Origin: Candidatus Thorarchaeota archaeon | Lineage (GTDB): Archaea > Asgardarchaeota > Thorarchaeia > Thorarchaeales > Thorarchaeaceae | Direction of reading: 5' to 3' | Length of the DNA stretch: 64,000 nt | NCBI GenBank assembly: GCA_019057475.1 | Contig: DXJO01000010.1 | Location: 32,001-96,000, forward strand | In this document: positions 1 to 64,000 of the stretch, piece by piece | Position numbering within the stretch: position 1 is the first letter of the stretch | How the letters are laid out: every line of letters starts with the position of its first letter | Translations under genes and position numbers: made by a program | The notes under the pieces: model-generated | Seen by the model: the letters and a program-made list of their open reading frames with translations, nothing else | The model's database searches: none | What the model was told of the DNA's origin: nothing

Positions 1-2195
1 ATGATCGGTTTCCTGCTGTCTTTCAGTACAGGTTCTACCTTGGCCTTGAGTTCCTTCAGTGTGGCTCCTTCATGGAGATAGGCTCTGACCACCGAGGAAA
101 GGTCTATCATCTGCACTCTCCTCCTGTAGAATCGTTTCACTGAAGCGCTGTGTCGGGAGAGTCTAAGGCGTTGCCGCGCAAGTACAGAATCTCCATATTC
201 ACCCGTAAGGTCGAACCAGATCACGTCTCTGGCTCGGTTTCGTGCAAGGCTGTGAATGTACTGTAGTCCGTGCCACCGTGAAGCAATGACTGAGGCAGAC
301 TGGGATGGTGACCCTCTTCCGCTCACCGAGAGGTAAAGGATGAACTCCTTCTCATCGTCCACGCGATTCTTGAACGGGTCAAATTGCTCCACATAATTAA
401 TCGGCCGTACTTCAGATGCTGAGATAGTGCTAGACAGAACTTTCAGGACCATTCTCAGAGGTCGACCGCTTTCACTAGGTCGGAGAACATCTCCCATGGT
501 AAGATCATTGTTCGAAGCTCTTTGATAGGCCTCAAGAATAAGGGGCGAAATTGCCTTCCTCATTTCTCCCCAGTCCTCCTTAGAGTCTACAACAATTACA
601 GCCTTGAGAAGGTCTGTTGGTGCTAGAGTGTCCTTCCGCATTACGCTGCTATACTCAGATAGAATGGCATCACTGTAGGCTTGAAGTTGTGCCCTGTTAG
701 CCTCTGAAACAGGACTCGCAATGACTCTGTCCCAGTTGTCCTCGGTCATCCTCCTTCGCTCAAGTACGAACTCATTGACGGTGTTCTCTTCGCTCTTGGA
801 TTTGGTCTCGACACCGTAGATATCGACATCGAATGAACTCCTAGTCTTCAAATCGACGACCATGCAGGGTTCGTATACAATTACGACAGGACTATTATCA
901 GCTCGGGAGAGAAACTTTCTTCGCATCAAAACTAGGTCTGCACGTCCTCTTCCACCAGCCACGTACAATTCTGAGGTCAGCAACATACCCGATGTATCAT
1001 ATGTCATCTCATCTCCGTGATAGACCACTGCACTGAGCTTGAACGGGCTTGGGAAGTACTTGGAAATGAAACGATGAAATCTGACACCGACTCGCCTGCT
1101 CTCCTCAGTGGCCTTCCTAAGCAGCTCTCTTGCATCATCCTCCGTGAGTTTTCCATTCATTATCAGACTCTTGACCTGCTCAATGGAGTCACCCCACTCG
1201 ATGATACCCTCCTTCTTGGAGCGCGCTATCATTCGATCGAAGAGGTTCTTGAGCTGGTCTTCAGCAGCAGTTTCAGATTCATCGACTAGAGCGCTGAATG
1301 AATAATGGAGATCATCCGATGGAACCCACTCTTCCGCGGCCTCCTCAATTTCTTCAGGCTCATCGAGAGAGATCTCATTCTTCGACGTATGCTTCTCCAA
1401 GGATTCCGCAATTTCAGAAGTTATGGACTGAGGCCGACCGTTTCTCGTTCCAAACTGAGCACGTATTCGGTCCACGACCGCTCTCAGTTCTTGAATCCCA
1501 CCTCGAATGAAGTTTGAACGACCAGTGTTTCTCTCAGTGTACACGTAGTCCATGAAGGGCAACAGCCTGTCGACGAGTTCATCAACGTACTTCATGGTCT
1601 TCCTCCGCGGGACACCGTATTTCAGACACTGTCTAACTAGTTCAACGAGATGAGAGCGAATCATGTCTCCAAAGTCCAGCTCAGGCAGATGATTATGTCT
1701 CAAAGGATAGATTGGTGTCTTTGCAGAACCCGGATAGCCAACTCCAAGTTTCCCATTGCCCAGGGTAATCACCCCCGGTCTAGGGAACTCGAAGCGTTCC
1801 TTCATGACATCTCTGATTCTACTCCCCGAATAGTCCCATAACTGGTTCAGGTACTCTTGGTTCCCCTCACTGCGTTTCGTACGCTTGGTTTCCCTGTTGC
1901 CGTACTTGACTGATGTCTTCAACATGATTCGGGAGAAGCTTCTTCGTATATCCTTCTCGACCTTGAGGAGCTTCCACGCATCAGGAGCACCATTCGTCAC
2001 CGTTTCTTTATACTCTTCTTTCGCTTCTCTCCAAATCTTTGCCATGCCTTTGATGCGATTACCCTGACCATGGTACAACGGATGTGCCTCCCCAGTGGCT
2101 CTGTCTTTGGCCAAGGCAAGAGTTGCTGACATTGCCATCTGAAAGGCTGTGGTAAGGACTTTTGCAGGATTCCGTGGATATGAAGGATTGCGCAT
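1..2195 (-). CDS. Large protein (>730 aa, 3' end beyond window) with central RecB/Cas4-like PD-(D/E)XK nuclease domain and downstream HerA-like motif region
   Basis: Manual translation from ATG at 2195 (MRNPSYPRNPAKVL...) is open to base 1; it is absent from the ORF track because no stop lies in the window. Motifs GVRFH, SELYVAGGRGRADLVL, VVDLKT, QLQAY; later VIWFDLTGEY. Confidence 0.8.
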   Translation of the reverse strand, partial: MRNPSYPRNPAKVLTTAFQMAMSATLALAKDRATGEAHPLYHGQGNRIKGMAKIWREAKEEYKETVTNGAPDAWKLLKVEKDIRRSFSRIMLKTSVKYGNRETKRTKRSEGNQEYLNQLWDYSGSRIRDVMKERFEFPRPGVITLGNGKLGVGYPGSAKTPIYPLRHNHLPELDFGDMIRSHLVELVRQCLKYGVPRRKTMKYVDELVDRLLPFMDYVYTERNTGRSNFIRGGIQELRAVVDRIRAQFGTRNGRPQSITSEIAESLEKHTSKNEISLDEPEEIEEAAEEWVPSDDLHYSFSALVDESETAAEDQLKNLFDRMIARSKKEGIIEWGDSIEQVKSLIMNGKLTEDDARELLRKATEESRRVGVRFHRFISKYFPSPFKLSAVVYHGDEMTYDTSGMLLTSELYVAGGRGRADLVLMRRKFLSRADNSPVVIVYEPCMVVDLKTRSSFDVDIYGVETKSKSEENTVNEFVLERRRMTEDNWDRVIASPVSEANRAQLQAYSDAILSEYSSVMRKDTLAPTDLLKAVIVVDSKEDWGEMRKAISPLILEAYQRASNNDLTMGDVLRPSESGRPLRMVLKVLSSTISASEVRPINYVEQFDPFKNRVDDEKEFILYLSVSGRGSPSQSASVIASRWHGLQYIHSLARNRARDVIWFDLTGEYGDSVLARQRLRLSRHSASVKRFYRRRVQMIDLSSVVRAYLHEGATLKELKAKVEPVLKDSRKPI

Positions 2196-2356
2196 TGAGA
2201 TGAATCATTGTACTAAATATATAAGAATTGTTACGGCTAAAGTGACCTATGCAATACTCAATTTAACCCAAACATTCAGAGGCTAAACGCGGTTTTGTTA
2301 ATATGACGGAAAGCAGTCTTAATAACCTTATATAGGTTCATTCTGTAAAAGAATAC

Positions 2357-2418
2357 GAGTTCAAAACCCCTGTTCAATACAGGGATGGGAGTGAACTCAA
2401 CTGACCGAAACAGGTCAG
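2357..2418 (+). promoter_or_regulatory. Structured 5' leader / possible element left end upstream of tnpB
   Basis: GAGTTCA(2357-63)/TGAACTC(2392-98) encloses CCCTGT/ACAGGG, followed by hairpin CTGACC-GAAACA-GGTCAG (2401-18). TATA-like TTATATA lies about 25 nt upstream (~2328-34). Confidence 0.5.
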
Positions 2419-2446
2419 AACTTTATATAGGAGAAGACGAAAGGCG

Positions 2447-4123
2447 ATGGCTCAGTCTAAAGGTGTCACAATCTCTGTCAAGGTACCCATCAAATGGGAT
2501 GCGATGACAGAGAGAACACAACAGCGGCTCAGGCAAATTGTGGGCCGGGACACCAGAGCAGTCCGTGCTTTCCTTGGTATTATTGAACAACACGAAGACA
2601 AATTGTTGACAGGTCGTAACAATGGTAGGATACGTGATGGTGAGCTCGACAAGCTCACGATGACCGCAATCAAGGTCAAAGCAGGATTCCTTCAGAGATT
2701 GACAGTCCCGCATGACCTCAAGGCTCAGTTTTCTAGAATGTCGCAGAACGAGCTGACAGAGTGTCGGCAGACTGCAGTTGCACTCTATGAGAGCTACCTC
2801 AAACTTCGCAGGAAGAAAGGAATGAAAGCCTCCCGTCCCTGCAAGATCAACTCGACTCAGAGGATTCCTAGGTGGGTGTTCAATCAGAGGTTCAAGCTCT
2901 TTGAGAAACGCACGACTGTTGCTAGATGGTGGTTGGACTTACGTGATTCTCTTGACTCTGTGCCGGAGGGAAGGAGAGTCCACGACAGGCTCTTGATCCC
3001 CCTGAAGATGTCACCCTTTCATCTCAACCAGATTGATAGAGGGGAAGTTAAGGCACTACAGGTTCTCATTGATCGAAATGGGAAGTGGTGGGTGACCTTT
3101 GCAGTTCGAGTTGACACACCAGAGCCACCAACTGACAGTCTACCTCTGGCTGTGCTTGGAATGGACCTTGGTATCGAAAAGTCTGCATGCACGACCCTTG
3201 TCACTCCCACGAAGGTCAGGGAGACCAGATACTTCGTTCAGAGGGACAAGGTGAAGGTGATCAAGAAGTATGACAGACAGGTGGCAGACCTTCAACATGA
3301 GATGGCATCGAGAAGAAATGACGGACTGCCTTACGACAAGGTTGCAGAGAAACTCAGAAGGCTCCGAACAAAGCGAGAGAACGTTGCACGAGAGTATGAC
3401 CGCGTTCTGGTACGACAGCTTGTGGACTACATCACCGAGCTCTCTGAGAGATACACCCTGTATGTTGCCATTGGTAGACTCAAGAACATCAGGGTCACTG
3501 CACGCAGAGGTAACTTCAGGGGTCGCAGGTTCAGGGGGATGATCCATTCCTGGGCTTTTGCGAGAATCACTGACAACCTCCAGCATGCATTGGCACAGCT
3601 CGGATGGTCTGTTAGTGGAAAGGATTCTCGTTTCCGAGTAGTTCCTGAGAACTGGACCTCTATCATGTGCTGGAAGTGCGGTCGCAAGGGAAGACGCCCC
3701 AGGCAGAACTACTTTGTGTGTCCAACCTGTGGAAACAGGTGCAACGCCGACAAGAACGGAGCCATCAACATCGCCGGACGCCTCATTACGCTCACGGGAT
3801 CACTTCATTCTGTGAGAGGACTAGGCAAGTGGGCTAATGCTGTTTCACGCAGCCAACGCTCACTCCCGAAAACCCGAGGGAAGGTCTCTTCTCAAGGGAG
3901 GTCCTTACTCTCCATGAAGAGTGGTGTATCGCACTCTGGAGAGTCCGCGGCTGTTCACCATGCTCAGACGAGTCTTCTCAGTTTCAGCGATGAATCTGGG
4001 ATGGGTGATAATGACCCCGCCGTGGTAGGAACTGTGAAGACCCTCTCTGTCGCCGGGAGTGATACCCCAGCATCAAGACAGGAGAAGGAAGCCAGGTCTG
4101 TAGGAGGGATACCATCCCGATGA
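2447..4123 (+). CDS. tnpB: TnpB/Cas12f-like RNA-guided nuclease with rearranged (Fanzor-type) RuvC site
   Basis: RuvC-I LGMDLG (D240); RuvC-II position AIGRL (G343 instead of E); alternative Glu in VPENWTS (E401); Zn finger CWKC...CPTC; RuvC-III NADKNGAINI (D435). Confidence 0.85.
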   Translation: MAQSKGVTISVKVPIKWDAMTERTQQRLRQIVGRDTRAVRAFLGIIEQHEDKLLTGRNNGRIRDGELDKLTMTAIKVKAGFLQRLTVPHDLKAQFSRMSQNELTECRQTAVALYESYLKLRRKKGMKASRPCKINSTQRIPRWVFNQRFKLFEKRTTVARWWLDLRDSLDSVPEGRRVHDRLLIPLKMSPFHLNQIDRGEVKALQVLIDRNGKWWVTFAVRVDTPEPPTDSLPLAVLGMDLGIEKSACTTLVTPTKVRETRYFVQRDKVKVIKKYDRQVADLQHEMASRRNDGLPYDKVAEKLRRLRTKRENVAREYDRVLVRQLVDYITELSERYTLYVAIGRLKNIRVTARRGNFRGRRFRGMIHSWAFARITDNLQHALAQLGWSVSGKDSRFRVVPENWTSIMCWKCGRKGRRPRQNYFVCPTCGNRCNADKNGAINIAGRLITLTGSLHSVRGLGKWANAVSRSQRSLPKTRGKVSSQGRSLLSMKSGVSHSGESAAVHHAQTSLLSFSDESGMGDNDPAVVGTVKTLSVAGSDTPASRQEKEARSVGGIPSR

Positions 4124-4250
4124 TGATAGACAAAGCCCCTGCTGACTCCAGACTCCGCCGGAGTGTGGAGGATGGCGACATCTGGCAGGGGAAGGGTGGA
4201 ACACAGGAGTCTCTTACAGTTGAGTGTCACTCACATGAAATGTAAGAAAC
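4100..4250 (+). ncRNA. Putative omegaRNA (TnpB guide scaffold) 3' portion / element right end
   Basis: AAGCCCCTGC...GCAGGGGAAG stem (4136-42/4185-91) with nested hairpin 4146-4170; possible pseudoknot AGACTCC(4150-56)/GGAGTCT(4206-12); further stem TCTTACA/TGTAAGA (4212-18/4241-47). Confidence 0.55.
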
Positions 4251-4324
4251 GGGTAATAATACAATGAGTGATATAATCGTGGGTCAATCTGTTCACCGAT
4301 TTGGCCAACGCAATGGTGTAGATA

Positions 4325-4897
4325 TTGGATAATCCGCAGATACGTGCTCTTCTTGAGATTAGAAAGGACTTGGAGGACCAACTGGAAGAGTTCAGAAGAA
4401 GAGTTGGAAAGATTGAGGAGATGATTGATGAGCTCGATTCAGTCATTGGCATGGGTAGCTTCTCCTCAGCCGACGCAGTTCTTGGAGAGAAAGACACCGC
4501 GGCCAAAGACGCGACCGAGGCTGCGGCTGATGACGTGCCTGAGGAGCCAAATACAATCGTAGTGTTGAACAAAGCTCGCGATCTCGAATTGGGTACGATG
4601 GAAATCATTGGTCCAGATGTTACGATTCTTCCGGCAGAGCACGCGCTGTACGATATCAAGCGGGGCGCCTTCGCTCGATTTTTTGTTGAGCGGATTCTGG
4701 GACAGTTTCAGAGAGAAGATAGACAGAAAGTCGAGAATGGCGAGCTCGAGTGGAGCGAGACATTTGAGTTCGAAGTTCACGCTGAGGATGGCATCCTTCT
4801 TCAGCTGGTCATAAAGAACTTCGGTTCAAGCAGTAGGCTTGAGGAGATACAGCGAACTCTTCGATGGGCTCTTGAGAAAACCTATCGTGCTAGATGA
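4325..4897 (+). CDS. Hypothetical protein with N-terminal coiled coil
   Basis: 190-aa ORF, heptad-like N terminus, protein-like composition. Confidence 0.7.
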   Translation: MDNPQIRALLEIRKDLEDQLEEFRRRVGKIEEMIDELDSVIGMGSFSSADAVLGEKDTAAKDATEAAADDVPEEPNTIVVLNKARDLELGTMEIIGPDVTILPAEHALYDIKRGAFARFFVERILGQFQREDRQKVENGELEWSETFEFEVHAEDGILLQLVIKNFGSSSRLEEIQRTLRWALEKTYRAR

Positions 4898-5004
4898 GGA
4901 TAAGGAAATCGCGCGAAAGCAACTCACCTCTGCTTCTTTAGCAAAAGAATATAACCCAACTCAATACTCATTTTCTCTACGGTCCAATTGAGCTTCTTCA
5001 CGGA

Positions 5005-5640
5005 GTGCACGAAACAGTGTCCCGCAGCGATGACGTAAGCCTCGTGGTCAATCCACAGATTGTTGTGAACCTTGTAATGGATGCACACGAATTCTTCTCA
5101 GAACACAAGGTTGACGAGCGATACGAATCAATGGCACTTGATCTTGTAAGGCGATATGTTTCCCAAGAGGGTATGCCGCGTGAGGTTGGTCCCTTCTTTG
5201 GGGCTGCTCTTTTCTTGGTGACACGTCATCCCTGGAGTCATCCCAACCCGCTGACTAAGACGGAGTTTTCAGCGAAGCTCCGGATGAAGGAGTCAAGCCT
5301 TGATTGGTACACTGAGAGCATAATCGAGAAGTTAGGTTTCGCCATTCTATACGACAAGAGTCAGCTTCCATTCTACGTCGATTCTCAGGGGACCATTGCA
5401 AGTGTCGTTAACTCTGTCGTAAGAACCACTGTGGGTGAGGAGGTCGTGCGCAGCATTGTTAGAGGCAGTGTTGTTTCTCCCAATGCGCTAGCTGAGCGAA
5501 TCGTTGACAGCCTCTGCAGTGTTGTGAAGATTATACCCGCCGCGTTCGAACAGGAATTACATAATCTTGTTCAACGGAAGATTGAGGATGAGAGCAAGCG
5601 ACTGCTCACCGAACTGGGCGGCCGATCAGCCAACACCTAG
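5005..5640 (+). CDS. Hypothetical protein with TFIIB/cyclin-repeat-like N-terminal half
   Basis: FFGAALFLVTR...PLTKTEFSAKLRMKESSLDWYTESIIEKL aligns by eye with the TFB repeat LAAAAIYVAS...RTQREIAEVARVTEVTVRNRYKEIVAKL in this window. Confidence 0.55.
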   Translation: MHETVSRSDDVSLVVNPQIVVNLVMDAHEFFSEHKVDERYESMALDLVRRYVSQEGMPREVGPFFGAALFLVTRHPWSHPNPLTKTEFSAKLRMKESSLDWYTESIIEKLGFAILYDKSQLPFYVDSQGTIASVVNSVVRTTVGEEVVRSIVRGSVVSPNALAERIVDSLCSVVKIIPAAFEQELHNLVQRKIEDESKRLLTELGGRSANT

Positions 5641-5939
5641 GTATTCTCTGGTTGCAGTGCCACTTCCTCAACAAACCGTTTGCCTGCCACTACTTGGTCG
5701 ATGGAGTGAATGACTGCACCTGCCTGCTCCAATATCTCCTTGATCACATCAAAACGGAGGTCGTCCCCCTCGATAGTGATTGCAATCGACTCGGTGCTCT
5801 GGTCAACTTCCTTCAACGATATATTCACACCCAAGACAGATTCGTCGCTAGCGACCATTATGGCCAAGTCTGTTAGTCTAGGTGTATGTGGTTTCAAAAC
5901 GTCAAGAACAATTCTTCTAATTCCAAATGCATGAGGCAA
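5637..5939 (-). CDS. DUF211 family protein
   Basis: IRRIVLDVLKPH...AVIHSIDQVVAG signature. Confidence 0.85.
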   Translation of the reverse strand: MPHAFGIRRIVLDVLKPHTPRLTDLAIMVASDESVLGVNISLKEVDQSTESIAITIEGDDLRFDVIKEILEQAGAVIHSIDQVVAGKRFVEEVALQPENT

Positions 5940-6181
5940 TTAGTTTTCTACCCCGCTAATGACCCTCGGGTCATGATTGTATGTCAAGCCGTTGCTAAGG
6001 AGTTGTTAAACCTTGCGAAGTCGGTCAATGTGTCATTTGTCTGAACACGTACATCGAGAAAAGCGCTAAATGGGGTTCGAGGGTGATGAACGCCCGAATG
6101 CTTATAATGCAGATGAGAGAATAAACATATGAGCCTCATCCAAGGCTTACGCCGGGAACCCTTTCAGGAAGGGACATTGAT

Positions 6182-6496
6182 TTGAAACAGGTCCGACTCA
6201 CAGATACAGCAGGAGACAAGGTGAAGAGTAAGAAGACCTCTGCAGCCCGTGCGGGTTCTGTTGAGCCGACACGTCTTCTTGATTTCGACCTAACAGGCAT
6301 AACGAACGAGTCGCTCTGGCCTATCCTTGTTGAAACTGCAAGAAGAAGTCCATTGTACGCAAACCTATCTGGCTATATACGGGAAGAAGTTCTGCCAAAA
6401 GAACCCGAGGTTAGCGTTAGGGAGCTCGCAAGCAGGCTCTCCATCTCAGTGGGCGAAGCACTTGTTATTCTATATGACATTCATAAGCGAGCCTAG
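6182..6496 (+). CDS. Hypothetical protein, C-terminal HTH-like
   Basis: VSVRELASRLSISVGEAL helix-turn-helix-like segment. Confidence 0.55.
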   Translation: MKQVRLTDTAGDKVKSKKTSAARAGSVEPTRLLDFDLTGITNESLWPILVETARRSPLYANLSGYIREEVLPKEPEVSVRELASRLSISVGEALVILYDIHKRA

Positions 6497-6575
6497 TTGG
6501 TTCCTTTGGTCTTTTATCCGGTAGCATCTTTCTTTTATCCGACTTCATTGCCACCTGTCAATGGACTGACATCAG

Positions 6576-7655
6576 ATGTTCAACCAGAATGAGTTCCGCA
6601 ATGCCAAGTACGCAAAGGTCTTGTCAAATGAAATTTGTCGTCTCAACGACGGCAGGCAGACAAGAATAGTCCACGTTTGTGGGACCCACGAGCATACAAT
6701 CAGTCATAGCGGGATCAGGTCGCTCTTGCCCCGGGAGATTGACCTCGTAGCTGGCCCTGGCTGTCCCGTGTGTGTCAGTGCGGCAGAGGACATTGACATG
6801 GCCATTGAACTGGTCCGCAAAGGTCACATCATCGTTTCGTTTGGAGATATGATTCGCGTTCCTTCAACCTCATCATCTCTTGGTAAGGAGCGCGTGAGGG
6901 GCGGCGATATACGTGTGGTCTATGGCCCAAACGAAGCCATAGAGGTCGCAAGAAAGAATCCCGATAAAGAGATAGTGTTCGTAGGTGTGGGCTTTGAAAC
7001 TACCGCTCCAGCAATGGCCGTAGAACTGTTGAAAGGACCGCCGGAGAACTTCTCCATCCTCACATCATTGAAGCTAGTTCCTCCTGCCATGGAAATTCTG
7101 ATGAATCAGGATGGGTTTAGTGTGGATGGCTTCATCACGCCGGGTCACGTTTCAGTGATAATTGGCACGAACGCCTACGGATCGATAGCAGAGAAGTACA
7201 AAGTGCCGTGTGTCGCAGCTGGCTTCGAGCCGCTCGATGTTCTGGAGTCTATCAGAATGATACTCCTACAGATTGAGGAAGGTCGTGCCGAATCAGAGAA
7301 TGAATACACACGCGTGGTTCGTCCTGAGGGTAATCTTGCTGCTCAGAAGGTGTTGGAGGATACTTTCAGAATTGATGCCGCCCCATGGAGGGGTCTTGGT
7401 GTCATAGCGCACTCTGGCTATTTTCCACGTGCTGAACTTGCTGCTCATGATGCTCGCGAAAAGTTCGAATTTCCACCCCTCGATTCAGTGGACATACTCC
7501 CGGGATGTATCTGTCATAAAGTCGTGATTGGGATTGCAGATCCCATGGAGTGCCCGCTGTTCGGGAAACGATGCGTACCCGAGAATCCATATGGTCCTTG
7601 TATGGTTGGTTATGAGGGCACTTGCAGAATTAGGCATGAAAGCAAATTCGACTAA
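6576..7655 (+). CDS. hypD: Hydrogenase maturation factor HypD
   Basis: CGTHEH, GPGCPVC, GFETT, PGHVS, C-terminal Fe-S cysteines and GPCMVGYEGTC. Confidence 0.95.
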   Translation: MFNQNEFRNAKYAKVLSNEICRLNDGRQTRIVHVCGTHEHTISHSGIRSLLPREIDLVAGPGCPVCVSAAEDIDMAIELVRKGHIIVSFGDMIRVPSTSSSLGKERVRGGDIRVVYGPNEAIEVARKNPDKEIVFVGVGFETTAPAMAVELLKGPPENFSILTSLKLVPPAMEILMNQDGFSVDGFITPGHVSVIIGTNAYGSIAEKYKVPCVAAGFEPLDVLESIRMILLQIEEGRAESENEYTRVVRPEGNLAAQKVLEDTFRIDAAPWRGLGVIAHSGYFPRAELAAHDAREKFEFPPLDSVDILPGCICHKVVIGIADPMECPLFGKRCVPENPYGPCMVGYEGTCRIRHESKFD

Positions 7656-8290
7656 GTTCTACGTGCATGTTCCCTTTCGAGCTTTCTGAGGTCTTGCTCG
7701 GAGTTGATGTTGACGAAAGTATCCAAGTTAGGGTCAAACATCTTCAACACCTCGGTGGAGATATGCATTACATTATGCAGTGAGTTGAGTAGGTCACTCA
7801 TCCTGTGCTTTTGTTTAGCAATTACTTCGAGTCCGCGACCGTAGGCGTGCTCTGCGAGATACGTAGCATGCAGGGGCTCTATGTAGCCTGAAGGCCATGA
7901 TGGAACGACTGCGCCATATCCTGAACCAAGGTCAGCGATTGATCGAAGCAGAGGAATGCTTGCCAGAGGTGTGTCGACTGGTAAGAGCATTACGTACTCG
8001 GTAGTAGAATACTCGAATGCGGTCACTGCTCCCGTGAGAGCGCATCTAACACTGTCCTCTGGGTCAACGACAATGTTTTCTCCTGTAACCACTGCGCCTA
8101 TGGCTTCTTTCTGTATTTCGTTGGAAACAACAATATGGATTTCTGAGGACAGATGCTTAGCAACCTCAATCATATGAGTCACAAGAGGGCGATCACGGAA
8201 CTTGGCCAATGCTTTCTCTGACCCAAACCGCCCTGAGGTTCCTCCCGCGAGTATCGCAACAGTTAGAATCTTCTCACTCATGATTGTCAT
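7652..8290 (-). CDS. mobA: Molybdenum/tungsten cofactor guanylyltransferase MobA
   Basis: ILAGGTSGRFGSEKAL, PVDTP, EPLHATY, FVNIN. Confidence 0.88.
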   Translation of the reverse strand: MTIMSEKILTVAILAGGTSGRFGSEKALAKFRDRPLVTHMIEVAKHLSSEIHIVVSNEIQKEAIGAVVTGENIVVDPEDSVRCALTGAVTAFEYSTTEYVMLLPVDTPLASIPLLRSIADLGSGYGAVVPSWPSGYIEPLHATYLAEHAYGRGLEVIAKQKHRMSDLLNSLHNVMHISTEVLKMFDPNLDTFVNINSEQDLRKLEREHARRT

Positions 8291-8332
8291 GCCCTCTGAT
8301 AGATGCCAGCTGGCCTGTTCTGCTTCTTGAGG

Positions 8333-10297
8333 TCACTCGTGAGCAGAGAGATACTCCTCGATCATTGCCGAAATCTGCCCATCTGTGTAGTGCTGTGAAG
8401 TTATCGCACCGCTAGGACAGGTGGACGTACAGGTTCCGCACCCCTTGCACAGGGCAGCGTTGATCTCTGCACGGTCACGGTCATTCATTGTAATGGCATT
8501 GTATGGGCAAATGGAAATGCATACTGAGCAACCAGAACATTTGTCCTCATCTACAACGGAGTAGTAAGGCTCGATAGTGATCTTGCCCTTGCCCATAAGT
8601 CCCATTGCACCAGACGCGGCGGCTTTCGCCTGAGCCACTGCATCTGGGATGTCCTTTGGACCCTGAGCCATTCCCGCCACGAAAATACCGTCATTGAACG
8701 AATCCACGGGCCTGAGCTTGGGGTGTGCTTCCATCAGAAAACCATCTGGTGACTGGCTCAAGCCAAGAACACGTATGATATCTTTTGATCCACGGGGGGC
8801 TACCACTCCAGTTGATAGCACAACAAGGTCCACATAACTAATCTTGATTGGCTTGCCCAGAAGCGTGTCTTCTCCTCTTACGGTGAGGAGGTGCGTTTCA
8901 CTGTCCTCCAGAAGCTCGCCCACTCGACCTCTGATGAACGAAACTCCAGCAGTAGCGGTGGACTCGTAAAATTCTTCGTAGCCCTTCCCGAACGTCCTGA
9001 GGTCAATGTAGAATATGTAGATATCAGCACCTGTCTTGTCTCTAATCATTCTAGCCTGTTTGATAGCTGTCATGCAGCATATGCGCGAGCAGTACTTGTT
9101 CGTGCGCTCATCTCGGCTTCCCACGCACTGGATGTACACGATTCTCTTTGCTTCCTTCAAATCGTGCGGTCGCACCACATGACCCTGGGTTGGGCCCGCT
9201 GAGCTCAGCATTCTTTCAACCTCACCGAGATTAACGACATTCGGGAAAATGCTGTAGCCATATTCTTCCTTCTGGGTTGCATCGAATATCTCAAAACCGG
9301 TAGCGACGATGATTGTGCCGACCTCAATATTGATTATCTTCTCTTGGTCATCGTAATCGATTGCGCCAGCCTCGCATGCCAATTTGCATTTGCCGCAACG
9401 CACAGCGTCGACACCTAAGCAGTTCTCCATGTCAAGAAGGTATGCTGATGGCACTGCTTGAGCGAACGGGACATAGATTGCTTTCCGGAATGAGAGATTA
9501 GCCTCGAACTCAGCTGGAACGTCCACTGGACAGACGAGTGAACAGTCACCACAAGACGTACAGGTTTCCAAGTCAACAAACCGCGGCCTCTGTCGAATCG
9601 TCACCTTGAAATTACCAACGAAGCCGTCGACTTTATCGACCTCGGCCATGGTTATCAATTCAATATTCGGATGCGCTCCCACCTCAGCCATTCGCGGTGT
9701 GAGAATGCACGAGGAACAATCTAAGGTTGGAAAGGTCTTGTCCCACTGAGCCATGTGCCCGCCGATGGTAGGTTTCTTCTCAACCATATAGACCTTGAAG
9801 CCTGCATCCCCGAGGTCCAGAGCTGCGGATATGCCTGCTATTCCTGCACCGACGATGAGTGTAGCTTTCAGGATCGGCACCTCAGATTCCTCCAGAGGCT
9901 CGAGGAGCTTTGCTCGTGCAACAGACATTCGTACCAGGTCTATTGCCTTCTCCGTAGCAGCTTCGTGGTCGTCCGAGTGAATCCAGCTACAATGTTCACG
10001 AATGTTAGCCTGTTCGAAAACATACGGTGATAGGCCCGCATCGCGCATGGCATTCCTGAAAGTGGTTTCGTGCATCCTTGGTGAGCAAGCTGCAATGACA
10101 ATTCCATCAAGACGGAGTTCCTTTATCTTATCCTTGAGTATCTGTTGTCCTGGTTTGGAGCAGACATACTTGTAGTCTTCTACGTGTGCCACTCCATCGA
10201 GACCTTTGACAGCTTCCATGACGCGGTCAATATCCACTACACCAGCGATATTTGATCCACAATGACAGATGAATACGCCAATCCTTCTCTCGGGCAT
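8333..10297 (-). CDS. hdrA: Heterodisulfide reductase subunit A (Cys form)
   Basis: RIGVFICHCGSNIAG, CSPRMHE, GAGIAG, DKTFPTLDCSSCILTP, QCVGSR, CSRICC, ferredoxin motifs. Confidence 0.95.
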   Translation of the reverse strand: MPERRIGVFICHCGSNIAGVVDIDRVMEAVKGLDGVAHVEDYKYVCSKPGQQILKDKIKELRLDGIVIAACSPRMHETTFRNAMRDAGLSPYVFEQANIREHCSWIHSDDHEAATEKAIDLVRMSVARAKLLEPLEESEVPILKATLIVGAGIAGISAALDLGDAGFKVYMVEKKPTIGGHMAQWDKTFPTLDCSSCILTPRMAEVGAHPNIELITMAEVDKVDGFVGNFKVTIRQRPRFVDLETCTSCGDCSLVCPVDVPAEFEANLSFRKAIYVPFAQAVPSAYLLDMENCLGVDAVRCGKCKLACEAGAIDYDDQEKIINIEVGTIIVATGFEIFDATQKEEYGYSIFPNVVNLGEVERMLSSAGPTQGHVVRPHDLKEAKRIVYIQCVGSRDERTNKYCSRICCMTAIKQARMIRDKTGADIYIFYIDLRTFGKGYEEFYESTATAGVSFIRGRVGELLEDSETHLLTVRGEDTLLGKPIKISYVDLVVLSTGVVAPRGSKDIIRVLGLSQSPDGFLMEAHPKLRPVDSFNDGIFVAGMAQGPKDIPDAVAQAKAAASGAMGLMGKGKITIEPYYSVVDEDKCSGCSVCISICPYNAITMNDRDRAEINAALCKGCGTCTSTCPSGAITSQHYTDGQISAMIEEYLSAHE

Positions 10298-10454
10298 TCT
10301 TTTCTCCTCGTGCGCCGCGCTTTGTCTTGGGGGCTGTGAGACTGGGCTCTCTCCAGCGTTTTCGAAAGGCCTAATAAAGGATTGCGGGTTGCGGAATGCA
10401 ACCCCAGCTTGCGATTCCCAAAATCAAATATGCACTCTTGTCCTGTTTCAAAGA

Positions 10455-11087
10455 ATGCTGGACTTCGAAATTGCGGGGCCTATTGTAGGTGTGCTGGTCG
10501 TAGTCGATGTGGCATTGTATATCTACATGGATGTGAAGAAGATTCAGGGGAGAGGACTCTCCGCCATGAGGGAGTCCGACGCCGTTTTGCCCAAGTCTGC
10601 TATGGTGGCACTCGCAGCTTCAACTCTGCTGGCCTTTGCTTTGGTTTTACTGATTCCAATTGCTTGGCTCACCTCGCAAGGGCCAGTCCTTGTTCAGTCG
10701 GTGTTCCCTATTGCTGATAGTCCGGTTCTTCTCTGGTCAGGAGGATTAGTGATTCTGGGTGGGGGTGTGATACTCCACGGTTGGTCAAGAAAGGTTCAAC
10801 AGTCACACGCATCTTCATGGGCGATGGCTGAAACGCACAAGCTTATCATGAAAGGGCCCTATTCTCGAATCCGTCATCCATCCTACCTGTCCTATGTCCT
10901 ATCTTTCATCGGACTTGTGCTCATGATGCCCTCTGTGCTAACAGTCATGCTTCTTGTTGGTATTCCTGGGTACTACACGGCAGCAGTGCGAGAGGAACAA
11001 CTCCTAATTTCCCACTTCGGCAATGGCTACCGGAACTACATAATGAAAACCGGCCGGTTCATACCCAAACTGAGGAAGCATAACTAG
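10455..11087 (+). CDS. Isoprenylcysteine carboxylmethyltransferase (ICMT/Ste14) family membrane protein
   Basis: GPYSRIRHPSY...EEQLL..HFG.Y..Y...TGRFIP. Start moved to ATG 10455 to avoid overlap with hdrA. Confidence 0.85.
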   Translation: MLDFEIAGPIVGVLVVVDVALYIYMDVKKIQGRGLSAMRESDAVLPKSAMVALAASTLLAFALVLLIPIAWLTSQGPVLVQSVFPIADSPVLLWSGGLVILGGGVILHGWSRKVQQSHASSWAMAETHKLIMKGPYSRIRHPSYLSYVLSFIGLVLMMPSVLTVMLLVGIPGYYTAAVREEQLLISHFGNGYRNYIMKTGRFIPKLRKHN

Positions 11088-11184
11088 CTCTGGGATTATG
11101 TGGTCACGACATAGTCGGTCGTATTCACCAAAACGGTAAAAAGTGATGCTCGACGCCAACCGCTTACCTCTTGGAGGAATCGAA

Positions 11185-11958
11185 ATGACTGGTAAGGTTT
11201 GGAGCTATATCACAGACAAACTCGAGAGCGAAGGTGCATTGCACATGTCCTTGCTGGATCCTGATCCTCTCAAGATGACGACCGAAACAGTCGTAAAAAT
11301 GGCAAAGCTTGCTGAAACAGCCGGTTCGGATGCTATCATGATAGGTGGCAGCACTGCATTTGGCATCATCGACGAATCTGTGAAAGCAATCACGGAGGCT
11401 GTGGACATACCCACGATACTCTTCCCAGGTAACCTTACCGGCGTATCAAAACACGCTGACGCGATGTACTTCATGAGCCTTCTGAATAGCACCAACCCAT
11501 ACTGGATTATCGGGGCGCAAGCATTGGCTGCAGCTAACGTGAAACTCATCGGGATTGAAGTAATTCCAATGGCATATCTCTTGGTAGCACCAGGGAAGAC
11601 TGCTGCATGGGTTGGAGATGCCAAGGTGTTTCCGCGGGAGAAGCCAAAGATTGCCCTGATGTATGCACTGGCAGCTGAGCTTCTCGGCTTCAAGTTGGTC
11701 TATCTTGAAGCTGGCAGCGGCGCCGAGGGCAATGGAGTTCCCCCAGAGATGATCACTACTGTTTCTCAGTATGTTGACATTCCTCTGATTGTTGGTGGGG
11801 GGTTCAACGATGCCAAGTCTGTTACTAATGCCGTTGAGGCTGGTGCGTCAATTGTCGTTCAGGGCACCTATCTCGAAAAGAACATCTTGGAAGACAAGGG
11901 TGCAGGTCTCAAGAATATCGTGAAGGCACTGAAAAAGGCTGGCGCGAAGCGGGTCTGA
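11185..11958 (+). CDS. Geranylgeranylglyceryl phosphate synthase
   Basis: LLDPD, IMIGGS, ILFPG, MSLLNS, YLEAGSG, VGGG. GGAGG RBS precedes ATG 11185. Confidence 0.92.
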   Translation: MTGKVWSYITDKLESEGALHMSLLDPDPLKMTTETVVKMAKLAETAGSDAIMIGGSTAFGIIDESVKAITEAVDIPTILFPGNLTGVSKHADAMYFMSLLNSTNPYWIIGAQALAAANVKLIGIEVIPMAYLLVAPGKTAAWVGDAKVFPREKPKIALMYALAAELLGFKLVYLEAGSGAEGNGVPPEMITTVSQYVDIPLIVGGGFNDAKSVTNAVEAGASIVVQGTYLEKNILEDKGAGLKNIVKALKKAGAKRV

Positions 11959-12046
11959 GGTGCGGCGCGCGGCATTTGTGCTGGTCATGTTTAAATAGTT
12001 GTCATGGTTTCAGGAACCGAAGCACGTCCACGGAGGATGAATATCA

Positions 12047-12439
12047 TTGTCCAGCAAGACTGAGTTGTTGAATGCAATGCTGCTAGACCTCAGTCGTGCT
12101 TCTCAAGACAACGTGCAAGCAAGCATCATAATTTCAAGGGCACAGGGTCTCACAATCTGTTCTTACTTTCCTGAAAGCATAGACTCTGGTGTTGTTCCTG
12201 ACGAGGATATCATTGCCGGGCGGTCCATGCAGATCCAGATGGGGACCAGGAAAGTCTTCAAACAACTGAAGCGCGGTCCATTCGTCAGGATGCTCGTAGA
12301 AGGCGAGAGTGGGTACATAATCATCTGCGATGCCGGTGAGAATGCCATACTTGCGGTTCTGACTAACAAGCGGGCCAATATAGGATACATGTTTTTCATG
12401 ATGACCAGAATAGCCAGGCGCATCGAGCAAATCCTGTAG
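12047..12439 (+). CDS. Roadblock/LC7 domain protein
   Basis: QGLTICS...LKRGPFVRMLVEGESGYIIICDAGENAILAVL...ANIG pattern. Confidence 0.8.
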   Translation: MSSKTELLNAMLLDLSRASQDNVQASIIISRAQGLTICSYFPESIDSGVVPDEDIIAGRSMQIQMGTRKVFKQLKRGPFVRMLVEGESGYIIICDAGENAILAVLTNKRANIGYMFFMMTRIARRIEQIL

Positions 12440-12497
12440 AATCGCTGTTCCAGCAATTTTTTATGGCTCTCGATTTTTCCTCAAACTGTAATCAAGC

Positions 12498-13442
12498 ATG
12501 GTGAATAAGGTGTCAGATGAAAAGTCAGATGCAACGAAGGATAGCGACCAGACTGAAGATGAATGGGCGAAATGGCGACAGGCAGGTGTCATAGCCAAAG
12601 CGGCGCTCGATATTGCTCGTCCTATGGTGAAGCCAGGAACCAAAGTAATCGATATAGTTGAATCTGTCGAGAAACACATCCTTGAGAATGCATCCGGCAT
12701 TGCCTTTCCGTGCAATGTATCACTCAACAGTATTGCTGCACACTACACGTCTCCCCTTAATGACGAAACTGTGATTGAGGATGGTGACCTTGTGACAGTT
12801 GACTGTGGAGCCCACATAGACGGCTGCATTTCAGATACTGCATTCACCATCGCGTTGAATCCCGCGCATGAGAGCTTGGTGAAGGCCTCGGTGGATGCCA
12901 CGAATGTTGCCATCAGGATGATGCGGCCAGGGGCCAAACTGAACACTATCGGGGCCCTCATCGAAGACACAATCAAAAGCGCTGGCTTTGAGCCCATTAA
13001 ACAGCTCACCGGTCATCAGCTGCAGGAGTACGAGCTACATTCAGAGAAGCAGGTGCCATGTGTTTCGGGCAAGTCTGAAGTGAAGGTGGAAGAAGGTGAG
13101 ATCTACGCCGTTGAAACATTCGCTAGTACGGGTTCGGGTAATGTAACTGATCTCCCCAACCCTCTGATCTATCAGCTATTGCCAATCAGAGTCCCTGTTC
13201 GATTTAAGGGGACGAAACAGTTTCTCTCAATTGCCAGAAGGGAGTACAAGGAGTTTCCATTTGCCGAACGCTGGCTAGCTGAGAAGATGAAACATGCTAC
13301 GCTCAAAATGGCCATTCGAGAGCTTACGCAGAAAAGCGCCCTTATTCCGCACCACATACTTACTGAGGAGAAGGGCGAGCTAGTTTCCCAGCATGAACAC
13401 ACGGTGATAATCACAGAAAATGGACATGAGCGGACGACCTAG
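12498..13442 (+). CDS. map: Methionine aminopeptidase type II
   Basis: AFPCNVS, AAHYT, DCGAHIDG..SDTAFT, LTGH, AVETF, SQHEHT. Confidence 0.95.
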   Translation: MVNKVSDEKSDATKDSDQTEDEWAKWRQAGVIAKAALDIARPMVKPGTKVIDIVESVEKHILENASGIAFPCNVSLNSIAAHYTSPLNDETVIEDGDLVTVDCGAHIDGCISDTAFTIALNPAHESLVKASVDATNVAIRMMRPGAKLNTIGALIEDTIKSAGFEPIKQLTGHQLQEYELHSEKQVPCVSGKSEVKVEEGEIYAVETFASTGSGNVTDLPNPLIYQLLPIRVPVRFKGTKQFLSIARREYKEFPFAERWLAEKMKHATLKMAIRELTQKSALIPHHILTEEKGELVSQHEHTVIITENGHERTT

Positions 13443-13635
13443 TGTTTCTTGCGTCATGATTCGCCTTCTAGGCGCTTCAGTGTCTACAATGTGTGAAATC
13501 CGTGCCGGGCTAAAACATTAAAAGACCCTTTGGCTATGTGTACTTTGGGTCAGGGAGACTGTCGCGACAACATAAACATGTCCAGTGATATCTGGCACGT
13601 CTTTTCCCCCTCGCTAATTCAGTGGAGGCTTTGAA

Positions 13636-14604
13636 TTGGAGAACTCGCGTGGAGCTATCTCAGGCAATGGCAAATCAGCACGCAGTGATGGTGAGAGTCA
13701 TGCATGTCCTGAGTGCGGGTTCAGCGCAGTCGTTGAGGATATCGCGCGAGGGGAACGCGTCTGTGGAGGATGCGGTCTTGTCCTCTCAGATCATCGTATC
13801 GATACCGGCGCTGAATGGAGAGCATTCAGCTCTGAGGAAGGTGATGCGCGTAGTCGTGTTGGTGCCCCTATGAGATATACCGTCCATGACAAAGGGCTAT
13901 CTACAGTCATTGACTGGCGGGATAGAGACCTTTCTGGGCGCAAGCTTACCCCCTCACGAAGATCCGAGATATACCGCCTTAGGAAGTGGCAGATTCGGTC
14001 TCGTGTTCACAGTTCGATGGACCGCAATCTTGCGCAAGCTATGTCGGAGCTGGAACGGCTATCATCCCAGCTTGGGCTTCCTAAACCAATCAGAGAACTT
14101 GCAGCACTCCTTTATCGCAAGTCAATCTTGAAGAAATTGGTACGCGGTAGATCGATTGAGGCTATGGTAGCAGCTTGTCTTTATGCAGCATGCAGGATTC
14201 GGATTAAACCTCGTCCACTGGATGAAGTCGCGGATGCATCCCGTGTTAACAAAAAGAAGCTTGGTCAATGCTACAGGTTACTTCTTCGCAGTCTGAATCT
14301 AAGAATCCCACTGAGCAGTCCTGTACACTATATATCTCGCTTCGCTTCTGAGCTAAAGCTTTCAAGCCCTGTTCAATTGAGAACTGTCGAGATTCTGAAT
14401 CAAAGCCGAGCCATAGGTCTCACGATTGGACGTGACCCGCTGGGTCTGGCGGCAGCTGCAATCTACGTTGCGTCAATAATGCTTGACGATCGTCGAACGC
14501 AGCGTGAGATCGCTGAGGTTGCTCGTGTCACAGAGGTTACGGTTCGCAATAGATACAAGGAGATTGTAGCGAAGCTCAAAATTGACACTCTCAACTCTGT
14601 GTGA
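13636..14604 (+). CDS. tfb: Transcription initiation factor IIB (paralog 1)
   Basis: Zn ribbon CPEC...CGGC, EWRAF, two cyclin repeats, TEVTVRNRYKE. Confidence 0.96.
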   Translation: MENSRGAISGNGKSARSDGESHACPECGFSAVVEDIARGERVCGGCGLVLSDHRIDTGAEWRAFSSEEGDARSRVGAPMRYTVHDKGLSTVIDWRDRDLSGRKLTPSRRSEIYRLRKWQIRSRVHSSMDRNLAQAMSELERLSSQLGLPKPIRELAALLYRKSILKKLVRGRSIEAMVAACLYAACRIRIKPRPLDEVADASRVNKKKLGQCYRLLLRSLNLRIPLSSPVHYISRFASELKLSSPVQLRTVEILNQSRAIGLTIGRDPLGLAAAAIYVASIMLDDRRTQREIAEVARVTEVTVRNRYKEIVAKLKIDTLNSV

Positions 14605-14691
14605 TTGCGCTCATACAAGATGGGATGGTTCTCCCTGATTGAGATTACATCTGGCTATTAACCCGCAAGCAATCATTAGTCGCTGCTAGGC

Positions 14692-15033
14692 CTACCTCCG
14701 GCCTCTCCTCTGGTAAGTCCAATCGACAATAACCATCTCTTCGGGGAAGCCAAGCTTTCCCAATACTCCAGTTATAACCCCCCGATGATCACCCTGAAGT
14801 TCGACATGACCACGCTTGGCAGCTCCTCCGCACGCCAGTTTACTCTTCAGTTTGGTTGCCATGTCACCAACGTCAATGGTCTTATCAAAGCCAGATACTA
14901 CGGTGGTAAGTCTTCCCCACTTGCGACGCTCGATGGTCACAGTGATTCTTGCTTCTTCCTGTGCTATCGTTTCACAAACGCACAAGTCGGTGGGAAGTCC
15001 ACAGTTCGGACAAATGCCTCCTTCATCGCTCAC
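14692..15033 (-). CDS. Translation initiation factor aIF1/SUI1
   Basis: CGLPTDLCVCE, LKSKLACGG, ELQGDH. Confidence 0.93.
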   Translation of the reverse strand: MSDEGGICPNCGLPTDLCVCETIAQEEARITVTIERRKWGRLTTVVSGFDKTIDVGDMATKLKSKLACGGAAKRGHVELQGDHRGVITGVLGKLGFPEEMVIVDWTYQRRGRR

Positions 15034-15183
15034 TAAATCAGTTACTCCTAATTCATTGCTGTAGCTTTATGCAGAGCTCCTTAGGTCAAGTCTGACATAT
15101 AAGTGCTTTCGGATGTATGAATCATGAACCGCTTTCTCTAAGCGGAAAAGAGTAAAGAACACAGTCACAATGCTTTCGTACTC

Positions 15184-16764
15184 ATGTCTGGGCAAGTCTT
15201 GATAGTTGATGCGTTGAGTGTTGGGTCCGGTCGTCGTGGAAGTTCGCGCGACTCAATTGGATGTGGCCCGCGCACAGTAGCTGGCGTAATGGAAACTCAT
15301 GCGGTTCCCTGCAGAATCAAGAGAGCTGAGGCTGTTCTGTTTGCAAAAGGTCGAACTCGGGGGTTTGAGCATCTAGCTATTAGCGCGATGACGATGGACT
15401 TGCCAGCTACTCGGAGCATTGTCGCACAGTGGCGTTGGGCACACCCCCGTGGGAGAATCATCGTCGGGGGACCAATTGCATCGAGGCCTCATGATGTTCT
15501 AAAGGAGGTCCGGCCTGATGTACTCGTGATAGGAGAGGGCGAGGCAACCCTTAATGAGCTGCTCCTTGCTGGTTTTCTTGAGGAACGCATTGACCTAGCT
15601 CCGATTGCCGGGATTGGTTACATGAATGGCTCTTATCCAGTCGTTACAGAACCCCGCAATCTTCTTTCCGCCGCTGATATCTCCACACAGTATCAACCGT
15701 CTCGTGTTAGGATTGTAGACTACCCAGCCTACCAAGCCAGCAGGGTTTACGTAGAAGCAATTCGCGGGTGTTCGAACTTCAGGAGGACATCTCTCACTCT
15801 GCCGGACGGTCGAAAGTGTTCCGACTGCAATAACTGTGACTCCGCTGACCCGCACGAACGACTGGATTGTCCTGAGAACATTCCCCCTGGTTGTGGTTTC
15901 TGCAGCGTACCTGCAGTGTGGGGTTCTCCAAGAAGTCGGTTTCAGCAGTCCATTGTCAACGAGGTAAGAGAGCTCCTAGACTTGGGAGTTCACAGAGTTG
16001 TACTGGAGGCTCCTGGCTTCCTAGATTACATGCGAGGGAGCGAACCACTCACTGATCCATGTCACCCTCCCGCCAATCTCGAAGCATTAACCAAGCTGCT
16101 AAAGGAACTCAAATCACTTCCTCAACTTTCCGAGGGAACGGCTCATCTATCCATTGAGAATCTAAAGGCGTGTTTGTTTACGGATGAAGTTGCAGACGTT
16201 TTCGCAAAGCACCTTGGTGACACAGCACCCAATATTGGCATTGAAACTGGCTCCGAACAACATATGCGCCAAATCGGTAAGTGTGGTAGTCCTGAAGATG
16301 TTGTGAGAGCTGTTAGAATCGCAAAAGCACATGGAATGCTTCCCTACGTTTACTTCATCTACGGCCTTCCTGGGGAGAGCTTTGTCACTGTGGAAGAGTC
16401 GGTCAAACTAATGCGCCAACTAGACGAGGCAGGCGCCGCTCGAATCATAATGTATGGGTTCCGTGCCCTGCCGGGGTCAGCCTTTGAAGAGTTCCAAGAA
16501 CCTGACATGCGTGACCCTGGAGGCGAGCGACTACGAAATGTAGCAAACCACATTAATCGTCGCAAGAAAGAAACCTATGTTGGTAGAGTGATACGGGGGA
16601 TTGCTGCAGAACCGTCATGGAGCCGCCACGGTTACACCATGGTCTACCCTCTGGGCGATGGACCACTCATGACAGTTCACGGTGGATATTCTGCCGGAGC
16701 CATTGTAGATGTCAAAGTGACAGAGGTGTTGAGTGCCGGTCTACTTGGCGGAGTAGCCGTTTAG
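15184..16764 (+). CDS. B12-binding-type radical SAM protein with C-terminal TRAM-like domain
   Basis: IIVGGP, GEGE, EAIRGC...GCGFC, GIETGS, YFIYGLPGE. Confidence 0.85.
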   Translation: MSGQVLIVDALSVGSGRRGSSRDSIGCGPRTVAGVMETHAVPCRIKRAEAVLFAKGRTRGFEHLAISAMTMDLPATRSIVAQWRWAHPRGRIIVGGPIASRPHDVLKEVRPDVLVIGEGEATLNELLLAGFLEERIDLAPIAGIGYMNGSYPVVTEPRNLLSAADISTQYQPSRVRIVDYPAYQASRVYVEAIRGCSNFRRTSLTLPDGRKCSDCNNCDSADPHERLDCPENIPPGCGFCSVPAVWGSPRSRFQQSIVNEVRELLDLGVHRVVLEAPGFLDYMRGSEPLTDPCHPPANLEALTKLLKELKSLPQLSEGTAHLSIENLKACLFTDEVADVFAKHLGDTAPNIGIETGSEQHMRQIGKCGSPEDVVRAVRIAKAHGMLPYVYFIYGLPGESFVTVEESVKLMRQLDEAGAARIIMYGFRALPGSAFEEFQEPDMRDPGGERLRNVANHINRRKKETYVGRVIRGIAAEPSWSRHGYTMVYPLGDGPLMTVHGGYSAGAIVDVKVTEVLSAGLLGGVAV

Positions 16765-16838
16765 GGCTGCGACTTGCTCGTTGTCTAAGGCAAAACTTCT
16801 TATTGCTAACTTCAAGTGACTCCGGCTGGTGCTCTAGT

Positions 16839-16982
16839 ATGGTCTACACTTGCTTTTCCTGTAAGCATGAAGTTACGCCCGAAGGACTAAAGACCTTGCC
16901 CGGCGTAAAGTGCCCCTACTGTGGTGGACGAATTCTGTACAAGGTTCGCCCTCCTGTTGTTAAGCGAGTTAAGGGCGTCTAG
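16839..16982 (+). CDS. rpo12: DNA-directed RNA polymerase subunit Rpo12 (P)
   Basis: MVYTCFSC...VKCPYCGGRILYKVRP; true start is ATG 16839. Confidence 0.9.
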   Translation: MVYTCFSCKHEVTPEGLKTLPGVKCPYCGGRILYKVRPPVVKRVKGV

Positions 16983-17010
16983 TTTGTTCCCTTTTTTGTT
17001 TCACAATGTT

Positions 17011-17109
17011 CTATGGCTTGTATACTAGAAACGCAGCTACTACGATTGAAGCCAAGAATAGCATCACAAAAAGGACAGACAAAATCTTTCTCTTTAGAGC
17101 GTATCTCAA
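17011..17109 (-). CDS. Putative 32-aa single-TM micropeptide
   Basis: TTG start 3 nt after the ArsA/Get3 stop; MRYALKRKILSVLFVMLFLASIVVAAFLVYKP. Confidence 0.5.
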   Translation of the reverse strand: MRYALKRKILSVLFVMLFLASIVVAAFLVYKP

Positions 17110-17112
17110 TAC

Positions 17113-18111
17113 CTACTCCTCCGTTTCACCTATGAGAATTTTCCCTAGCTTTTCTAGACCCTCAATCCCTCTTATTTCCCCCTCAAAGAGCGGAACCACC
17201 GTCAGGCTCAGGTCAGAGTACAGGTCTCTGATATCCTTGAGGTTTGTCTGCTGCATTTGCCGTCGTGTAGCGCAAAACTTGCACGTTGGATTTGGTGGCA
17301 CAAGATGATTCACCACAATACTACTGACAGGTATTTTCCATTTGTCCAAGCTATGCATAAGCCGTTGGGTTTCAAAGACGGCCATCGCTTCAGGTATTAG
17401 GACTACCACAAACTGCGTCAGCTCAGGGTCGGACAGCTGGATTCGTGCAGATCGTATCTTGTCCTTCATCATCTGCATCATCTGCCAAGAATTATCTTCT
17501 TGTTCAGCTCCTCCGAACATACCCTTGAGACCCGCAATCATTGAGCTCATTCTTTCTCGCATTGTAAGTAGCTTTCCCATCCAGCTGTCAAGAAGGTCTG
17601 GCAGCTCTAGCAGCTTCAGAGTATGCCCGGTGGGGGCAGTGTCGAATATGACCCGGTCGTAGGAACTGTCTTCCAGGTATTCTAGCATCTTCCCAAAAGC
17701 CATAGCTTCGTCAGAGCCAGGCGGAGACATTCCACCCATATCACCCATTAACTGTGCGGCCATGGCTCCTTCGGATCCCATCGCGCCTGATCCCATTGCA
17801 TTCTGGAATTCAGCCATTCCCTTCTCGGTGTTGATCTCCAGTCCCCAGAGATTACCCACACCTTCTATTGACACTTCATTGCCGCCACTCAGGTTCTGAT
17901 CAAAACTATCACTAAGACTGTGGGCTGGGTCGGTTGAGAGAACTAGAGTTCTGTAGCCGTGCTTGGCTGATAGAATCGCCATTGCACCGGCGCAGCTGGT
18001 CTTTCCAACGCCACCCTTCCCGCCAGAGAGTATGAACTTGATATTACCGTTGTAGACTATATCCTTGATACCCATGGACTTCGACTCGTGATGTTTCGCA
18101 CCACGATACAT
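17113..18111 (-). CDS. ArsA/Get3 (TRC40) family ATPase
   Basis: GKGGVGKTS, STDPAHSLSD, DTAPTGHT, CKFC; Met-rich helical region. Confidence 0.92.
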   Translation of the reverse strand: MYRGAKHHESKSMGIKDIVYNGNIKFILSGGKGGVGKTSCAGAMAILSAKHGYRTLVLSTDPAHSLSDSFDQNLSGGNEVSIEGVGNLWGLEINTEKGMAEFQNAMGSGAMGSEGAMAAQLMGDMGGMSPPGSDEAMAFGKMLEYLEDSSYDRVIFDTAPTGHTLKLLELPDLLDSWMGKLLTMRERMSSMIAGLKGMFGGAEQEDNSWQMMQMMKDKIRSARIQLSDPELTQFVVVLIPEAMAVFETQRLMHSLDKWKIPVSSIVVNHLVPPNPTCKFCATRRQMQQTNLKDIRDLYSDLSLTVVPLFEGEIRGIEGLEKLGKILIGETEE

Positions 18112-18322
18112 AATGAGGCTTTTGGAATGAGCTCCGTATTAATGCAGTAACAGGTTTAAGCGGAAATATGTTGGCTCACTCACACTGATACGATAACTCT
18201 ATCAATGATGTCACTGGAGCACACTGGAGGTTCTCACAATCTCGTTTCCACAAGTTCGAACCACTGCTGAACAATTCCCATCCACGATTCTGCGGCTACT
18301 TCGTCTTGAGGTTCCTCCAGGC

Positions 18323-18973
18323 ATGCCCCCCGCTAATGAGGAGATTGTGAAACTATTCAACCCGAAATCTATCGTCATGGTGATGATTGACAACTTCGGT
18401 CTGTTCGAGGCGGTTGTCTACAAACCCGAAGCACTAATCAAGAACTTGGAGGTACTCGCACTTATTGAAACAGACGACCCCTATGCAGTATCACTAATCA
18501 ACTCAATACTCCGTGGGCCCCTCGACCAGCAGTTCCACCTGATGCAATATGTGAAGAGTCATGGCAAGTTTACGCATGTTATCTGCCGCGAAGACGACAT
18601 GAGCGCTTTTGGTTTTGATTCCGCTTACGCCGTGAACCCGCGTGACGACATGGCAACCTATGTCGAGTCGACAAAAAAGGTCTTCCGCAGCGAATTACTA
18701 TTCATGCACTTCTTGGACTTTGAGAGCCTCTATGCCCAGTATGGGCATCGAACGCCCCCGAAGACACTACTCGAGAAGATAGTTCGACGCACAGACAACT
18801 GGATCAAGGTCCTGTATCGTCAAGCAAGGGAGGACACGCTGTTCATGATAATAGGCAATCACGGACGTAATCCGATTCCTCTGAACTATGAGGGCAAGCT
18901 TGCAGAATGGAGAAAGGCAAATTCTCCAATTGCAATCGTACTGCAGAAGCGTGCGAACAAACTAGCTGAATAG
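18323..18973 (+). CDS. Alkaline-phosphatase-superfamily-like protein (divergent); start may lie upstream
   Basis: IVMVMIDNFG and MIIGNHG resemble the superfamily metal motifs (D.hG; DHG). The frame is open upstream to ~18209. Confidence 0.6.
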   Translation: MPPANEEIVKLFNPKSIVMVMIDNFGLFEAVVYKPEALIKNLEVLALIETDDPYAVSLINSILRGPLDQQFHLMQYVKSHGKFTHVICREDDMSAFGFDSAYAVNPRDDMATYVESTKKVFRSELLFMHFLDFESLYAQYGHRTPPKTLLEKIVRRTDNWIKVLYRQAREDTLFMIIGNHGRNPIPLNYEGKLAEWRKANSPIAIVLQKRANKLAE

Positions 18974-19753
18974 CGTTGGAATCCCGAATAGAATCGCGAC
19001 TACGCCCAGAACCAAACAGAGCACCCAAAATCTGACTCGCCCCGCAAGGCGTAGAAGAAACTCCATCGATAGAAGCCCGGTCACAAACACAATCACTTCA
19101 ATCAGAAACAGGTCTATGATACTCACAGGCAATGACGATCCGCCTATCAATACGTCCAGTACGAAGATACCCACAACAGCAGGGACGCTCATAAGGAAAC
19201 TGAACTTCATCGCTGCTTCCTTGTCAACACGCTGCATGAGCAGGGATGAAACAGTCACTCCTGACCTACTCAGTCCGGGCAGTACTGCAAGACCTTGGAG
19301 CAATCCCGAAATCAACGCTTCCTTGTCATCGATTTCGCGGCCTACTTCTTCCGATGCGCTATCTCTTCTGGTAGGCATGTACAGGACAATTGCTGTGACC
19401 ACTAGAAGGACGCCAATCACAATATTCAGCATTTCACCATTGATTGTGGAGAAACTGCTCTTGAGCACAAAGTACAATGGAACCGCAGTCATCGCTGTGC
19501 CCACCGTGGCGATGAGAAGGCGTCTGAACATCAGCTTGTCTTTCATAGTCAGCAATCCCACGATATCTCGCGGATAGCGAGCAATCACTGCCAAAGTAGT
19601 TCCGATGTGCAACCAAATCACAAGTGTGAGGAGGCTTTCGCTTGGTACCGCGCCCATGCTGTAGACAAAGAGCACTGCCTGCCCCTCGCTGCTGATTGGC
19701 AGCCACTCCACAAGACCTTGAATCAGAGCTACTACTACTTGCCACAGTTCCAT
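18962..19753 (-). CDS. uppP: Undecaprenyl/polyprenyl-diphosphatase
   Basis: QGLVEWLPISSEG, PGLSRSG, FSFLMSVP. Confidence 0.92.
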   Translation of the reverse strand: MELWQVVVALIQGLVEWLPISSEGQAVLFVYSMGAVPSESLLTLVIWLHIGTTLAVIARYPRDIVGLLTMKDKLMFRRLLIATVGTAMTAVPLYFVLKSSFSTINGEMLNIVIGVLLVVTAIVLYMPTRRDSASEEVGREIDDKEALISGLLQGLAVLPGLSRSGVTVSSLLMQRVDKEAAMKFSFLMSVPAVVGIFVLDVLIGGSSLPVSIIDLFLIEVIVFVTGLLSMEFLLRLAGRVRFWVLCLVLGVVAILFGIPTLFS

Positions 19754-19838
19754 TTGATGGCCTTCTCACTGCCCCGGAAGTACCGAAGATTTAAAAGCTC
19801 GCCTCAATGGCACTGCTTCTTGGAGCGTAGTACACAAG

Positions 19839-20501
19839 ATGGTTCTCGATAATGGAAGGTTCCTGACACAAGAACTGGCAAACGTTACCCAGATGCTAGA
19901 GGAACACTTCCGTGTGGTATTATCAGCAAACAAGATAGCTGCAAACATACTCACTGATTGGCTTGATGAACACAAGACGGTGAGCAAAAAGGACTTGGCC
20001 AAGGTAACCTCTCTGGAAGAGAAGGGCGATGAACTCAAGCGTATCTTGATGAAGAAACTTGCTGATGCAAACTCTCTGATGCAGCGAGAGGACCTACTAC
20101 GTCTCGTGCATTACAACGATAAGCTTGTGGACGGGGCTGAAATTGCCTGCTATCATCTCGCCGCCGTTATGGACAGCTGGGTTCCTAAAGGCGTACTGAA
20201 GAGGAAGTTGCACGAACTTGGCGGCCTAGTATTGTCGATAGTTACTGAGCAGAGGGAGGCAGTCAGATTCCTCTCGATCAACATGGAAACCTCCATGAAG
20301 AAAGCGGACGAGATTTGCAGGATTGAAAAACAGATTGACATCCTACAACGAGACATACTTCAACCACTCTACACGTCCGAAATCGGTCTGGCAAAGATTC
20401 TCCGACTGAGAGACTTTGTGAATGTGATGGAGGAGATTGCTAACCTCAGCGAAGATGCGGCAATCACAATCCGTTCGTTGTCACTAAATCTGCATACATA
20501 G
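19839..20501 (+). CDS. DUF47/PhoU-like phosphate transport regulator
   Basis: LEEKGDELKR...REDLLRL...D, IEKQID repeat pattern. Confidence 0.82.
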   Translation: MVLDNGRFLTQELANVTQMLEEHFRVVLSANKIAANILTDWLDEHKTVSKKDLAKVTSLEEKGDELKRILMKKLADANSLMQREDLLRLVHYNDKLVDGAEIACYHLAAVMDSWVPKGVLKRKLHELGGLVLSIVTEQREAVRFLSINMETSMKKADEICRIEKQIDILQRDILQPLYTSEIGLAKILRLRDFVNVMEEIANLSEDAAITIRSLSLNLHT

Positions 20502-20509
20502 TCTGGCCG

Positions 20510-21085
20510 GTGCCTTGTTTGTCTAAGAAGATCGATGAGGTTGCTGTGGCTGACTTAGTCGGCGACAGGGCCATTGTTTGGGATTCCAAGCATGGAATGC
20601 AACTGTATGGTAATGGCTATTTCGGGCAACCAGTAGGAATAAGGAAGCCAAAGAGTGCGGAGTTTGAAACACCCCTCGAGCTGTCACTTCTAGAAGCGGC
20701 ATACCTGACTAAAATCGGTATTCTTAGGGTCAATGTCGCAACCAAGAAGCGACCACTGACGACGGATGAGATTGTTGAAATTGGCAGTACCTTTGCTAAC
20801 GATTTTCTTGATCGTTTCTTGGTGTACTCTCACCTTCGTGAACAGGGCTATATCATACGCCCCGGTTTGAAGTTTGGTACTGATTTCGCTGTCTATAGGA
20901 AAGGTCCTGGGAAGGATCACGCCCCCTTCATGGTTCACGTAATTTCGAGCAGCAAAGGATTGATCCCTCTTGATATTGTCAGAGCAGGACGTCTGGCGAC
21001 AAGCGTCAAGAAGAAATTCATAATCGCAACAATCAAAGAGAATGCAACAATCGCCTACTACTCCTTCGTTTGGCACCGTCCGTGA
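20510..21085 (+). CDS. endA: tRNA-intron endonuclease
   Basis: LELSLLEAAYL, VYSHLREQGY.IRPGLKFGTDFAVY, HAPF, RLATSVKK. Confidence 0.93.
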   Translation: MPCLSKKIDEVAVADLVGDRAIVWDSKHGMQLYGNGYFGQPVGIRKPKSAEFETPLELSLLEAAYLTKIGILRVNVATKKRPLTTDEIVEIGSTFANDFLDRFLVYSHLREQGYIIRPGLKFGTDFAVYRKGPGKDHAPFMVHVISSSKGLIPLDIVRAGRLATSVKKKFIIATIKENATIAYYSFVWHRP

Positions 21086-21199
21086 GCAAGCTGGAGCACT
21101 CGTGCCCAACCCTCGCTCCTCATACCTTCCCGTCCAAATGAGGAACACAAATAAGCACTGTCTGACACAATCTCATCTGACCCGCGAGGGAGAATCCTG

Positions 21200-21517
21200 A
21201 TGGCAGACAAAGCTGAAAACGCGAAAGCCTTTGGCTTGCTTTTAGCTCAGGCGTGGGAGAATATACCCTCCTTCATCTGCAGCAACGATGATTACATGTA
21301 TGTATTGTATCCCGTTGACGACACCATGGAGAAGTGGATTGAGGCGTCGATTACTTTTCCCGATGGCACTTTTGATCAACAAGAAATACCTCCAATTAGG
21401 GCTATCGCCCTTCTAGTCGAGGAGCTCAAGGTGTTGTCCAGCTACGGTGTTGAGTCATTGGTTTCATCAAAGGGCAAACTTGACGCGGCAGCAGGACGAC
21501 TAGGAACCCTCACATGA
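21200..21517 (+). CDS. Hypothetical protein
   Basis: 105-aa ORF with purine-rich RBS-like sequence upstream. Confidence 0.7.
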   Translation: MADKAENAKAFGLLLAQAWENIPSFICSNDDYMYVLYPVDDTMEKWIEASITFPDGTFDQQEIPPIRAIALLVEELKVLSSYGVESLVSSKGKLDAAAGRLGTLT

Positions 21518-21590
21518 CATAGAGGTTTCTGCATCCGAACTGGGCTCTATGCTCTTGGTCCCAATTTCTGAACAAGGACGGTCAAGTCAA

Positions 21591-22379
21591 ATGTCAGACA
21601 CACTTGTTGTATGTTCTTCTTGCGGGGAAGAAGTGCCTGAAGGCAGGTTCTGCAAATCATGTGGCAGGCCACTTCATGAACATTCAGATTTGATTGATTT
21701 CGATGATGAAAAAGACGCTCCTCCTTTGATTGTTCCCATCTCCGATGAGCCTCTTAGGCTGCCTGAGTTTGGTGTTATAGTCAAGGGGATGGATGAGAAA
21801 GCATTGTGCAGTCTTCTGGCTCGGACTGAGATTTCCGTATTGGATATCGAGTTGGATAACCTAATAGAGGAGGTTCAGGCGACAAGACAAGCGTTACGTC
21901 TGGAACATGCAGACAAGGGCGCCCTCGCAGCCAGAGCGGAACACTTGCGCGAAACCCTAGAGAGAGCGAAGAAGCGCAGGAATGCGTTATTGGAAGTCAG
22001 GTGGAATCTGAAGATTGAGCAGATCATTGAGGAACTAGACAGTCTAGAGTCCAAAATATCAAAGCTCAAAGGGATGCGGTCTTCTGTGGACAAGGAAGTC
22101 TACCAAGAGCAGGGCGAACGCATCACCAAGAAGATCAAGGTTTTAAAGAAGGAGTTCGGTCCCGCAAAAAAAGAAGCACGTGGTTGGTTCAAGCGAATGA
22201 CAAAGGCGCAGAAGGAACTCCTGCGTGAGGGCAATCGGCTGGATGCGAAGCATAAGATTGGGGACCTCTCTGATCGTATCTACAGAGAATCCAGGTCAAA
22301 GGTTGATAGATCCCTTGTGATTCTTGAGGGTGGTTTAGAGATACTGGACGGAATAATGAAAACTGCCGAGAAAATGTAA
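21591..22379 (+). CDS. Zinc-ribbon plus long coiled-coil protein (CdvA-like C terminus)
   Basis: CSSC...FCKSCG; extended heptads; LDAKHKIGDLSDRIY. Confidence 0.65.
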   Translation: MSDTLVVCSSCGEEVPEGRFCKSCGRPLHEHSDLIDFDDEKDAPPLIVPISDEPLRLPEFGVIVKGMDEKALCSLLARTEISVLDIELDNLIEEVQATRQALRLEHADKGALAARAEHLRETLERAKKRRNALLEVRWNLKIEQIIEELDSLESKISKLKGMRSSVDKEVYQEQGERITKKIKVLKKEFGPAKKEARGWFKRMTKAQKELLREGNRLDAKHKIGDLSDRIYRESRSKVDRSLVILEGGLEILDGIMKTAEKM

Positions 22380-22392
22380 TTGGGTGATTCAT

Positions 22393-22719
22393 ATGACACA
22401 AGCAATTCTTCCGGATTGCACACCTTACTGCAAGAGTTTTAGATGCGGCCGGGACCCCCCAGCGATAGAGATATCGGTGAAGGAGGGCCGCAAGGTAGTG
22501 TGGTGTACATGGGTAAACGATGACTGTGATGGACCTTGGTGCAAGTTTGGCGCATGTGCAGAACGTAAGATGACGAGTAGTGGCAAGTGTAGCCGGGTGA
22601 AGAAGGAAGCCGCCAAAGCGAAGCCTGGCCATTTTGAAACGCCGGTGGATCCCGAGAGGGTACTAGACGAGAAATCTTACAAGCTCTTCAAGAAGACGCG
22701 CGGCACGGGTAATACATAA
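22393..22719 (+). CDS. Cys-rich hypothetical protein
   Basis: C.PYCKSFRC...WCTWVNDDCDGPWCKFGAC. Confidence 0.65.
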   Translation: MTQAILPDCTPYCKSFRCGRDPPAIEISVKEGRKVVWCTWVNDDCDGPWCKFGACAERKMTSSGKCSRVKKEAAKAKPGHFETPVDPERVLDEKSYKLFKKTRGTGNT

Positions 22720-22797
22720 CACCCATCCCATAGGTCTGCCCCACAATGTCTATAAGTGACACGAGAAGGTCAGCACTGTCAGGCACGGTGTACAGAA

Positions 22798-22923
22798 ATG
22801 TTTGAAGAAATCAGACCCGAGATGAGAGCGCTGATCTACTTCATGATTGGGATGTCGCTCTTAGGAATCGGAATTCTTTTGGAACAAGCTGCTTTTGCAC
22901 TAGGCTTCTTGGGTCCACCTTAG
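22798..22923 (+). CDS. Putative 41-aa membrane micropeptide
   Basis: MFEEIRPEMRALIYFMIGMSLLGIGILLEQAAFALGFLGPP; TATA-like TATAAG at ~22751. Confidence 0.5.
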   Translation: MFEEIRPEMRALIYFMIGMSLLGIGILLEQAAFALGFLGPP

Positions 22924-22947
22924 TTACCACCCAGGCGACCAGTAGAG

Positions 22948-23940
22948 TTGTTTTCATTGATGAATCTTGAAGAACTCGTTCGCTTCCTACTTAACTTCGA
23001 AGGGATATCACGGAAGTTCGTCCTCCCCAGTATCATTAACAAGCTCAGGCGGGACTCGTATGGCGGCGACATCTCTCACTCTCTGGGCGAGGATTCCGCT
23101 GCCATTGGGACCGACTGCGATGACTTTATTCTTCTAACAACAGATGCAATCGTTGAGGATCTCTGCATAAACAACCCTCATGCGGCTGGGTTCAACGTTG
23201 TGTTGGCAAATGTCATGGACATATACGCAGCAGGTGGGATCCCTAACTCCTTTGCTGTCGCACTCTCATACTCTGATTCTCACATTGGTGAAATGATGCT
23301 CCAAGGCTTGATAGATGCCTCACACTCATTCAGAGTCCCGATAGTAAGAGGGCATACGAATCCTGCTTCAACGTCAACCTATGTGGTTGGGTCCTCTACT
23401 GGGAGCGTTCTGAAGGAGGAACTGCTCACGGCAGGAGGTGCACTTCCTGGCGATTCGCTTATCCTCCTCTTTGACAAGGTCGGCAATAGAGGGCGTGCAT
23501 ATGAATTGGGTTGGGACTCGGTTACCGGTTGTGAGTCTTCAGTTATTGTAGAGCGACTATCTGTGATGAATGATTTAGCTCATAAACAGCTTCTCAACGC
23601 GTCGAAGGATGTTTCCGTCGCTGGGCTTGTCGGAACTGCCGGTATGCTTGTCGAATATTCCGGAATGGGTGGAGTGATTGACATTGATGCAGTAGAAACC
23701 TCGCGACCTAAGTCAATTCCGCTCACTGACTGGTTGCGGATGTACATCTCACTTGGCTTTCTTGTATCAGTTTCACATGCCAACATCAGTGCTGTGAGGA
23801 AAGTCGCAGAAGATCACGGGATGACGATGACTGAGGTTGGCGTGGTTGATAACTCAACATCTTTGAGATTGAGAAGAGGTTCGGAGGAAGTGATTATGTT
23901 CGACTTCTCAAAGGGACCGATTCTTACGCCTCGTGGTTAG
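22948..23940 (+). CDS. AIR synthase (PurM/SelD/ThiL/HypE fold)-related protein, methanogenesis marker 2-like
   Basis: GEDSAAI, ANVMDIYAAGG, RGHT, KDVSVAGLVGT. Confidence 0.8.
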   Translation: MFSLMNLEELVRFLLNFEGISRKFVLPSIINKLRRDSYGGDISHSLGEDSAAIGTDCDDFILLTTDAIVEDLCINNPHAAGFNVVLANVMDIYAAGGIPNSFAVALSYSDSHIGEMMLQGLIDASHSFRVPIVRGHTNPASTSTYVVGSSTGSVLKEELLTAGGALPGDSLILLFDKVGNRGRAYELGWDSVTGCESSVIVERLSVMNDLAHKQLLNASKDVSVAGLVGTAGMLVEYSGMGGVIDIDAVETSRPKSIPLTDWLRMYISLGFLVSVSHANISAVRKVAEDHGMTMTEVGVVDNSTSLRLRRGSEEVIMFDFSKGPILTPRG

Positions 23941-23998
23941 CGTGTTGACTACGTTGCCGTCATAGTTATAATGGTGCCAGACTGGTTCATCAATTGAA

Positions 23999-24229
23999 GT
24001 GACAGCCTTGGATAAATCGGGTAAGAAGACCTGCAGCATAGTGGGATGCAATAAGGATTCAAAGAGGGCATTCGCTACTACTCGGATTGCTGAGAGCGTC
24101 GCGAGCACGGGTCTAAAAGTGAAAGACACGCGGTCCCGGAAGACTTACCTGTGTCAGGACCACTGGAAGATAGTAAAGAAGGCTTTCAAGAAGGATACCA
24201 AGGCTGAACGCATGCGTTGGGGGCATTAA
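23999..24229 (+). CDS. Small basic zinc-binding hypothetical protein
   Basis: CSIVGC...YLCQDH. Confidence 0.65.
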   Translation: MTALDKSGKKTCSIVGCNKDSKRAFATTRIAESVASTGLKVKDTRSRKTYLCQDHWKIVKKAFKKDTKAERMRWGH

Positions 24230-24285
24230 AGCAAATAGACCCCTCTCGATTTCGCTACACCCTTGGGAACTCTTGAGATGGGAGG

Positions 24286-24642
24286 ATGGGCCGGGTGGAC
24301 AAAGATGCTGGCAGGGTTGAGAACCTAAAGCCAAATTACAAGCTGTGGCTTGAACAGGATGGCCAGTATGTGTTTGGACTGGGCGCCTATAACATTTTGA
24401 AGAGCATCCACGAAGCGGGAACCATCACTGAGGGGGCCAAGGCTTTGAGTATGTCTTATCGATATGCTTGGGGTGTGATCAAGAAAATCGAAATCACACT
24501 TGGTGTCAAATTGCTTGAAACTTACAAGGGGGGCAACGTTGGCGGTGGGGGCGCTAGAGTCACCGAACATGGGTTGAAGCTCATGAAGATGTTCGATGGT
24601 GCTAGGACTGCTGTAGACAAAGCATTCAGGAAAAGCCCCTAG
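24286..24642 (+). CDS. ModE-like winged-helix regulator
   Basis: KLWLE...FGLG...ILKSIHEAGTITEGAKALSMSYRYAW...GGGGARVT. Confidence 0.85.
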   Translation: MGRVDKDAGRVENLKPNYKLWLEQDGQYVFGLGAYNILKSIHEAGTITEGAKALSMSYRYAWGVIKKIEITLGVKLLETYKGGNVGGGGARVTEHGLKLMKMFDGARTAVDKAFRKSP

Positions 24643-24648
24643 GAATAT

Positions 24649-25716
24649 CTACGCGAATCTGAACACGATGGCATTGTTCGGACAGTGGCTCTTGCACTCA
24701 AGACACATTATGCAGTCTGCAGAATGCATGTGCTGATATGGGAATTTCCGTATTCGGATATTCATCGGGCAAACAACTTCACACACATTGCAAGTGTCCG
24801 GTGTGCATAACGCAGGATTCCTACCGATTCCTATCAATGCGTCTCGCGAGAATATACCATAGAACCAACCTGCCGGGCAGAGCCATCTGCAGAACCATCT
24901 TGGGAACCAGATTGCCACAATCGCGACAAGAACTGCGAATATGAGTTGCAACCAGAACACAAGACCCCAAGTCTGTAGAATCCACAAGCTGTCAAATCCT
25001 GTAGGCCATATCTGCTCCGAAGCAAGTACAAAGATAATGTATGCGGGGTTAAAGGGATCAAAGGGCGCAATGGCAAGAGGACCCAGTAATTCAACGAGAG
25101 CATCTGCTGTGCCCAACGCACGACTTATGCCCACCCACAAAGCCAGAAACACCACAAAGAAGAAGACATACGCCTTCAACTTGCGCAGTTCGCTTTCTGT
25201 TCCAGGAGCGGGACGAATCTTGCTTCTGTTTGGAAGGGTAGCAAAATCTTGGATTGTACCAATGGGACAAATCCATCCGCATGCAGACCTGCCCAGAATC
25301 ACTAGGATAATGAGCATCGCACCCAGCGTGAAGAATGGAAATGATGCACTAGTGAACTCCCTTAGCATTGTGTCGAAGGATCCAGCCATCACAGCAAAAG
25401 GCGCCTCCAAGGGCGCGATGATTGGCAATGTTGGAAGGTACTCCGCCACGGAAGTCCAAAAGTCGGTAAGCCAGTCTAGACCCCACCAAGCGGCGAAGAT
25501 GTAGCCATTGATGGCAACAAAGAACAGTATCTGAACTACTCGGCGTAGCATTCTCACATTGAATATCAGTCCAAGCGGATTCGACAGAGTTGACCTTTTG
25601 AATCTCGAAGGCGCTTCGCTCTTCTCTTCTTTAGTAGCGATGTCTTCTGGTTCGGCCTCTTCTTCTACTTCATTTGCGTCTTCAGGCCTTTTGACATCCT
25701 CTGCCATAGAATTCAA
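24649..25716 (-). CDS. Membrane polyferredoxin (NapH/MauN-like)
   Basis: GRSACGWICPIG, RWFCRWLCPAG, C-terminal 2x[4Fe-4S] motifs, multiple TM segments. Confidence 0.88.
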   Translation of the reverse strand: MNSMAEDVKRPEDANEVEEEAEPEDIATKEEKSEAPSRFKRSTLSNPLGLIFNVRMLRRVVQILFFVAINGYIFAAWWGLDWLTDFWTSVAEYLPTLPIIAPLEAPFAVMAGSFDTMLREFTSASFPFFTLGAMLIILVILGRSACGWICPIGTIQDFATLPNRSKIRPAPGTESELRKLKAYVFFFVVFLALWVGISRALGTADALVELLGPLAIAPFDPFNPAYIIFVLASEQIWPTGFDSLWILQTWGLVFWLQLIFAVLVAIVAIWFPRWFCRWLCPAGWFYGIFSRDALIGIGRNPALCTPDTCNVCEVVCPMNIRIRKFPYQHMHSADCIMCLECKSHCPNNAIVFRFA

Positions 25717-25806
25717 TCCTTGCCCTTGGCGTCGTGGCCGCGAAGACCTTGACCAACATTAAAAACGTTGCGTTGAGCCGGGGGCCTTCATTCGGTGAGG
25801 TGGCTC

Positions 25807-26211
25807 CTACAACTCGGTAAAAATCAACTCGATGATGCCTGCAACCATTGCAATGTGCATCAGATGTGGTCCTGATCTACTGGGAGATTGCAAGGAGATT
25901 GGATGGCTGTAGCCCTCTTCCCACGTAGTAATCAGTCCCCCTGAGCTTTGAAATGATACAGTGAGAGTTGACCCCTCTGCAGAAACAGTCACACCGGTGG
26001 GGATATTGATCTCAATGATAGTGTTGTTTGCTCCCGTGTCCACAAGCTGGGTCTCGTTATGAACTCGTTCTGAGAAATTCTGTGCTAACTCGAGCTGGGT
26101 GGCGTTTCCCAACGTGTCGACTGCGAACAGCAGAATCGGGATTCCAACAAGCACAACTGTCGTGAGGCCGATGGCAATCAACATCAGCTTCTCTAGAGAC
26201 CGTGACACCAT
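25807..26211 (-). CDS. Hypothetical protein with N-terminal hydrophobic (pilin-like) helix
   Basis: SLEKLMLIAIGLTTVVLVGIP followed by a soluble domain. Confidence 0.6.
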   Translation of the reverse strand: MVSRSLEKLMLIAIGLTTVVLVGIPILLFAVDTLGNATQLELAQNFSERVHNETQLVDTGANNTIIEINIPTGVTVSAEGSTLTVSFQSSGGLITTWEEGYSHPISLQSPSRSGPHLMHIAMVAGIIELIFTEL

Positions 26212-26310
26212 AACTAGTTGTTATGCGGGCCTCCCAATAAACTGCTCTAAGCTGAATAGTCATGACCAAGGTTTTAACACCGCTCACGCACATTGCTTGG
26301 ATGAATAGAA

Positions 26311-27708
26311 ATGGAGCAGCTGATTCCTGTCCATGTAGGCCTGCTTGGTCACATCGACCATGGCAAGACTGAGCTAGCTAGAGCTTTGAGCGAAAAGGTC
26401 TCCACAGCTGGCTTGGACGGCCATCCGCAGGCCAAGAGCCGAGGCATTACGATAGATCTTGGCTTCTCAATGTTCGTGTTGGACAATTATCTTGTTACGC
26501 TCGTTGACGCTCCCGGTCATGCAGATCTCATTAGGAGCGTTGTATCCGGGACGAACATAATTGACGCTGCAATCCTGACAGTCGCTGCCAACGAAGGACC
26601 CATGGTGCAAACAGGAGAGCACATTGTGGTTCTCCAGTCCATGGGAATTGACACTGTAATTGTTGCGATAACCAAGGTCGACTTGGTCGATAGCGAAGTG
26701 CTCGCCAAGGTCATTGAGAGGACAAAAAGTGCATTGAGCGATTCAGGAGTGTCGACTGACTATTTCATCCCGATTTCCGCTACTACTGGCTTAGGCATTG
26801 AACAGCTCAAGGATGCACTGGCTGCAATCCTAGAGCCTCGACAGCGTGACGTGAAAGGTTCCTTACTGATGCCGATAGACCATGCGTTTCCAATCAAGGG
26901 CCATGGCACAGTTCTTACTGGCACGATTCTACGTGGTCAGGTTTCAGTTGGAGACACTATACAGGTGATGCCTCAAGGTTCAATGGCTAAAATCAGATCC
27001 CTGCAAACATACGGCGACGAGCGTAGAACTGCGAAGGCAGGCGACAGAGTGGGCGCCAATATCCCCGACTTGGATGACAAGATGATTAGTCGCGGTGATT
27101 ATGTGTGCACTCCAGGCTCCATGACAAAGACAACAGGGATCATTGCCCGTATTCGTATCAACCCGCTGTATCGTGGCAGAGTGACAAGCAGAATGGTGCT
27201 TAACGCCACGGTGGGTATGCCGAATGTGATATCAGAGATTATTCCATTTGAGACCGAGAATGATATCCGCATCGCCGTTTCAGACATTGGAAATGATGAG
27301 TTTGACGCGGCCATTTTGTTCAAGAGGATAATTGGCACAGAACTTGGACTCCGGCTTCTTCTAATGCGCACTGATCTGCCTCCTACAGTCATGCGGATAA
27401 TCGGCGCAGGCGAAGTCACGGATATTCCTACGGAAATTCGCTTGTTTAAGAAGAAGGTCCGGGTTGGCAGGGTGTCCCGAATTCGTGAGGCCGACGTGCT
27501 GGTCGAGGGGCTTGCCTCCAAGAAGGAGATTGCTGACTCACTCAAGGGTGTTTTTATCAAGACACGGAATGATGTGAAAGGAGTGATTGAACAGCCCTTT
27601 GGCACACGTGGAGTAGTGTCAGCTACATTTGATAACCCCGTGGAAGAAGGTGAAGATATCATCTATGAGCGGCTGGGTAAAGAGGAGGTATATCGATTTG
27701 GACAATGA
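26311..27708 (+). CDS. selB: Selenocysteine-specific elongation factor, archaeal type
   Basis: GHIDHGKT, RGITIDLGF, DAPGH, TKVD, DHAFPIKGHGTVLTGT; short archaeal C-terminal domain; adjacent to SepSecS. Confidence 0.93.
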   Translation: MEQLIPVHVGLLGHIDHGKTELARALSEKVSTAGLDGHPQAKSRGITIDLGFSMFVLDNYLVTLVDAPGHADLIRSVVSGTNIIDAAILTVAANEGPMVQTGEHIVVLQSMGIDTVIVAITKVDLVDSEVLAKVIERTKSALSDSGVSTDYFIPISATTGLGIEQLKDALAAILEPRQRDVKGSLLMPIDHAFPIKGHGTVLTGTILRGQVSVGDTIQVMPQGSMAKIRSLQTYGDERRTAKAGDRVGANIPDLDDKMISRGDYVCTPGSMTKTTGIIARIRINPLYRGRVTSRMVLNATVGMPNVISEIIPFETENDIRIAVSDIGNDEFDAAILFKRIIGTELGLRLLLMRTDLPPTVMRIIGAGEVTDIPTEIRLFKKKVRVGRVSRIREADVLVEGLASKKEIADSLKGVFIKTRNDVKGVIEQPFGTRGVVSATFDNPVEEGEDIIYERLGKEEVYRFGQ

Positions 27709-29014
27709 TATCGAAAAACGGTTGACTGACCTTATACCTGAAAACATGGCCCGTCGCGGCCGCATCACGATTGACGCATTATTGGCTCCAGTGAAGGACA
27801 TTCTAAACAGACAGAGATTCCCTGACAGGCCTCTCACGGAACGTCAGGTGGAGCTGATGTTTACACTCCTCTCTTCAATGGATACCGATAAGGATCCCGC
27901 AGCTGCCCGGGTTGGCGAAAGAGAAGGTCGAACTATCTCGCCTCTTCTTGATCGTCTATCTGCTGGTTTCAACCACGGAATTGGCCGAAGCGGCCACCTC
28001 ATGGCGCCGCAACCAAAGGCTGCAGGTGCCTCTCTGATGCAGCAGGTGACAAATCATGTTGCCCTTGATGCTATTCGACGGTTAGGCCTTGAGAACGTCC
28101 GGGCAGGATTAGTTACCCCCTTGTCAACTGGAATGAGCATTGCTCTGATACTTGGCGCATTGCGTCGCACCTTGGGCATCAAAGAAGTTCTCTATCCGCG
28201 TATTGATCATGCATCTCCTCGTCGGGCGATTTCATTCGCTGGTCTTCAGGAAATTCGCGTTTCCACGATTCTTGAAGGAGATGCAGTGCGGGTTGATCTT
28301 GCAGAGCTTGAAAGCCGTCTGTCAAAGAGAAATGAAGCAGCTGTACTTGCCACAACCACGTTCTTTCCCCCTCGCGAGTCGGACCCGGTGAAAGATATCG
28401 CCAAGCTGTGCGCTGAGAGTGGTGCTCCCTTAGTAATCAATAACGCCTATGGGGTTCAATCGGAAGCCATCATGCATAGTATTCGATCTGCAATAGATGC
28501 GGGACGAGTTGATGCAGTGGTTCAGAGCAGCGACAAGAATTTTCTCACTCCTGTCGGAGGATCCATTATTGTTTCACCAGACAAGGAGATTATCGATAGT
28601 ACTGCTGAAACATATGCAGGCAGAGCCACTGCAGCGCCGGTTGTTCAGACCCTTGCAGCATTGTTACTGACTGGCCACGAGGAGTATACACGACTTCAAG
28701 CTGAGCAGATTGAAAACCTCACTTACTTGAGGGAACAACTGAGCTCCGTTGCTGACTCAATAGGACAAAGACTGTTGGAGGTCGAGAACCACGTGGCATG
28801 TGCTATGACTCTGAATGGTCTGAATGCAAGAGAGATAGGTGCTCGGCTCTACAACTTGAGAGTGACAGGGCCGCGCGTTGTGGAAAAGGGAGAAGAGGGG
28901 TCTTCCGTTGATAACTATCCCCACGACTACATCGTGATGAACGCAGCGATAGGAGCGAAGAGAGAACATATAGAGCAAGCTGCAGTGAAGCTTCATAAGG
29001 CGGCCAGTAAGTAG
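27698..29014 (+). CDS. spcS: O-phosphoseryl-tRNA(Sec) selenium transferase (SepSecS)
   Basis: GEREGR, HGIGRSG...QPKAAG, NNAYG, PLP-Lys motif QSSDKNF. TTG 27698 is preceded by GAGGAGGT. Confidence 0.95.
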   Translation: MDNDIEKRLTDLIPENMARRGRITIDALLAPVKDILNRQRFPDRPLTERQVELMFTLLSSMDTDKDPAAARVGEREGRTISPLLDRLSAGFNHGIGRSGHLMAPQPKAAGASLMQQVTNHVALDAIRRLGLENVRAGLVTPLSTGMSIALILGALRRTLGIKEVLYPRIDHASPRRAISFAGLQEIRVSTILEGDAVRVDLAELESRLSKRNEAAVLATTTFFPPRESDPVKDIAKLCAESGAPLVINNAYGVQSEAIMHSIRSAIDAGRVDAVVQSSDKNFLTPVGGSIIVSPDKEIIDSTAETYAGRATAAPVVQTLAALLLTGHEEYTRLQAEQIENLTYLREQLSSVADSIGQRLLEVENHVACAMTLNGLNAREIGARLYNLRVTGPRVVEKGEEGSSVDNYPHDYIVMNAAIGAKREHIEQAAVKLHKAASK

Positions 29015-29044
29015 TCCAGACAGCTTGAACGGAGGGCCAAAAGC

Positions 29045-29695
29045 TTGAATGAGCTTGAAGGCAATGTGAAGGTTTCACGCACACACGAATACGAGAAGAC
29101 TGACCCGGTCACAGTTTTCAAACTTGCATGGTATGCAATAGCATCAAAGCCAGGTGTCTTGCTGGCTGATCACAGCGAGGCCGAGAGTCAATCATTCAAA
29201 GGTGAAGCAATGTTCACCGCGAAGATTGACCAGAAGCCCATCAAAATAAAGGTCGATGTCGACGAGGAACAAGGTTCTGTTGAGATGACTGGATGGGGCG
29301 AAGATGAAGTTGCCCTCGGCACCTATCTGGATGGTGCAATGGATGCCCTGAAAAAGTCCAGCGACAAGTATCTCAGTCTTGCAGATGAAGAAAAACAAAA
29401 GATCCGAAGAGCACTCATTGCAAAGACGTGCTGGGATCGGATTATCCACAAGATACTCAACAAGGCTCCACTCAGCGACATCTATTTCCAGCTGGCACAT
29501 GGCAGAGAGATGATGATCAAGGCGACTGAAGGTGATGAACTCAACCCAATCACACTCACCACGAGTGGATGGTTATCACGGATAGAGCCACTGCCTAAGG
29601 ACGAGGCACCTCCTGCGGGTCTTGCTACGGAACTGGCAAAGAAATGCATCGAGTGGAAGAGGGGCACACAGGAAGTCATTCAGAACTTTCTCTAA
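29045..29695 (+). CDS. Hypothetical protein directly downstream of SepSecS
   Basis: 216-aa ORF 30 nt after the SepSecS stop, with GGAGG RBS. Confidence 0.75.
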   Translation: MNELEGNVKVSRTHEYEKTDPVTVFKLAWYAIASKPGVLLADHSEAESQSFKGEAMFTAKIDQKPIKIKVDVDEEQGSVEMTGWGEDEVALGTYLDGAMDALKKSSDKYLSLADEEKQKIRRALIAKTCWDRIIHKILNKAPLSDIYFQLAHGREMMIKATEGDELNPITLTTSGWLSRIEPLPKDEAPPAGLATELAKKCIEWKRGTQEVIQNFL

Positions 29696-29862
29696 ATGCA
29701 GTGTCGATTACGTACGTCGGATTGATTTTAACATACACAATGCATTATCAACTGCAGTAACAACATCCGCACTCTACGCAATCATTCGATGTAGACTCAA
29801 AGTGAAATTGGCATTAGTCCCGAAAGGTTTCAGTGATATGGGCCTTCGTGAAGAACGCGGGC

Positions 29863-30246
29863 CTAGCTGTGCTTCTTATGTAACGTGATAGATCCCCCTG
29901 CGTGGGGGAATGCTTCAACCTCAATAAGGAATGGGTTCCGCGATTCACCGACCTTTGTCCACATGACCTGATCGCGACGATAGTATCTGTAATCTGCGCC
30001 ATTATGTCGAATCTCAATCATTGATGTGGGAGGAAGATCGCTAAGGGATGCAATCTCCAACTTTTCTCCGGCTCTGGTCTGCTTGGGCTGAGAAAGGAAG
30101 ACTGGAAAGATTTCATCATTGATAGGTACAAGCAATGCCACATGCGGACGGTCTACGCAGTCCCAGAGTTTCGGAACTGGGGGTGTCCTGCACGAGAATG
30201 CTCCATATGATGAGCTTAGAGCTTGGAAGATACCTGCATCAATCAC
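29863..30246 (-). CDS. Hypothetical protein
   Basis: 127-aa ORF with GTG start; AT-rich promoter-like tract at 30300-30345. Confidence 0.5.
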   Translation of the reverse strand: MIDAGIFQALSSSYGAFSCRTPPVPKLWDCVDRPHVALLVPINDEIFPVFLSQPKQTRAGEKLEIASLSDLPPTSMIEIRHNGADYRYYRRDQVMWTKVGESRNPFLIEVEAFPHAGGSITLHKKHS

Positions 30247-30503
30247 GTGACTCTGGTCTCCATCGAGTTCCTTGCATGACCCATTCCTAGAGTAAGGAAT
30301 TACTGTGATATATTAATAATAGATAGCATATAACTATTTATAGTAATTGGTTTGTCATCTCCACGCAATGGCACACACCTTGGATGCCCATGAACTCCCT
30401 TTCCCCGCACGATATCTCTGAGAAATAAGAACCAGGCACATACAACTTCGCATCACAGTATGCTACCCTCAGATTTAAGTCGCAATCACGATATTCTGCA
30501 TTT

Positions 30504-30594
30504 GGCCCCCTACAGAGCTGGTGGTCTGGTTCCGTGGGCTTCAAACCCATGATCGTGCAAGCGATAAGAGTTCGATTCTCTTAGGAGGCCGCCA
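30504..30594 (+). tRNA. selC: tRNA-Sec (anticodon UCA)
   Basis: 9-bp acceptor GGCCCCCTA/TAGGAGGCC; 7-bp D stem with 4-nt loop; 6-bp anticodon stem with loop CT-TCA-AA (TCA at 30541-43); long variable arm ATCGT-GCAA-GCGAT; 4-bp T stem AGAG-TTCGATT-CTCT; G discriminator and encoded CCA. TTTAAG box ~25 nt upstream. Confidence 0.96.
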
Positions 30595-30622
30595 TAGCCG
30601 TTTTCCACAAATCTCTCTCTTC

Positions 30623-31387
30623 TCATAGCAGAGCTTGCAGTTCCTTCAGAATAACATCTCTCGCCATCTTGGGACTAATCTTATCGTAGGCTGCACGTTT
30701 GAGAACTCTTAGTCGGATGATGGATACTTCTCGGTTTCCACGTAACTCGGGGTGATTCTGAAGAAATCCTGATACCGTGTTTCTAGTGGCAAGGTCCAGC
30801 TTTTCGAATTCATTATCACCTGCAAGAGTTGACTTCGGTTGCCTGATGACTTCGAGTGAGCGAATGGTATTCACAATTTCGCTGACAGTAGAATCAAGAT
30901 CAGGAGTGGACATATCCACTTCAGCAAGGGGGCAATCCCACAGGTATCGAGCCCCGGGTCTGTCGAATCTTTCACTGATTCGTTGGATGACATGATCCGG
31001 AATCCTTGTGCCGGGTCTCTCTCTATTCCACTTGAGTGCCTCTTCAAGGGGCGTTGTCACATGGATTATCCCAAATGCACACTTCGCGTCAATAGCGATC
31101 TCTAGAAGCTCATGCCGCATGCTATTGTAGTAATTTGTATCGTCGTGAATCACACTCTTTCCTTTGCTAACGAGCGTTTCCACTCTTGCTAATGCAGCCT
31201 GACGTACCTCACCCTCCTTCTCCGGCACGAAATCTGAGTAGTAGGTATCATCTCGCCATTCATCAGTTCTGACAACCTCAACTTCAGGCCCTTTCGAATG
31301 AACTGCTAATCTAATTGCATCTGCCAGAGATGATTTTCCAGATGCTGGTAGCCCACAAAGGGCTAGTATGAACTGATTCATTGGCAA
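30623..31387 (-). CDS. pstK: L-seryl-tRNA(Sec) kinase
   Basis: LCGLPASGKS Walker A, DDTNYYNSMR, FDRPGARYLWD; convergent with tRNA-Sec. Confidence 0.9.
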   Translation of the reverse strand: MPMNQFILALCGLPASGKSSLADAIRLAVHSKGPEVEVVRTDEWRDDTYYSDFVPEKEGEVRQAALARVETLVSKGKSVIHDDTNYYNSMRHELLEIAIDAKCAFGIIHVTTPLEEALKWNRERPGTRIPDHVIQRISERFDRPGARYLWDCPLAEVDMSTPDLDSTVSEIVNTIRSLEVIRQPKSTLAGDNEFEKLDLATRNTVSGFLQNHPELRGNREVSIIRLRVLKRAAYDKISPKMARDVILKELQALL

Positions 31388-31468
31388 TCTGCCACGTCAA
31401 GAAATCGCTTTCAAATGAACTTAGCGAAATACAAAGAAATGAAGAGTGATTGGGGAATTTCCCAACCA

Positions 31469-32410
31469 CTATGGTTTGATTGTGATTTGGAGGTTAATAG
31501 CGAGATCCTTGTAGCGGTTTCTCACCGTGACTTCTGTCACGTTGGATGCCTCTGCAATCTCACGCTGCGTGCGTCTGTCATTCTCGATGATACCAGCAAT
31601 GTACAACGCTGCAGCCGCCAGACCACCCGGATCCTTGCCTGCGGTGAGGCCTCTAGCCCTCGCATTGTTGATTATACCTATTGCAGTCTGGACTGTCTTG
31701 CCCTCCAATGCTAGGTCTGAGGATATTCTAGGCATTAGGTCGTTTGCAGATGCTAGGGGAACCTTCAATTTGACGTTGCGTAGGATAAGCCTTACGCACT
31801 GGCCAAGCTCCTTCCTGTTGATTCTCGCCTCAGTCACTACCTCATCCAACTGGCGCGGAATCTTGTGAATTCTGCACGAGAGGTAAATCGATGCCGCAAC
31901 CATTCCCTCAATGCTCCTACCTCTGACCAACCGTGTGTTCAGGGCTTTCCGGTAAACGAGGGCCGCTGTTTCCTTGGTTTCATGAGGAACGCCCAGTTGG
32001 GATGTAAGGCGATCCATCTCACTCATTGCGATGCTGAGATTCCTGTGTTGAGAGCTGTGCACCATGGTCCGAATTTGCCACTTGCGCATTCGATAGATTG
32101 CTGCACGCTGGCTAGCTGCAATTGAGCGTCCGCTGGCATCTCTATCGCTCCAACCAATGGTCGTTGCAAGACCCTTGTCTGCCATCGTTAGTGTCATTGG
32201 TGAACCTGTTCTGGCTCGAGCATTTCTCTCTTCAGCAGTGAATGCTCTCCATTCGGGACCAGTATCTACATGCCTATCACTGATCACACACCCGCACGAC
32301 GTGCAGGTTTTCTCACCCCGGCTGCTGTCTTGGTAAAACTCGTTGCCACCACAGATGGTGCAAACTCTCATACCTGTTTTTCTATCTATAGCACGGACTG
32401 GTTTCGCCAT
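31469..32410 (-). CDS. tfb: Transcription initiation factor IIB (paralog 2)
   Basis: CTIC...CTSC, GPEWRAF, TEVTVRNRYK. Confidence 0.96.
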   Translation of the reverse strand: MAKPVRAIDRKTGMRVCTICGGNEFYQDSSRGEKTCTSCGCVISDRHVDTGPEWRAFTAEERNARARTGSPMTLTMADKGLATTIGWSDRDASGRSIAASQRAAIYRMRKWQIRTMVHSSQHRNLSIAMSEMDRLTSQLGVPHETKETAALVYRKALNTRLVRGRSIEGMVAASIYLSCRIHKIPRQLDEVVTEARINRKELGQCVRLILRNVKLKVPLASANDLMPRISSDLALEGKTVQTAIGIINNARARGLTAGKDPGGLAAAALYIAGIIENDRRTQREIAEASNVTEVTVRNRYKDLAINLQITIKP

Positions 32411-32727
32411 GTATGTTCACCTATTCGTCTTCCTCTCTGGATGTGGTCCCACAAAAGGGCCTACAATCAGCGATTAAAACTGCACTCCGAGAAGAAGCGC
32501 CTCGCGAATCGCAGGACTTTCTGTATATAAGTGTAAGCATCGGTCCTCTGATGTACTAGCCTTGTCGCTTATTCTTTCAGAGAAAAACACTATATCCTCA
32601 CTATATACAAGGATTTGACACAAAATGCACCTATGCTCCGGGATTAGAACACCAACGTGGGAGTCCTGAACACGACCCCGATGGACGGAACCGACCCGTT
32701 CTTATTCGGGTAGAGGTTTGTACTACC

Positions 32728-33612
32728 ATGCCAAAGGCGAAGGTCAATAACACAGAGATTGAGTATGAAACAATCGGGGACCCCATCTCGAAACCGCTGC
32801 TATTGATAGCGGGACTGGGAAGTCAGATGCTTGCTTGGTCGGATGAGTTGTGCGAAAGTCTTGCAAATCGCGGTTTCTTTGTCATCAGATTCGACAACCG
32901 AGATGTGGGCTTGTCAACGAAATTTGAAGATGCAGGTTTGCCGGATTTTGTGAAGATTAATGATGCCTATGCTCGTGGAGAAAAACCCGATGTACCATAC
33001 ACTTTAGAGGACATGGCCGGTGATGCCGTTGGTGTCTTGGATGCTCTGAATATAGATAAGGCACACGTCTGCGGTGCTTCCATGGGTGGAATGATCGCAC
33101 AGGTTCTAGCATATAGACATCCATCTCGGGTGCAATCTCTCACGTTAATCATGAGCACGACTGGAAATCCCGACCTACCACAAGGGAAGCCAGAAATCAT
33201 GGCGCAATTCTTTGCACCCGTTCCTTCCGAACGCGAGGCATTTATTGAAGAAACGGTCCGGCGAGGTCGTCTCATACACGGCACTTTTGCTTATGATGAG
33301 GATCAATCAAAAGAGTATAGAGCAAAAGAGTACGACCGCAGTTATTATCCCGAAGGGACAATACGCCAATTAGCAGCAATGGCTGTTCCCGGTAATCTGA
33401 AACCCGAACTTGCTGCAATACGAGCGCCTACGCTTGTTATCCATGGGAGGGAAGATCCATTTTACCCTGTTGAAGCAGGTAACGACATCGCAACAGCGAT
33501 ACCCGGAGCGGAATTATTGATTTTGGATGGAATGGGACATAGTTTTCCTCATGAAGTCATGCCACGTATTGTAACCGCACTAGTTGAGAATAGCAACAAG
33601 AATGGCAATTAG
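32728..33612 (+). CDS. Alpha/beta hydrolase
   Basis: RFDNRDVGLS, GASMGG nucleophile, HGREDP, GMGH. Confidence 0.92.
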   Translation: MPKAKVNNTEIEYETIGDPISKPLLLIAGLGSQMLAWSDELCESLANRGFFVIRFDNRDVGLSTKFEDAGLPDFVKINDAYARGEKPDVPYTLEDMAGDAVGVLDALNIDKAHVCGASMGGMIAQVLAYRHPSRVQSLTLIMSTTGNPDLPQGKPEIMAQFFAPVPSEREAFIEETVRRGRLIHGTFAYDEDQSKEYRAKEYDRSYYPEGTIRQLAAMAVPGNLKPELAAIRAPTLVIHGREDPFYPVEAGNDIATAIPGAELLILDGMGHSFPHEVMPRIVTALVENSNKNGN

Positions 33613-33772
33613 AAAGTACACTAATCATATACAAAGAGTTAGTCAAACTATAACAAACCTACAGACTTTCAATCTGTAATCTGTGCTCATTTCAGGTGAT
33701 AATAGCGTAGTTCAATAGATATTAAGTAAAACAGCCTTGCAAACCTACCCAAACCAACTGGGAGGTCTTTGG

Positions 33773-34678
33773 ATGAATACACGCTCTGATTCCAGTCGAT
33801 TCAGTATCATTACCAATCCGACCGATGATGAGGTGAAAGAATTCCAGAAAGGATTAGACGCCTATAATATGGGACGGACTAATGGAGAGTTCAATAGTCC
33901 TAAAGACTGGATTAGTCTAGTTCTCAAAGACGATGAGGGTAATATCGTAGGAGGGATTACGACTAGTACGATATTCTGGGCCCAGTATCTTGAGGTTCTC
34001 TGGGTAAATGATAAATATCGAGGACTTGGTTATGGAAGAGACCTCGTTCTTGAAGCAGAGAGATTAGCGAAGAAAAACGGATGCATAACCTCACACACGT
34101 ATACGTTTTCGTGGCAAGCACCTGATTTCTATCAAGCAGTTGGGTACAAGCTCATAGCTACCTATGAAGGATACATCGATGGCATTACAGAACTTATCCT
34201 TATGAAACGACTAGATACGATTGATAATGTATCAACCCAGAAGGTAGATTCCACTCGATTTGCTATCTCTGAAGATTCGACTGAGGAATCACTGAGCATT
34301 GTCCGCAAAGGGCTCGGAAGTAATTTTGACCAGCACGTTAGTGATTCGCTTAAGGAACATCCCCAAATCAGATACAAATTGGTCATTAAGAACGATGATG
34401 AGCAAGTGATTGGAGGACTGTGTGGTTATACTATCCTTGGGACCATGAATATAGAAGGACTCTGGGTTGATGAGAGATATCGTGGTCAAGGTTATGGAAC
34501 GGATCTCTTAATGCATGCAGAAAAACTTGCTAAAGAGAAAGGTTGTATTGCGGGCCAGATAGCGTGCTTTTCATTTCAGGAACTTGATTTCTTGAAGAAA
34601 CATGGATACAATACACACGGAGTTTCAGATGGGTATCCAGATGAAGTTAAGGAGTACTATCTCATCAAGAAGTTTTAG
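33773..34678 (+). CDS. Tandem GNAT acetyltransferase
   Basis: Two repeats LWVN/DxxYRGxGYG; GGAGG RBS precedes ATG 33773. Confidence 0.9.
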   Translation: MNTRSDSSRFSIITNPTDDEVKEFQKGLDAYNMGRTNGEFNSPKDWISLVLKDDEGNIVGGITTSTIFWAQYLEVLWVNDKYRGLGYGRDLVLEAERLAKKNGCITSHTYTFSWQAPDFYQAVGYKLIATYEGYIDGITELILMKRLDTIDNVSTQKVDSTRFAISEDSTEESLSIVRKGLGSNFDQHVSDSLKEHPQIRYKLVIKNDDEQVIGGLCGYTILGTMNIEGLWVDERYRGQGYGTDLLMHAEKLAKEKGCIAGQIACFSFQELDFLKKHGYNTHGVSDGYPDEVKEYYLIKKF

Positions 34679-34749
34679 AGAAGGCTAGGTGGACATCCAC
34701 AGAGAACTTCGCGAGTGCCCACCTGTTGTCAAATGTTTAGTTTGCTTGA

Positions 34750-35331
34750 CTAAGCTAGGCAAGCAATTTCAGTCACGACAGCTTCTGGTATGATGTGGAT
34801 GTTTCCGTAGTATGTGTGGTTGGTTTCAGAAACCTCTGTCTTGGCACGTGCGATTTTAATGAGGCCATTGCTCTTTCCTAGCAGGTAGCCAGCTATATAC
34901 TGCAATGGCACTTGCTGCTTGTTGGCTTCTTCCTTGCTCATTGAGCAACACTCGACACCTGGACTCATGAAGGTCACCTCAACCATCTCATGCTCACCGC
35001 AGTTGTCCACGCGGTTGAGATGCTTGGTTCTCTCCTTGATCTGGTTCTTCCCTTGAATTCTGTGTACTTCATTCGCAGCGTAATGGAAAGGCTCACCCTT
35101 GAGTCTATGGATTGACGGCACAACATACATGGTTGTATCATTCAATGCTTCCACACTATCATCACCACTATCCACGTAGGTCTTGTCCGAACTCTCGCCG
35201 ACCAAGTACCGCACATGGTAGTGCTTGGCATCTACATTCTTGAACTCGTCAGCCTTGTCATCCTTGATGCTAACGGATGTGTTTGCCCATAGTTCGACGG
35301 GCACAAATGGGTTTACTGTATTGTCTTTCAT
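34750..35331 (-). CDS. Hypothetical protein
   Basis: 193-aa ORF with GGTGA RBS. Confidence 0.7.
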   Translation of the reverse strand: MKDNTVNPFVPVELWANTSVSIKDDKADEFKNVDAKHYHVRYLVGESSDKTYVDSGDDSVEALNDTTMYVVPSIHRLKGEPFHYAANEVHRIQGKNQIKERTKHLNRVDNCGEHEMVEVTFMSPGVECCSMSKEEANKQQVPLQYIAGYLLGKSNGLIKIARAKTEVSETNHTYYGNIHIIPEAVVTEIACLA

Positions 35332-35430
35332 TGATAATCACCGCTTAACGATGGTTAATACTGCATGTACTTAACGATGGTTATTTATAAGCTTTACGTT
35401 ATAAACGCAACAGCACAAGTGGTGACGTCT

Positions 35431-36024
35431 ATGTTCGAGCATCTAGCTATTGTTGCATCTGTCACAATCTTTGGCATTCAGCACAGCGGCATCTCGGCTC
35501 TCCGAGTGAAGCACTGGATCATTGACAGATGGGGGCAGAAAGGTTACTCTAGGATTTTCAATGTCACCTCCGTTCTAGCTCTAATCCCGGCTTCCTTGTC
35601 TCTCAACTACTGGGACTGGCTCTACTTTCTTCAATCTCCTGAACTAGTCAATCCTCTTCTCTTCCTTTCAGGAGTAATTCTTCTGGCGCTTGGCGTTGTG
35701 GTTGCCATATTGGCATCAAGGTCAATCTCAGTGAGCACAGTTGCAGATATGCGAACTGACCGCAAGCCAGCTCTTGTGACCGGCGGACTCTATGCTCGAA
35801 CGAGACATCCCCTCTACCTCGCGACTATCTTGTTCTTGTTGTCATTAGTCGCTTTCTACCCGTTCTCCAACATACTAACGTTCTCATTGGCTTTCGTTGT
35901 CTATGTAGTCATAGGTGGATATCTCGAAGAGCGCAAGCTTGTTATTCAATATGGGACAGAGTATCTTACCTACCGTAAGACGACTGGTTTCCTATTGCCA
36001 CGACTAAGTTCTCGGAATGACTGA
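35431..36024 (+). CDS. ICMT/NnrU-like membrane methyltransferase
   Basis: HSG...LVTGGLYARTRHPLY...EERKL...YG.EY..YR. Confidence 0.82.
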   Translation: MFEHLAIVASVTIFGIQHSGISALRVKHWIIDRWGQKGYSRIFNVTSVLALIPASLSLNYWDWLYFLQSPELVNPLLFLSGVILLALGVVVAILASRSISVSTVADMRTDRKPALVTGGLYARTRHPLYLATILFLLSLVAFYPFSNILTFSLAFVVYVVIGGYLEERKLVIQYGTEYLTYRKTTGFLLPRLSSRND

Positions 36025-36038
36025 ACCGGTAATCGTGG

Positions 36039-36485
36039 TCATTTGAGCATTGATTCCAGCTTAGAAAGATGTCTGGCTCTCTTAACTGCCTTGGGTGAAA
36101 CTTGGTGCACCTTACCCTTTTCAACAACGAAATGGGCCGTTTCGATGTCCGGCGTAAAGTGACTCTTCAAGTCCTCTACGACGAAATGAAGCTGTACGCA
36201 ATGTGGGCTGCCATCCACAGTCAAGACTGTGACCTTATTCATTTTTGAGTATCTGATGATTGAGCCTATTTTGAAGCCCGCGTGGTTAACGTGCATCTCT
36301 TCCAAGCAAACGTGCAAGACTGCCTGACCCCCATCCTTCTCTCTGTACTCCTCAACTATACTTGGGAATCGACTATTCATGCAGCTGCCAACCAACAATA
36401 GCTGCCCTTTTTCTCTCAGCCTTCGATCGCCCACGTTTATGCTCATTAGGTTCTCATCGCAGTGGCATCCGCACAAGCCTACCAT
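36039..36485 (-). CDS. Cys-rich Fe-S-associated protein
   Basis: LLLVGSC, VCLE, LTVDGSPHCVQLH. Confidence 0.7.
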   Translation of the reverse strand: MVGLCGCHCDENLMSINVGDRRLREKGQLLLVGSCMNSRFPSIVEEYREKDGGQAVLHVCLEEMHVNHAGFKIGSIIRYSKMNKVTVLTVDGSPHCVQLHFVVEDLKSHFTPDIETAHFVVEKGKVHQVSPKAVKRARHLSKLESMLK

Positions 36486-37420
36486 TTCCTCCTGATGGGT
36501 TTAGGCCTGTCCTCTTCATGCTCTTTTTCTATCCATTGATCAACGAGTGGTGGCGCAATTCGTGCAATGAGGTCTCCTTCGAAGACGTAGTTCATCTTGC
36601 TCACTGAGATGATGGTCCCCTCATGTGGTGACAGAACAGGATCCTTGTCCTGAACTTGACCTATCGCCTCGTCACGTCTAACATCTTCGCCCGGATTAAC
36701 AATGGGAACGAAGAAGCCCTCTGTGTCAACATTGATGTGCTGAACTCTTCCAGCAAGAGTGTTTGAAACATCTATGCTCTCTCCGGAGAGTATACCCTTG
36801 ATTCGTAGGAAGTTGAGAATAGCTTCTCTCACCTGAACCGCAGCCTGCGGTTCGACTTGGCTCCTCTCCCCTCTCATCTCAATTGTCACGACAGGTATTC
36901 CCTCGTGTGCCACTTCGGTGGTAAGCGCGCCTCTCTGACCTGAGCTCTGAACAACTAGCGGCAGCCCGATTTGGGATGCAAGGTTTCGCACGTGGATGTA
37001 CTTTCGGTGCATGGCCTCAATGTGACTTACGCAGGATTGATGCCCTGTCCGCAAGTGAATGACATAATCTGCTTGTGAGGCTTTTCTCCATATTTCCCAT
37101 GCTATTCTATCACTGACTGTTCCATGCTCGCTACCTGGGAACAGCGTATCAAGATCCTTTGAATCAAGTGGGGAGACCCTTGTGCCAAGCCTGAATGCAA
37201 GTGGATTCGCAACTGGGAGTAGTGTCACCGATCCGTTCACCCTGCCCAGACTCTCGAGATGTTTCATCAGCAGGTAGCTCGAGTATACACAAGTAGCTGA
37301 TAGGCCGTCCATTGCTGACACTATCAGTACGTTTGGTCGTTCTGTGCCGTATGTATAGAGCCCAAGGGCAGTGCCTGTCTTAGGGTCTATATCAACCGCA
37401 TCAACTATTGCCTTCACCAT
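36479..37420 (-). CDS. Succinylglutamate desuccinylase/aspartoacylase (M14) family protein, degenerate Zn site
   Basis: PVANPLAF..GTR, DLDTLFPG, TIEMRG; biotinyl-like C-terminal domain. Confidence 0.8.
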   Translation of the reverse strand: MVKAIVDAVDIDPKTGTALGLYTYGTERPNVLIVSAMDGLSATCVYSSYLLMKHLESLGRVNGSVTLLPVANPLAFRLGTRVSPLDSKDLDTLFPGSEHGTVSDRIAWEIWRKASQADYVIHLRTGHQSCVSHIEAMHRKYIHVRNLASQIGLPLVVQSSGQRGALTTEVAHEGIPVVTIEMRGERSQVEPQAAVQVREAILNFLRIKGILSGESIDVSNTLAGRVQHINVDTEGFFVPIVNPGEDVRRDEAIGQVQDKDPVLSPHEGTIISVSKMNYVFEGDLIARIAPPLVDQWIEKEHEEDRPKPIRRKW

Positions 37421-37500
37421 TGAGAGGCCTTCTACGGGCTTATGAAATCGACATCTCGCAGAAGGATAAGAAAACGAGTAACACAGATTCTCACGTGGTA

Positions 37501-38166
37501 TCAGTTCTCAAACCAAGATGTATCACAGTTGAACAAGAAGATATCAGTACGAAATTCTTTGGCGGCAAATCTGTCATGGCGACTTAGAGCGTAGCGAGTA
37601 CGTCTTCTAAGGTGCGGGATGTCGAAGAGGTCTGGATGTCCGCATTTGTCCGGATTACCAATCCATACCACTGGCACTCCGCTCTCCACGATGTCGATGG
37701 CAGTCATAGACCACTGTGGCTCCCAACAGACTATCACAAGAGAGGGGTTATGGTGGCCGATAGCCTTCAGAGCATCTATTTTCTCGATATGCTTTGGATA
37801 TGCAATGTCGTAGCGATCTGATTTGGCATCTGTAACGATTATCTTTCTCTCAATCCATTGGGTCAAAAAGTAAGAGAGTCGACCATCTCCGCTCATTACC
37901 TCTAGTATGGGGCCCTTGTTGCCAGTTTCTTTCAGGACTATGTTCATCACGTGCACGAGCTCACGCACGAATTCCTCATTGAATATCTGGAATAGCCATC
38001 GTCCGCCAGCGTTTGAGCCGCTGCAGTATTCCCTCACGTTGAATTCCCTTTCAACAGTTTCAAGCAGCTCAAGGGCACGAGAGTAGGGGATCAGCTCACT
38101 ATGAACATCCACGAACTCCCCGTTAGAGGCTCTTGTCCAATCATCTGTTGGGCGCATCTTGTGCAT
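37501..38166 (-). CDS. Hypothetical protein, SAM-methyltransferase-like motif I
   Basis: ILEVMSGDGRLS...IIVTD. Confidence 0.6.
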   Translation of the reverse strand: MHKMRPTDDWTRASNGEFVDVHSELIPYSRALELLETVEREFNVREYCSGSNAGGRWLFQIFNEEFVRELVHVMNIVLKETGNKGPILEVMSGDGRLSYFLTQWIERKIIVTDAKSDRYDIAYPKHIEKIDALKAIGHHNPSLVIVCWEPQWSMTAIDIVESGVPVVWIGNPDKCGHPDLFDIPHLRRRTRYALSRHDRFAAKEFRTDIFLFNCDTSWFEN

Positions 38167-38268
38167 CTGTCCCCTTTGTGCTGAATTTCTATTGGAGAAC
38201 TAGACACGATTCAAAAGAGTATCTGTGTTACTGTGGACTTCGGCCCGTATTAGACAACAATTCTTATC

Positions 38269-39254
38269 GGCCCTGTTGAAAAAGTCACCTCCCGGCACAC
38301 TCCAAGAAGTTGAGGCGTTCGATGTTGTGCAACACCACCTTGATCAGCAGCTCTCTTCGCCGCTCCATCCAACCCCTCGAACTCAGACTTCCTCCGTATC
38401 TCAGCTTCATCATGCCGAACACGGTTTCCACAAGGCTCCTTCTCCCGTACTGATGAGCTCTCTTCCACTCCTCAGGGTCTGCTCGATACTCCCTCATCAA
38501 CCTCCCATATGCCCAGTGACTCTTTGAGTTGATGCTCGAAGTGCTCTTTGGCTCGATGGCGGGATATGCACCGATATCAGCTATGAACTGGACATTCCTC
38601 CTTGAGATGTATGCCTTGTCACCATAGACGGTCTCAAGACTACTCTTTGAGACCCTCCTGACCAGTGGGACCATGAACATTGGATCACCTCCCGGCTTAC
38701 CTCTGACCCGAGTCGCATGGATCAACAGGGTGTCAGTGTCCACTGCGTTGTGAAGTGCATGGAAACGCCTTCTACGGCTCTTCCTCAACCTCACAGAGAA
38801 CCACTCTCCCCCAGTGGAGTGTGAGAACCCGGAGGAGTCCACGGCAATGTTCTCTGGAGGAGGTCTCTTCCGGGCAAGAAGTTCGTACATTCGATGAAGG
38901 AGTCCTGTGTCGACACGGGTCAGTGCCTTCTGAAGCAGGGAGTAGCTGGGAGCTCTCTCAAGGCCAAGATGGCTCAACAAGTGGGGGTTGAAGTTGACAT
39001 GGGCTACGAAGTCACGGTAGCTGAGTCCGAGGTCGAACTTGAGTCCGAGAAGAACAAAGAGAGTGGGGAGCGGGAACTCGACAGGTCGACCGTGTCTGGA
39101 TCTGGTGTCGGGGATGGTATTGCAAAGGCTGATAAGTTCGTTGAGCAGAAAGTGATAACGGCGAGCCTTGGCCGCATCATGTGATGCATGGTAGGACATG
39201 AATCATGTGACGTTGCTGACTCGCCTCTGAATTCTTGTATTATTCAACAGGGCC
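38269..39254 (-). mobile_element. Complete IS5-family (IS903-like) insertion sequence, 986 bp
   Basis: Inverted repeats GGCCCTGTTGAA (38269-80)/TTCAACAGGGCC (39243-54); 9-bp direct repeat ATTCTTATC at 38260-68 and 39255-63. Confidence 0.93.
38285..39199 (-). CDS. IS5-family DDE transposase
   Basis: AVDSSG, YGDKAY, YGRRSLVETVFGMMK. Confidence 0.93.
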   Translation of the reverse strand: MSYHASHDAAKARRYHFLLNELISLCNTIPDTRSRHGRPVEFPLPTLFVLLGLKFDLGLSYRDFVAHVNFNPHLLSHLGLERAPSYSLLQKALTRVDTGLLHRMYELLARKRPPPENIAVDSSGFSHSTGGEWFSVRLRKSRRRRFHALHNAVDTDTLLIHATRVRGKPGGDPMFMVPLVRRVSKSSLETVYGDKAYISRRNVQFIADIGAYPAIEPKSTSSINSKSHWAYGRLMREYRADPEEWKRAHQYGRRSLVETVFGMMKLRYGGSLSSRGWMERRRELLIKVVLHNIERLNFLECAGR

Positions 39255-39394
39255 ATTCTTATCCAAAAGTCTAATAGGGAGTTTCCTGAATCAGGAGTCT
39301 AGGTGAGCTAGAATGAGGTATTGTGTTCTCTAAACGTGAAAAATCCTTCACACACATACCCAAACAGGCTCACAAGCATTGACTACTGAGGATA

Positions 39395-42310
39395 GTGAGT
39401 TCCATGGACTACGATTCCAGAAAAATCGAGAAGAAATGGCAGAAGCGTTGGACGAAAGACGGGGTGTTTGAAGCAGACCCTGACCCTTCCCGACCTAAAT
39501 TCTTCCTTACATGCCCCTATCCATACGTCAATGGTGCTCTGCACATTGGCCACGGTCGAACCTACACAGTGGCTGACCTGATTGCCAGATACAACCGTAT
39601 GCGCGGCTTCAACGTGCTGTTCCCAATGGCATCTCACATGACGGGCACGCCCATACAAGGGATGGTAGATAGAATCAAGTCTGGTGACCAAGTCGCAATG
39701 GAGCAATACAAGAGAGACCTTCGTTTGTATTTGGAAACAGAGGAGGAGGTCGAGGCGCAACTGGCGAAGTTCATCGACCCATGGGTCACAGCCAGATTCT
39801 TTGCGAAGGCTATTCGCCAGGACTTTGATGCTTTGGGCTACAGCATCGACTGGCGAAGGAAATTCGCCACTGGTGATAAGACCTACAACCAGTTTGTCAC
39901 CTGGCAATATCACAAGTTCATGGACAAAGGCTACATCAAGCAGGGTGACTATCCGCTACTGTACTGCCCCAATGATGGTAACCCCGTTGGGGAGGATGAC
40001 CTACTAGAGGGTGCGACAGCCAAGGTCAAGGAGTTCACTGCCATTAAGTTCGACTTCGAGGATGGATATCTGGTTGCTGCGACGCTCCGCCCGGAAACAA
40101 TCTTCGGTGTCACAAACATGTGGATTCATCCAACTGAAGAGTACGTGTGGGCACTAGTCAACGGTGAGAAGTGGGTGGTTTCAAAGAAGGCTGTTAAGAA
40201 ACTGAAGCTGCAGGCTAAGGAGGTGGAGGTTCTAGAAACCTTCCCCGGCTCGAAGATCATTGGCAAGAGCTTCCAAGCGGTTCATGATGGCCATGATATT
40301 CCAATCTTTCCTGCTGAGTTCGTAGACCCGAATAACGCTACGGGCGTTGTGTATTCCGTGCCGGGACATGCTCCATTCGACTACATTGCATTGCGCGACC
40401 TGTGGGAAGATCCCTCTCCGTTGAAACCGTATGGCATATCAGCTGAAGAAGTTCGTGCGATAGAAATCATCAGCATGATTGAAATGAAGGGCTACAGCGA
40501 GTTTCCTGCGAAGGATGCAGTCGAGTCCAGAAACATCAAGTCACAAGCTCAAGCGGAGGAACTGGAGGCCGCAACTCAGGAGATCTATAAAGCTGAGTTC
40601 TACGACGGGGTGATGAAGGACAACTGCATGCAGTTCTCCGGGCGAGAGATCAAAGATGTGAAGGAAGATGTGGTCAAATGGATGAAGTCGACGAACCACA
40701 TTGATGTCTTCTACGAACCCGATGTTCGGCCTGTAGTCTGCAAGTGCGGAGCTGACGTACAGATTGGAGTCTTTGCTGGACAGTGGTTCTTGGACTATGA
40801 GAGCACTGGGTGGAAGGACGAGGCATGGAAGGCTCTCAACTCGATGGACATTGTTCCAGAAACATTCAGAAACCTATTCGAGGCGACATTTGACTGGTTG
40901 GCACAGAGACCATGTGCAAGGAAACGGGGCATCGGTACAAAGCTGCCATTCGATGAGGAGTGGATAATCGAGTCGCTGTCAGATTCCACTATCTACATGG
41001 CGTTCTACACAATCTCTCACAAGATTACCGGGAATAAGCTGAAGCCAGAACAGCTGACATTGAGTTTCTTTGACTATGTCTTCTTAGGAAAAGGCGGTAT
41101 CAAGAAGACCGCGAAGGAAACCGGCATATCCGAAGATCTGTTGAAATCTATGCGTGACGAATTCGCTTACTGGTATCCCAATGATCAGAGACATACAGCT
41201 CCATCTCACATATCGAATCATCTGAGCTTTGCCATCTTCCATCATGTGGCCATATTCCCTGAGAAGCACTGGCTGAAGTGCATCAGCCTGAATGAGCACG
41301 TGAACCTGGAAGGCGCAAGGATGTCCAAGAGCAAGGGCAACGTCTTCCCTCTAGTGGAGATCCCTCAGAAGTACGGTGCTGATGTCTACAGAACATACGC
41401 GGTTTCTGCGGCTGAGCCCGGCAGTCTGATGGACTGGCGCGAGCGTGATGTTCCAGCTGTGAGGAATCGGCTGCAAAGCTTCATGGAGATAATGCAGAAA
41501 CACTCCACGAAAGAACCGAGAGTCTATCTGAAGAAGGACAAGCCAGCTGCAATCACTCGTTGGCTACTATCAAAGGTGAACTCGATTATTGAGTCATGCA
41601 CTCAGAATCTGGATAACTTCAGGCTACGTGATTACGCAATAGCTGTTACATCTGAAATGACACGAGCTGTAAACCACTACCTAAGACGGCCGGAGGTTCC
41701 CAAAGAGGAGCGTGAGGGAACATTGGCCTACGTATGTGATGTCTGGGTGCGGCTGGCGGCCCCTCTCATTCCTCACACCTGCGAGGAAGTCTGGTCCAAG
41801 ATGGATCGAGATGGTTACATATCCTTAGCATCCTGGCCCAAACCAGACAAGAAACTGATTGACCCGTCCATTGAAGTGGCTCATCAAGTCGTCTTGTCCA
41901 CTATGCGTGACGTGAGGGAAATCATGAAACTCCTGAAGGACACCAAGGCGAAGAAGGTACATGTCTATGTTGCGCCCGAATGGATGTTCCAAGCTCTGAA
42001 TAGTGTCCGTGAGGCGGAGTTGCCAGTAATCGTGGGCACCATTATGAAACATCTAATGTCGAATCCCGACTTTAGGAAATATGGCAAGCAGGTGAAGAAC
42101 ATCGTTGATAGGGTTGCGAAGGAGAACGGCCTTTGGGACCACTCCTCAAGCGCTGCAGATGAGATTGCGGTCCTGCTGGGCTCGGCAAACTACATGAGCG
42201 AAGAGCTGGGGCTTGAAGTAGTCATACAAAACTCGGAGAGTCCCGAATGCGACCCTCAGAATAAAGCACGGTTCGCACTGCCAGGACGGACATCGCTCTT
42301 CTTGGAGTAG
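39395..42310 (+). CDS. leuS: Leucine--tRNA ligase (archaeal type)
   Basis: PYVNGALHIGH, ATLRPET, TGVVYSVPGHAPFD, IESLSDSTIY, RMSKSKGN. Confidence 0.96.
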   Translation: MSSMDYDSRKIEKKWQKRWTKDGVFEADPDPSRPKFFLTCPYPYVNGALHIGHGRTYTVADLIARYNRMRGFNVLFPMASHMTGTPIQGMVDRIKSGDQVAMEQYKRDLRLYLETEEEVEAQLAKFIDPWVTARFFAKAIRQDFDALGYSIDWRRKFATGDKTYNQFVTWQYHKFMDKGYIKQGDYPLLYCPNDGNPVGEDDLLEGATAKVKEFTAIKFDFEDGYLVAATLRPETIFGVTNMWIHPTEEYVWALVNGEKWVVSKKAVKKLKLQAKEVEVLETFPGSKIIGKSFQAVHDGHDIPIFPAEFVDPNNATGVVYSVPGHAPFDYIALRDLWEDPSPLKPYGISAEEVRAIEIISMIEMKGYSEFPAKDAVESRNIKSQAQAEELEAATQEIYKAEFYDGVMKDNCMQFSGREIKDVKEDVVKWMKSTNHIDVFYEPDVRPVVCKCGADVQIGVFAGQWFLDYESTGWKDEAWKALNSMDIVPETFRNLFEATFDWLAQRPCARKRGIGTKLPFDEEWIIESLSDSTIYMAFYTISHKITGNKLKPEQLTLSFFDYVFLGKGGIKKTAKETGISEDLLKSMRDEFAYWYPNDQRHTAPSHISNHLSFAIFHHVAIFPEKHWLKCISLNEHVNLEGARMSKSKGNVFPLVEIPQKYGADVYRTYAVSAAEPGSLMDWRERDVPAVRNRLQSFMEIMQKHSTKEPRVYLKKDKPAAITRWLLSKVNSIIESCTQNLDNFRLRDYAIAVTSEMTRAVNHYLRRPEVPKEEREGTLAYVCDVWVRLAAPLIPHTCEEVWSKMDRDGYISLASWPKPDKKLIDPSIEVAHQVVLSTMRDVREIMKLLKDTKAKKVHVYVAPEWMFQALNSVREAELPVIVGTIMKHLMSNPDFRKYGKQVKNIVDRVAKENGLWDHSSSAADEIAVLLGSANYMSEELGLEVVIQNSESPECDPQNKARFALPGRTSLFLE

Positions 42311-42318
42311 TCGATCTG

Positions 42319-42756
42319 TCAGGTCGTGTATCTTGCTACATTGTCCTTGAACCACTCTGGGACCTGGGCATCATCGACTCTATCAGATGAAGGCAAGTAT
42401 GGTTTAATGTCAATAATGGGTGTTTTGTCAAAAGCGTCAATCTGGTCGATTCGGATTCGATGGTTTGTATCATTAATACCCCTGACAGCTACTATTGAGA
42501 TACCAATAGGGGTGGGCCGGGCAGGGGATCTAGTTGCGAATACGCCTGACAGTTCAGCATTTGTCTTAGGAGGACGACCCCTCAGGTGAGAACGGTCTGC
42601 TGGATTGTCCCGTTCAGTAATCCACCAGAGCACGATGATGTGGGAGAACTTATCCAGCTGAAGTACAGCATCCCAATACTCCGGTTTGATTTCAAGATAG
42701 ATTGAGTCGTCGTTCGTCTTCCTGACGGTTCCCACTACACTGGCACAGAGTTCCAT
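42319..42756 (-). CDS. trmO: tRNA m6t6A37 methyltransferase TrmO/TsaA family
   Basis: GVFATRSPARPTPIG, DAFDKTPIIDIKPY; probable start ATG 42756. Confidence 0.88.
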   Translation of the reverse strand: MELCASVVGTVRKTNDDSIYLEIKPEYWDAVLQLDKFSHIIVLWWITERDNPADRSHLRGRPPKTNAELSGVFATRSPARPTPIGISIVAVRGINDTNHRIRIDQIDAFDKTPIIDIKPYLPSSDRVDDAQVPEWFKDNVARYTT

Positions 42757-42877
42757 ATTGGACTTCACCTCGCTGCATGCAGGCGCACTCCCAGATGAAT
42801 CAATTGGAATATCCCGGAATATTGATGATTCACAGATGCGAATCGGTGGGGTCCCAGTTCTTCTCAACGGAAACTAG

Positions 42878-43375
42878 CTAGACCAGCGGTCCTGCCTTCA
42901 TCTTGAGTTTCTTGGCAGCTTCTTCCAAGGCATAGCCCTCAACAGACGGGGCGAGGCCTGTTTCTTCCAGTGGAATGACTAACCGCATTCCCCCTTTCTT
43001 TGAATAGGCACCAAGACCCACACTTGTGCCCACTTGGATAACCTTCTTCTTCCGGAAGACCCGCTGGACTTTGAGAAAACCATCAGTGCAGGCAAGCACG
43101 ATTATAGCTGTGGCGTCATTGTAGATTTCCTTTGTCGCCTTATGCTTCGTACGTTCACGAATCAGGGGGGGTTGGCAGCTAACGCCGACGAGTTCCTGAC
43201 GGATGACGTTGAATCCATCCTTTTCAAGAGCTTCAGCAAGGGCCTTGAGATTCTTGCGTCCGCCAAGGTCGCAGTATTTCGTGCAGTCATTGCATGACCA
43301 CACAACGATTTTGTCGTCCTTGTCAAGCTTCTCTTTCAGCTGTTCATAGTCGAGGCTACGAAGCACTACAATCAA
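42878..43375 (-). CDS. MetV-like (MTHFR small subunit-like) Cys protein
   Basis: WSCNDCTKYCDLGG, VSC, IVLACTDG. Confidence 0.65.
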   Translation of the reverse strand: MIVVLRSLDYEQLKEKLDKDDKIVVWSCNDCTKYCDLGGRKNLKALAEALEKDGFNVIRQELVGVSCQPPLIRERTKHKATKEIYNDATAIIVLACTDGFLKVQRVFRKKKVIQVGTSVGLGAYSKKGGMRLVIPLEETGLAPSVEGYALEEAAKKLKMKAGPLV

Positions 43376-43770
43376 GATTCAACCCCCTCTGGTGTAACGA
43401 CCTTCAACATTTCGTTCATGGCAGGCACTCCCAATGTTCTCACTCCTGCGACAACGGAGATTTTGGGGAATTTCCGCTTGATTACGCTCCAACCCGCCCA
43501 ACAGCCCAGACAGAGTATCTTATCGACATCGCTGGCCGGTTTCGCATAGTCGTAGTAGTCGAAATTGCAGCCAATGGTAAGCACAATCTCCTCCGCAACC
43601 TCAATTCCAACATCTTGCACAAGCTTCTGACTAATCTCTTCCATCAGCTTTGCTCCGCCAGCTTCTTGCGATCGTGTGCAAGTATTGCAGGTAACAATCG
43701 AAACTCGTTCTCCCTTCTTGAATTGAGCCTTGATCTTCTCATAGGGAACCGCTTCAACAGCACAGACCAA
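43372..43770 (-). CDS. MetV-like Cys protein (paralog)
   Basis: VTCNTCTRSQEAGG, IGC, ILCLGCWAG. Confidence 0.6.
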   Translation of the reverse strand: MVCAVEAVPYEKIKAQFKKGERVSIVTCNTCTRSQEAGGAKLMEEISQKLVQDVGIEVAEEIVLTIGCNFDYYDYAKPASDVDKILCLGCWAGWSVIKRKFPKISVVAGVRTLGVPAMNEMLKVVTPEGVES

Positions 43771-43772
43771 AT

Positions 43773-44264
43773 CTATCCCTCCTGGGGCAAGATGATTCTT
43801 CTTGCGTGCGTACCAGCGTTGTCAAGCCGCTTTGCAGTCGTTTCATGGTAGTCAGCTTCGAAGTCCGACAGCTCGCCAAAGACTAGCGCTTTTGAAGGGC
43901 AGACTTCCACACATGCGGGGTCTTTGCCAGCCTTCTGACGGTCGTAGCACATGTCGCATTTCATGGTCTTCCGCGTCTTCTCATTGTAGATTGGAACCCC
44001 CCATGGACAAATCAATTCGCATGCACGACAACCGATGCACTTCTCATCGTCAATTAGCACGATGCCATCTTCAATGTGGATTGCCTCAGTTGGACAGACC
44101 TTTTCGCAGGGAGCATCTTCACAATGTGCACAACGGAAAGGAACCGGAATTCCTTGGAATTCATCCACATAGCACAATGATTCTCCATTCTCTCGGATAC
44201 AGGCTTCGATGCATTCCTCACAGCCTAGGCAGCGATTCATGACTAGAAAGACATTTCGTGGCAT
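43773..44264 (-). CDS. 4Fe-4S dicluster protein (DmsB/HydN-like)
   Basis: CLGCEECIEAC, CAHCEDAPC...CP, CIGCRACELICP, KCDMC...PACVEVCP. Confidence 0.9.
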   Translation of the reverse strand: MPRNVFLVMNRCLGCEECIEACIRENGESLCYVDEFQGIPVPFRCAHCEDAPCEKVCPTEAIHIEDGIVLIDDEKCIGCRACELICPWGVPIYNEKTRKTMKCDMCYDRQKAGKDPACVEVCPSKALVFGELSDFEADYHETTAKRLDNAGTHARRIILPQEG

Positions 44265-44282
44265 TTTGGCACATCCAAGTTT

Positions 44283-45377
44283 CTAGGATTTTCTCCCCGT
44301 CGCCAGTGCGGGTTGAGCAACCTCCGCAATGGCCTGAGCAATCTTCTCGCGCTTGCACGTTGGACAGGTGGTGTACGGTTCGAAGGGAAGACTGAGTCCA
44401 TCAATCGCCTTAACCGCCTCTTTCTCCGCAAGACGCTTTTTGAGATCCTCACCAAACGGAATTGGACTGAAGGGCTCTCCACAGACGGAGCATTTCTGCA
44501 ATTCGACTTCCAAGTCCCAGAGAGGTTCCTCCTTCATGTACGATAACAATTCAAACCCTGGCACAATCTCAATGGCCTCTTGTGGACAGGCTTTTTCACA
44601 TTCCTTGCACACAAGGCACTCAGTGTGAAGAGTTCCGTACTTGCGCTTGTCTTCTACGTCTTCAATGGAAATGACATCTTCAGGGCACACGCTATAGCAC
44701 GCATAACATCCGATGCATTTGTCCGGGTCCCTCTTTGGAAAACCATAACCTTCCATGACTTCTTCCGGTTCGAAAATCATGACCTTTTCTGGTTCATAGT
44801 CGACTCGTCTGGCGATTGAAACCAAGACCTCATGGATCTTGTGTTTCTTGGAAACTGTTTCATCCACATCCAGGTCAGTCAGGTCACTGACATCCTTCAC
44901 TGGGGTGGGTCCAAGCTTCTCAATCTTATTTGTGAAATTCGCGATGACTTCTGCCCACTTCGCTCCTTCAGCTGCTGAAACATGTTCGAAGGTAATCCTA
45001 TCTCCCAACCCCATCTCATCGAGTATCTTCTTGAAGAAGTCGAAGCGCTTCTTGGCGGCGATATTGCCCTCAACATAGTGACAGTCCCCAATGTGACAAC
45101 CACTAATGAGAACACCATCTGCACCCATCTCAAGCGCTCGAAGCACAAACAATGGGTCAATTCTGCCGGTGCAATTTACTCGTATAATCCGAACATTGGG
45201 GGGATGCTGTATCCTGCTTGTGCCTGCGAGGTCAGCTCCGGCGTAGGAGCACCAATTGCACGTCAGAGCGAGAATCCTCGGAAAGAATTCCCCCTTCTTC
45301 TTTCCTTTCGATTTCGGGGCGGATGGAGTTTCTTTGCTCGTAACCGTCAAGATCAAAGGGGCCTCCGGATGCTTCAA
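44283..45377 (-). CDS. MvhD/FlpD-type [2Fe-2S] protein fused to C-terminal 2x[4Fe-4S] ferredoxin
   Basis: CNWCSYAGAD, CTGRID, GCHIGDCHY..GN; then CIGCYAC...CP and CLVCKEC...CP. Confidence 0.88.
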   Translation of the reverse strand: MKHPEAPLILTVTSKETPSAPKSKGKKKGEFFPRILALTCNWCSYAGADLAGTSRIQHPPNVRIIRVNCTGRIDPLFVLRALEMGADGVLISGCHIGDCHYVEGNIAAKKRFDFFKKILDEMGLGDRITFEHVSAAEGAKWAEVIANFTNKIEKLGPTPVKDVSDLTDLDVDETVSKKHKIHEVLVSIARRVDYEPEKVMIFEPEEVMEGYGFPKRDPDKCIGCYACYSVCPEDVISIEDVEDKRKYGTLHTECLVCKECEKACPQEAIEIVPGFELLSYMKEEPLWDLEVELQKCSVCGEPFSPIPFGEDLKKRLAEKEAVKAIDGLSLPFEPYTTCPTCKREKIAQAIAEVAQPALATGRKS

Positions 45378-45530
45378 GGCTCTTTTCGACTCTCCTATTA
45401 AGGTTCCTGATTACGGAGCGTTGCTCTCAAGTCGATTATTGGTTTCAACTTGTTAGCCGAGGAGAACAGTTTTATGCCCAGCCTAGGAATGCATCCATGA
45501 ATACACGCTACTCGCACGGAGAGAAACGCT

Positions 45531-45767
45531 ATGATTATGGCATTCATAATGGCCAAGATTGAATCTGCAAAAGCTCGAAGCATTCTGGAACATGTCAAAG
45601 AGATTGAGGAAGTAAAAGAAGCGTTTCTCATATATGGCGCATACGATCTCTTGCTCAAGGCAGTCTTCAAAACACCCGAGGCTCTTAGCTCCTTCGTAGT
45701 GGATACGTTGCGCAAGGTCGATGGGGTCAAGGACACCATAACCAACGTCTGCGCGACTTACGACTAG
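45531..45767 (+). CDS. Lrp/AsnC ligand-binding (RAM) domain protein
   Basis: EVKEAFLIYGAYDLLLK...LRKVDGVKDTIT. Confidence 0.88.
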   Translation: MIMAFIMAKIESAKARSILEHVKEIEEVKEAFLIYGAYDLLLKAVFKTPEALSSFVVDTLRKVDGVKDTITNVCATYD

Positions 45768-45778
45768 AGGGATTTCCA

Positions 45779-46096
45779 GTGTCAGAAGTGCATAGTAGAC
45801 GAGTCTACAAATTCAAGCCCCGTTGGGGGCATCAAGTTCATATGGGCGCAGCCGAGATACGCGCTGCGGTTCTCAAGCTTGGCGAAGATGTGCTCGGCAG
45901 CCATTTCTCTGTGAGGATTGTATCTGAAGAGGAGAGCACGATAGAGGTACGATGCGAAGCGGCCACGGGTGCGATCGTGTACGAGATGGACTCGAAGATA
46001 ATGTTCTCGATACTCAATTGGTGTGAGAAGGAGGACATTGACTTCAGCGTTGAAGAAATGGACGCCATGACTCCTGACATGGATGATTACGTGTAG
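45779..46096 (+). CDS. Hypothetical protein
   Basis: 105-aa ORF 11 nt after the Lrp gene. Confidence 0.6.
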   Translation: MSEVHSRRVYKFKPRWGHQVHMGAAEIRAAVLKLGEDVLGSHFSVRIVSEEESTIEVRCEAATGAIVYEMDSKIMFSILNWCEKEDIDFSVEEMDAMTPDMDDYV

Positions 46097-46105
46097 ACTA
46101 GGGTC

Positions 46106-47998
46106 TCACTCGTCAGGAATCTCCATTCCACTGGCTTCTTCTACCAAACCAAGACGTTGCAGTGTAGATGCATACGGGATACCAGTTTCGTTGTCCCACC
46201 CACGCTTCAGATAGTACTCGTCCAACATCTGGTCCAGCTCAACTACTTCCCCCTTGGATGGTCCAAGAGGCGCACCCTCTTTTGTCAGTCTGTCAGGAAG
46301 ACAGTCATCAGCTCGTGTCACGCCACGTCTTGCATTGAATAGACGGTTCAGGTTTACGATACGCTCCCCTATGGTCTGCAGGTCTGCTCTTGTGAACTCG
46401 AACCCATTGTGAACCTTCAGTGCAAGTGCTACATCCTCATAGTAGAACTCAGGAGGGATTTGCGTTCCATACTTGCACAATCCTAGGCTCTCGACGACAA
46501 CCATGAAGTCCTCACACTCTTTCACCATTATTCCCTTGTACTTAGGATTCAGACGTTCTGCCATCTCAGGGAGATACTCCTCTCCGAAGCGCTCCCTTAT
46601 CTCATCATCAAAGCCGGCCTCATCTAGGACAGGGAATGCGTAGAGATGGTCCGCCCCCCTTGCCGCGGTGACTGCAGCAAGCCCCATGGACTTCTGAGCG
46701 CGCGGTTCTTGCCCTGCAATCTCTTGCTTTTTCACTGTCATCACAAACTTCTCGGTGCCTCGACCTATTTTCTCTGCGGCTCGTGCACTTCCTTCAGCAA
46801 GAACATCACCAAATCCCTCTCTGAAGGCAATCATCTTGATGAGCTTGACAATGGACTCATGATTGCCCCACGAAAGGTCGATTCCATCTGTATCATCTGC
46901 CGTGAGTAGGCCCTCATCCCATGCCTCCATGGCCCAAGAGATGGTGCCACCCAAGGATATCGTGTCCATTCCGTACTGATTGGCCAAATGATGACCAAAG
47001 AGGACTGACTCCAAGTTATCATTGCCACAACGGGAGCCCAGTGATGATTGAGTCTCAAACTCTGGCGACCCGCCTACGTATTTGTACGGGCCTTCTTTGA
47101 CGGAGGTATAGCGTGCACACCTTTGCAAGCAGCACCAGTCTGACCTTGGTTTCACAAGATACTTCTCGGTGATTGTTTCGCCGCTTATCTTCTCATATCC
47201 CTCAAAGACCCCTTGACGCATGTTGTAGCTTGGCAGTCTCCCTATATGCTGCATCATCTCAACAAGATTAGTTGTTCCGTACTTCGCCCTTCCCGGAGTA
47301 AAGGGATTTGCCAGCATGCGACGATAGAATTCATCCATAGTATCCATGTACTTCTTGGGGTCTGCAACCTCAATCTTTCCCGCACCTCGCACACATATGG
47401 CCTTCAGCTTCTTTGAGCCCATCACCGCGCCAAGTCCAGAACGAGCGGAGGCACGGTCTCTATCATTCATCACTGCCGCAAAGCGGACAAGGTTCTCGCC
47501 TGCTTGCCCGATATAGATCAATCTGGCTCGCTTGCCGTGTCGCTTCCGCAGTATGTCATCGGTCTCAAACACATCTCGGCCCCAGACATCATCAGCACTT
47601 AGGAGTTCCACAGTCGAGTCATTGATGTTCAAGTAGACTGGGTCTGGCGATGCTCCAGTGAAGAAAATGGCATCATAGCCTGCCAGCTTGAGTTCGGGTC
47701 CCCAGAACCCTGCCGCATGACTCTCTCCCCATACATCAGTGAGAGGCGAGAGAGCTGCAACAACGTGTCGTGATGACTGCGGGAACATTGATGCTGTGAG
47801 CAATCCTGTGGCAAAGCCTAGGACATTCTCTGGTGAGAGTGGATCAATGTCAGTCGGAATGGAGTCAAAGAGAACCTTTGAGAGATACCCCGCGCCAAGA
47901 AGGTACTTCTCTACAAGTTTCTTCTCAATAGGCCTCTTCTCAATCTCTCCTTTTGTTAGGTCCACCCAAATGACTTTACCACCTACTCCGTGAATCAT
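46106..47998 (-). CDS. W/Mo aldehyde:ferredoxin oxidoreductase family protein
   Basis: SPLT...ESHAAG, RSGLGAVMGSKKLKAI, GMDTIS, LAEG, RGADH, SLGLC. Confidence 0.92.
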   Translation of the reverse strand: MIHGVGGKVIWVDLTKGEIEKRPIEKKLVEKYLLGAGYLSKVLFDSIPTDIDPLSPENVLGFATGLLTASMFPQSSRHVVAALSPLTDVWGESHAAGFWGPELKLAGYDAIFFTGASPDPVYLNINDSTVELLSADDVWGRDVFETDDILRKRHGKRARLIYIGQAGENLVRFAAVMNDRDRASARSGLGAVMGSKKLKAICVRGAGKIEVADPKKYMDTMDEFYRRMLANPFTPGRAKYGTTNLVEMMQHIGRLPSYNMRQGVFEGYEKISGETITEKYLVKPRSDWCCLQRCARYTSVKEGPYKYVGGSPEFETQSSLGSRCGNDNLESVLFGHHLANQYGMDTISLGGTISWAMEAWDEGLLTADDTDGIDLSWGNHESIVKLIKMIAFREGFGDVLAEGSARAAEKIGRGTEKFVMTVKKQEIAGQEPRAQKSMGLAAVTAARGADHLYAFPVLDEAGFDDEIRERFGEEYLPEMAERLNPKYKGIMVKECEDFMVVVESLGLCKYGTQIPPEFYYEDVALALKVHNGFEFTRADLQTIGERIVNLNRLFNARRGVTRADDCLPDRLTKEGAPLGPSKGEVVELDQMLDEYYLKRGWDNETGIPYASTLQRLGLVEEASGMEIPDE

Positions 47999-48486
47999 TG
48001 CAAATCCTCCTTTGAGTAGAGTTCCTCGCTATGTTCATCATGCAGTGCCCATATCTCGCCGTCGGGGTCTCTCTCTTCGAGTTCCCTCATTGTGGTCATC
48101 CATATGGCATCAACCGGACAGCGCTTGATGCACTCATCACACTGAATGCATTTGATAGCCTTCTCTGTGTCAGGATTAATCCGGATTGCATTGTACGGAC
48201 ATGCTTCGACACAGGAGCCGGAGCCAGTGCATTTCTTGTTGTTGACAATCACAATGCCCTTCGAGGTGCGCGATAGGGCTTCCTCCGGGCACGCATCAAT
48301 GCAGGGAGCATCTTCGCAGTTTCTGCAGAAGAGGGTGAAATCTAAGCCTGGTTCAATGCGCACAGCTCTTACTCGAGACCGCTCTGGGCTTATCACCTTG
48401 AGGTAGCGCATGCTACACACATTGACACATATCATACAACCAGTGCATACTCGTGGATCTCCAATTACGAACTTCAAGTCGACCAT
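47995..48486 (-). CDS. 4Fe-4S dicluster ferredoxin subunit (AOR partner)
   Basis: CTGCMICVNVC, CRNCEDAPC...CP, further Cys clusters. Confidence 0.88.
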   Translation of the reverse strand: MVDLKFVIGDPRVCTGCMICVNVCSMRYLKVISPERSRVRAVRIEPGLDFTLFCRNCEDAPCIDACPEEALSRTSKGIVIVNNKKCTGSGSCVEACPYNAIRINPDTEKAIKCIQCDECIKRCPVDAIWMTTMRELEERDPDGEIWALHDEHSEELYSKEDLQ

Positions 48487-48489
48487 ATG

Positions 48490-49854
48490 CTACACCTCAA
48501 AGGGCTTGTTTCCTTCTCCCATCGCCAAGAACCGCCCGTGGCCTGGCTTCACTGTTGTTCGATCCTCATGAAATACTTGAGTCCCTCTCACGAAGGTCAT
48601 GGTTGGCACTCCCTTCATTTCCATTCCCTCGTAGAGTGTCCAGCCACACTTTGAAAACATCATGTCTGAGGTTATCTTCTCCTCTTTCGTGACATCTACG
48701 ATGACGAAGTCTGCATCAGACCCGACCTGTAGTATCCCCTTCTTTGGATACAGGCCGAATATCTTTGCAGGCTTTCGAGAGGTCACATCGAGCAGCCTTG
48801 AGAACGAGAGCCTGCCTCTATTGATTCCCTCTGAGAGGAGAATTCTGAGTATCATTTGGATCCCATCCGCTCCTGCCCAGGCTTCCCTGATATCATCATT
48901 TCCTGCCTCCTTCTTCTCAATAGGACACGGGGCATGATCGCTGACCGTCATATCGATGATTCCACGGAGAAGCGCCGACCAAAGCGCGGCTCGGTCAACT
49001 TTCGACCTCAGTGGCGGGTTCATCTTACTCTTGGGACCCAGTATATTCATCTCATCGCGCTGGAATACTAGGTGATGTGGACACACTTCGGTTGTGACCT
49101 TCACGCCTCCCAGCTTTCCACGTTCAACTTCACTTATGCCCTCTCGCGTGGTGATATGCGCAACGTGCAGATGGCCTCCTGTCTGGTGAGCAATCCCAAC
49201 CACCTGGCGTACAGCAAGACTCTCTGCAATGTTAGGTCTGGACAATGCATGACTCACTGGGGCATCCCGGTCCCCTTCTAGGTCTCTACCAAACTCATCC
49301 AAGATCCCTTGGTCTTCAGAGTGCACTGTGATGTGACCGCCATGCTCAGAGACCTCACTGAGGAGACGGACAATCACTCCTGCATTGGTTTCATATGGTT
49401 CACACGTGAATGCCTTGAACCCAGCGATTCCCTTCCCAATCATCAGAGGGACGATTGGTACATTTTCGGAGTTCATCATTCCAGCATAGAATGAGAAATC
49501 TATGATGGACATGGACTCGCCTTGACAGATTTTTTCCTCCACAGTTTTAACTAAATCGACTTGGCTTGTGAGAGGCATGTCTATGACCGTAGTGACACCG
49601 CCAGCTGCAGCAGCTCTAGAGCCAGTGGTGAAGTCTTCATGGTCAAGCATCTTAGGGTCGTGCAGGTGGGCATGTCCATCTATCAGCCCAGGCATCAAGA
49701 CTTTTCCTTCGGCATCTATGACTGTGTCAGCGTTTGGAAGATGCTCGTCGGTTGCTATGGCACAAATCTTGCCACCATTGACGCCAAGTCCCCCTCGTAT
49801 GAGGCCTGACTCAAGAAGCAATCTTGCATTTTTGACAACAAGATCCACAGGCAC
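48490..49854 (-). CDS. Cyclic amidohydrolase (allantoinase/dihydropyrimidinase/dihydroorotase family)
   Basis: DGHAH, GGVTT, FKAF, VHSED, EVCPHHL, NPPLR, SDHAP. Confidence 0.9.
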   Translation of the reverse strand: MPVDLVVKNARLLLESGLIRGGLGVNGGKICAIATDEHLPNADTVIDAEGKVLMPGLIDGHAHLHDPKMLDHEDFTTGSRAAAAGGVTTVIDMPLTSQVDLVKTVEEKICQGESMSIIDFSFYAGMMNSENVPIVPLMIGKGIAGFKAFTCEPYETNAGVIVRLLSEVSEHGGHITVHSEDQGILDEFGRDLEGDRDAPVSHALSRPNIAESLAVRQVVGIAHQTGGHLHVAHITTREGISEVERGKLGGVKVTTEVCPHHLVFQRDEMNILGPKSKMNPPLRSKVDRAALWSALLRGIIDMTVSDHAPCPIEKKEAGNDDIREAWAGADGIQMILRILLSEGINRGRLSFSRLLDVTSRKPAKIFGLYPKKGILQVGSDADFVIVDVTKEEKITSDMMFSKCGWTLYEGMEMKGVPTMTFVRGTQVFHEDRTTVKPGHGRFLAMGEGNKPFEV

Positions 49855-49897
49855 TTCTTGTTCTCATCTCCAAATCTGATTGTGAAGCCGCGCCAAG

Positions 49898-50179
49898 TTA
49901 ACCGCCACCCACAGGTGGGAACAGGGCGACAGCATCATTGTCGGCCAGCTCCGTTTCATATCTATCAAGCAGCTCGATTCGCTTGCCATTCACCATGCAC
50001 GAGAAGAACTTTTTGAGCTCATCCGTCTTAGGGTCGATGACCACATCTATGAACGGTTTTCCAAACTGCTTCTTGAGTTTGTCCAGCAGCTCTCGTACAT
50101 TCTTCGCATCCATCTCCATGCTCCTCATACCAGTAATCTCACGAACAGTGGCGAAGAACTTCACAGTAACCGTTGCCAA
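49898..50179 (-). CDS. MoaD/SAMP ubiquitin-like sulfur carrier
   Basis: VKFFATVRE...FPPVGGG C terminus. Confidence 0.92.
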   Translation of the reverse strand: MATVTVKFFATVREITGMRSMEMDAKNVRELLDKLKKQFGKPFIDVVIDPKTDELKKFFSCMVNGKRIELLDRYETELADNDAVALFPPVGGG

Positions 50180-50273
50180 AGGTAGTCACCTAACACCGAA
50201 CTCTGGAACCAAGAGATTAAAACACTTTCACTCTGACACTACGTCTCGCGATTCCAAATGGAGTGTTGCACGA

Positions 50274-51158
50274 GTGGATATAGTCGTAGTTGGTCACCTC
50301 AGCAGAGACCTCTTAGTCACGCCGGAAACTACGAGAGAGATCTTGGGTGGGGGAACTGCATACGCTATGCTGGCACCATCTCTTGGCATATCGAAGTGTG
50401 GGATAGTTAGCTGTATTGGCGATGACTTCGAACAGGCGTACATGAGGACTCTTGTGAAGTCAGGTCTTGACGTGACTGGTGTTGATCGAGGGGGACAGCA
50501 TACAACACGATTCGTCAATCAATATGACTCCAACGGTGTTAGGACACAACGCGTCGAAGCAATCGCGGCACCAATCAGGAAGAACGCACTCTTGGAACAC
50601 CATCTCCAGAGCCGGGCTATCCACTTCTGTCCTCTTATTGGAGAGATAGATATCTCGTGCATAAAGGCCGCGAAGGAGGCGGGTGTCTTAGTTTCACTGG
50701 ACCCCCAAGGGTTTCTGCGCACCGTGCAGGGTGACCGGGTGGTTCCGAAGGAATGGACTGACCGCGCTGCTGTTCTAGAGCACGTTGATGTTCTGAAGCT
50801 CGACGAGGATGAGCTCCAGAGTGCCGTGGGCATTGCCACTGAACTCGATGCAGTAGGCAAGATTCTCAACGAAGGGCCTGAGATTGTGATTGTGACAAGG
50901 GATAGACGAGGATCGACAATCTACACTCAGGAGGACAAGATTGACATCCCGCTAATCTTGGCGGATCAGCTTGTTGACGCCACTGGTTCAGGTGACACCT
51001 ATGCCGTCGGTTTCCTAATTGAGTATGCCAGGAATGAGAACCTGAGGCAAGCTGGAGTGTTCGGTGCCTCATGTGCCTCGTTCAATCTTGAAACCATGGG
51101 GCCCTATGAGATGCCTACTAGGGGACAGGTGGAATCTCGAATTAAGTCGTACGTATAG
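50274..51158 (+). CDS. PfkB/ribokinase family carbohydrate kinase
   Basis: GGGTAY, DATGSGD; probable GTG start at 50274. Confidence 0.88.
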   Translation: MDIVVVGHLSRDLLVTPETTREILGGGTAYAMLAPSLGISKCGIVSCIGDDFEQAYMRTLVKSGLDVTGVDRGGQHTTRFVNQYDSNGVRTQRVEAIAAPIRKNALLEHHLQSRAIHFCPLIGEIDISCIKAAKEAGVLVSLDPQGFLRTVQGDRVVPKEWTDRAAVLEHVDVLKLDEDELQSAVGIATELDAVGKILNEGPEIVIVTRDRRGSTIYTQEDKIDIPLILADQLVDATGSGDTYAVGFLIEYARNENLRQAGVFGASCASFNLETMGPYEMPTRGQVESRIKSYV

Positions 51159-51210
51159 CTGACGGAAGAAGGCTTTTCACATACCTAAATGGCATCTGAG
51201 CAAGACTGGA

Positions 51211-52404
51211 GTGACAACGGTGCTTGAAGATCTAGACGCTCTGATGGATGTAAATGAAATTGATGCTCTCCTCGTTGTTGGCAATGTATTCGAGGTGCCA
51301 GATATCTACTGGCTCACAGGATTCAGGTCTCCGGATACTATCACCTACTTTCACAGTAAGGGCAACAAACCCGTTGGGATAGCTGGATTCAACACAATCA
51401 AACGAATTAAGACACAGAGTTTTCTAAAGAGAACGTACGACATCTCTGAACTCCTTCTGAAGTTCAGGAAGGCAGGAAAGAGGGCAGCCGATCGTCCTGA
51501 CATCGTGTACGGGACAATCCTTCAGGAACACTTCACTGGCAAAATTCTGGGAGTTCCTAATCATCTTCCAGCTCGGATACTTGTGGCTATCCAGAAGCTT
51601 GGATACACTGTCAAAGTGGTTCCAGACCTGCTCAAGGATGCACGTGCCACCAAGTCGAAGGCTGAGATCAAGACTATCAAGAAGGCAGGAGATGCTACAA
51701 TCAGCGCGATTGAGCGAATTGCTAAGATGATTAAGAAGTCCAAGGTGGGACCAAAGAAGCAGCTCCTCTTGAAGAGTAATCCTCTGACCGTGCAGGACAT
51801 TAAGCTCGCTCTTGAGCACTTCTTGCTGGACAGAGGGGCCGAGTCAGCAGAGGACGCGATTGCCGCTGTGGGCAAGAAAGGCTTCGATTGGCACTATCTC
51901 GGAGCTCCAAAAGATGTGCTCAAGGCTGGAGTTCCCATAATCCTTGATGTCTTTCCTAGACTGAAGCAGGAGAGGTATGTGGCAGACGTCACTCGCACTG
52001 TAGTCAAGGGGCAGCCGCATAAGAACGTGCACGCAATGTTCGAGGCGGTCATTGCCGCTTCAGATGCAGTCGTTGATGCGCTCACTGATGATGCGCCCAT
52101 TGATGAAGTAAACATGGCTTGTTATCAAACATTGAAAAAGCACGGGTTTGATTCAACTAGGCTGAATCCTGAAGCTGTCGAGGGAATGACGCACGGTCTA
52201 GGTCATGGGATTGGCTTGGAAGTTCACGAGAATCCAAGCTTCTATGATCGGGAGGGGGGGTTCGTTGCGGGTCATGTTGTAGCGATTGAACCCGGTGTCT
52301 ACCTGAAGGCTCATGGTGGCGTCAGAATCGAGAATGACTATGCAGTCACCACGCGAAAGCCTAAACGATTGACCATTGGACTCGACGACATCATGTACTT
52401 GTAG
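51211..52404 (+). CDS. Xaa-Pro aminopeptidase (M24B)
   Basis: ADVTRT, HGLGHGIGLEVHE, IEPGVY, GVRIEND. Confidence 0.92.
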   Translation: MTTVLEDLDALMDVNEIDALLVVGNVFEVPDIYWLTGFRSPDTITYFHSKGNKPVGIAGFNTIKRIKTQSFLKRTYDISELLLKFRKAGKRAADRPDIVYGTILQEHFTGKILGVPNHLPARILVAIQKLGYTVKVVPDLLKDARATKSKAEIKTIKKAGDATISAIERIAKMIKKSKVGPKKQLLLKSNPLTVQDIKLALEHFLLDRGAESAEDAIAAVGKKGFDWHYLGAPKDVLKAGVPIILDVFPRLKQERYVADVTRTVVKGQPHKNVHAMFEAVIAASDAVVDALTDDAPIDEVNMACYQTLKKHGFDSTRLNPEAVEGMTHGLGHGIGLEVHENPSFYDREGGFVAGHVVAIEPGVYLKAHGGVRIENDYAVTTRKPKRLTIGLDDIMYL

Positions 52405-52420
52405 CATATCGCCCATTCAG

Positions 52421-53515
52421 TCAGTTGTAGCTCAGGGCGTCATGCGGACAGACCGAGATACACATACCACAAGCTTGACATCTTGATTTGTCGAAGCGCA
52501 GTTCCTGTCCTTCCTTATCAGTTGATATTGCTTCATAGACACAGGACTTCTCACAGAGTCCACAGAGTGTGCATTTCTCCATGTCTACCTTTGGAGGTGG
52601 CGTGAAAACGATTTTCTTTGTGAGGTGCTTAAGCCCCAACCCTCGCACGTCTTCTACCGAGTCATAGCCATGAGCATCCAGCCACTTGTCCATCTCAGAT
52701 GCAATGCGGCCATACACAGTCTGCCCCTCTAGGATTGCAGCTGTGCATACCTCGACAGCATGAGCTCCGGCCATGATGAATTCTATCGCGTCTTCTCCGT
52801 CGCTAACTCCTCCCACACCGATCACAGGCTTTCGGATTGCCCGGGCGATGTCTGCCACACACCGTATTGCTACTGGTTTTATTGATGCACCACTAAGCCA
52901 ACCGTAGCCCGATTCACTCCCCAGCATGGGTTTACCGGTTTCTATGTCAATTCTGAGACATGGTCCCAGTGAGTTTATCGCGACCACTCCATCGACGTAA
53001 GGTTCCACTGACTTGGCTACTTCGACAACATCTACCTTCGGACTAAGCTTCGCAAAGATGGGTATCTCAACAGCCTCACGCAACGCCTTTGCAATTTCGA
53101 CATGCCCACCAACATAATGGGTACTGAATTCCAGTGCATGGACTCCCGCCTTCTCAATCTTCGGCGCGAGGCCAGCAACGTCTTCCGGAGTGTATCCTAG
53201 ACTAGCAATCACAGGAAGACCAGTGTCCAATGCGATTTTGTATTCCTTGTCAAGCCACTGTTCAATCGGCAGCTCGCTCCATAGTTCTGCGTTGAGGATG
53301 CCCCGTCTTGAGCCTGCTCTTCCTTTGCGAACTGCAACAATGTTCGGGGTGGGCACTTTTGCAGCGCTCACGCTTACAGTCTTTGCAACGAGTCCGCCTG
53401 CGCCACCTTTTGCAGCCACGAGAAGAGTATCGCCGTCACGCGCTCCAGGGCCAGCAGCAGTAAGAACGGGATTCCTAAGAGTGAAACTTGTGACTTCGAC
53501 ACTGAGGTCAGCCAT
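52421..53515 (-). CDS. Dihydropyrimidine/dihydroorotate dehydrogenase-like flavoprotein (PreA-like) with C-terminal 2x[4Fe-4S]
   Basis: NPVLTAAGP, AKT, AKLSP, AINS, GWLSG, GVGG; CTLCGLC...C and CQACGMC...CP. Confidence 0.85.
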   Translation of the reverse strand: MADLSVEVTSFTLRNPVLTAAGPGARDGDTLLVAAKGGAGGLVAKTVSVSAAKVPTPNIVAVRKGRAGSRRGILNAELWSELPIEQWLDKEYKIALDTGLPVIASLGYTPEDVAGLAPKIEKAGVHALEFSTHYVGGHVEIAKALREAVEIPIFAKLSPKVDVVEVAKSVEPYVDGVVAINSLGPCLRIDIETGKPMLGSESGYGWLSGASIKPVAIRCVADIARAIRKPVIGVGGVSDGEDAIEFIMAGAHAVEVCTAAILEGQTVYGRIASEMDKWLDAHGYDSVEDVRGLGLKHLTKKIVFTPPPKVDMEKCTLCGLCEKSCVYEAISTDKEGQELRFDKSRCQACGMCISVCPHDALSYN

Positions 53516-53516
53516 T

Positions 53517-55454
53517 TTATTTTCCTCTAGCAAGCATCTTTCTCTTCGCTAGGTCGTCAGCAACATAATCGAGACCAAGCTCTTGAAGCTTCTCTCTCTT
53601 CGGAAATCCTGTTTCCCTGTCACAACCCCTGAAATCGTAGTACTCGTCCAGCATCTCGTCTAGGTCGGGAAGTCCACCCTTCGCTGGGCCTGTGGGCATG
53701 GGCTCCTTGAGCAGCCTTTGAGGTAAGTTCTCTTGCTTTCGCGTGATTCCTAGTCTGTGGTTATACGCGCGCCTCAGATGGCTAATCCTCTCAGCCGCCT
53801 GCTTTACGTATTTCGTGTCGGACCATTCAGTCATCCCCGTCAGCGGCGAGATAACATTCACAAACGTATCATAGTAGTAAATTGGCGGCCACATCGTGGA
53901 ATACTTGCAAATGACTGCAGAGTCAACTAACGCGTATAGGTCCTCAATGTCCTTGATAATCTCACCCTTATGTTTTGGTGACATTATGTCCAGTATTTCA
54001 TCGGCTTTCTCCGCACCGAATCTCTCACTCACAATATCCGGATAGCCCAGTTCTTCAAGACTGGATAGACTCCTGAGATGGTCTGCTCCTCTCACATTAG
54101 TGGCGTAGGTGAGACCTACCGACTGGTGCGCTCTCGGATCTTGTCCTGAAGCCTCAAGCCCTTTCACATGCACCGCGTATTTCCAAGCGTCCCCGCCAAT
54201 AATCTCAGCTGCTTTCCTCACGCCCTTGGAAAGCATGTCACCTATCCCCTCGCGTTTGCCAATCATCTCAACGAGCTTGACCATGGAGTCCACATTACCC
54301 CACGAGAGGTCGAGTCCATCGGTGTCCTTCTTTGTTAGAATGCCTTTCTCCCAAAGCTCCATTGCAAAGCCTATGGTCTTGCCGCATGAAATCGTATCCA
54401 TCCCAATCAGGTCACACCTTGTACCCATATGGAATATGGACTCGACATCATTATTCAGACAATTGGAACCAAATGCCATGAGTGTTTCGTATTCTGGCCC
54501 TCCTGCCGGCCCTCCTCCGAATGCGCCTTCCTTCACCTTGTATATGTATTTGCATCCAATTGCGCATCCGTGACATGCCTCCTGAGTGGTTCGGTAATTC
54601 TCAGCAATTGTTTCAGGCCCGATATCATCAGCCTGCTCGTAGAACCCTGTCCAGTGATTTTTCGTAGGCAGTCTGCCTATCTCGTTGATGATGGCAACAA
54701 GGTCAGTTGTGCCGTACTTCCTCAAAGAAGCCAATGATGCAGTCCAGAGTGGGTCGTTTAGCTTGGCCATTTCCTCAGCATTGGCCTCTAGGTACTTGTC
54801 CATATCATGGACCTCAAGGCCAAGCGAACCCCTGCACGCAATGCCCTTCACATTCTTGGAACCCAAAACTGCTCCAATGCCACAACGGCCTGCGGCACGA
54901 TAAACATCTACTATAACGCTGGCATACGATACCAACTTTTCTCCTGCTGTTCCAATTACAGCGGTTTCGACAGCGGGGTCTTTGTGCTCCTCTCGAATCA
55001 TCTGAGTGGTGATATCGGTTTCGCGTCCCCAAAGATCGGAAGCATCAAGAAGTTCAGCATGTCCGTCACGGAGGAAGAGGTACACATGCTTCGGTGACCT
55101 GCCACGAATCACCACGAAGTCAAAACCTGCGTACTTCATCTCTGGTCCAAAGAATCCACCTACATGGCTTTCAGCCCAGACGCCTGTGAGTGGCCCCTTT
55201 GCCGCGAACATCATTCGTCCTGACGGTGAGAACATAGAACCTGTGAGTGGCCCAGTACCTATGACAACCACGTTGTCCGGTGAGAGCGGATCTGTGTCTG
55301 GTCCGGTCGAGTCCCATAGTATCCTTGCTGCGACACCTGAGCCCCCCAAGTACAGTCGCGCCCATTCCTTCTCCATCTCGCGCTTGTGGATTTTACCCTT
55401 AGTAAGGTCGACATCCAGGTAGTGCCCTGCGTATCCCTTGTATGGAAACGTCAT
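53517..55454 (-). CDS. W/Mo aldehyde:ferredoxin oxidoreductase family protein (second paralog)
   Basis: GPLTG, GRCGIGAVLGSKN, CHGCAIGC, GPEYET, GMDTIS, RGADH. Confidence 0.93.
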   Translation of the reverse strand: MTFPYKGYAGHYLDVDLTKGKIHKREMEKEWARLYLGGSGVAARILWDSTGPDTDPLSPDNVVVIGTGPLTGSMFSPSGRMMFAAKGPLTGVWAESHVGGFFGPEMKYAGFDFVVIRGRSPKHVYLFLRDGHAELLDASDLWGRETDITTQMIREEHKDPAVETAVIGTAGEKLVSYASVIVDVYRAAGRCGIGAVLGSKNVKGIACRGSLGLEVHDMDKYLEANAEEMAKLNDPLWTASLASLRKYGTTDLVAIINEIGRLPTKNHWTGFYEQADDIGPETIAENYRTTQEACHGCAIGCKYIYKVKEGAFGGGPAGGPEYETLMAFGSNCLNNDVESIFHMGTRCDLIGMDTISCGKTIGFAMELWEKGILTKKDTDGLDLSWGNVDSMVKLVEMIGKREGIGDMLSKGVRKAAEIIGGDAWKYAVHVKGLEASGQDPRAHQSVGLTYATNVRGADHLRSLSSLEELGYPDIVSERFGAEKADEILDIMSPKHKGEIIKDIEDLYALVDSAVICKYSTMWPPIYYYDTFVNVISPLTGMTEWSDTKYVKQAAERISHLRRAYNHRLGITRKQENLPQRLLKEPMPTGPAKGGLPDLDEMLDEYYDFRGCDRETGFPKREKLQELGLDYVADDLAKRKMLARGK

Positions 55455-55456
55455 CT

Positions 55457-55969
55457 CTACGCATCCACCTCCGAGAGGCCGTACGCTGTTCTTAGGTTCC
55501 GAACGCTATCACTTCGGCCCCGAAGTCCATGGCTGTCAGTTGATTGCAATGATATGGCCTGATACGTGCATGCGTCGATGCAGGCGGGTTCTCCTCCACA
55601 GAGGTCACACTTGATTGCCTTCCTAAGAAGAGGGTCTATCGCGATGCCCCCATAGATGCAGGCAGTTACACAGTTGGAGCATCCAATGCATAGGTCGTGA
55701 TTAACCGTGAGAACACCAGCGCTGTTCTCAGAGATCGCACCTGTTGGGCAAGCCTCAGCACAGAGCGGCGAATCGCACTGCAAACAGACCATCGGTATGA
55801 CCATCGCCCGAAATTCCTCCTTGAGAATTTGGATTCTTGCACGAGCCGGGTTGAATGTATTTGTGTGGTGTACTGAACAGGCCAGCTCACAGTTTCGGCA
55901 ACCGGTACAGAGATTATTATCTATTGCAAGGGCTTTCCTCAAGTCACTCGAGCTCTCCTTGGTCACCAT
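55457..55969 (-). CDS. 4Fe-4S dicluster ferredoxin subunit (AOR partner)
   Basis: CTGCRNCELAC, CLQCDSPLC...CP, CIGCSNC, KCDLC. Confidence 0.9.
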   Translation of the reverse strand: MVTKESSSDLRKALAIDNNLCTGCRNCELACSVHHTNTFNPARARIQILKEEFRAMVIPMVCLQCDSPLCAEACPTGAISENSAGVLTVNHDLCIGCSNCVTACIYGGIAIDPLLRKAIKCDLCGGEPACIDACTYQAISLQSTDSHGLRGRSDSVRNLRTAYGLSEVDA

Positions 55970-56158
55970 GTCAGGCTCTTCCCTCTTTCAACCGGTCCTT
56001 TAAGATGTTGCCATAGTCCCATGGAGTCTATCTATGCCGCCAGTGGCCCGTTGATATATCACATTAAGATATATACAATGATGTGGGCCTGCAAATGTCG
56101 GACAGTTAGCTCTTCGATAGCTTTTCTGTTCTCTAGACTCCACTTGTTGGCCTGAATC

Positions 56159-57958
56159 ATGACTCCACAGACCAAGAAACCAACGACTGCATTTCGCTCA
56201 GCGAGAGCAAGAGATCAAGAGATGTTCGATAAGATATCTCTCGCAGTAGTGGAGTTTGACCCTGAGCTAAACGTACTATATGCGAATCCGGCTGCACAGA
56301 ATCTTCTAGGCATGAAACAGTCGGACATTGACACAGGATTGCACGTTTCTGATTTGGTTGTTTCCGAGCAGGTGAAACTTGTTCAGGAGGCTTTCAGACG
56401 CCTTCGGAATGGTGCTGAGCCTACTTCGCTCTCTCTAAGAGCAGTACGCAAAGATGGGATTCAGATTCCCATTGAAGTGTTCGCCGACATGATTCATCAC
56501 CGCGGCAAGCTCAAGGGCTATGTTGTGTACGCAACCGATATGACACGTCGCGCACAAATCGTGGACAAGCTCAGAGAGAAAAGCGCGTTCTTCAAGACCG
56601 CCGTTGAATACTCGCATGTGGGCATATTCCAAGTAGGACACAACTTTAGATTCGAATACATGAATGACAGACTCTGCGATATGGTGGGCCGGACTCGGAG
56701 TGAGCTTCTGGGACACGATTTCCGCGAATTCCTTCACCCCGACAGTGTGGACCTTGTTGCAGACCGTTATGTGAGGCGACAACGTGGGGAAAAGGTACCA
56801 TCGGTATATCAGTTCAAAATCGTCCGGAAGAACGGCACGCCAAGGGATGTAGAGATATCAAGCACCTCCATGATGGGTCGGGATGGTAGGATGAACACCA
56901 TCGGCCAGATTCTGGACATCACAGAGGAAGTGGAGAGCAAACAAGCTCTTGGGGAGAGCGAACGTAGATACCGTGATCTTGTAGAAACCATGGATGACGG
57001 GTTGGCCACAGATGACGAGATCGGAGTGATTACCTACGTCAATGACGCTTTCTGCAAGATGTTAGGTTATACTCGTGATGAGATAGTTGGCCTTTCAGGA
57101 TACGAGATTTTTCACAGTATCACTCAGAACGGCTATGGCAACAAATCCATCGCCCGTGCGGAGGGGATCACCGAGCACTATGAGGCTGAATTGCTCGCCA
57201 AGAATGGTACAACAGTGCCGGTCATGGTTTCCGCTTGCCCACTCCCAACAGAGAGTGGGGATTACAAGGGAAGTTTCGCGTTATTCACTGACATTTCCGA
57301 ACTCAAGAGTGTTGAGGCCGAAGCGCGCTTCCTACTTGATTTGATACTTCATGACATAGGCAACCAGTTGCAGTTGGTTCTTGCCGGTGCCGACCTTGCC
57401 AACAAGGAGTCGTCCCCCGAAGTCATTGAGACTGCCCAACAATACATCCTAGATGGTGCACACCGTTGTATTGAGCTGATTCACAAGGTACGAAGTGCAG
57501 AGGAGTCAAAGGTTGAGCCTCTCAGGCCAATGGACTTGATTGAAGTGGTGGTTGGCGAGGCGCTTTTGCTTGCACGACAGCATGGCGTTACTCCTAAGAT
57601 GAAGAATCTGCCAGAAACATTGATGGTTAATGCTGATAGTGCCCTGAGTCAGCTTGTATGGAACCTCATGGAGAATGCAACAAAACATAACAGGAATCCT
57701 AAGAAGAGAATATGGATCAACGGACGGAGGGTGAGAGGGAACAAGTTCAAGATTACTATTGCTGACAACGGGCCAGGTCTGAGTGATTCGAAGAAAATTC
57801 AGGTATTCAGCTCAGAACGGAGATTCGGTGGGGTGGGTCTTCATCTTGTGCGACGTCTGATCAAGAAGTATGGCGCCATGCTTGAAATCAAGGACCGTGT
57901 GCGGGGCAGGCCAGGCAAAGGTCTCAAGGTTATAATCACGTTTGATATTCTCAAATAG
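56159..57958 (+). CDS. Triple-PAS sensor histidine kinase
   Basis: Three PAS-like repeats; H-box LHDIGNQL, N-box NLMENATKH, DNGPG, GVGL. Confidence 0.9.
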   Translation: MTPQTKKPTTAFRSARARDQEMFDKISLAVVEFDPELNVLYANPAAQNLLGMKQSDIDTGLHVSDLVVSEQVKLVQEAFRRLRNGAEPTSLSLRAVRKDGIQIPIEVFADMIHHRGKLKGYVVYATDMTRRAQIVDKLREKSAFFKTAVEYSHVGIFQVGHNFRFEYMNDRLCDMVGRTRSELLGHDFREFLHPDSVDLVADRYVRRQRGEKVPSVYQFKIVRKNGTPRDVEISSTSMMGRDGRMNTIGQILDITEEVESKQALGESERRYRDLVETMDDGLATDDEIGVITYVNDAFCKMLGYTRDEIVGLSGYEIFHSITQNGYGNKSIARAEGITEHYEAELLAKNGTTVPVMVSACPLPTESGDYKGSFALFTDISELKSVEAEARFLLDLILHDIGNQLQLVLAGADLANKESSPEVIETAQQYILDGAHRCIELIHKVRSAEESKVEPLRPMDLIEVVVGEALLLARQHGVTPKMKNLPETLMVNADSALSQLVWNLMENATKHNRNPKKRIWINGRRVRGNKFKITIADNGPGLSDSKKIQVFSSERRFGGVGLHLVRRLIKKYGAMLEIKDRVRGRPGKGLKVIITFDILK

Positions 57959-58050
57959 GCTCGTAATCTGAACTCTCTTCTAGCGCTCTTTGCACCGCAA
58001 TCGTTATCTCTCACGCAGATGAGTTATCATGTTGCATCGGAGGTCATAGG

Positions 58051-59448
58051 ATGAAATCCGCTAAGTCACTCCTTGTCAAGAACGGCTACATTCTCACAAT
58101 GAATCCCCGCAGGGAGATAATCCGAGATGGGACCGTGTACATCGAAGGTCAGAAGATTATAGAAGTGGGCAAGAGTGAAGCACTGAAGAGTCGAAAGGCG
58201 GAGGTTGAGATAGACGCCCGGAATATGATCGTGATGCCTGGGCTCATTGACACCCATGTTCATCTCGCTCAAGCGCTGATTCGGGGGTGTGCCGATGATG
58301 TCGCATTGGTTGATTGGTTGAAGAACTACGTCTGGGTGTTGCAGGGGAATTTCACACATGACGATGGCAGGGTGTCAGCAGAGCTCTGTATGGCCGAGAT
58401 GATAAAGACGGGCACTACCGCTTTCGTTGAGTGCATGATTCATACTCGGTACGGTTTCGATGGCATTGCGAAAGCGGTGGAACAGGCGGGAATGAGAGGT
58501 GCGCTTTCAAAGATAATCATGGACTCCACTGGATATGCCGATAGCCCCGACATCATGTATCCTGGAATGGTCGAAGATGCTGATGCCTGCTTGAAGGAAA
58601 CAGAAACTATGCTGGCGCGCTGGCATGGAAAAGCCGACGGACGGATTCAGGTGTGGTACGGACTACGATCTCTTGGTGCTGTTAGCGAAGAGCTGTTCAA
58701 GGATGTGGGAAGACGTACTAGGTCCCACAAGACGCAAATGACAATGCATCTGGGTGAGGTGCCCGACGATGTCAGATACGTCCGGCAGAACCACGATATG
58801 AGCCTCACAGAGTTTGCTGAGACGCAGGGGCTTCTGGGACCAGAGATGATATTCGCTCACGGGATTCATTTCGAGGAATCTGATCTCAAGCGGCTAGCTG
58901 AAACACGCTCCAACGTGAGTCACTGTCCTGCAAGCAACACGAAGCTGGCTTCAGGGTTTGCCAGGATTCCTCGCATGCTGGAACTTGGTGTACCTGTTTC
59001 ACTAGGTTGTGACGGCGGACCAAGTAATAACACGTATGACATGATTCGTGAGATGCGCCTTGCAGCACTAATCCATAAGCCAATTGCTAACGACCCGTTG
59101 GTTGTCAGTGCTGAAGAAGTCATTGAGATGGCAACTCTCGGTGGTGCAGTTGCTATGGGTATCTCCGATACTGTCGGCTCTCTGGAACCCGGTAAACATG
59201 CAGATCTGATTCTTGTGGACATGAGCGATTTGGGGCTCACTCCAAACACCAATCCTGTTTCCAATCTCGTCTATGCAGGGTCTGGTCATGCGGTAGATAC
59301 AGTAGTCGTGAATGGCAGACTGCTGATGAGAAACCGGGAACTACTGACCATGGATGAAACCGAGGTGAAGAAGAAGGCTCTTAGACATAGCAAGGATCTC
59401 ATAGAGCGAGCTGGCGTGGATATCAGTCCCAAGTGGCCTGTTCTCTAG
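58051..59448 (+). CDS. Amidohydrolase, MTA/SAH/5'-deoxyadenosine deaminase-like
   Basis: DTHVH, MHLGE, AHGIH, HCPASN.KLASG, LGCDG. Confidence 0.9.
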   Translation: MKSAKSLLVKNGYILTMNPRREIIRDGTVYIEGQKIIEVGKSEALKSRKAEVEIDARNMIVMPGLIDTHVHLAQALIRGCADDVALVDWLKNYVWVLQGNFTHDDGRVSAELCMAEMIKTGTTAFVECMIHTRYGFDGIAKAVEQAGMRGALSKIIMDSTGYADSPDIMYPGMVEDADACLKETETMLARWHGKADGRIQVWYGLRSLGAVSEELFKDVGRRTRSHKTQMTMHLGEVPDDVRYVRQNHDMSLTEFAETQGLLGPEMIFAHGIHFEESDLKRLAETRSNVSHCPASNTKLASGFARIPRMLELGVPVSLGCDGGPSNNTYDMIREMRLAALIHKPIANDPLVVSAEEVIEMATLGGAVAMGISDTVGSLEPGKHADLILVDMSDLGLTPNTNPVSNLVYAGSGHAVDTVVVNGRLLMRNRELLTMDETEVKKKALRHSKDLIERAGVDISPKWPVL

Positions 59449-59459
59449 TAGTGATGGGC

Positions 59460-61055
59460 TTAGCTGAAGCCAGTGAGTGCCCAGTTGATGTGGTATACGG
59501 ACATAGCGTCCCTACCACAGATGATGTTATCATCGAGATCGACCCTATAGAGCGTGGTTAATGCGCCCCCGATATAACTCCCGAAGACCCAGAACCAGTC
59601 ATCGAAGAACACGATGTAGTCGCATCCCCTGTCGTACATGTATTGCAATGTTTCCCGTGTTGTCATGTTTCCGTGAACAATGTCGGGTGTGACCAGACCT
59701 ATTATGTCGATGACAGCCCTGTTCCCAAAGAACCTGACTGCTCCTGCATCGCAGATTGCCAAGACCGCATCCTCAGGAGTATTCTCCGCAATCCACTCGC
59801 CGATGGTCACCTGCATGTCATTGATGTTTTTCACAGCATTTCCAAAGGTCTGAGCCTGATGCGCGTAGAGCGGCTGCATGGGGACAATTAGGACTCCTAT
59901 GATGAAAATTACAGTCATAAACCTAGCACTCGTCTTGATGTCGGCATACTTCTTCAAACTCAGTGCCCATTCCAACATGAATGCGGTGCTCGTGATTGCG
60001 ACGACCAAGAATAGTGCGTGGGCGGGAATCAGATATCTAGTGTTGTTCACTAGGGACTGATACGGCATTGTAAACCTATAGAGGAGGGTCAGTGACCATG
60101 CTACAAGCCAAGGAAACGGCTTCCCTTTGATGGCAAGTACCAGACCGCTCCCGAATGCCACCCAGAGAAATGGCCATGAGCGCAGCCAATACCACCACCA
60201 TATATTCCAAGCCTCTACCCCAGCTTCGGTAGGAAGATGCACCTTCACGTAGAAAGTGTCTGGAAGTGGATATCCGGTGGCATTCAGGCAGTACAGTATC
60301 CACGGGAGAACAACTGCCAGAGAGATTGCACCCATGAGAAGGAATGAGCCCAGTCTTCGCCAGGATAGTTCGCGATGCCAAACCACCATCAGAAATCGCA
60401 CAGGAACGCAGATCAGCACAAGGATAACTCCCTCGGGTCTTGCCAGGTATGCCAGACCCAGAATGATACCAAGAATTGGATCGTACTTGATGTCCTTCTT
60501 ATCAAGAACGAAGACAGCGAGAACTAGCAGGAAGACGAAGATGGGCGCCTCCATGCCCGATAGCATAAGCCAAGTGTTGCCAGGTACTAGCACGAACCCT
60601 CCCATTGCCAAAAGGCTCCAAACCGGCTGGCCGGCGTAGTCTTGTGCAATCTTACCAACAACAAACGTGGAGGTAGCGTACAAGACTATCGCAATTACGT
60701 ACGTTCCCCAGATGATGTAGACTGGGTCATCTGTCAGAAAGAATAAGCTGGAGAGGATTATCGACCACAAGGGGCTCGTGGAACCAGTACTTGGGACGCC
60801 AGGCGAGTACTGCCAAGGGATACCCTCGTAGATGGTCCTTGCGTATTGAATGTGAATCCACGAGTCATCTAAAGGGAAACCGGGGTAGGTCCAGAGTTGC
60901 ATTGTAGAGATGTAGTGAATGCAAGTTGCCAACGTGACGAGGATTGAGAACATCAAGAGTCCTAGGTCGAGCTTGTGGACAGCAACCCAGTCCATGAACG
61001 CAGCTCGAACTCTCAGGACGAGTGCATTCCCGTTGGAATCCGGACTCTCCTCCAC
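59460..61055 (-). CDS. GT-C type membrane glycosyltransferase-like protein
   Basis: LDDSWIH.QYA, GSTSPLW, SGME, RPEG, DAGA, multiple TM segments. Confidence 0.78.
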   Translation of the reverse strand: MEESPDSNGNALVLRVRAAFMDWVAVHKLDLGLLMFSILVTLATCIHYISTMQLWTYPGFPLDDSWIHIQYARTIYEGIPWQYSPGVPSTGSTSPLWSIILSSLFFLTDDPVYIIWGTYVIAIVLYATSTFVVGKIAQDYAGQPVWSLLAMGGFVLVPGNTWLMLSGMEAPIFVFLLVLAVFVLDKKDIKYDPILGIILGLAYLARPEGVILVLICVPVRFLMVVWHRELSWRRLGSFLLMGAISLAVVLPWILYCLNATGYPLPDTFYVKVHLPTEAGVEAWNIWWWYWLRSWPFLWVAFGSGLVLAIKGKPFPWLVAWSLTLLYRFTMPYQSLVNNTRYLIPAHALFLVVAITSTAFMLEWALSLKKYADIKTSARFMTVIFIIGVLIVPMQPLYAHQAQTFGNAVKNINDMQVTIGEWIAENTPEDAVLAICDAGAVRFFGNRAVIDIIGLVTPDIVHGNMTTRETLQYMYDRGCDYIVFFDDWFWVFGSYIGGALTTLYRVDLDDNIICGRDAMSVYHINWALTGFS

Positions 61056-61136
61056 GCTACATCCTCCTAAGCTGATGCAGGCTCGGCAGTATCACCAAAT
61101 TAGTCTTTTGAACCTCACAATGGACGGTCCACATGC

Positions 61137-62366
61137 CTACGCAATTATGGCTTCTCTTTCGAACAGCTTTGCTCCGATGATCATGAATACAATCGTGAAT
61201 CCAAGAAGGTATGCGACATTCCCAAGCAGGCCGATGGGCGTGGCAGTACCTGACAGTACACCGTTAAGGAATATTATGGCATGGCTGAACGGAATCGCCA
61301 ACACAATGAGCCCGAATATACCTCCGTACTGAAGTATGCTTCCAGTGAAGCCTAGGATGCCTATGACCATTGTGGGGACGAGGAGTATGAGGTTGTTCAA
61401 GGACTCCGCTGTGGCCTGGTCCTTGGCAAGGCATGAGATCACCACTCCAATCCCAATGGCACATAGCAATACCAAGAACTGGACGAAAACTATCAGCGGC
61501 ACTGTATTCAGGTTGATTGAGTATAGATCGATGTATGCAGTTGCTTCTTGAGGCACAGTGCTCGTTGCACGAGTGATAACCAGCCAGTTGTACAGAACAA
61601 TCCCTACAACAGTGAATGCGGAGTAGATAGACGAGAGGAGCATACCTGCAGCAAGCTTTGCACCTAAAATCTTCAGCCTGCTCATTGGTACCACTAGAAG
61701 GGCTTCAAGAGTATGCTTCTCTCTCTCGCCCGCGAAGGATTTGCTCACATATGGCGACGGTGCTAGAACAGATGTTAGCATGACTAAAAAAATGGCGAGC
61801 TGGTGTCCATAGGATGCCTCAGCAGTAGTCGGAACTTCCCACGCAATCCGAAGGTTTCTCACGATTTGAATAGCGTTTATTTTGATCCTCGAGAACTCAG
61901 CCAATCTGGCAGCTGCGGCGGATGCCCGGAAGTTACCAGTATTGACAGCAATCTGGATAGTGCTATGGTTCGTTGTTTCAAGTATCTGGGTGAAGTTTGA
62001 TGGTATCCATAACCATACGGATGCTGTCCGGTTATCCCAGAGACTTTGACCAACAGACCTCTCCACGCGCACCAACTCCTCTATCAGGAGCAACTTGTCT
62101 GTCAGGTTGGCATTCTCAAGCGCAACCTGAGTGTCGATGGCGTCGTAGAGGATCTGTCCCCATCCTCCTCCATCATCAAGAGTGATGTACACGGTTTCAG
62201 GCTCTACGGCCTGCTCCACGATAAATCCGAGGAACATACCCTGAAACGTCCAAGCGAAGAGCGGACTGATGATGAAGCCAAGAAGCAGCCACCGCGAACG
62301 GAGAACAGACTTGATTTCCTTCCTTAGAATCCAGACAGTTTTCGAGTCGATTCTCATGCTCATCAT
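61137..62366 (-). CDS. ABC-2 type exporter permease
   Basis: KEIKSVLR, GEREKHTLEALLVVP...ILGAK. Confidence 0.9.
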   Translation of the reverse strand: MMSMRIDSKTVWILRKEIKSVLRSRWLLLGFIISPLFAWTFQGMFLGFIVEQAVEPETVYITLDDGGGWGQILYDAIDTQVALENANLTDKLLLIEELVRVERSVGQSLWDNRTASVWLWIPSNFTQILETTNHSTIQIAVNTGNFRASAAAARLAEFSRIKINAIQIVRNLRIAWEVPTTAEASYGHQLAIFLVMLTSVLAPSPYVSKSFAGEREKHTLEALLVVPMSRLKILGAKLAAGMLLSSIYSAFTVVGIVLYNWLVITRATSTVPQEATAYIDLYSINLNTVPLIVFVQFLVLLCAIGIGVVISCLAKDQATAESLNNLILLVPTMVIGILGFTGSILQYGGIFGLIVLAIPFSHAIIFLNGVLSGTATPIGLLGNVAYLLGFTIVFMIIGAKLFEREAIIA

Positions 62367-63127
62367 CCCTCGAATACGCCTTCTCCAGTCACAAGCCCCG
62401 TAAAGACCTCCTCAAGATTGGCGGCCTTGTACTTCTCCTCAAGCTCATTCGGCTTGCCTGTGGCTACCAGCCGCCCGTCGTTAAGAATTCCCACCCTGTG
62501 ACACAGTTCTGATACCTCGTTGAGGTCGTGTGTGGTCAACACAATCGTCCGCTTCTCTTCTGAGCTGAGCTTCTTCAGGAGGTTCCTGACGACTCGAGCC
62601 CCTATTGTGTCAATTCCGGTTGTAGGCTCGTCAAGGAATAATACCTCTGGCTCTATTACAAGCGCCCTTGCAACCAGAACCTTCCTTTTCATACCGCCGC
62701 TGAACCCCTTGACTTGGTAGTCCTCTTTCTCGCGTAAGCCGACGATGTCCAGTAGTCTGTCTGCTCGGCGGTGGAGCTCGTCTTCGGGGATACCATATAG
62801 GCCACCATAGTAAACGATGTTCTCGCGTGCAGTCAATCGCTCGTAGATCCCCGCTTCTTGGGGTAGAAGAGCTACTCTTGGCCGGATGTAATCTATGTCC
62901 TCGACGACATCTTTTCCCAACACCCAAGCTTGCCCCTCTGTGGGAGTCAAGAGACCCACCAGAACGCGGATGAGAGTTGTCTTCCCCGCTCCGTTCGGGC
63001 CAATCAGCCCAAAGACCTCCCCGCGGCCTATCTCAAGGTTGACATGGTCTAGTGCAGTGACCTCCCTCTTCTTGCCCTTCTCGAAAACCTTGGAGAGGTT
63101 CTCGGTCCTAATGACTATGTCATCCAT
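62363..63127 (-). CDS. ABC transporter ATP-binding protein
   Basis: GPNGAGKTT, FSGGM, LDEPT, TTH. Confidence 0.95.
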   Translation of the reverse strand: MDDIVIRTENLSKVFEKGKKREVTALDHVNLEIGRGEVFGLIGPNGAGKTTLIRVLVGLLTPTEGQAWVLGKDVVEDIDYIRPRVALLPQEAGIYERLTARENIVYYGGLYGIPEDELHRRADRLLDIVGLREKEDYQVKGFSGGMKRKVLVARALVIEPEVLFLDEPTTGIDTIGARVVRNLLKKLSSEEKRTIVLTTHDLNEVSELCHRVGILNDGRLVATGKPNELEEKYKAANLEEVFTGLVTGEGVFEG

Positions 63128-63152
63128 GATTTGCGCATTCCTGTTCTGGTTG

Positions 63153-63920
63153 TTATTTAATGTGGTCTATCTTTGGAAAGGGCGGTTCCCCTTTCAGATC
63201 CAGCATGAACTTGTGGGCTCTATCGATGTTCTTGTCCTCTCCCTCTATGAAGAGAGTGATGCTACCTTCCGCACCATTGACGCCTCCCGCAGCGAAGGGG
63301 ATAGCTGAAACATCGAATAGCGCATCAATGGCCTCCATCTCGGTGAAGGCTATGCCCTCTGGCACTGCTATAACGCCAACTGGCGTTCCAATGGCGTAGT
63401 CCCAATCGTCTTTTCCGAATTGGCCAGCGAAATCATCATAGGCGACGGGGATGTTCTTCTCGAGACCTATCGGCATAATTATCGTGATATTCTTTGAAGC
63501 CGCAGTGCCGAGGAAGGAACCGACTGTTCCTCCGGTTGGACTTGCCAGGAGAACGACCGGAGTGTAGTCTGCATCTAAGGCATTTGCGCTCTTGATAATC
63601 ACGTCGTCTGGTCCCAACTCCTCTAGGACATCAATGATCTTCTTGCCTTTGAGATGCTTCCCCTTGTGAAAGATTGCGTCGGAAGATCTGCTCTCAGCTT
63701 CGGTTACTGACAATCCCTGAGGCAAAACCACACCAGCTATGTGTCGTGTCTTGTCGTATTCTCCTAGTATCTCTTCCACGAGATAGGAGGAGGTTGTACC
63801 CAGAGTCACGCAGAGGTAACCGTTCTTCAGGGCTTCCTTAACCGTATCTGTGGCAAGGAGGCCTCTCGCGATTAGCCTCTTACTCTCGGCCGGTGTCAGT
63901 GTCACAAGCAGCTTCTTCAT
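63153..63920 (-). CDS. Conserved hypothetical protein
   Basis: LTPAESKRLIA, GTT, KSANA, GLEK, GGVNGAEG. Confidence 0.75.
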   Translation of the reverse strand: MKKLLVTLTPAESKRLIARGLLATDTVKEALKNGYLCVTLGTTSSYLVEEILGEYDKTRHIAGVVLPQGLSVTEAESRSSDAIFHKGKHLKGKKIIDVLEELGPDDVIIKSANALDADYTPVVLLASPTGGTVGSFLGTAASKNITIIMPIGLEKNIPVAYDDFAGQFGKDDWDYAIGTPVGVIAVPEGIAFTEMEAIDALFDVSAIPFAAGGVNGAEGSITLFIEGEDKNIDRAHKFMLDLKGEPPFPKIDHIK

Positions 63921-64000
63921 CGTATCAATCTCCTCGTTATTCTCGTGATGCTGTCCATTTGAATTTGTAGGCTCCGATTTTCTCCAGATATGGTTATCTT

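Follow-up and report, generated by a model that had tools for sequence, protein, structure and literature searches.

Background

Altae-Tran et al. (2023) described a diverged Cas1 (aCas1) encoded next to TnpB in Asgard archaea. It was proposed to act as a transposase, and the available text of that paper also reports flanking repeats and, downstream of tnpB, a variable segment preceding GTTCACTCA that was suggested as a possible guide (PMC10691335). In the long-form tracrRNA autorepression of Cas9, as in scaRNA and creA, a repeat-like RNA located outside its usual context carries a short guide matching a promoter and converts an active effector into a repressor of its own genes or of genes nearby (PMC8730458). 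TldRs have lost nuclease activity and act on host genes (PMC10705468), and in IS605 the protein Arc represses the tnpB promoter (10.64898/2026.09.24.754181).

A mobile element of two genes

The window (the whole 64,000-nt stretch of a Thorarchaeota contig that was analysed) opens with a divergent gene pair separated by 251 bp (2196-2446), as an earlier, sequence-only reading had noted. The large open reading frame of more than 730 aa in that reading is real and runs off the window, and at the places of the TATA-like boxes noted on both strands, A/T boxes are conserved across 45 loci.

1..2195, minus strand: 5' part of the aCas1-nuclease-RecA-fold fusion gene (1806 aa in full; AlphaFold models), which continues to contig position 28775 (window position -3225)
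About 2213..2225, minus strand: TATA-like box of the large gene, some 25 nt upstream of the start codon
About 2328-2336: TATA-like box of tnpB
2447..4123, plus strand: tnpB (558 aa; Pfam Cas12f1-like_TNB, E 2.6e-11)
Contig position 28631 (window position -3369): left end of the element
4246..4257, plus strand: right end of the element; a flank-derived guide would begin at 4258

The element spans 7,627 bp, holds only these two genes and has imperfect inverted terminal repeats of about 8 bp. A TnpB lies head-to-head beside the aCas1 fusion in all 61 informative loci, that is, those with room for it. The two genes therefore form a unit and not the chance insertion of a solo tnpB; the sequence-only reading had kept the chance insertion of a non-autonomous element as its main alternative. 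The pair occurs at unrelated sites, in multiple copies and with defined ends. The genome of the window (G000) carries five gene pairs, 15 copies of the right-end motif and many miniature derivatives that retain both ends and the omega RNA; solo tnpB copies exist as well. Full elements with 88-90% identity are present at other sites, with the corresponding empty alleles found in G000, while the window site is empty in genome G082 and in family genomes (a congener and other Thorarchaeota). At the right junction the window lacks 28-29 bp of the target that the G082 empty allele contains. One copy of the element interrupts a nitroreductase gene. The distribution is patchy (49 of 87 genomes), the Cas1 domain being found in 36 of the 59 sampled genomes of the element's own family and in 2 others of the phylum sample; homologue records are named Thorarchaeota. 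As shown by these comparisons between genomes, the element is mobile, has fixed ends and gives rise to miniature copies. The locus matches the published Asgard aCas1-TnpB loci (PMC10691335), and the best overall explanation of the window pair is likely an autonomous 7.6-kb transposon of that kind.

The TnpB had been called Fanzor-type, a label supported only by its rearranged active site. The RuvC-II region has a rearrangement (D240, G343 where the glutamate would be, the alternative E401, and D435) that is identical in 44 of 44 relatives, and the protein is predicted to be an active nuclease. Since a moved RuvC-II glutamate has been described for several TnpB branches, the G343/E401 change is not diagnostic for Fanzor. 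The best PDB matches are prokaryotic TnpB and Cas12f proteins, with the mimivirus L79 protein reaching only E 0.43.

Guide-like RNAs of tnpB

Structured RNA at both ends of tnpB, suspected from the sequence alone, was borne out by folding (leader z -4.5, 0 of 200 shuffles; 3' region z -2.3, with compensatory changes at 17 of 30 pairs). Rfam gave no match within window positions 1-6000.

2319..2323, plus strand: inferred TAM, TTAAT
2324..2336, plus strand: self-target in the tnpB promoter (BRE/TATA region), where the leader guide matches 12 of 13 positions
2354..2436, plus strand: conserved structured leader, a crRNA-like unit of hairpin, pairing arm, scaffold-end copy and short guide
2389-2403, plus strand: leader pairing arm, complementary to the 3' arm
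2407-2418, plus strand: copy of the scaffold end
2419-2431, plus strand: short leader guide
3806..4257, plus strand: omega RNA region at the right end (about 450 nt), retained by the miniature elements
4217..4232, plus strand: 3' pairing arm, complementary to leader positions 2389-2403 over 15 bp, with one bulge

Roughly the last 105 codons of tnpB overlap the omega RNA. The leader is predicted to pair with this right-end RNA across 1.8 kb, and the pairing covaries, with a compensatory change in the duplex core at one locus (C54). Across loci the duplex reaches -21.2 kcal/mol, against -18.7 ± 0.35 when partners are permuted; relatedness inflates this result, because the cognate partner has only a weak advantage when set against that of the nearest relative (better in 41 cases, worse in 27). 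The 3' arm belongs to the published motif of a hypervariable region plus GTTCACTCA (PMC10691335). In the consensus of 35 loci the variable segment, downstream of tnpB, follows a conserved T and precedes GTTCACTCA, and the window carries a one-base variant. A fixed internal guide after GTTCACTC was dropped as a candidate, since this stretch base-pairs locally and its only matches are to the ends of the element itself.

In 49 of 49 loci the leader ends in 12-15 nt that match the locus's own TATA box after a TTAAT-like motif, which would imply autorepression by a split guide. The match averages 13.14 of 14 positions, against 9.62 ± 0.15 for permuted pairs, stops after nucleotide 13-15, and is best for the cognate promoter in 47 of 49 loci. 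In the window's genome, 2324..2336 is the only TAM-flanked match to the leader guide; on the aCas1 promoter strand no match rose above background. Mismatches at guide positions 1-12 are wobble-compatible in 5 of 8 cases, against one opposite transition. It thus seems that TnpB has an additional short guide directed at the promoter of its own gene, and there is a good probability that the leader is crRNA-like, pairs with a tracrRNA-like right-end RNA and directs TnpB to its own BRE/TATA box through the 12-15-nt guide.

The flanking motif has T at -4 in 49 of 49 loci, A at -2 in 48 and T at -1 in 49. The TAM inferred from it comes from promoter sequence and may be partly BRE.

It is improbable, if not negligibly so, that the leader 13-mer is instead a second promoter, or a site for protein binding, that arose by duplication, and the complementarity between leader and 3' region a DNA inverted repeat. 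Such a reading gains from the guide copy, which forms a TATA-like box of its own 16-28 nt upstream of the ATG, from the near-palindromic core motif and from the scarcity of G-U pairs in the duplex (36 of 574). Against it, the variable positions remain matched within each individual locus over a TnpB identity range of 43-90%, and the match starts exactly after the scaffold-end copy on one side and after the fixed TAM-like motif on the other. Moreover, recurrent single-base bulges suit RNA, and the same self-match, with a different TAM, recurs in the unrelated long TnpB type.

The large fusion protein

Three domains of the large protein have coding sequence in the window.

1491..2195, minus strand: Cas1 catalytic helical domain, residues 1-235, from structure matches and conserved residues
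516..1148, minus strand: PD-(D/E)XK nuclease domain of the RecB/Cas4 motif type, from its motif and invariant columns
1..362, minus strand: start of the RecA/KaiC-fold domain (residues 612-890), from fold matches

Pfam, PADLOC and PDB sequence searches with the large protein gave nothing useful, and residues 1-270 had no usable match in the Atlas. With VIA-align the first domain matches Cas1 structures (Z 12.2 for 8flj, 11.8 for 4n06, 11.4 for 4w8k, 10.8 for 7kft, 10.3 for 6qxf) and the casposase 6opm (10.1), at rmsd 3.8-4.6 over 168-189 aligned residues, a Z of 10-12 being moderate for a helical domain. E80, H167 and R180 are invariant among 64 sequences, conservation of D174 and D177 is 90% or higher, and one family member matches Pfam Cas_Cas1 (E 4e-4). 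The N-terminal, dimerising beta domain of normal Cas1 is missing. The description of the pair as transposase-less is not borne out, because residues 1-235 form a Cas1 integrase-type domain, and the giant protein is quite probably the element's transposase.

The nuclease motif comprises H374, E409, D420, K450 and Q503-xxx-Y507; Atlas feature matches for this domain all fall in the PD-(D/E)XK clan (0.88-0.89) and serve as a lead only. For the third domain the sequence-only reading had proposed a HerA-like protein, which was not confirmed. The matches listed are RecA/KaiC/Rad51 paralogues and DnaB. HerA appears in no fold list, although a HerA fold could still be missing from such lists. None of the homologues in the displayed alignment has the Walker A lysine, so the domain is probably not an active ATPase. 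The C-terminal half has a confident fold (pLDDT 82.7) with no fold match above Z 6.2, which is not evidence for a new fold.

Insertion and proposed mechanism

The preferred insertion motif is TCNNGA, which differs from the inferred TAM. Outcomes are irregular: duplications of 5-6 bp or 11-13 bp, deletions of 1-40 bp and one inversion, with 5-6-bp duplications or deletions in the window element's subfamily. This variation between junctions led to the rejection of a target duplication of fixed length; some variable junctions may reflect later events or cross-species indels. The cutting of empty alleles by flank guides, as in IS605, found little support, the inferred TAM being present at only 2 of 18 right-junction sites in a hand-compiled list.

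According to the model we propose, the Cas1 domain would join the 3'-OH of each element end to target DNA, preferring TCNNGA. Loose coupling of the two joining steps would produce short duplications, deletions or inversions, and the fused nuclease or host repair may finish the joining. TnpB would play an accessory part as an RNA-guided nuclease that carries the right-end RNA, to which the 5' leader of the tnpB transcript would be the crRNA-like partner of a tracrRNA-like molecule. The 12-15-nt guide would bring TnpB to its own BRE/TATA box, where the match is probably long enough for binding and blocking initiation and too short for cutting, resulting in negative feedback. An RNA-guided function beyond cutting, as suggested by the earlier reading, thus finds support as autoregulation and not as defence. 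In the literature searched, coverage of which was incomplete, we found no report of pairing between leader and right-end RNA, of a self-aimed TnpB guide or TnpB autoregulation, or of a TCNNGA preference with irregular junctions.

One may speculate further that the element is a proto-CRISPR within a single transposon, with a split tracr/cr-like RNA and guides acting in trans. The Cas1-plus-Cas4-like fusion would renew the TnpB guide by rejoining the right end to new DNA, a step to which frequent adjacent deletions might correspond, and leaders and miniature elements would supply interchangeable guides in trans, possibly steering integration. We consider this unlikely.

It is unlikely that the giant protein merely travels with the element as cargo or has an accessory role, movement being provided in trans by an IS607-type serine recombinase or another transposase. 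Five long-TnpB elements do contain a serine recombinase, among them one of the window's own genome (C53), and the solo tnpB and miniature copies would fit movement in trans. However, none of the 36 complete short-type loci has such a gene, and the catalytic-type residues of the Cas1 domain show little or no variation. Y1 and IS607 enzymes are not known to make target duplications, and even C53 shows one of 11-13 bp when compared with five empty genomes. The reported absence of Y1 and serine enzymes holds to this extent: the 96%-complete genome has no Y1, and no serine recombinase lies in or beside the window element.

A CAST-like transposon, in which TnpB guides the Cas1 fusion to insertion sites, would account for the strict pairing, the tRNA-like right flanks of some elements and the position of others beside tRNA genes. 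This is very unlikely given the rarity of the TAM at right junctions, the many unrelated sites that have a short motif in common, the intact RuvC site, and the at least six switches of TnpB type on the aCas1 tree, which argue against a co-evolved interface. A co-opted defence or DNA end-processing module, as first proposed, is highly improbable: conserved adjacency, two intact nucleases and the patchy distribution speak for it, but the checks of empty sites and copy number revealed a mobile, multi-copy element with clean ends, miniature derivatives and an interrupted host gene, and the large protein has no PADLOC match, while its fold matches are to RecA/KaiC and it has no Walker A lysine.

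Cas1 and Cas12 are generally traced back to transposons of two separate kinds. In the present case one actively moving element of Asgard archaea would combine an integrase of the Cas1 type with an ancestor of Cas12. The proposal of an aCas1 transposase can be put to a direct test, since the ends and the target motif are defined, as are empty sites and candidate catalytic residues. If our model is true, neither the tracr/cr split nor autoregulation needs CRISPR arrays to arise, and a TAM and a scaffold design are predicted for this TnpB clade.

Comparison with known systems

No CRISPR array was found between tnpB and the next gene, and no canonical Cas1 in the window's genome. The most similar published loci are those of Cas1H-Asgard-1/2 (PMC10691335), which have the Asgard host, the diverged Cas1 beside TnpB with its proposed transposase role, flanking repeats and the variable segment before GTTCACTCA in common with ours. 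Here, by contrast, the variable segment is predicted to pair with the 5' leader, and the putative self-aimed guide is a distinct sequence on the upstream side of tnpB; in the available text of that paper, the ends, target rule and empty sites given here were not found.

As in casposons, there is a Cas1-fold integrase (catalytic domain only), target duplications occur and some insertions lie near tRNA genes. Unlike casposons, the element has no family B polymerase within its 7,627 bp, no long terminal inverted repeats and no fixed long duplication, its junctions being variable; its Cas1 is truncated and fused into an 1800-aa protein, and it carries TnpB. The right-end RNA overlapping the 3' coding region and the non-autonomous derivatives recall the TnpBs of IS200/IS605 and IS607 (OMEGA), from which the RNA differs in being about 450 nt long and apparently in two pieces. 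Unlike IS200/IS605, there is no Y1 (HUH) transposase, and insertion is not TAM-adjacent without duplication; unlike IS607, with its serine recombinase TnpA, GG core and lack of duplications, none of the 36 complete short-type loci has such a recombinase and duplications are present. The absent Walker A lysine separates the large protein from HerA-NurA and nuclease-HerA defence.

With regard to regulation, Cas9 long-form tracrRNA, scaRNA and creA belong to CRISPR-Cas systems of bacteria and haloarchaea (PMC8730458), whereas here a transposon TnpB with no neighbouring array would be repressed. The locus resembles TldRs in the putative RNA-guided repression by a TnpB relative and differs in its RuvC D-E-D, intact in 44 of 44, and in targeting its own promoter. 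As with Arc, the tnpB promoter would be repressed, here by an RNA-guided mechanism rather than by a protein repressor.

A mobile gene pair

Two divergent genes make up the locus:

from 2195 beyond the window's edge, minus strand: large gene, 1806 aa in the whole contig
2447-4123, plus strand: tnpB, with a match to Cas12f1-like_TNB

The sequence-only reading had proposed a divergent pair across a 251-bp gap, with a large ORF of more than 730 aa. Both hold: 251 bp separate the minus-strand start at 2195 from the tnpB start at 2447, and the ORF reaches 1806 aa once the whole contig is read. The conserved adjacency that it proposed to look for was found as well, as a divergent tnpB lies beside the large gene in all 61 loci with room upstream among 70 from GTDB genomes. 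On the aCas1 tree the TnpB type switches at least six times. The TnpB partner is always present yet exchangeable, an argument against an RNA-guided integration complex whose parts co-evolved. One subfamily (L051, L052, L054, L055) has an extra ORF of 225-260 aa, with no assigned function, upstream of the large gene, where it separates the promoter region from the aCas1 fusion.

The gene pair is a mobile element, and genome comparison establishes its mobility, ends and gene pairing. The large gene occurs in five copies in the window's own genome (G000), each with a divergent tnpB; its protein is found in 49 of the 87 genomes of the class, often in many copies, and is rare in other Asgard lineages. 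Short derivatives of ∼0.6-0.8 kb retain the element's left tip together with its final 450 bp. The window covers 32001-96000 of contig C42, and its element spans 28631-36257 of that contig (7,627 bp). Elements 88-90% identical to it occupy other sites in other samples, one within a nitroreductase gene. Empty alleles were found for both: G000 carries those of the relatives' sites, and the window's site is empty in G082 and family genomes, the ferredoxin gene there abutting the next ORF.

The element is inserted just upstream of the promoter of a single-copy 190-aa gene (window:4325-4897). This gene has no Pfam family and is conserved in Asgard archaea, being present in 25 of the 31 genomes searched. 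Four species carry the left 150 bp of the element at 98-99% identity, with flanks only ∼90% identical (L001:11600-11780 versus G084, G085, G086); these species share junction-adjacent bases unlike the empty allele, possibly through recent spread with co-conversion. Miniature elements on G086 C130 (L114) and G000 C34 have a left and a right flank of different genomic origin, reflecting either rearrangement between copies or misassembly.

Domains of the two proteins

Sequence libraries gave no match for the 1806-aa protein. Residues 1-975 were modelled with AlphaFold (pLDDT 81). In this model residues 1-235 align with the helical catalytic domain found in Cas1s and casposase (Z 10-12) and residues 612-890 with RecA/KaiC/Rad51-type folds; the C-terminal 900 residues, well folded in the model, gave no clear fold match. 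Fold and motif conservation are both established. Among 64 sequences (25-77% identity), E80, H167 and R180 never vary and D174 and D177 seldom do, which is the pattern of the Cas1 metal site; the Cas1 N-terminal beta domain is missing. Since a Cas1 catalytic domain with invariant residues is present, the claim of a transposase-less locus does not hold. Invariant PD-(D/E)XK and QxxxY motifs in residues 350-560 suggest, as motifs, a RecB/Cas4-type domain. The HerA-like label also fits less well, and the ATPase-like part, whose P-loop is without its lysine, would on the model be better called an inactive RecA fold.

The TnpB active site, with D240 and D435, a RuvC-II glycine and E401 as the alternative residue, is kept in 44 of 44 relatives. 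The "Fanzor-type" label holds for this rearranged site, but the rearrangement has been described for several prokaryotic TnpB branches and so does not by itself make this protein a Fanzor.

Irregular junctions

In a hand-compiled and then tallied junction list, a TCNNGA-like hexamer precedes the left junction, exactly so in 11 of 17 (background 0.6% per base). Five insertions have a 5-6-bp target duplication; others keep both element tips intact with 1 to 40 bp of target missing (28-29 bp at the window's copy). One relative of the long type, which carries the unrelated 720-aa TnpB, has 11-13 bp of target duplicated, and in another a 33-bp piece of target is inverted. Target duplication speaks against a Y1 or IS607 mechanism. 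No Y1 transposase was found in G000, and serine recombinases occur only in five long-type loci, with none in 36 complete loci of the short type (TnpBs like the window's 558-aa protein); the reported lack of an adjacent Y1 or serine transposase stands for the window's element. Strand transfer is probably of the Cas1 type, with the two ends coupled loosely; some irregular junctions may be later adjacent deletions or cross-species indels.

Several single insertions deserve mention. A long-TnpB aCas1 element on G000 C53 (L147:683-9290) contains an IS607-like serine recombinase ORF and nonetheless has 11-13 bp of target duplicated, as comparison with five genomes whose site is empty shows. The 33-bp inverted target piece lies at the right junction of a solo 712-aa TnpB element (G000 C42, ∼185.6-188 kb; L151:1592-3955). 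A solo short-type tnpB adjoins tRNA-Val on G000 C54 (L144:2750-5200); three congeners have, in their empty alleles, an intron that this tRNA lacks, and the tRNA's 5' part is apparently duplicated. One long-type subfamily sits ∼40-50 bp beyond the tRNA-Lys 3' end (L148:9900-10030; L046, L048, L103), with a right flank resembling the tRNA's 5' arm.

A probable split RNA and self-aimed guide

The right-end region, which holds the predicted omega RNA, is structured, and 17 of its 30 predicted pairs covary through compensatory changes. It shares with the aCas1-TnpB loci described by Altae-Tran et al. a variable segment and a GTTCACTCA motif, suggested there as a possible guide (PMC10691335). The leader, a conserved segment 5' of tnpB, is kept in 45 loci (folding z -4.5), and its arm at 2389-2403 is complementary to 4217-4232. 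Cognate leader:right-end duplexes average -21.2 kcal/mol versus -18.7 ± 0.35 when permuted, an advantage that is weak when compared with nearest relatives; at one locus the otherwise fixed pairing core has a compensatory change.

On the 3' side of its pairing arm, the leader carries a copy of the right end's terminal motif. The 12-15 nt that follow match the BRE/TATA region of tnpB's own promoter, where TT(A/C)AT immediately precedes the matched stretch, in all 49 loci of the set (one additional locus could not be anchored). The guide-promoter match is 13.14 of 14 versus 9.62 ± 0.15 when permuted, with the cognate best in 47 and background level beyond position 15. In the whole genome the window's guide matches exactly one site that has the inferred TAM beside it, namely its own promoter. 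In 13 of 18 loci the long type shows the same self-match, here after TTG(A/G/T)T; the remaining five appear mis-anchored by the search pattern.

Flank-guided TnpB usually serves to cut empty sites. The TAM inferred from the promoter precedes the flank-derived guide in only 2 of 18 empty alleles, so this role is not supported here, unless the promoter makes the TAM look longer than it really is. In one miniature element (L137 on G000 C21, and G000 C34:13533 by minus-strand count) the flank guide, with ATCAT before it, matches its own inferred empty site and also a second similar genomic site.

Comparison with known systems

The locus type has already been published as Cas1H-Asgard, and aCas1 is proposed as a transposase in that paper's treatment of it (PMC10691335), a role it would also have in our model. 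Among the papers searched, none dealt with the target rule, with the irregular junctions, or with a split RNA or a guide aimed at its own gene. The leader would be a crRNA-like unit borrowing the right-end RNA as scaffold, and its short guide may repress instead of cutting, for which the Cas9 long tracrRNA, scaRNA and creA offer analogues.

Follow-up and report, generated by a model that had tools for sequence, protein, structure and literature searches.

A TnpB-family gene with a relocated glutamate in a Thorarchaeota mobile element

The open reading frame at positions 2447-4123 (forward strand) of the window, by which we mean the whole 64,000-nucleotide stretch of Thorarchaeota DNA analysed here, probably encodes a TnpB-family RNA-guided DNA endonuclease with a rearranged RuvC-II motif, acting as the nuclease of a Thorarchaeota aCas1-TnpB mobile element of ~7.6 kb; we assign this reading a probability of about 0.82. 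The frame, called and translated as 558 codons and referred to below as tnpB, encodes the folded enzyme in approximately residues 1-470. A first-pass annotation of this DNA had supposed a probable Asgard host, and the genome is indeed that of a Thorarchaeota archaeon.

Membership of the TnpB family, the RNA-guided nucleases of IS200/IS605 and IS607 elements, is supported by HMM searches (guided_TnpB, 3.4e-24; Cas12f1-like_TNB, PF07282, 2.6e-11), with scores of 85.9 bits for NCBIfam guided_TnpB and 27.7 bits for Pfam OrfB_IS605 that both lie under the curated cut-offs. When the PDB was searched with a profile of the tnpB family, AsCas12f was matched at 1.4e-35. The AlphaFold2 model of the product (pLDDT 81 overall, core confident) predicts the TnpB/Cas12f-like overall fold, comprising WED, REC and RuvC, and Foldseek comparison of this model retrieved AsCas12f (1.6e-16), ISFba1 TnpB (7.4e-13) and ISDra2 TnpB (5.9e-12).

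The aspartates of RuvC-I and RuvC-III, D240 in GMDLGI (3164-3166, at the end of strand 234-241) and D435 in NADKNGA, an NADxN motif (3749-3751), are invariant among 64 homologs. At the canonical RuvC-II position, which ends strand 337-344 and which HMMER aligns with the Glu in the canonical MEDL of AsCas12f, the protein has G343 within AIGRL (3473-3475), and at least 90% of the homologs have Gly there. A relocated Glu, E401 in VPENWTS (3647-3649), is likewise at least 90% conserved; it comes after strand 396-400, which has strand 337-344 as a neighbour in the sheet order of the RNase H fold. Between RuvC-II and RuvC-III lies a C4 zinc finger (C408/C411/C425/C428, 3668-3730), the region of the Cas12f1-like_TNB match; its CxxC pairs begin at 408 and 425, the first three cysteines are invariant, and the fourth, C428, is conserved in at least 90% of the homologs. 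All of these features are on the forward strand. The predicted catalytic triad is D240, E401 and D435, in which E401, at the end of the fifth RNase H-fold strand, would substitute for the usual strand-4 Glu. Consistent with this role, E401 and D435 are spaced like Glu467 and Asp501 in the solved triad of ApmFanzor2. The first-pass annotation had placed these residues in the 558-residue product and had described both the loss of the canonical Glu and the Glu before the zinc finger; the translation bears out the positions, and the homologs show that both features are conserved. Conservation of E401, set beforehand as a refuting test, was found to be that given above.

This G343/E401 arrangement is a family trait and not a chance occurrence. 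Among 56 representatives obtained by clustering at 50%, P0254 is the sole one with a Glu at the canonical site (VMENLKGI), and its 401 position (VDARYTSQ) is without a Glu. A quick tree was built from 58 members of the family; the branch leading to P0254 is very long there, and for this reason the tree gives no direction for the Glu change within this sample.

The 3' end of tnpB overlaps a predicted guide-scaffold RNA

A predicted structured omega RNA overlaps the 3' end of tnpB and reaches the right end of the element. The corresponding block (3802-4257, forward strand, 456 nt) covers codons 452-558 and then 134 nt beyond the stop codon, and is the part retained by mini-copies of the element: at least 5 solo copies of it, with 82-92% nucleotide identity, were found, several at contig ends. 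RNAalifold predicts 101 pairs, 49 of which show compensatory changes, and an Rfam scan of 2000-4800 at E<=1 gave no match. The RNA gene ends in a hairpin (4210-4249, forward strand) with a CTTACAG/TGTAAG stem, delineated from minimum free energy folds of 30 copies. Its loop and inner stem contain an invariant TCACTCA (4227-4233), which is part of GTCACTCA in the window copy and of the consensus GTTCACTCA. Downstream of tnpB, alignment A2 has an invariant T (T432), ~16 variable columns and then this TCACTCA; the variable stretch before GTTCACTCA shows covariation with the sequence that follows the motif, and folds as a hairpin. Arms from the same copy gave a duplex energy of -11.6 kcal/mol and crossed ones -8.8 kcal/mol (Mann-Whitney p 5e-6), consistent with such pairing. 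At two loci with a large canonical TnpB, GTTCACTCA was not found.

A reverse complement of the 3' segment of this RNA lies upstream of tnpB. The conserved motif GGGAGTGAACTCAACTG (2387-2403, forward strand), flanked by two small hairpins (2368-2384 and 2401-2418), precedes the ATG by 52-63 nt in most of the 34 full-length loci. The upstream motif and its 3' copy change together in loci L002/L029 and L053, and A/G and C/T variants of the upstream motif are G.U-compatible with the 3' copy. The motif falls within the divergent intergenic region (2196-2446), in which TATA-like boxes assigned by eye alone are at 2215-2225 for the opposing gene and at 2422-2429 for tnpB, and within a conserved 93-nt segment (2354-2446) whose first position is also where similarity to the paralog on contig C54 begins.

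The overlap bears on the size of the protein, which the first-pass annotation had called larger than the ~400 residues typical of TnpBs. The length is correct, but it results mostly from reading through the guide-RNA gene, and the enzyme itself is not enlarged. Codon-position entropy is 0.6/0.4/1.35 in the core and approximately equal over the three positions in the tail; protein-type codon constraint is confined to residues 1-445, and the last 107 codons, those that overlap the RNA gene, show constraint of a nucleic-acid type. Residues 476-558 have pLDDT <50 and are modelled as disordered. That the 107-residue tail is instead a functional part of the protein, such as a disordered interaction region, and the enzyme a truly enlarged TnpB of 558 residues, is unlikely in our judgement. 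The frame is open to the same TGATGA in 34/34 loci, while the other two frames have 1-6 and 5-11 stops, and random placement of the observed substitutions keeps it open in just 4-24% of trials per sequence, in a simulation that takes no account of how related the sequences are or of site-specific constraint on the RNA. Against these points stand the equal conservation of the codon positions, the disorder of the model, a covariation pattern that fits RNA, and the retention of the same DNA in mini-copies that have no gene.

Element ends, an empty site and dispersed copies

tnpB belongs to a mobile element of ~7.6 kb. Its right terminus, GGGTAAT (family consensus GGGTTAT), is at 4251-4257 (forward strand), with flanking DNA starting at ~4255-4258, and at least 8 copies end at this terminus with unrelated flanks. 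The left end is beyond the window, at ~G000:C42:28631 (L091:4631). Both ends have in common the CTTACAG/TGTAAG stem, GGAACACAG and ATGTAAGAAA, and both are kept by the mini-copies, which are scattered through the genome; as a scan with a loose left-end pattern returned mostly chance matches, copies with the full left-end sequence alone were used. An empty site was identified in two genomes of the same genus, and the comparison with one of them (G005:C238) supports the right end. The occupied site is missing 24 nt of the empty one, which points to an imprecise insertion or to a later change at the site.

A Pfam search of the 96%-complete genome gave no Y1_Tnp match, and no Y1 (HUH) or serine-recombinase TnpA lies inside the element. 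Two resolvase genes are present elsewhere in the genome, one of them beside the paralogous module on contig C53. A serine recombinase was considered as the transposase of the element and not adopted for the window copy, since three of the four other genomes with the module have none.

The partner gene encodes a predicted Cas1-like fusion protein

Divergent from tnpB on the reverse strand is the aCas1 gene, P0271, of which ORF calling and translation place the first 731 of 1806 codons at 3-2195; the gene for this 1806-residue protein extends beyond the window start to G000:C42:28778. The name aCas1 was reportedly given in Makarova et al. 2020. A gene of this type is head to head with tnpB in ~28 related loci, and the same partner type adjoins four other TnpB-family genes in the genome, two of them paralogs with 47-48% identity and two large ones with the canonical Glu.

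Structural modelling suggests that P0271 is a fusion of Cas1-like, PD-(D/E)xK and RecA-like parts. Residues 1-235 matched the Cas1 catalytic domain, best with 8flj_A (Z 13.3, rmsd 3.8, 177 aligned), followed by 4n06_B (Z 12.7), the casposase 6opm (Z 11.1) and the C-terminal domain of E. coli Cas1 (3nke, Z 9.3); ten Cas1 or casposase entries were matched at Z 9.3-13.3, values to be read in light of the fact that the match is to a predicted helical domain, for which a Z near 13 can come from a common arrangement. RecA/KaiC/RAD51 matches (Z 10-12) cover residues 613-890, and RecB-like (RecB/Cas4-type) nuclease motifs are also present. Residues E102, H167, D174, D177, D420, K450, Q503 and Y507 are invariant. 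The Cas1 match came from the wide VIA-align search alone: Foldseek on a 1200-residue model returned RecA-like matches alone, and the ESM Atlas gave weak AAA_24/PDDEXK_1 leads alone (0.77). Pfam, PADLOC and PDB sequence searches with the protein were without a significant match, and Pfam Cas_Cas1 had no match across the whole genome.

Activity and alternative explanations

In the inferred mechanism, the TnpB would bind the omega RNA and cut guide-matched DNA beside a short motif; the left flank usually reads ...GAG. Such guided cutting may favour retention or spread of the element, for which the Cas1-like partner is a candidate integrase. As the first-pass annotation had proposed, the product looks active rather than TldR-like, because conservation extends to all three acidic residues and to the zinc finger, and because the core, evolving as a protein, is under purifying selection.

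It is very improbable that the protein is instead a nuclease-dead, domesticated TnpB, that is, a TldR-like RNA-guided regulator for which the lost canonical Glu would be a sign of inactivation and the binding target would be the motif that precedes its own promoter. Such a regulator would fit the missing Glu, the age of the within-genome paralogs (68%, 48% and 47% identity) and the position of the conserved complement of the RNA 3' end ~30 nt upstream of the TATA-like box. However, TldR-type proteins are recognised by catalytic acids lost without replacement, and here all three are conserved, with an anticorrelation between E401 and the canonical Glu. TvTnpB and ApmFanzor have this arrangement and are catalytically active, and the element is mobile, as seen from the similarity of its mini-copies and from the empty site within the genus.

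The first-pass annotation had also taken relocation of the Glu as a mark of Fanzors and their closest prokaryotic relatives, and had drawn from the Asgard host a bearing on Fanzor origins. The first of these statements is too narrow, given that the relocation has been published in several TnpB clades (RIIr, TnpB2 and the active TvTnpB). For the second we find no evidence: the family profile matched no Fanzor at E<=1 in the PDB, where Cas12f and TnpB structures scored 1e-35 to 1e-9, and Foldseek ranked ApmFanzor2 24th, after Cas12f and TnpB. A close prokaryotic relative of Fanzors, whose presence in Asgard archaea would bear on the origin of the eukaryotic proteins, would account for the relocated Glu, for the host and for the 34-residue spacing from E401 to D435, which equals that from Glu467 to Asp501 in ApmFanzor2; a HMMER alignment with that protein ends at 442 to 508, an offset of 66, as for Glu467/Asp501. 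Yet the single-sequence match to ApmFanzor2 reaches just E 0.3-0.6, and PMC10691335, in its available text, counts two major clades and eight large branches with the RuvC-II rearrangement, of which several are archaeal. According to its title and abstract, PMC10711439 traces Fanzors to one unique clade of enzymes from bacteria, and its available part does not mention TnpB and Asgard together. The family is, moreover, almost confined to Thorarchaeota: the named homologs are nearly all from Thorarchaeota metagenome-assembled genomes, and the protein itself is not encoded in a eukaryote or eukaryotic virus. We therefore give this idea very little weight.

Distinctly unlikely, if less so, is a two-protein RNA-guided transposon with a new mechanism, in which a TnpB-omega RNA complex is completed by pairing of GTTCACTCA and the Cas1-like giant performs integration. 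Here a conserved and complementary sequence encoded 52-63 nt upstream of tnpB, either a leader or a small RNA, would pair with the GTTCACTCA segment at the 3' end of the RNA, tracr-like or as a panhandle. The complex would make its cuts at the element ends or the empty site, or next to these, and integration of the DNA would fall to the giant, which has RecB-type nuclease and RecA-like domains. If true, a Cas1 integrase would here be acting together with a Cas12 ancestor where no CRISPR array is involved, and the element would hence be a living model for the union of effector and adaptation modules in type V systems.

As for the preferred reading, that of an active, RuvC-II-rearranged TnpB within an aCas1-TnpB element, it contributes a further archaeal family but not a new principle, since the relocated-Glu site is documented, and active, in relatives. 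Its value lies in a well-delimited example of an aCas1-TnpB element, with two defined ends, an empty site and gene-less mini-copies consisting of the ends and the RNA alone, and in a guide-scaffold RNA of ~450 nt with rich covariation. New here are the exact element ends, the empty site, the mini-copies, the covariation of the omega RNA and the 5' motif complementary to its 3' end. In the same genome, paralogous modules pair a Cas1-like partner of the same kind with canonical-Glu TnpB, so that, together with the well-delimited element, they offer a practical start for probing the role of a Cas1 homolog beside a Cas12 ancestor, and two active-site layouts can be compared in one genetic background.

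Comparison with known systems

The closest solved relatives by profile and fold are Cas12f (AsCas12f 8J12/8J3R, OsCas12f 9NZQ) and the ISDra2 and ISFba1 TnpBs, which resemble the window protein in size, in domain order and in the zinc finger between RuvC-II and RuvC-III. They differ in keeping the canonical RuvC-II Glu, and in their partners, as Cas12f operates with a CRISPR array and tracrRNA, and ISDra2 TnpB with a Y1 TnpA. ApmFanzor2 of Acanthamoeba polyphaga mimivirus (PDB 9B0L), whose solved triad is Asp324/Glu467/Asp501 and in which E467A abolishes cleavage, has the relocated Glu at the same distance from the RuvC-III Asp and matches the fold (Foldseek 2.4e-10, TM about 0.5). Its sequence similarity is marginal, however, the host of the window protein is neither a eukaryote nor a virus, and the partner gene and element type are different.

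With regard to the active site, the protein falls, judged by its residues, under the definition of RIIr/TnpB2, that is, an inert residue (Gly or Pro) at the canonical site and a conserved downstream Glu. In the available text of PMC10691335, Altae-Tran et al. 2023 describe Glu relocation in two major clades and eight large TnpB/Cas12 branches, some nearly archaea-only, and give NADXN as the mark of a "derived" TnpB clade; Jiang et al. 2023 (PMC10530073) found the archaeal TvTnpB of Thermoplasma volcanium ("TnpB2", alternative Glu E323) to be active. The window protein is like these in having Gly at the canonical site, a conserved alternative Glu that lies on strand 5 or after it, just ahead of the zinc finger, and an archaeal host. 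In contrast, the Glu is shifted by 58 residues here versus ~45-50 in the accessible portions of PMC10691335 and PMC10530073, and no Y1 transposase is associated.

The element as a whole is of the published aCas1-TnpB type (Altae-Tran et al. 2023, PMC10691335), as far as it is described in the available text, where section 9 catalogues the aCas1-TnpB loci of Asgard archaea as Cas1H-Asgard-1 and -2. The same text reports that tnpB genes linked to aCas1 in Asgard archaea are followed by an invariant T, a variable stretch and GTTCACTCA, and raises the possibility of a spacer-like guide in this variable stretch; the available text does not state a relocated Glu for those TnpBs. The likeness to the Cas1H-Asgard loci as described there extends to the Thorarchaeota host, a tnpB adjoining a Cas1 homolog in a repeat-flanked locus, the order of invariant T, variable stretch and GTTCACTCA after tnpB, and two distinct TnpB lineages with the same partner type, both of which are found in this genome. 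What sets the present element apart from that description is the variable stretch, which here covaries, forms a hairpin and has an inverted counterpart upstream of tnpB.

The tnpB product carries a relocated RuvC-II glutamate

The tnpB gene is a single long open reading frame of 558 codons on the forward strand (window 2447-4123). Its translation confirms the relocated-Glu TnpB reported in the first-pass annotation and bears out every residue position given there: the RuvC-I Asp D240 (in GMDLGI), G343 (in AIGRL) at the canonical RuvC-II Glu position, the relocated Glu E401 (in VPENWTS), and the RuvC-III Asp D435 (in NADKNGA). The zinc finger consists of two CxxC pairs (residues 408-411 and 425-428). 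In HMMER alignments, the Glu of the AsCas12f MEDL motif aligns with G343, and E401 occupies the position of the Pro in the canonical "DPxxTSQ". The product matches the Cas12f1-like TNB domain in Pfam (2.6e-11), with OrfB_IS605 slightly under the Pfam cut-off and guided_TnpB (NCBIfam) reaching 85.9 bits where the cut-off is 100.

A word-indexed homolog search returned 552 proteins; the best 120 of these are almost all 542-598 aa long and ~70% identical over their full length, and almost every named member among them comes from Thorarchaeota. Scanning all 1.8 billion cluster representatives yielded 902 matches, of which 63 scored below 1e-30. D240, D435 and three zinc-finger Cys do not vary across 64 aligned members, and conservation of G343, E401 and C428 is at least 90%. 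Only one of 56 representatives, P0254, has the canonical Glu (VMENLKGI), and it is without the downstream Glu, the reciprocal pattern that would be expected. Codon-position entropies over residues 1-445 (~0.6, 0.4 and 1.35 in 34 full-length loci) indicate ordinary purifying selection on the protein.

An AlphaFold2 model built from 64 sequences (pLDDT 81, pTM 0.74) has high confidence over residues 4-470. In this model G343 sits at the end of strand 337-344, and strand 396-400 is followed directly by E401. D435 follows E401 by 34 residues, just as Asp501 follows Glu467 in the catalytic triad of the solved ApmFanzor2 structure; the HMMER alignment to the ApmFanzor2 chain ends at 442/508, and with this offset of 66, residue 401 corresponds to 467 and residue 435 to 501. 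The spacing match lends indirect support to E401 as the putative catalytic-triad Glu.

The rearrangement is of a known type and does not point to Fanzors

According to Altae-Tran et al. (2023, PMC10691335), two major clades and eight large branches of TnpB/Cas12 have altered RuvC-II motifs. In the largest altered set Glu is replaced by Gly and compensated by a strand-5 Glu as in RuvX, and several altered branches are nearly confined to archaea (PMC10691335). The rearrangement in the tnpB product is of this known type, and its NADxN RuvC-III motif assigns it to the TnpBs classified there as "derived". Jiang et al. (2023, PMC10530073), who use "TnpB2" for a monophyletic set, reported that ApmFanzor no longer cleaves with the E467A substitution and that TvTnpB, an archaeal enzyme with the alternative Glu E323, cleaves DNA at the TAM NTGAC without collateral activity. 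These two studies mean that the rearrangement has already been published and that relatives carrying it are active; the enzyme encoded here is very probably active as well.

The relocation had been taken to characterise Fanzors and their closest relatives, a premise that mirrors one published view, in which only Fanzor and pro-Fanzor TnpB2 have the rearrangement (PMC11832414). The broader census contradicts this uniqueness (PMC10691335). When the family profile was compared with all PDB sequences, AsCas12f was matched at 1.4e-35, further Cas12f and TnpB chains gave E-values as weak as 1e-9, and no Fanzor chain appeared at E<=1. Foldseek with the model ranked Cas12f and TnpB at the top (1.6e-16 to 6e-12) and ApmFanzor2 24th. 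Neither search reveals a special relationship, and the proposed bearing on Fanzor origins is not supported.

The C-terminal tail overlaps a structured omega RNA

BLASTN of window 2000-4700 against the genome identified window 3802-4257, the last 107 codons of tnpB and 134 nt past the stop, as a repeat with at least five further copies (82-92% identity, several at contig ends). Codon positions are near-equally conserved over residues 452-558 (0.5-0.9, 34 loci), RNAalifold predicts 101 pairs from 32 copies, 49 of them with compensatory changes, and residues 476-558 are disordered in the model. Rfam gave no match for the region. Together, the equal codon constraint, covariation, disorder and repeat copies indicate that 3802-4257 encodes a large structured omega RNA. 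The folded enzyme comprises ~470 residues; the long reading frame stands, but the suggestion of an enlarged TnpB is not supported.

The tnpB frame is open through the RNA gene (window 3800-4123) in 34/34 loci, with 1-6 and 5-11 stops in the other frames. Random placement of the observed substitutions, which ignores RNA site constraints and relatedness, leaves it open 4-24% of the time per sequence, and by this test the tail is probably translated, with stops selected against. The same interval has an open frame but an amino-acid sequence without codon-type constraint, and looks dual-use.

Conserved GGGAGTGAACTC(A/G)ACTG (window 2387-2403), flanked by small hairpins (2368-2384 and 2401-2418), sits ~58 nt ahead of the tnpB start in the window and 52-63 nt ahead of it in most of the 34 loci. 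Its sequence is reverse-complementary to the omega RNA 3' segment, CAGTTGAG(G)TTCACTC (window 4217-4233), GTTCACTC included. The two copies vary together in L002/L029 and L053, and where the upstream copy has its frequent A/G and C/T variants, G.U pairing with the 3' copy is still possible. This co-variation and compatibility would favour a leader or small RNA pairing with the omega RNA 3' end, rather than an inverted repeat acting purely as DNA; the motif pair suggests RNA pairing of a tracr-like or panhandle kind, or that the promoter holds a self-target.

Ends of the element and its empty site

Gene-less solo copies elsewhere in the genome have a common 5' part of 110-200 nt, which is also present at C42:28625-28733 on the contig holding the window, directly past the 3' end of the gene for the 1806-aa partner protein. 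Copy C21a retains the left end, along with the final ~40 codons from this giant gene and the tnpB tail; this make-up and the shared 5' part identify the solo copies as internal-deletion derivatives of one element. The element spans ~7.62 kb, from ~C42:28631 to window 4254-4257. Its left end starts CGAYGGAATTCTTACAG, preceded by ...GAG in 5/6 independent insertions, and its right end finishes AAGAAAYGGGTTAT in at least 8 copies with unrelated flanks. A hairpin stands at each end, with the outer stem CTTACAG/TGTAAG common to both and an invariant TCACTCA within the right one; in this right-end hairpin, the two arms from a single copy pair better (-11.6 kcal/mol) than arms crossed between copies (-8.8 kcal/mol; p 5e-6).

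In two same-genus genomes, G005 and G007, the site is empty, with left and right flanks only ~37-47 nt apart, and in the other genomes compared the flank runs on into the element. At the empty site L117:1158-1196 (G005:C238), ~24 nt (GTAGTCTTCGATTTGTTGGTCTTG) are unaligned and have no counterpart in the occupied site, owing either to loss of target DNA on insertion or to a later change at the empty site.

At L035, L069, L052 (3' of tnpB) and G000:C21:106153-106250, a tRNA gene on the opposite strand has its 3' end 20-45 nt away from the right end; L035 and L069 are without the usual terminal hairpin. An orthologous locus in another Thorarchaeota genome (L086:1061-1130, compared with window 4251-4290) shares this right end and its flank, except for the 12 nt (AATACAATGAGT) immediately past the terminus, which it lacks. 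A separate ~155-nt repeat has at least 30 copies (90-98% identity, many at contig ends), at G000:C34:69145-69299, C42:210385-210540, C42:180193-180350, C19, C46, C54 and others; adjoining one mini-copy is its sole link to the element.

A giant, probably Cas1-like partner

Full-length homologs of the 1806-aa protein number 37, none with a Pfam domain; those named are Thorarchaeota hypothetical proteins. The gene for this protein is head to head with tnpB in ~28 of the related loci having enough flank. A model of residues 1-1200 (pLDDT 82, pTM 0.81) was compared against 48,161 PDB representatives: residues 1-235 match ten Cas1 catalytic-domain/casposase entries at Z 9.3-13.3 (best 8flj_A, rmsd 3.8 over 177 residues), and residues 613-890 match RecA/KaiC/RAD51. 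E102, H167, D174 and D177 are invariant, in a Glu-His-Asp order and spacing that would correspond to those of Cas1 active sites. Since helical domains can reach such Z by chance, the model makes a Cas1-like fold for residues 1-235 probable only. The also invariant E409, D420, K450, Q503 and Y507 form a RecB/Cas4-type PD-(D/E)xK signature.

The source genome holds five giant-gene modules. Three carry this TnpB family (100%, 48% and 47% identity), and two, L101:6995-9286 (G000:C53) and L102:7721-9868 (G000:C54:171720-173867), carry a 715-763-aa TnpB-like protein with the canonical Glu (YFEDL / FENL) and NPAWTSQ; GTTCACTCA was not found in these two loci. No Y1 transposase was found in the genome. 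An IS607-type serine recombinase (177 aa, MerR-like HTH and resolvase domain; L101:742-1275) abuts the 3' end of the C53 giant gene and is absent from 3/4 other genomes holding the module. The C53 module is possibly an autonomous form of the element.

Comparison with aCas1-associated tnpB loci

Asgard tnpB loci linked to aCas1 have a conserved T, a hypervariable stretch and then GTTCACTCA (PMC10691335), and the 3' region of this element matches that layout. The locus is a clean member of the catalogued aCas1-TnpB element family. The hypervariable stretch was suggested to be a possible spacer-like guide (PMC10691335); in this element it varies in the manner of a stem arm, covarying with the opposite arm.
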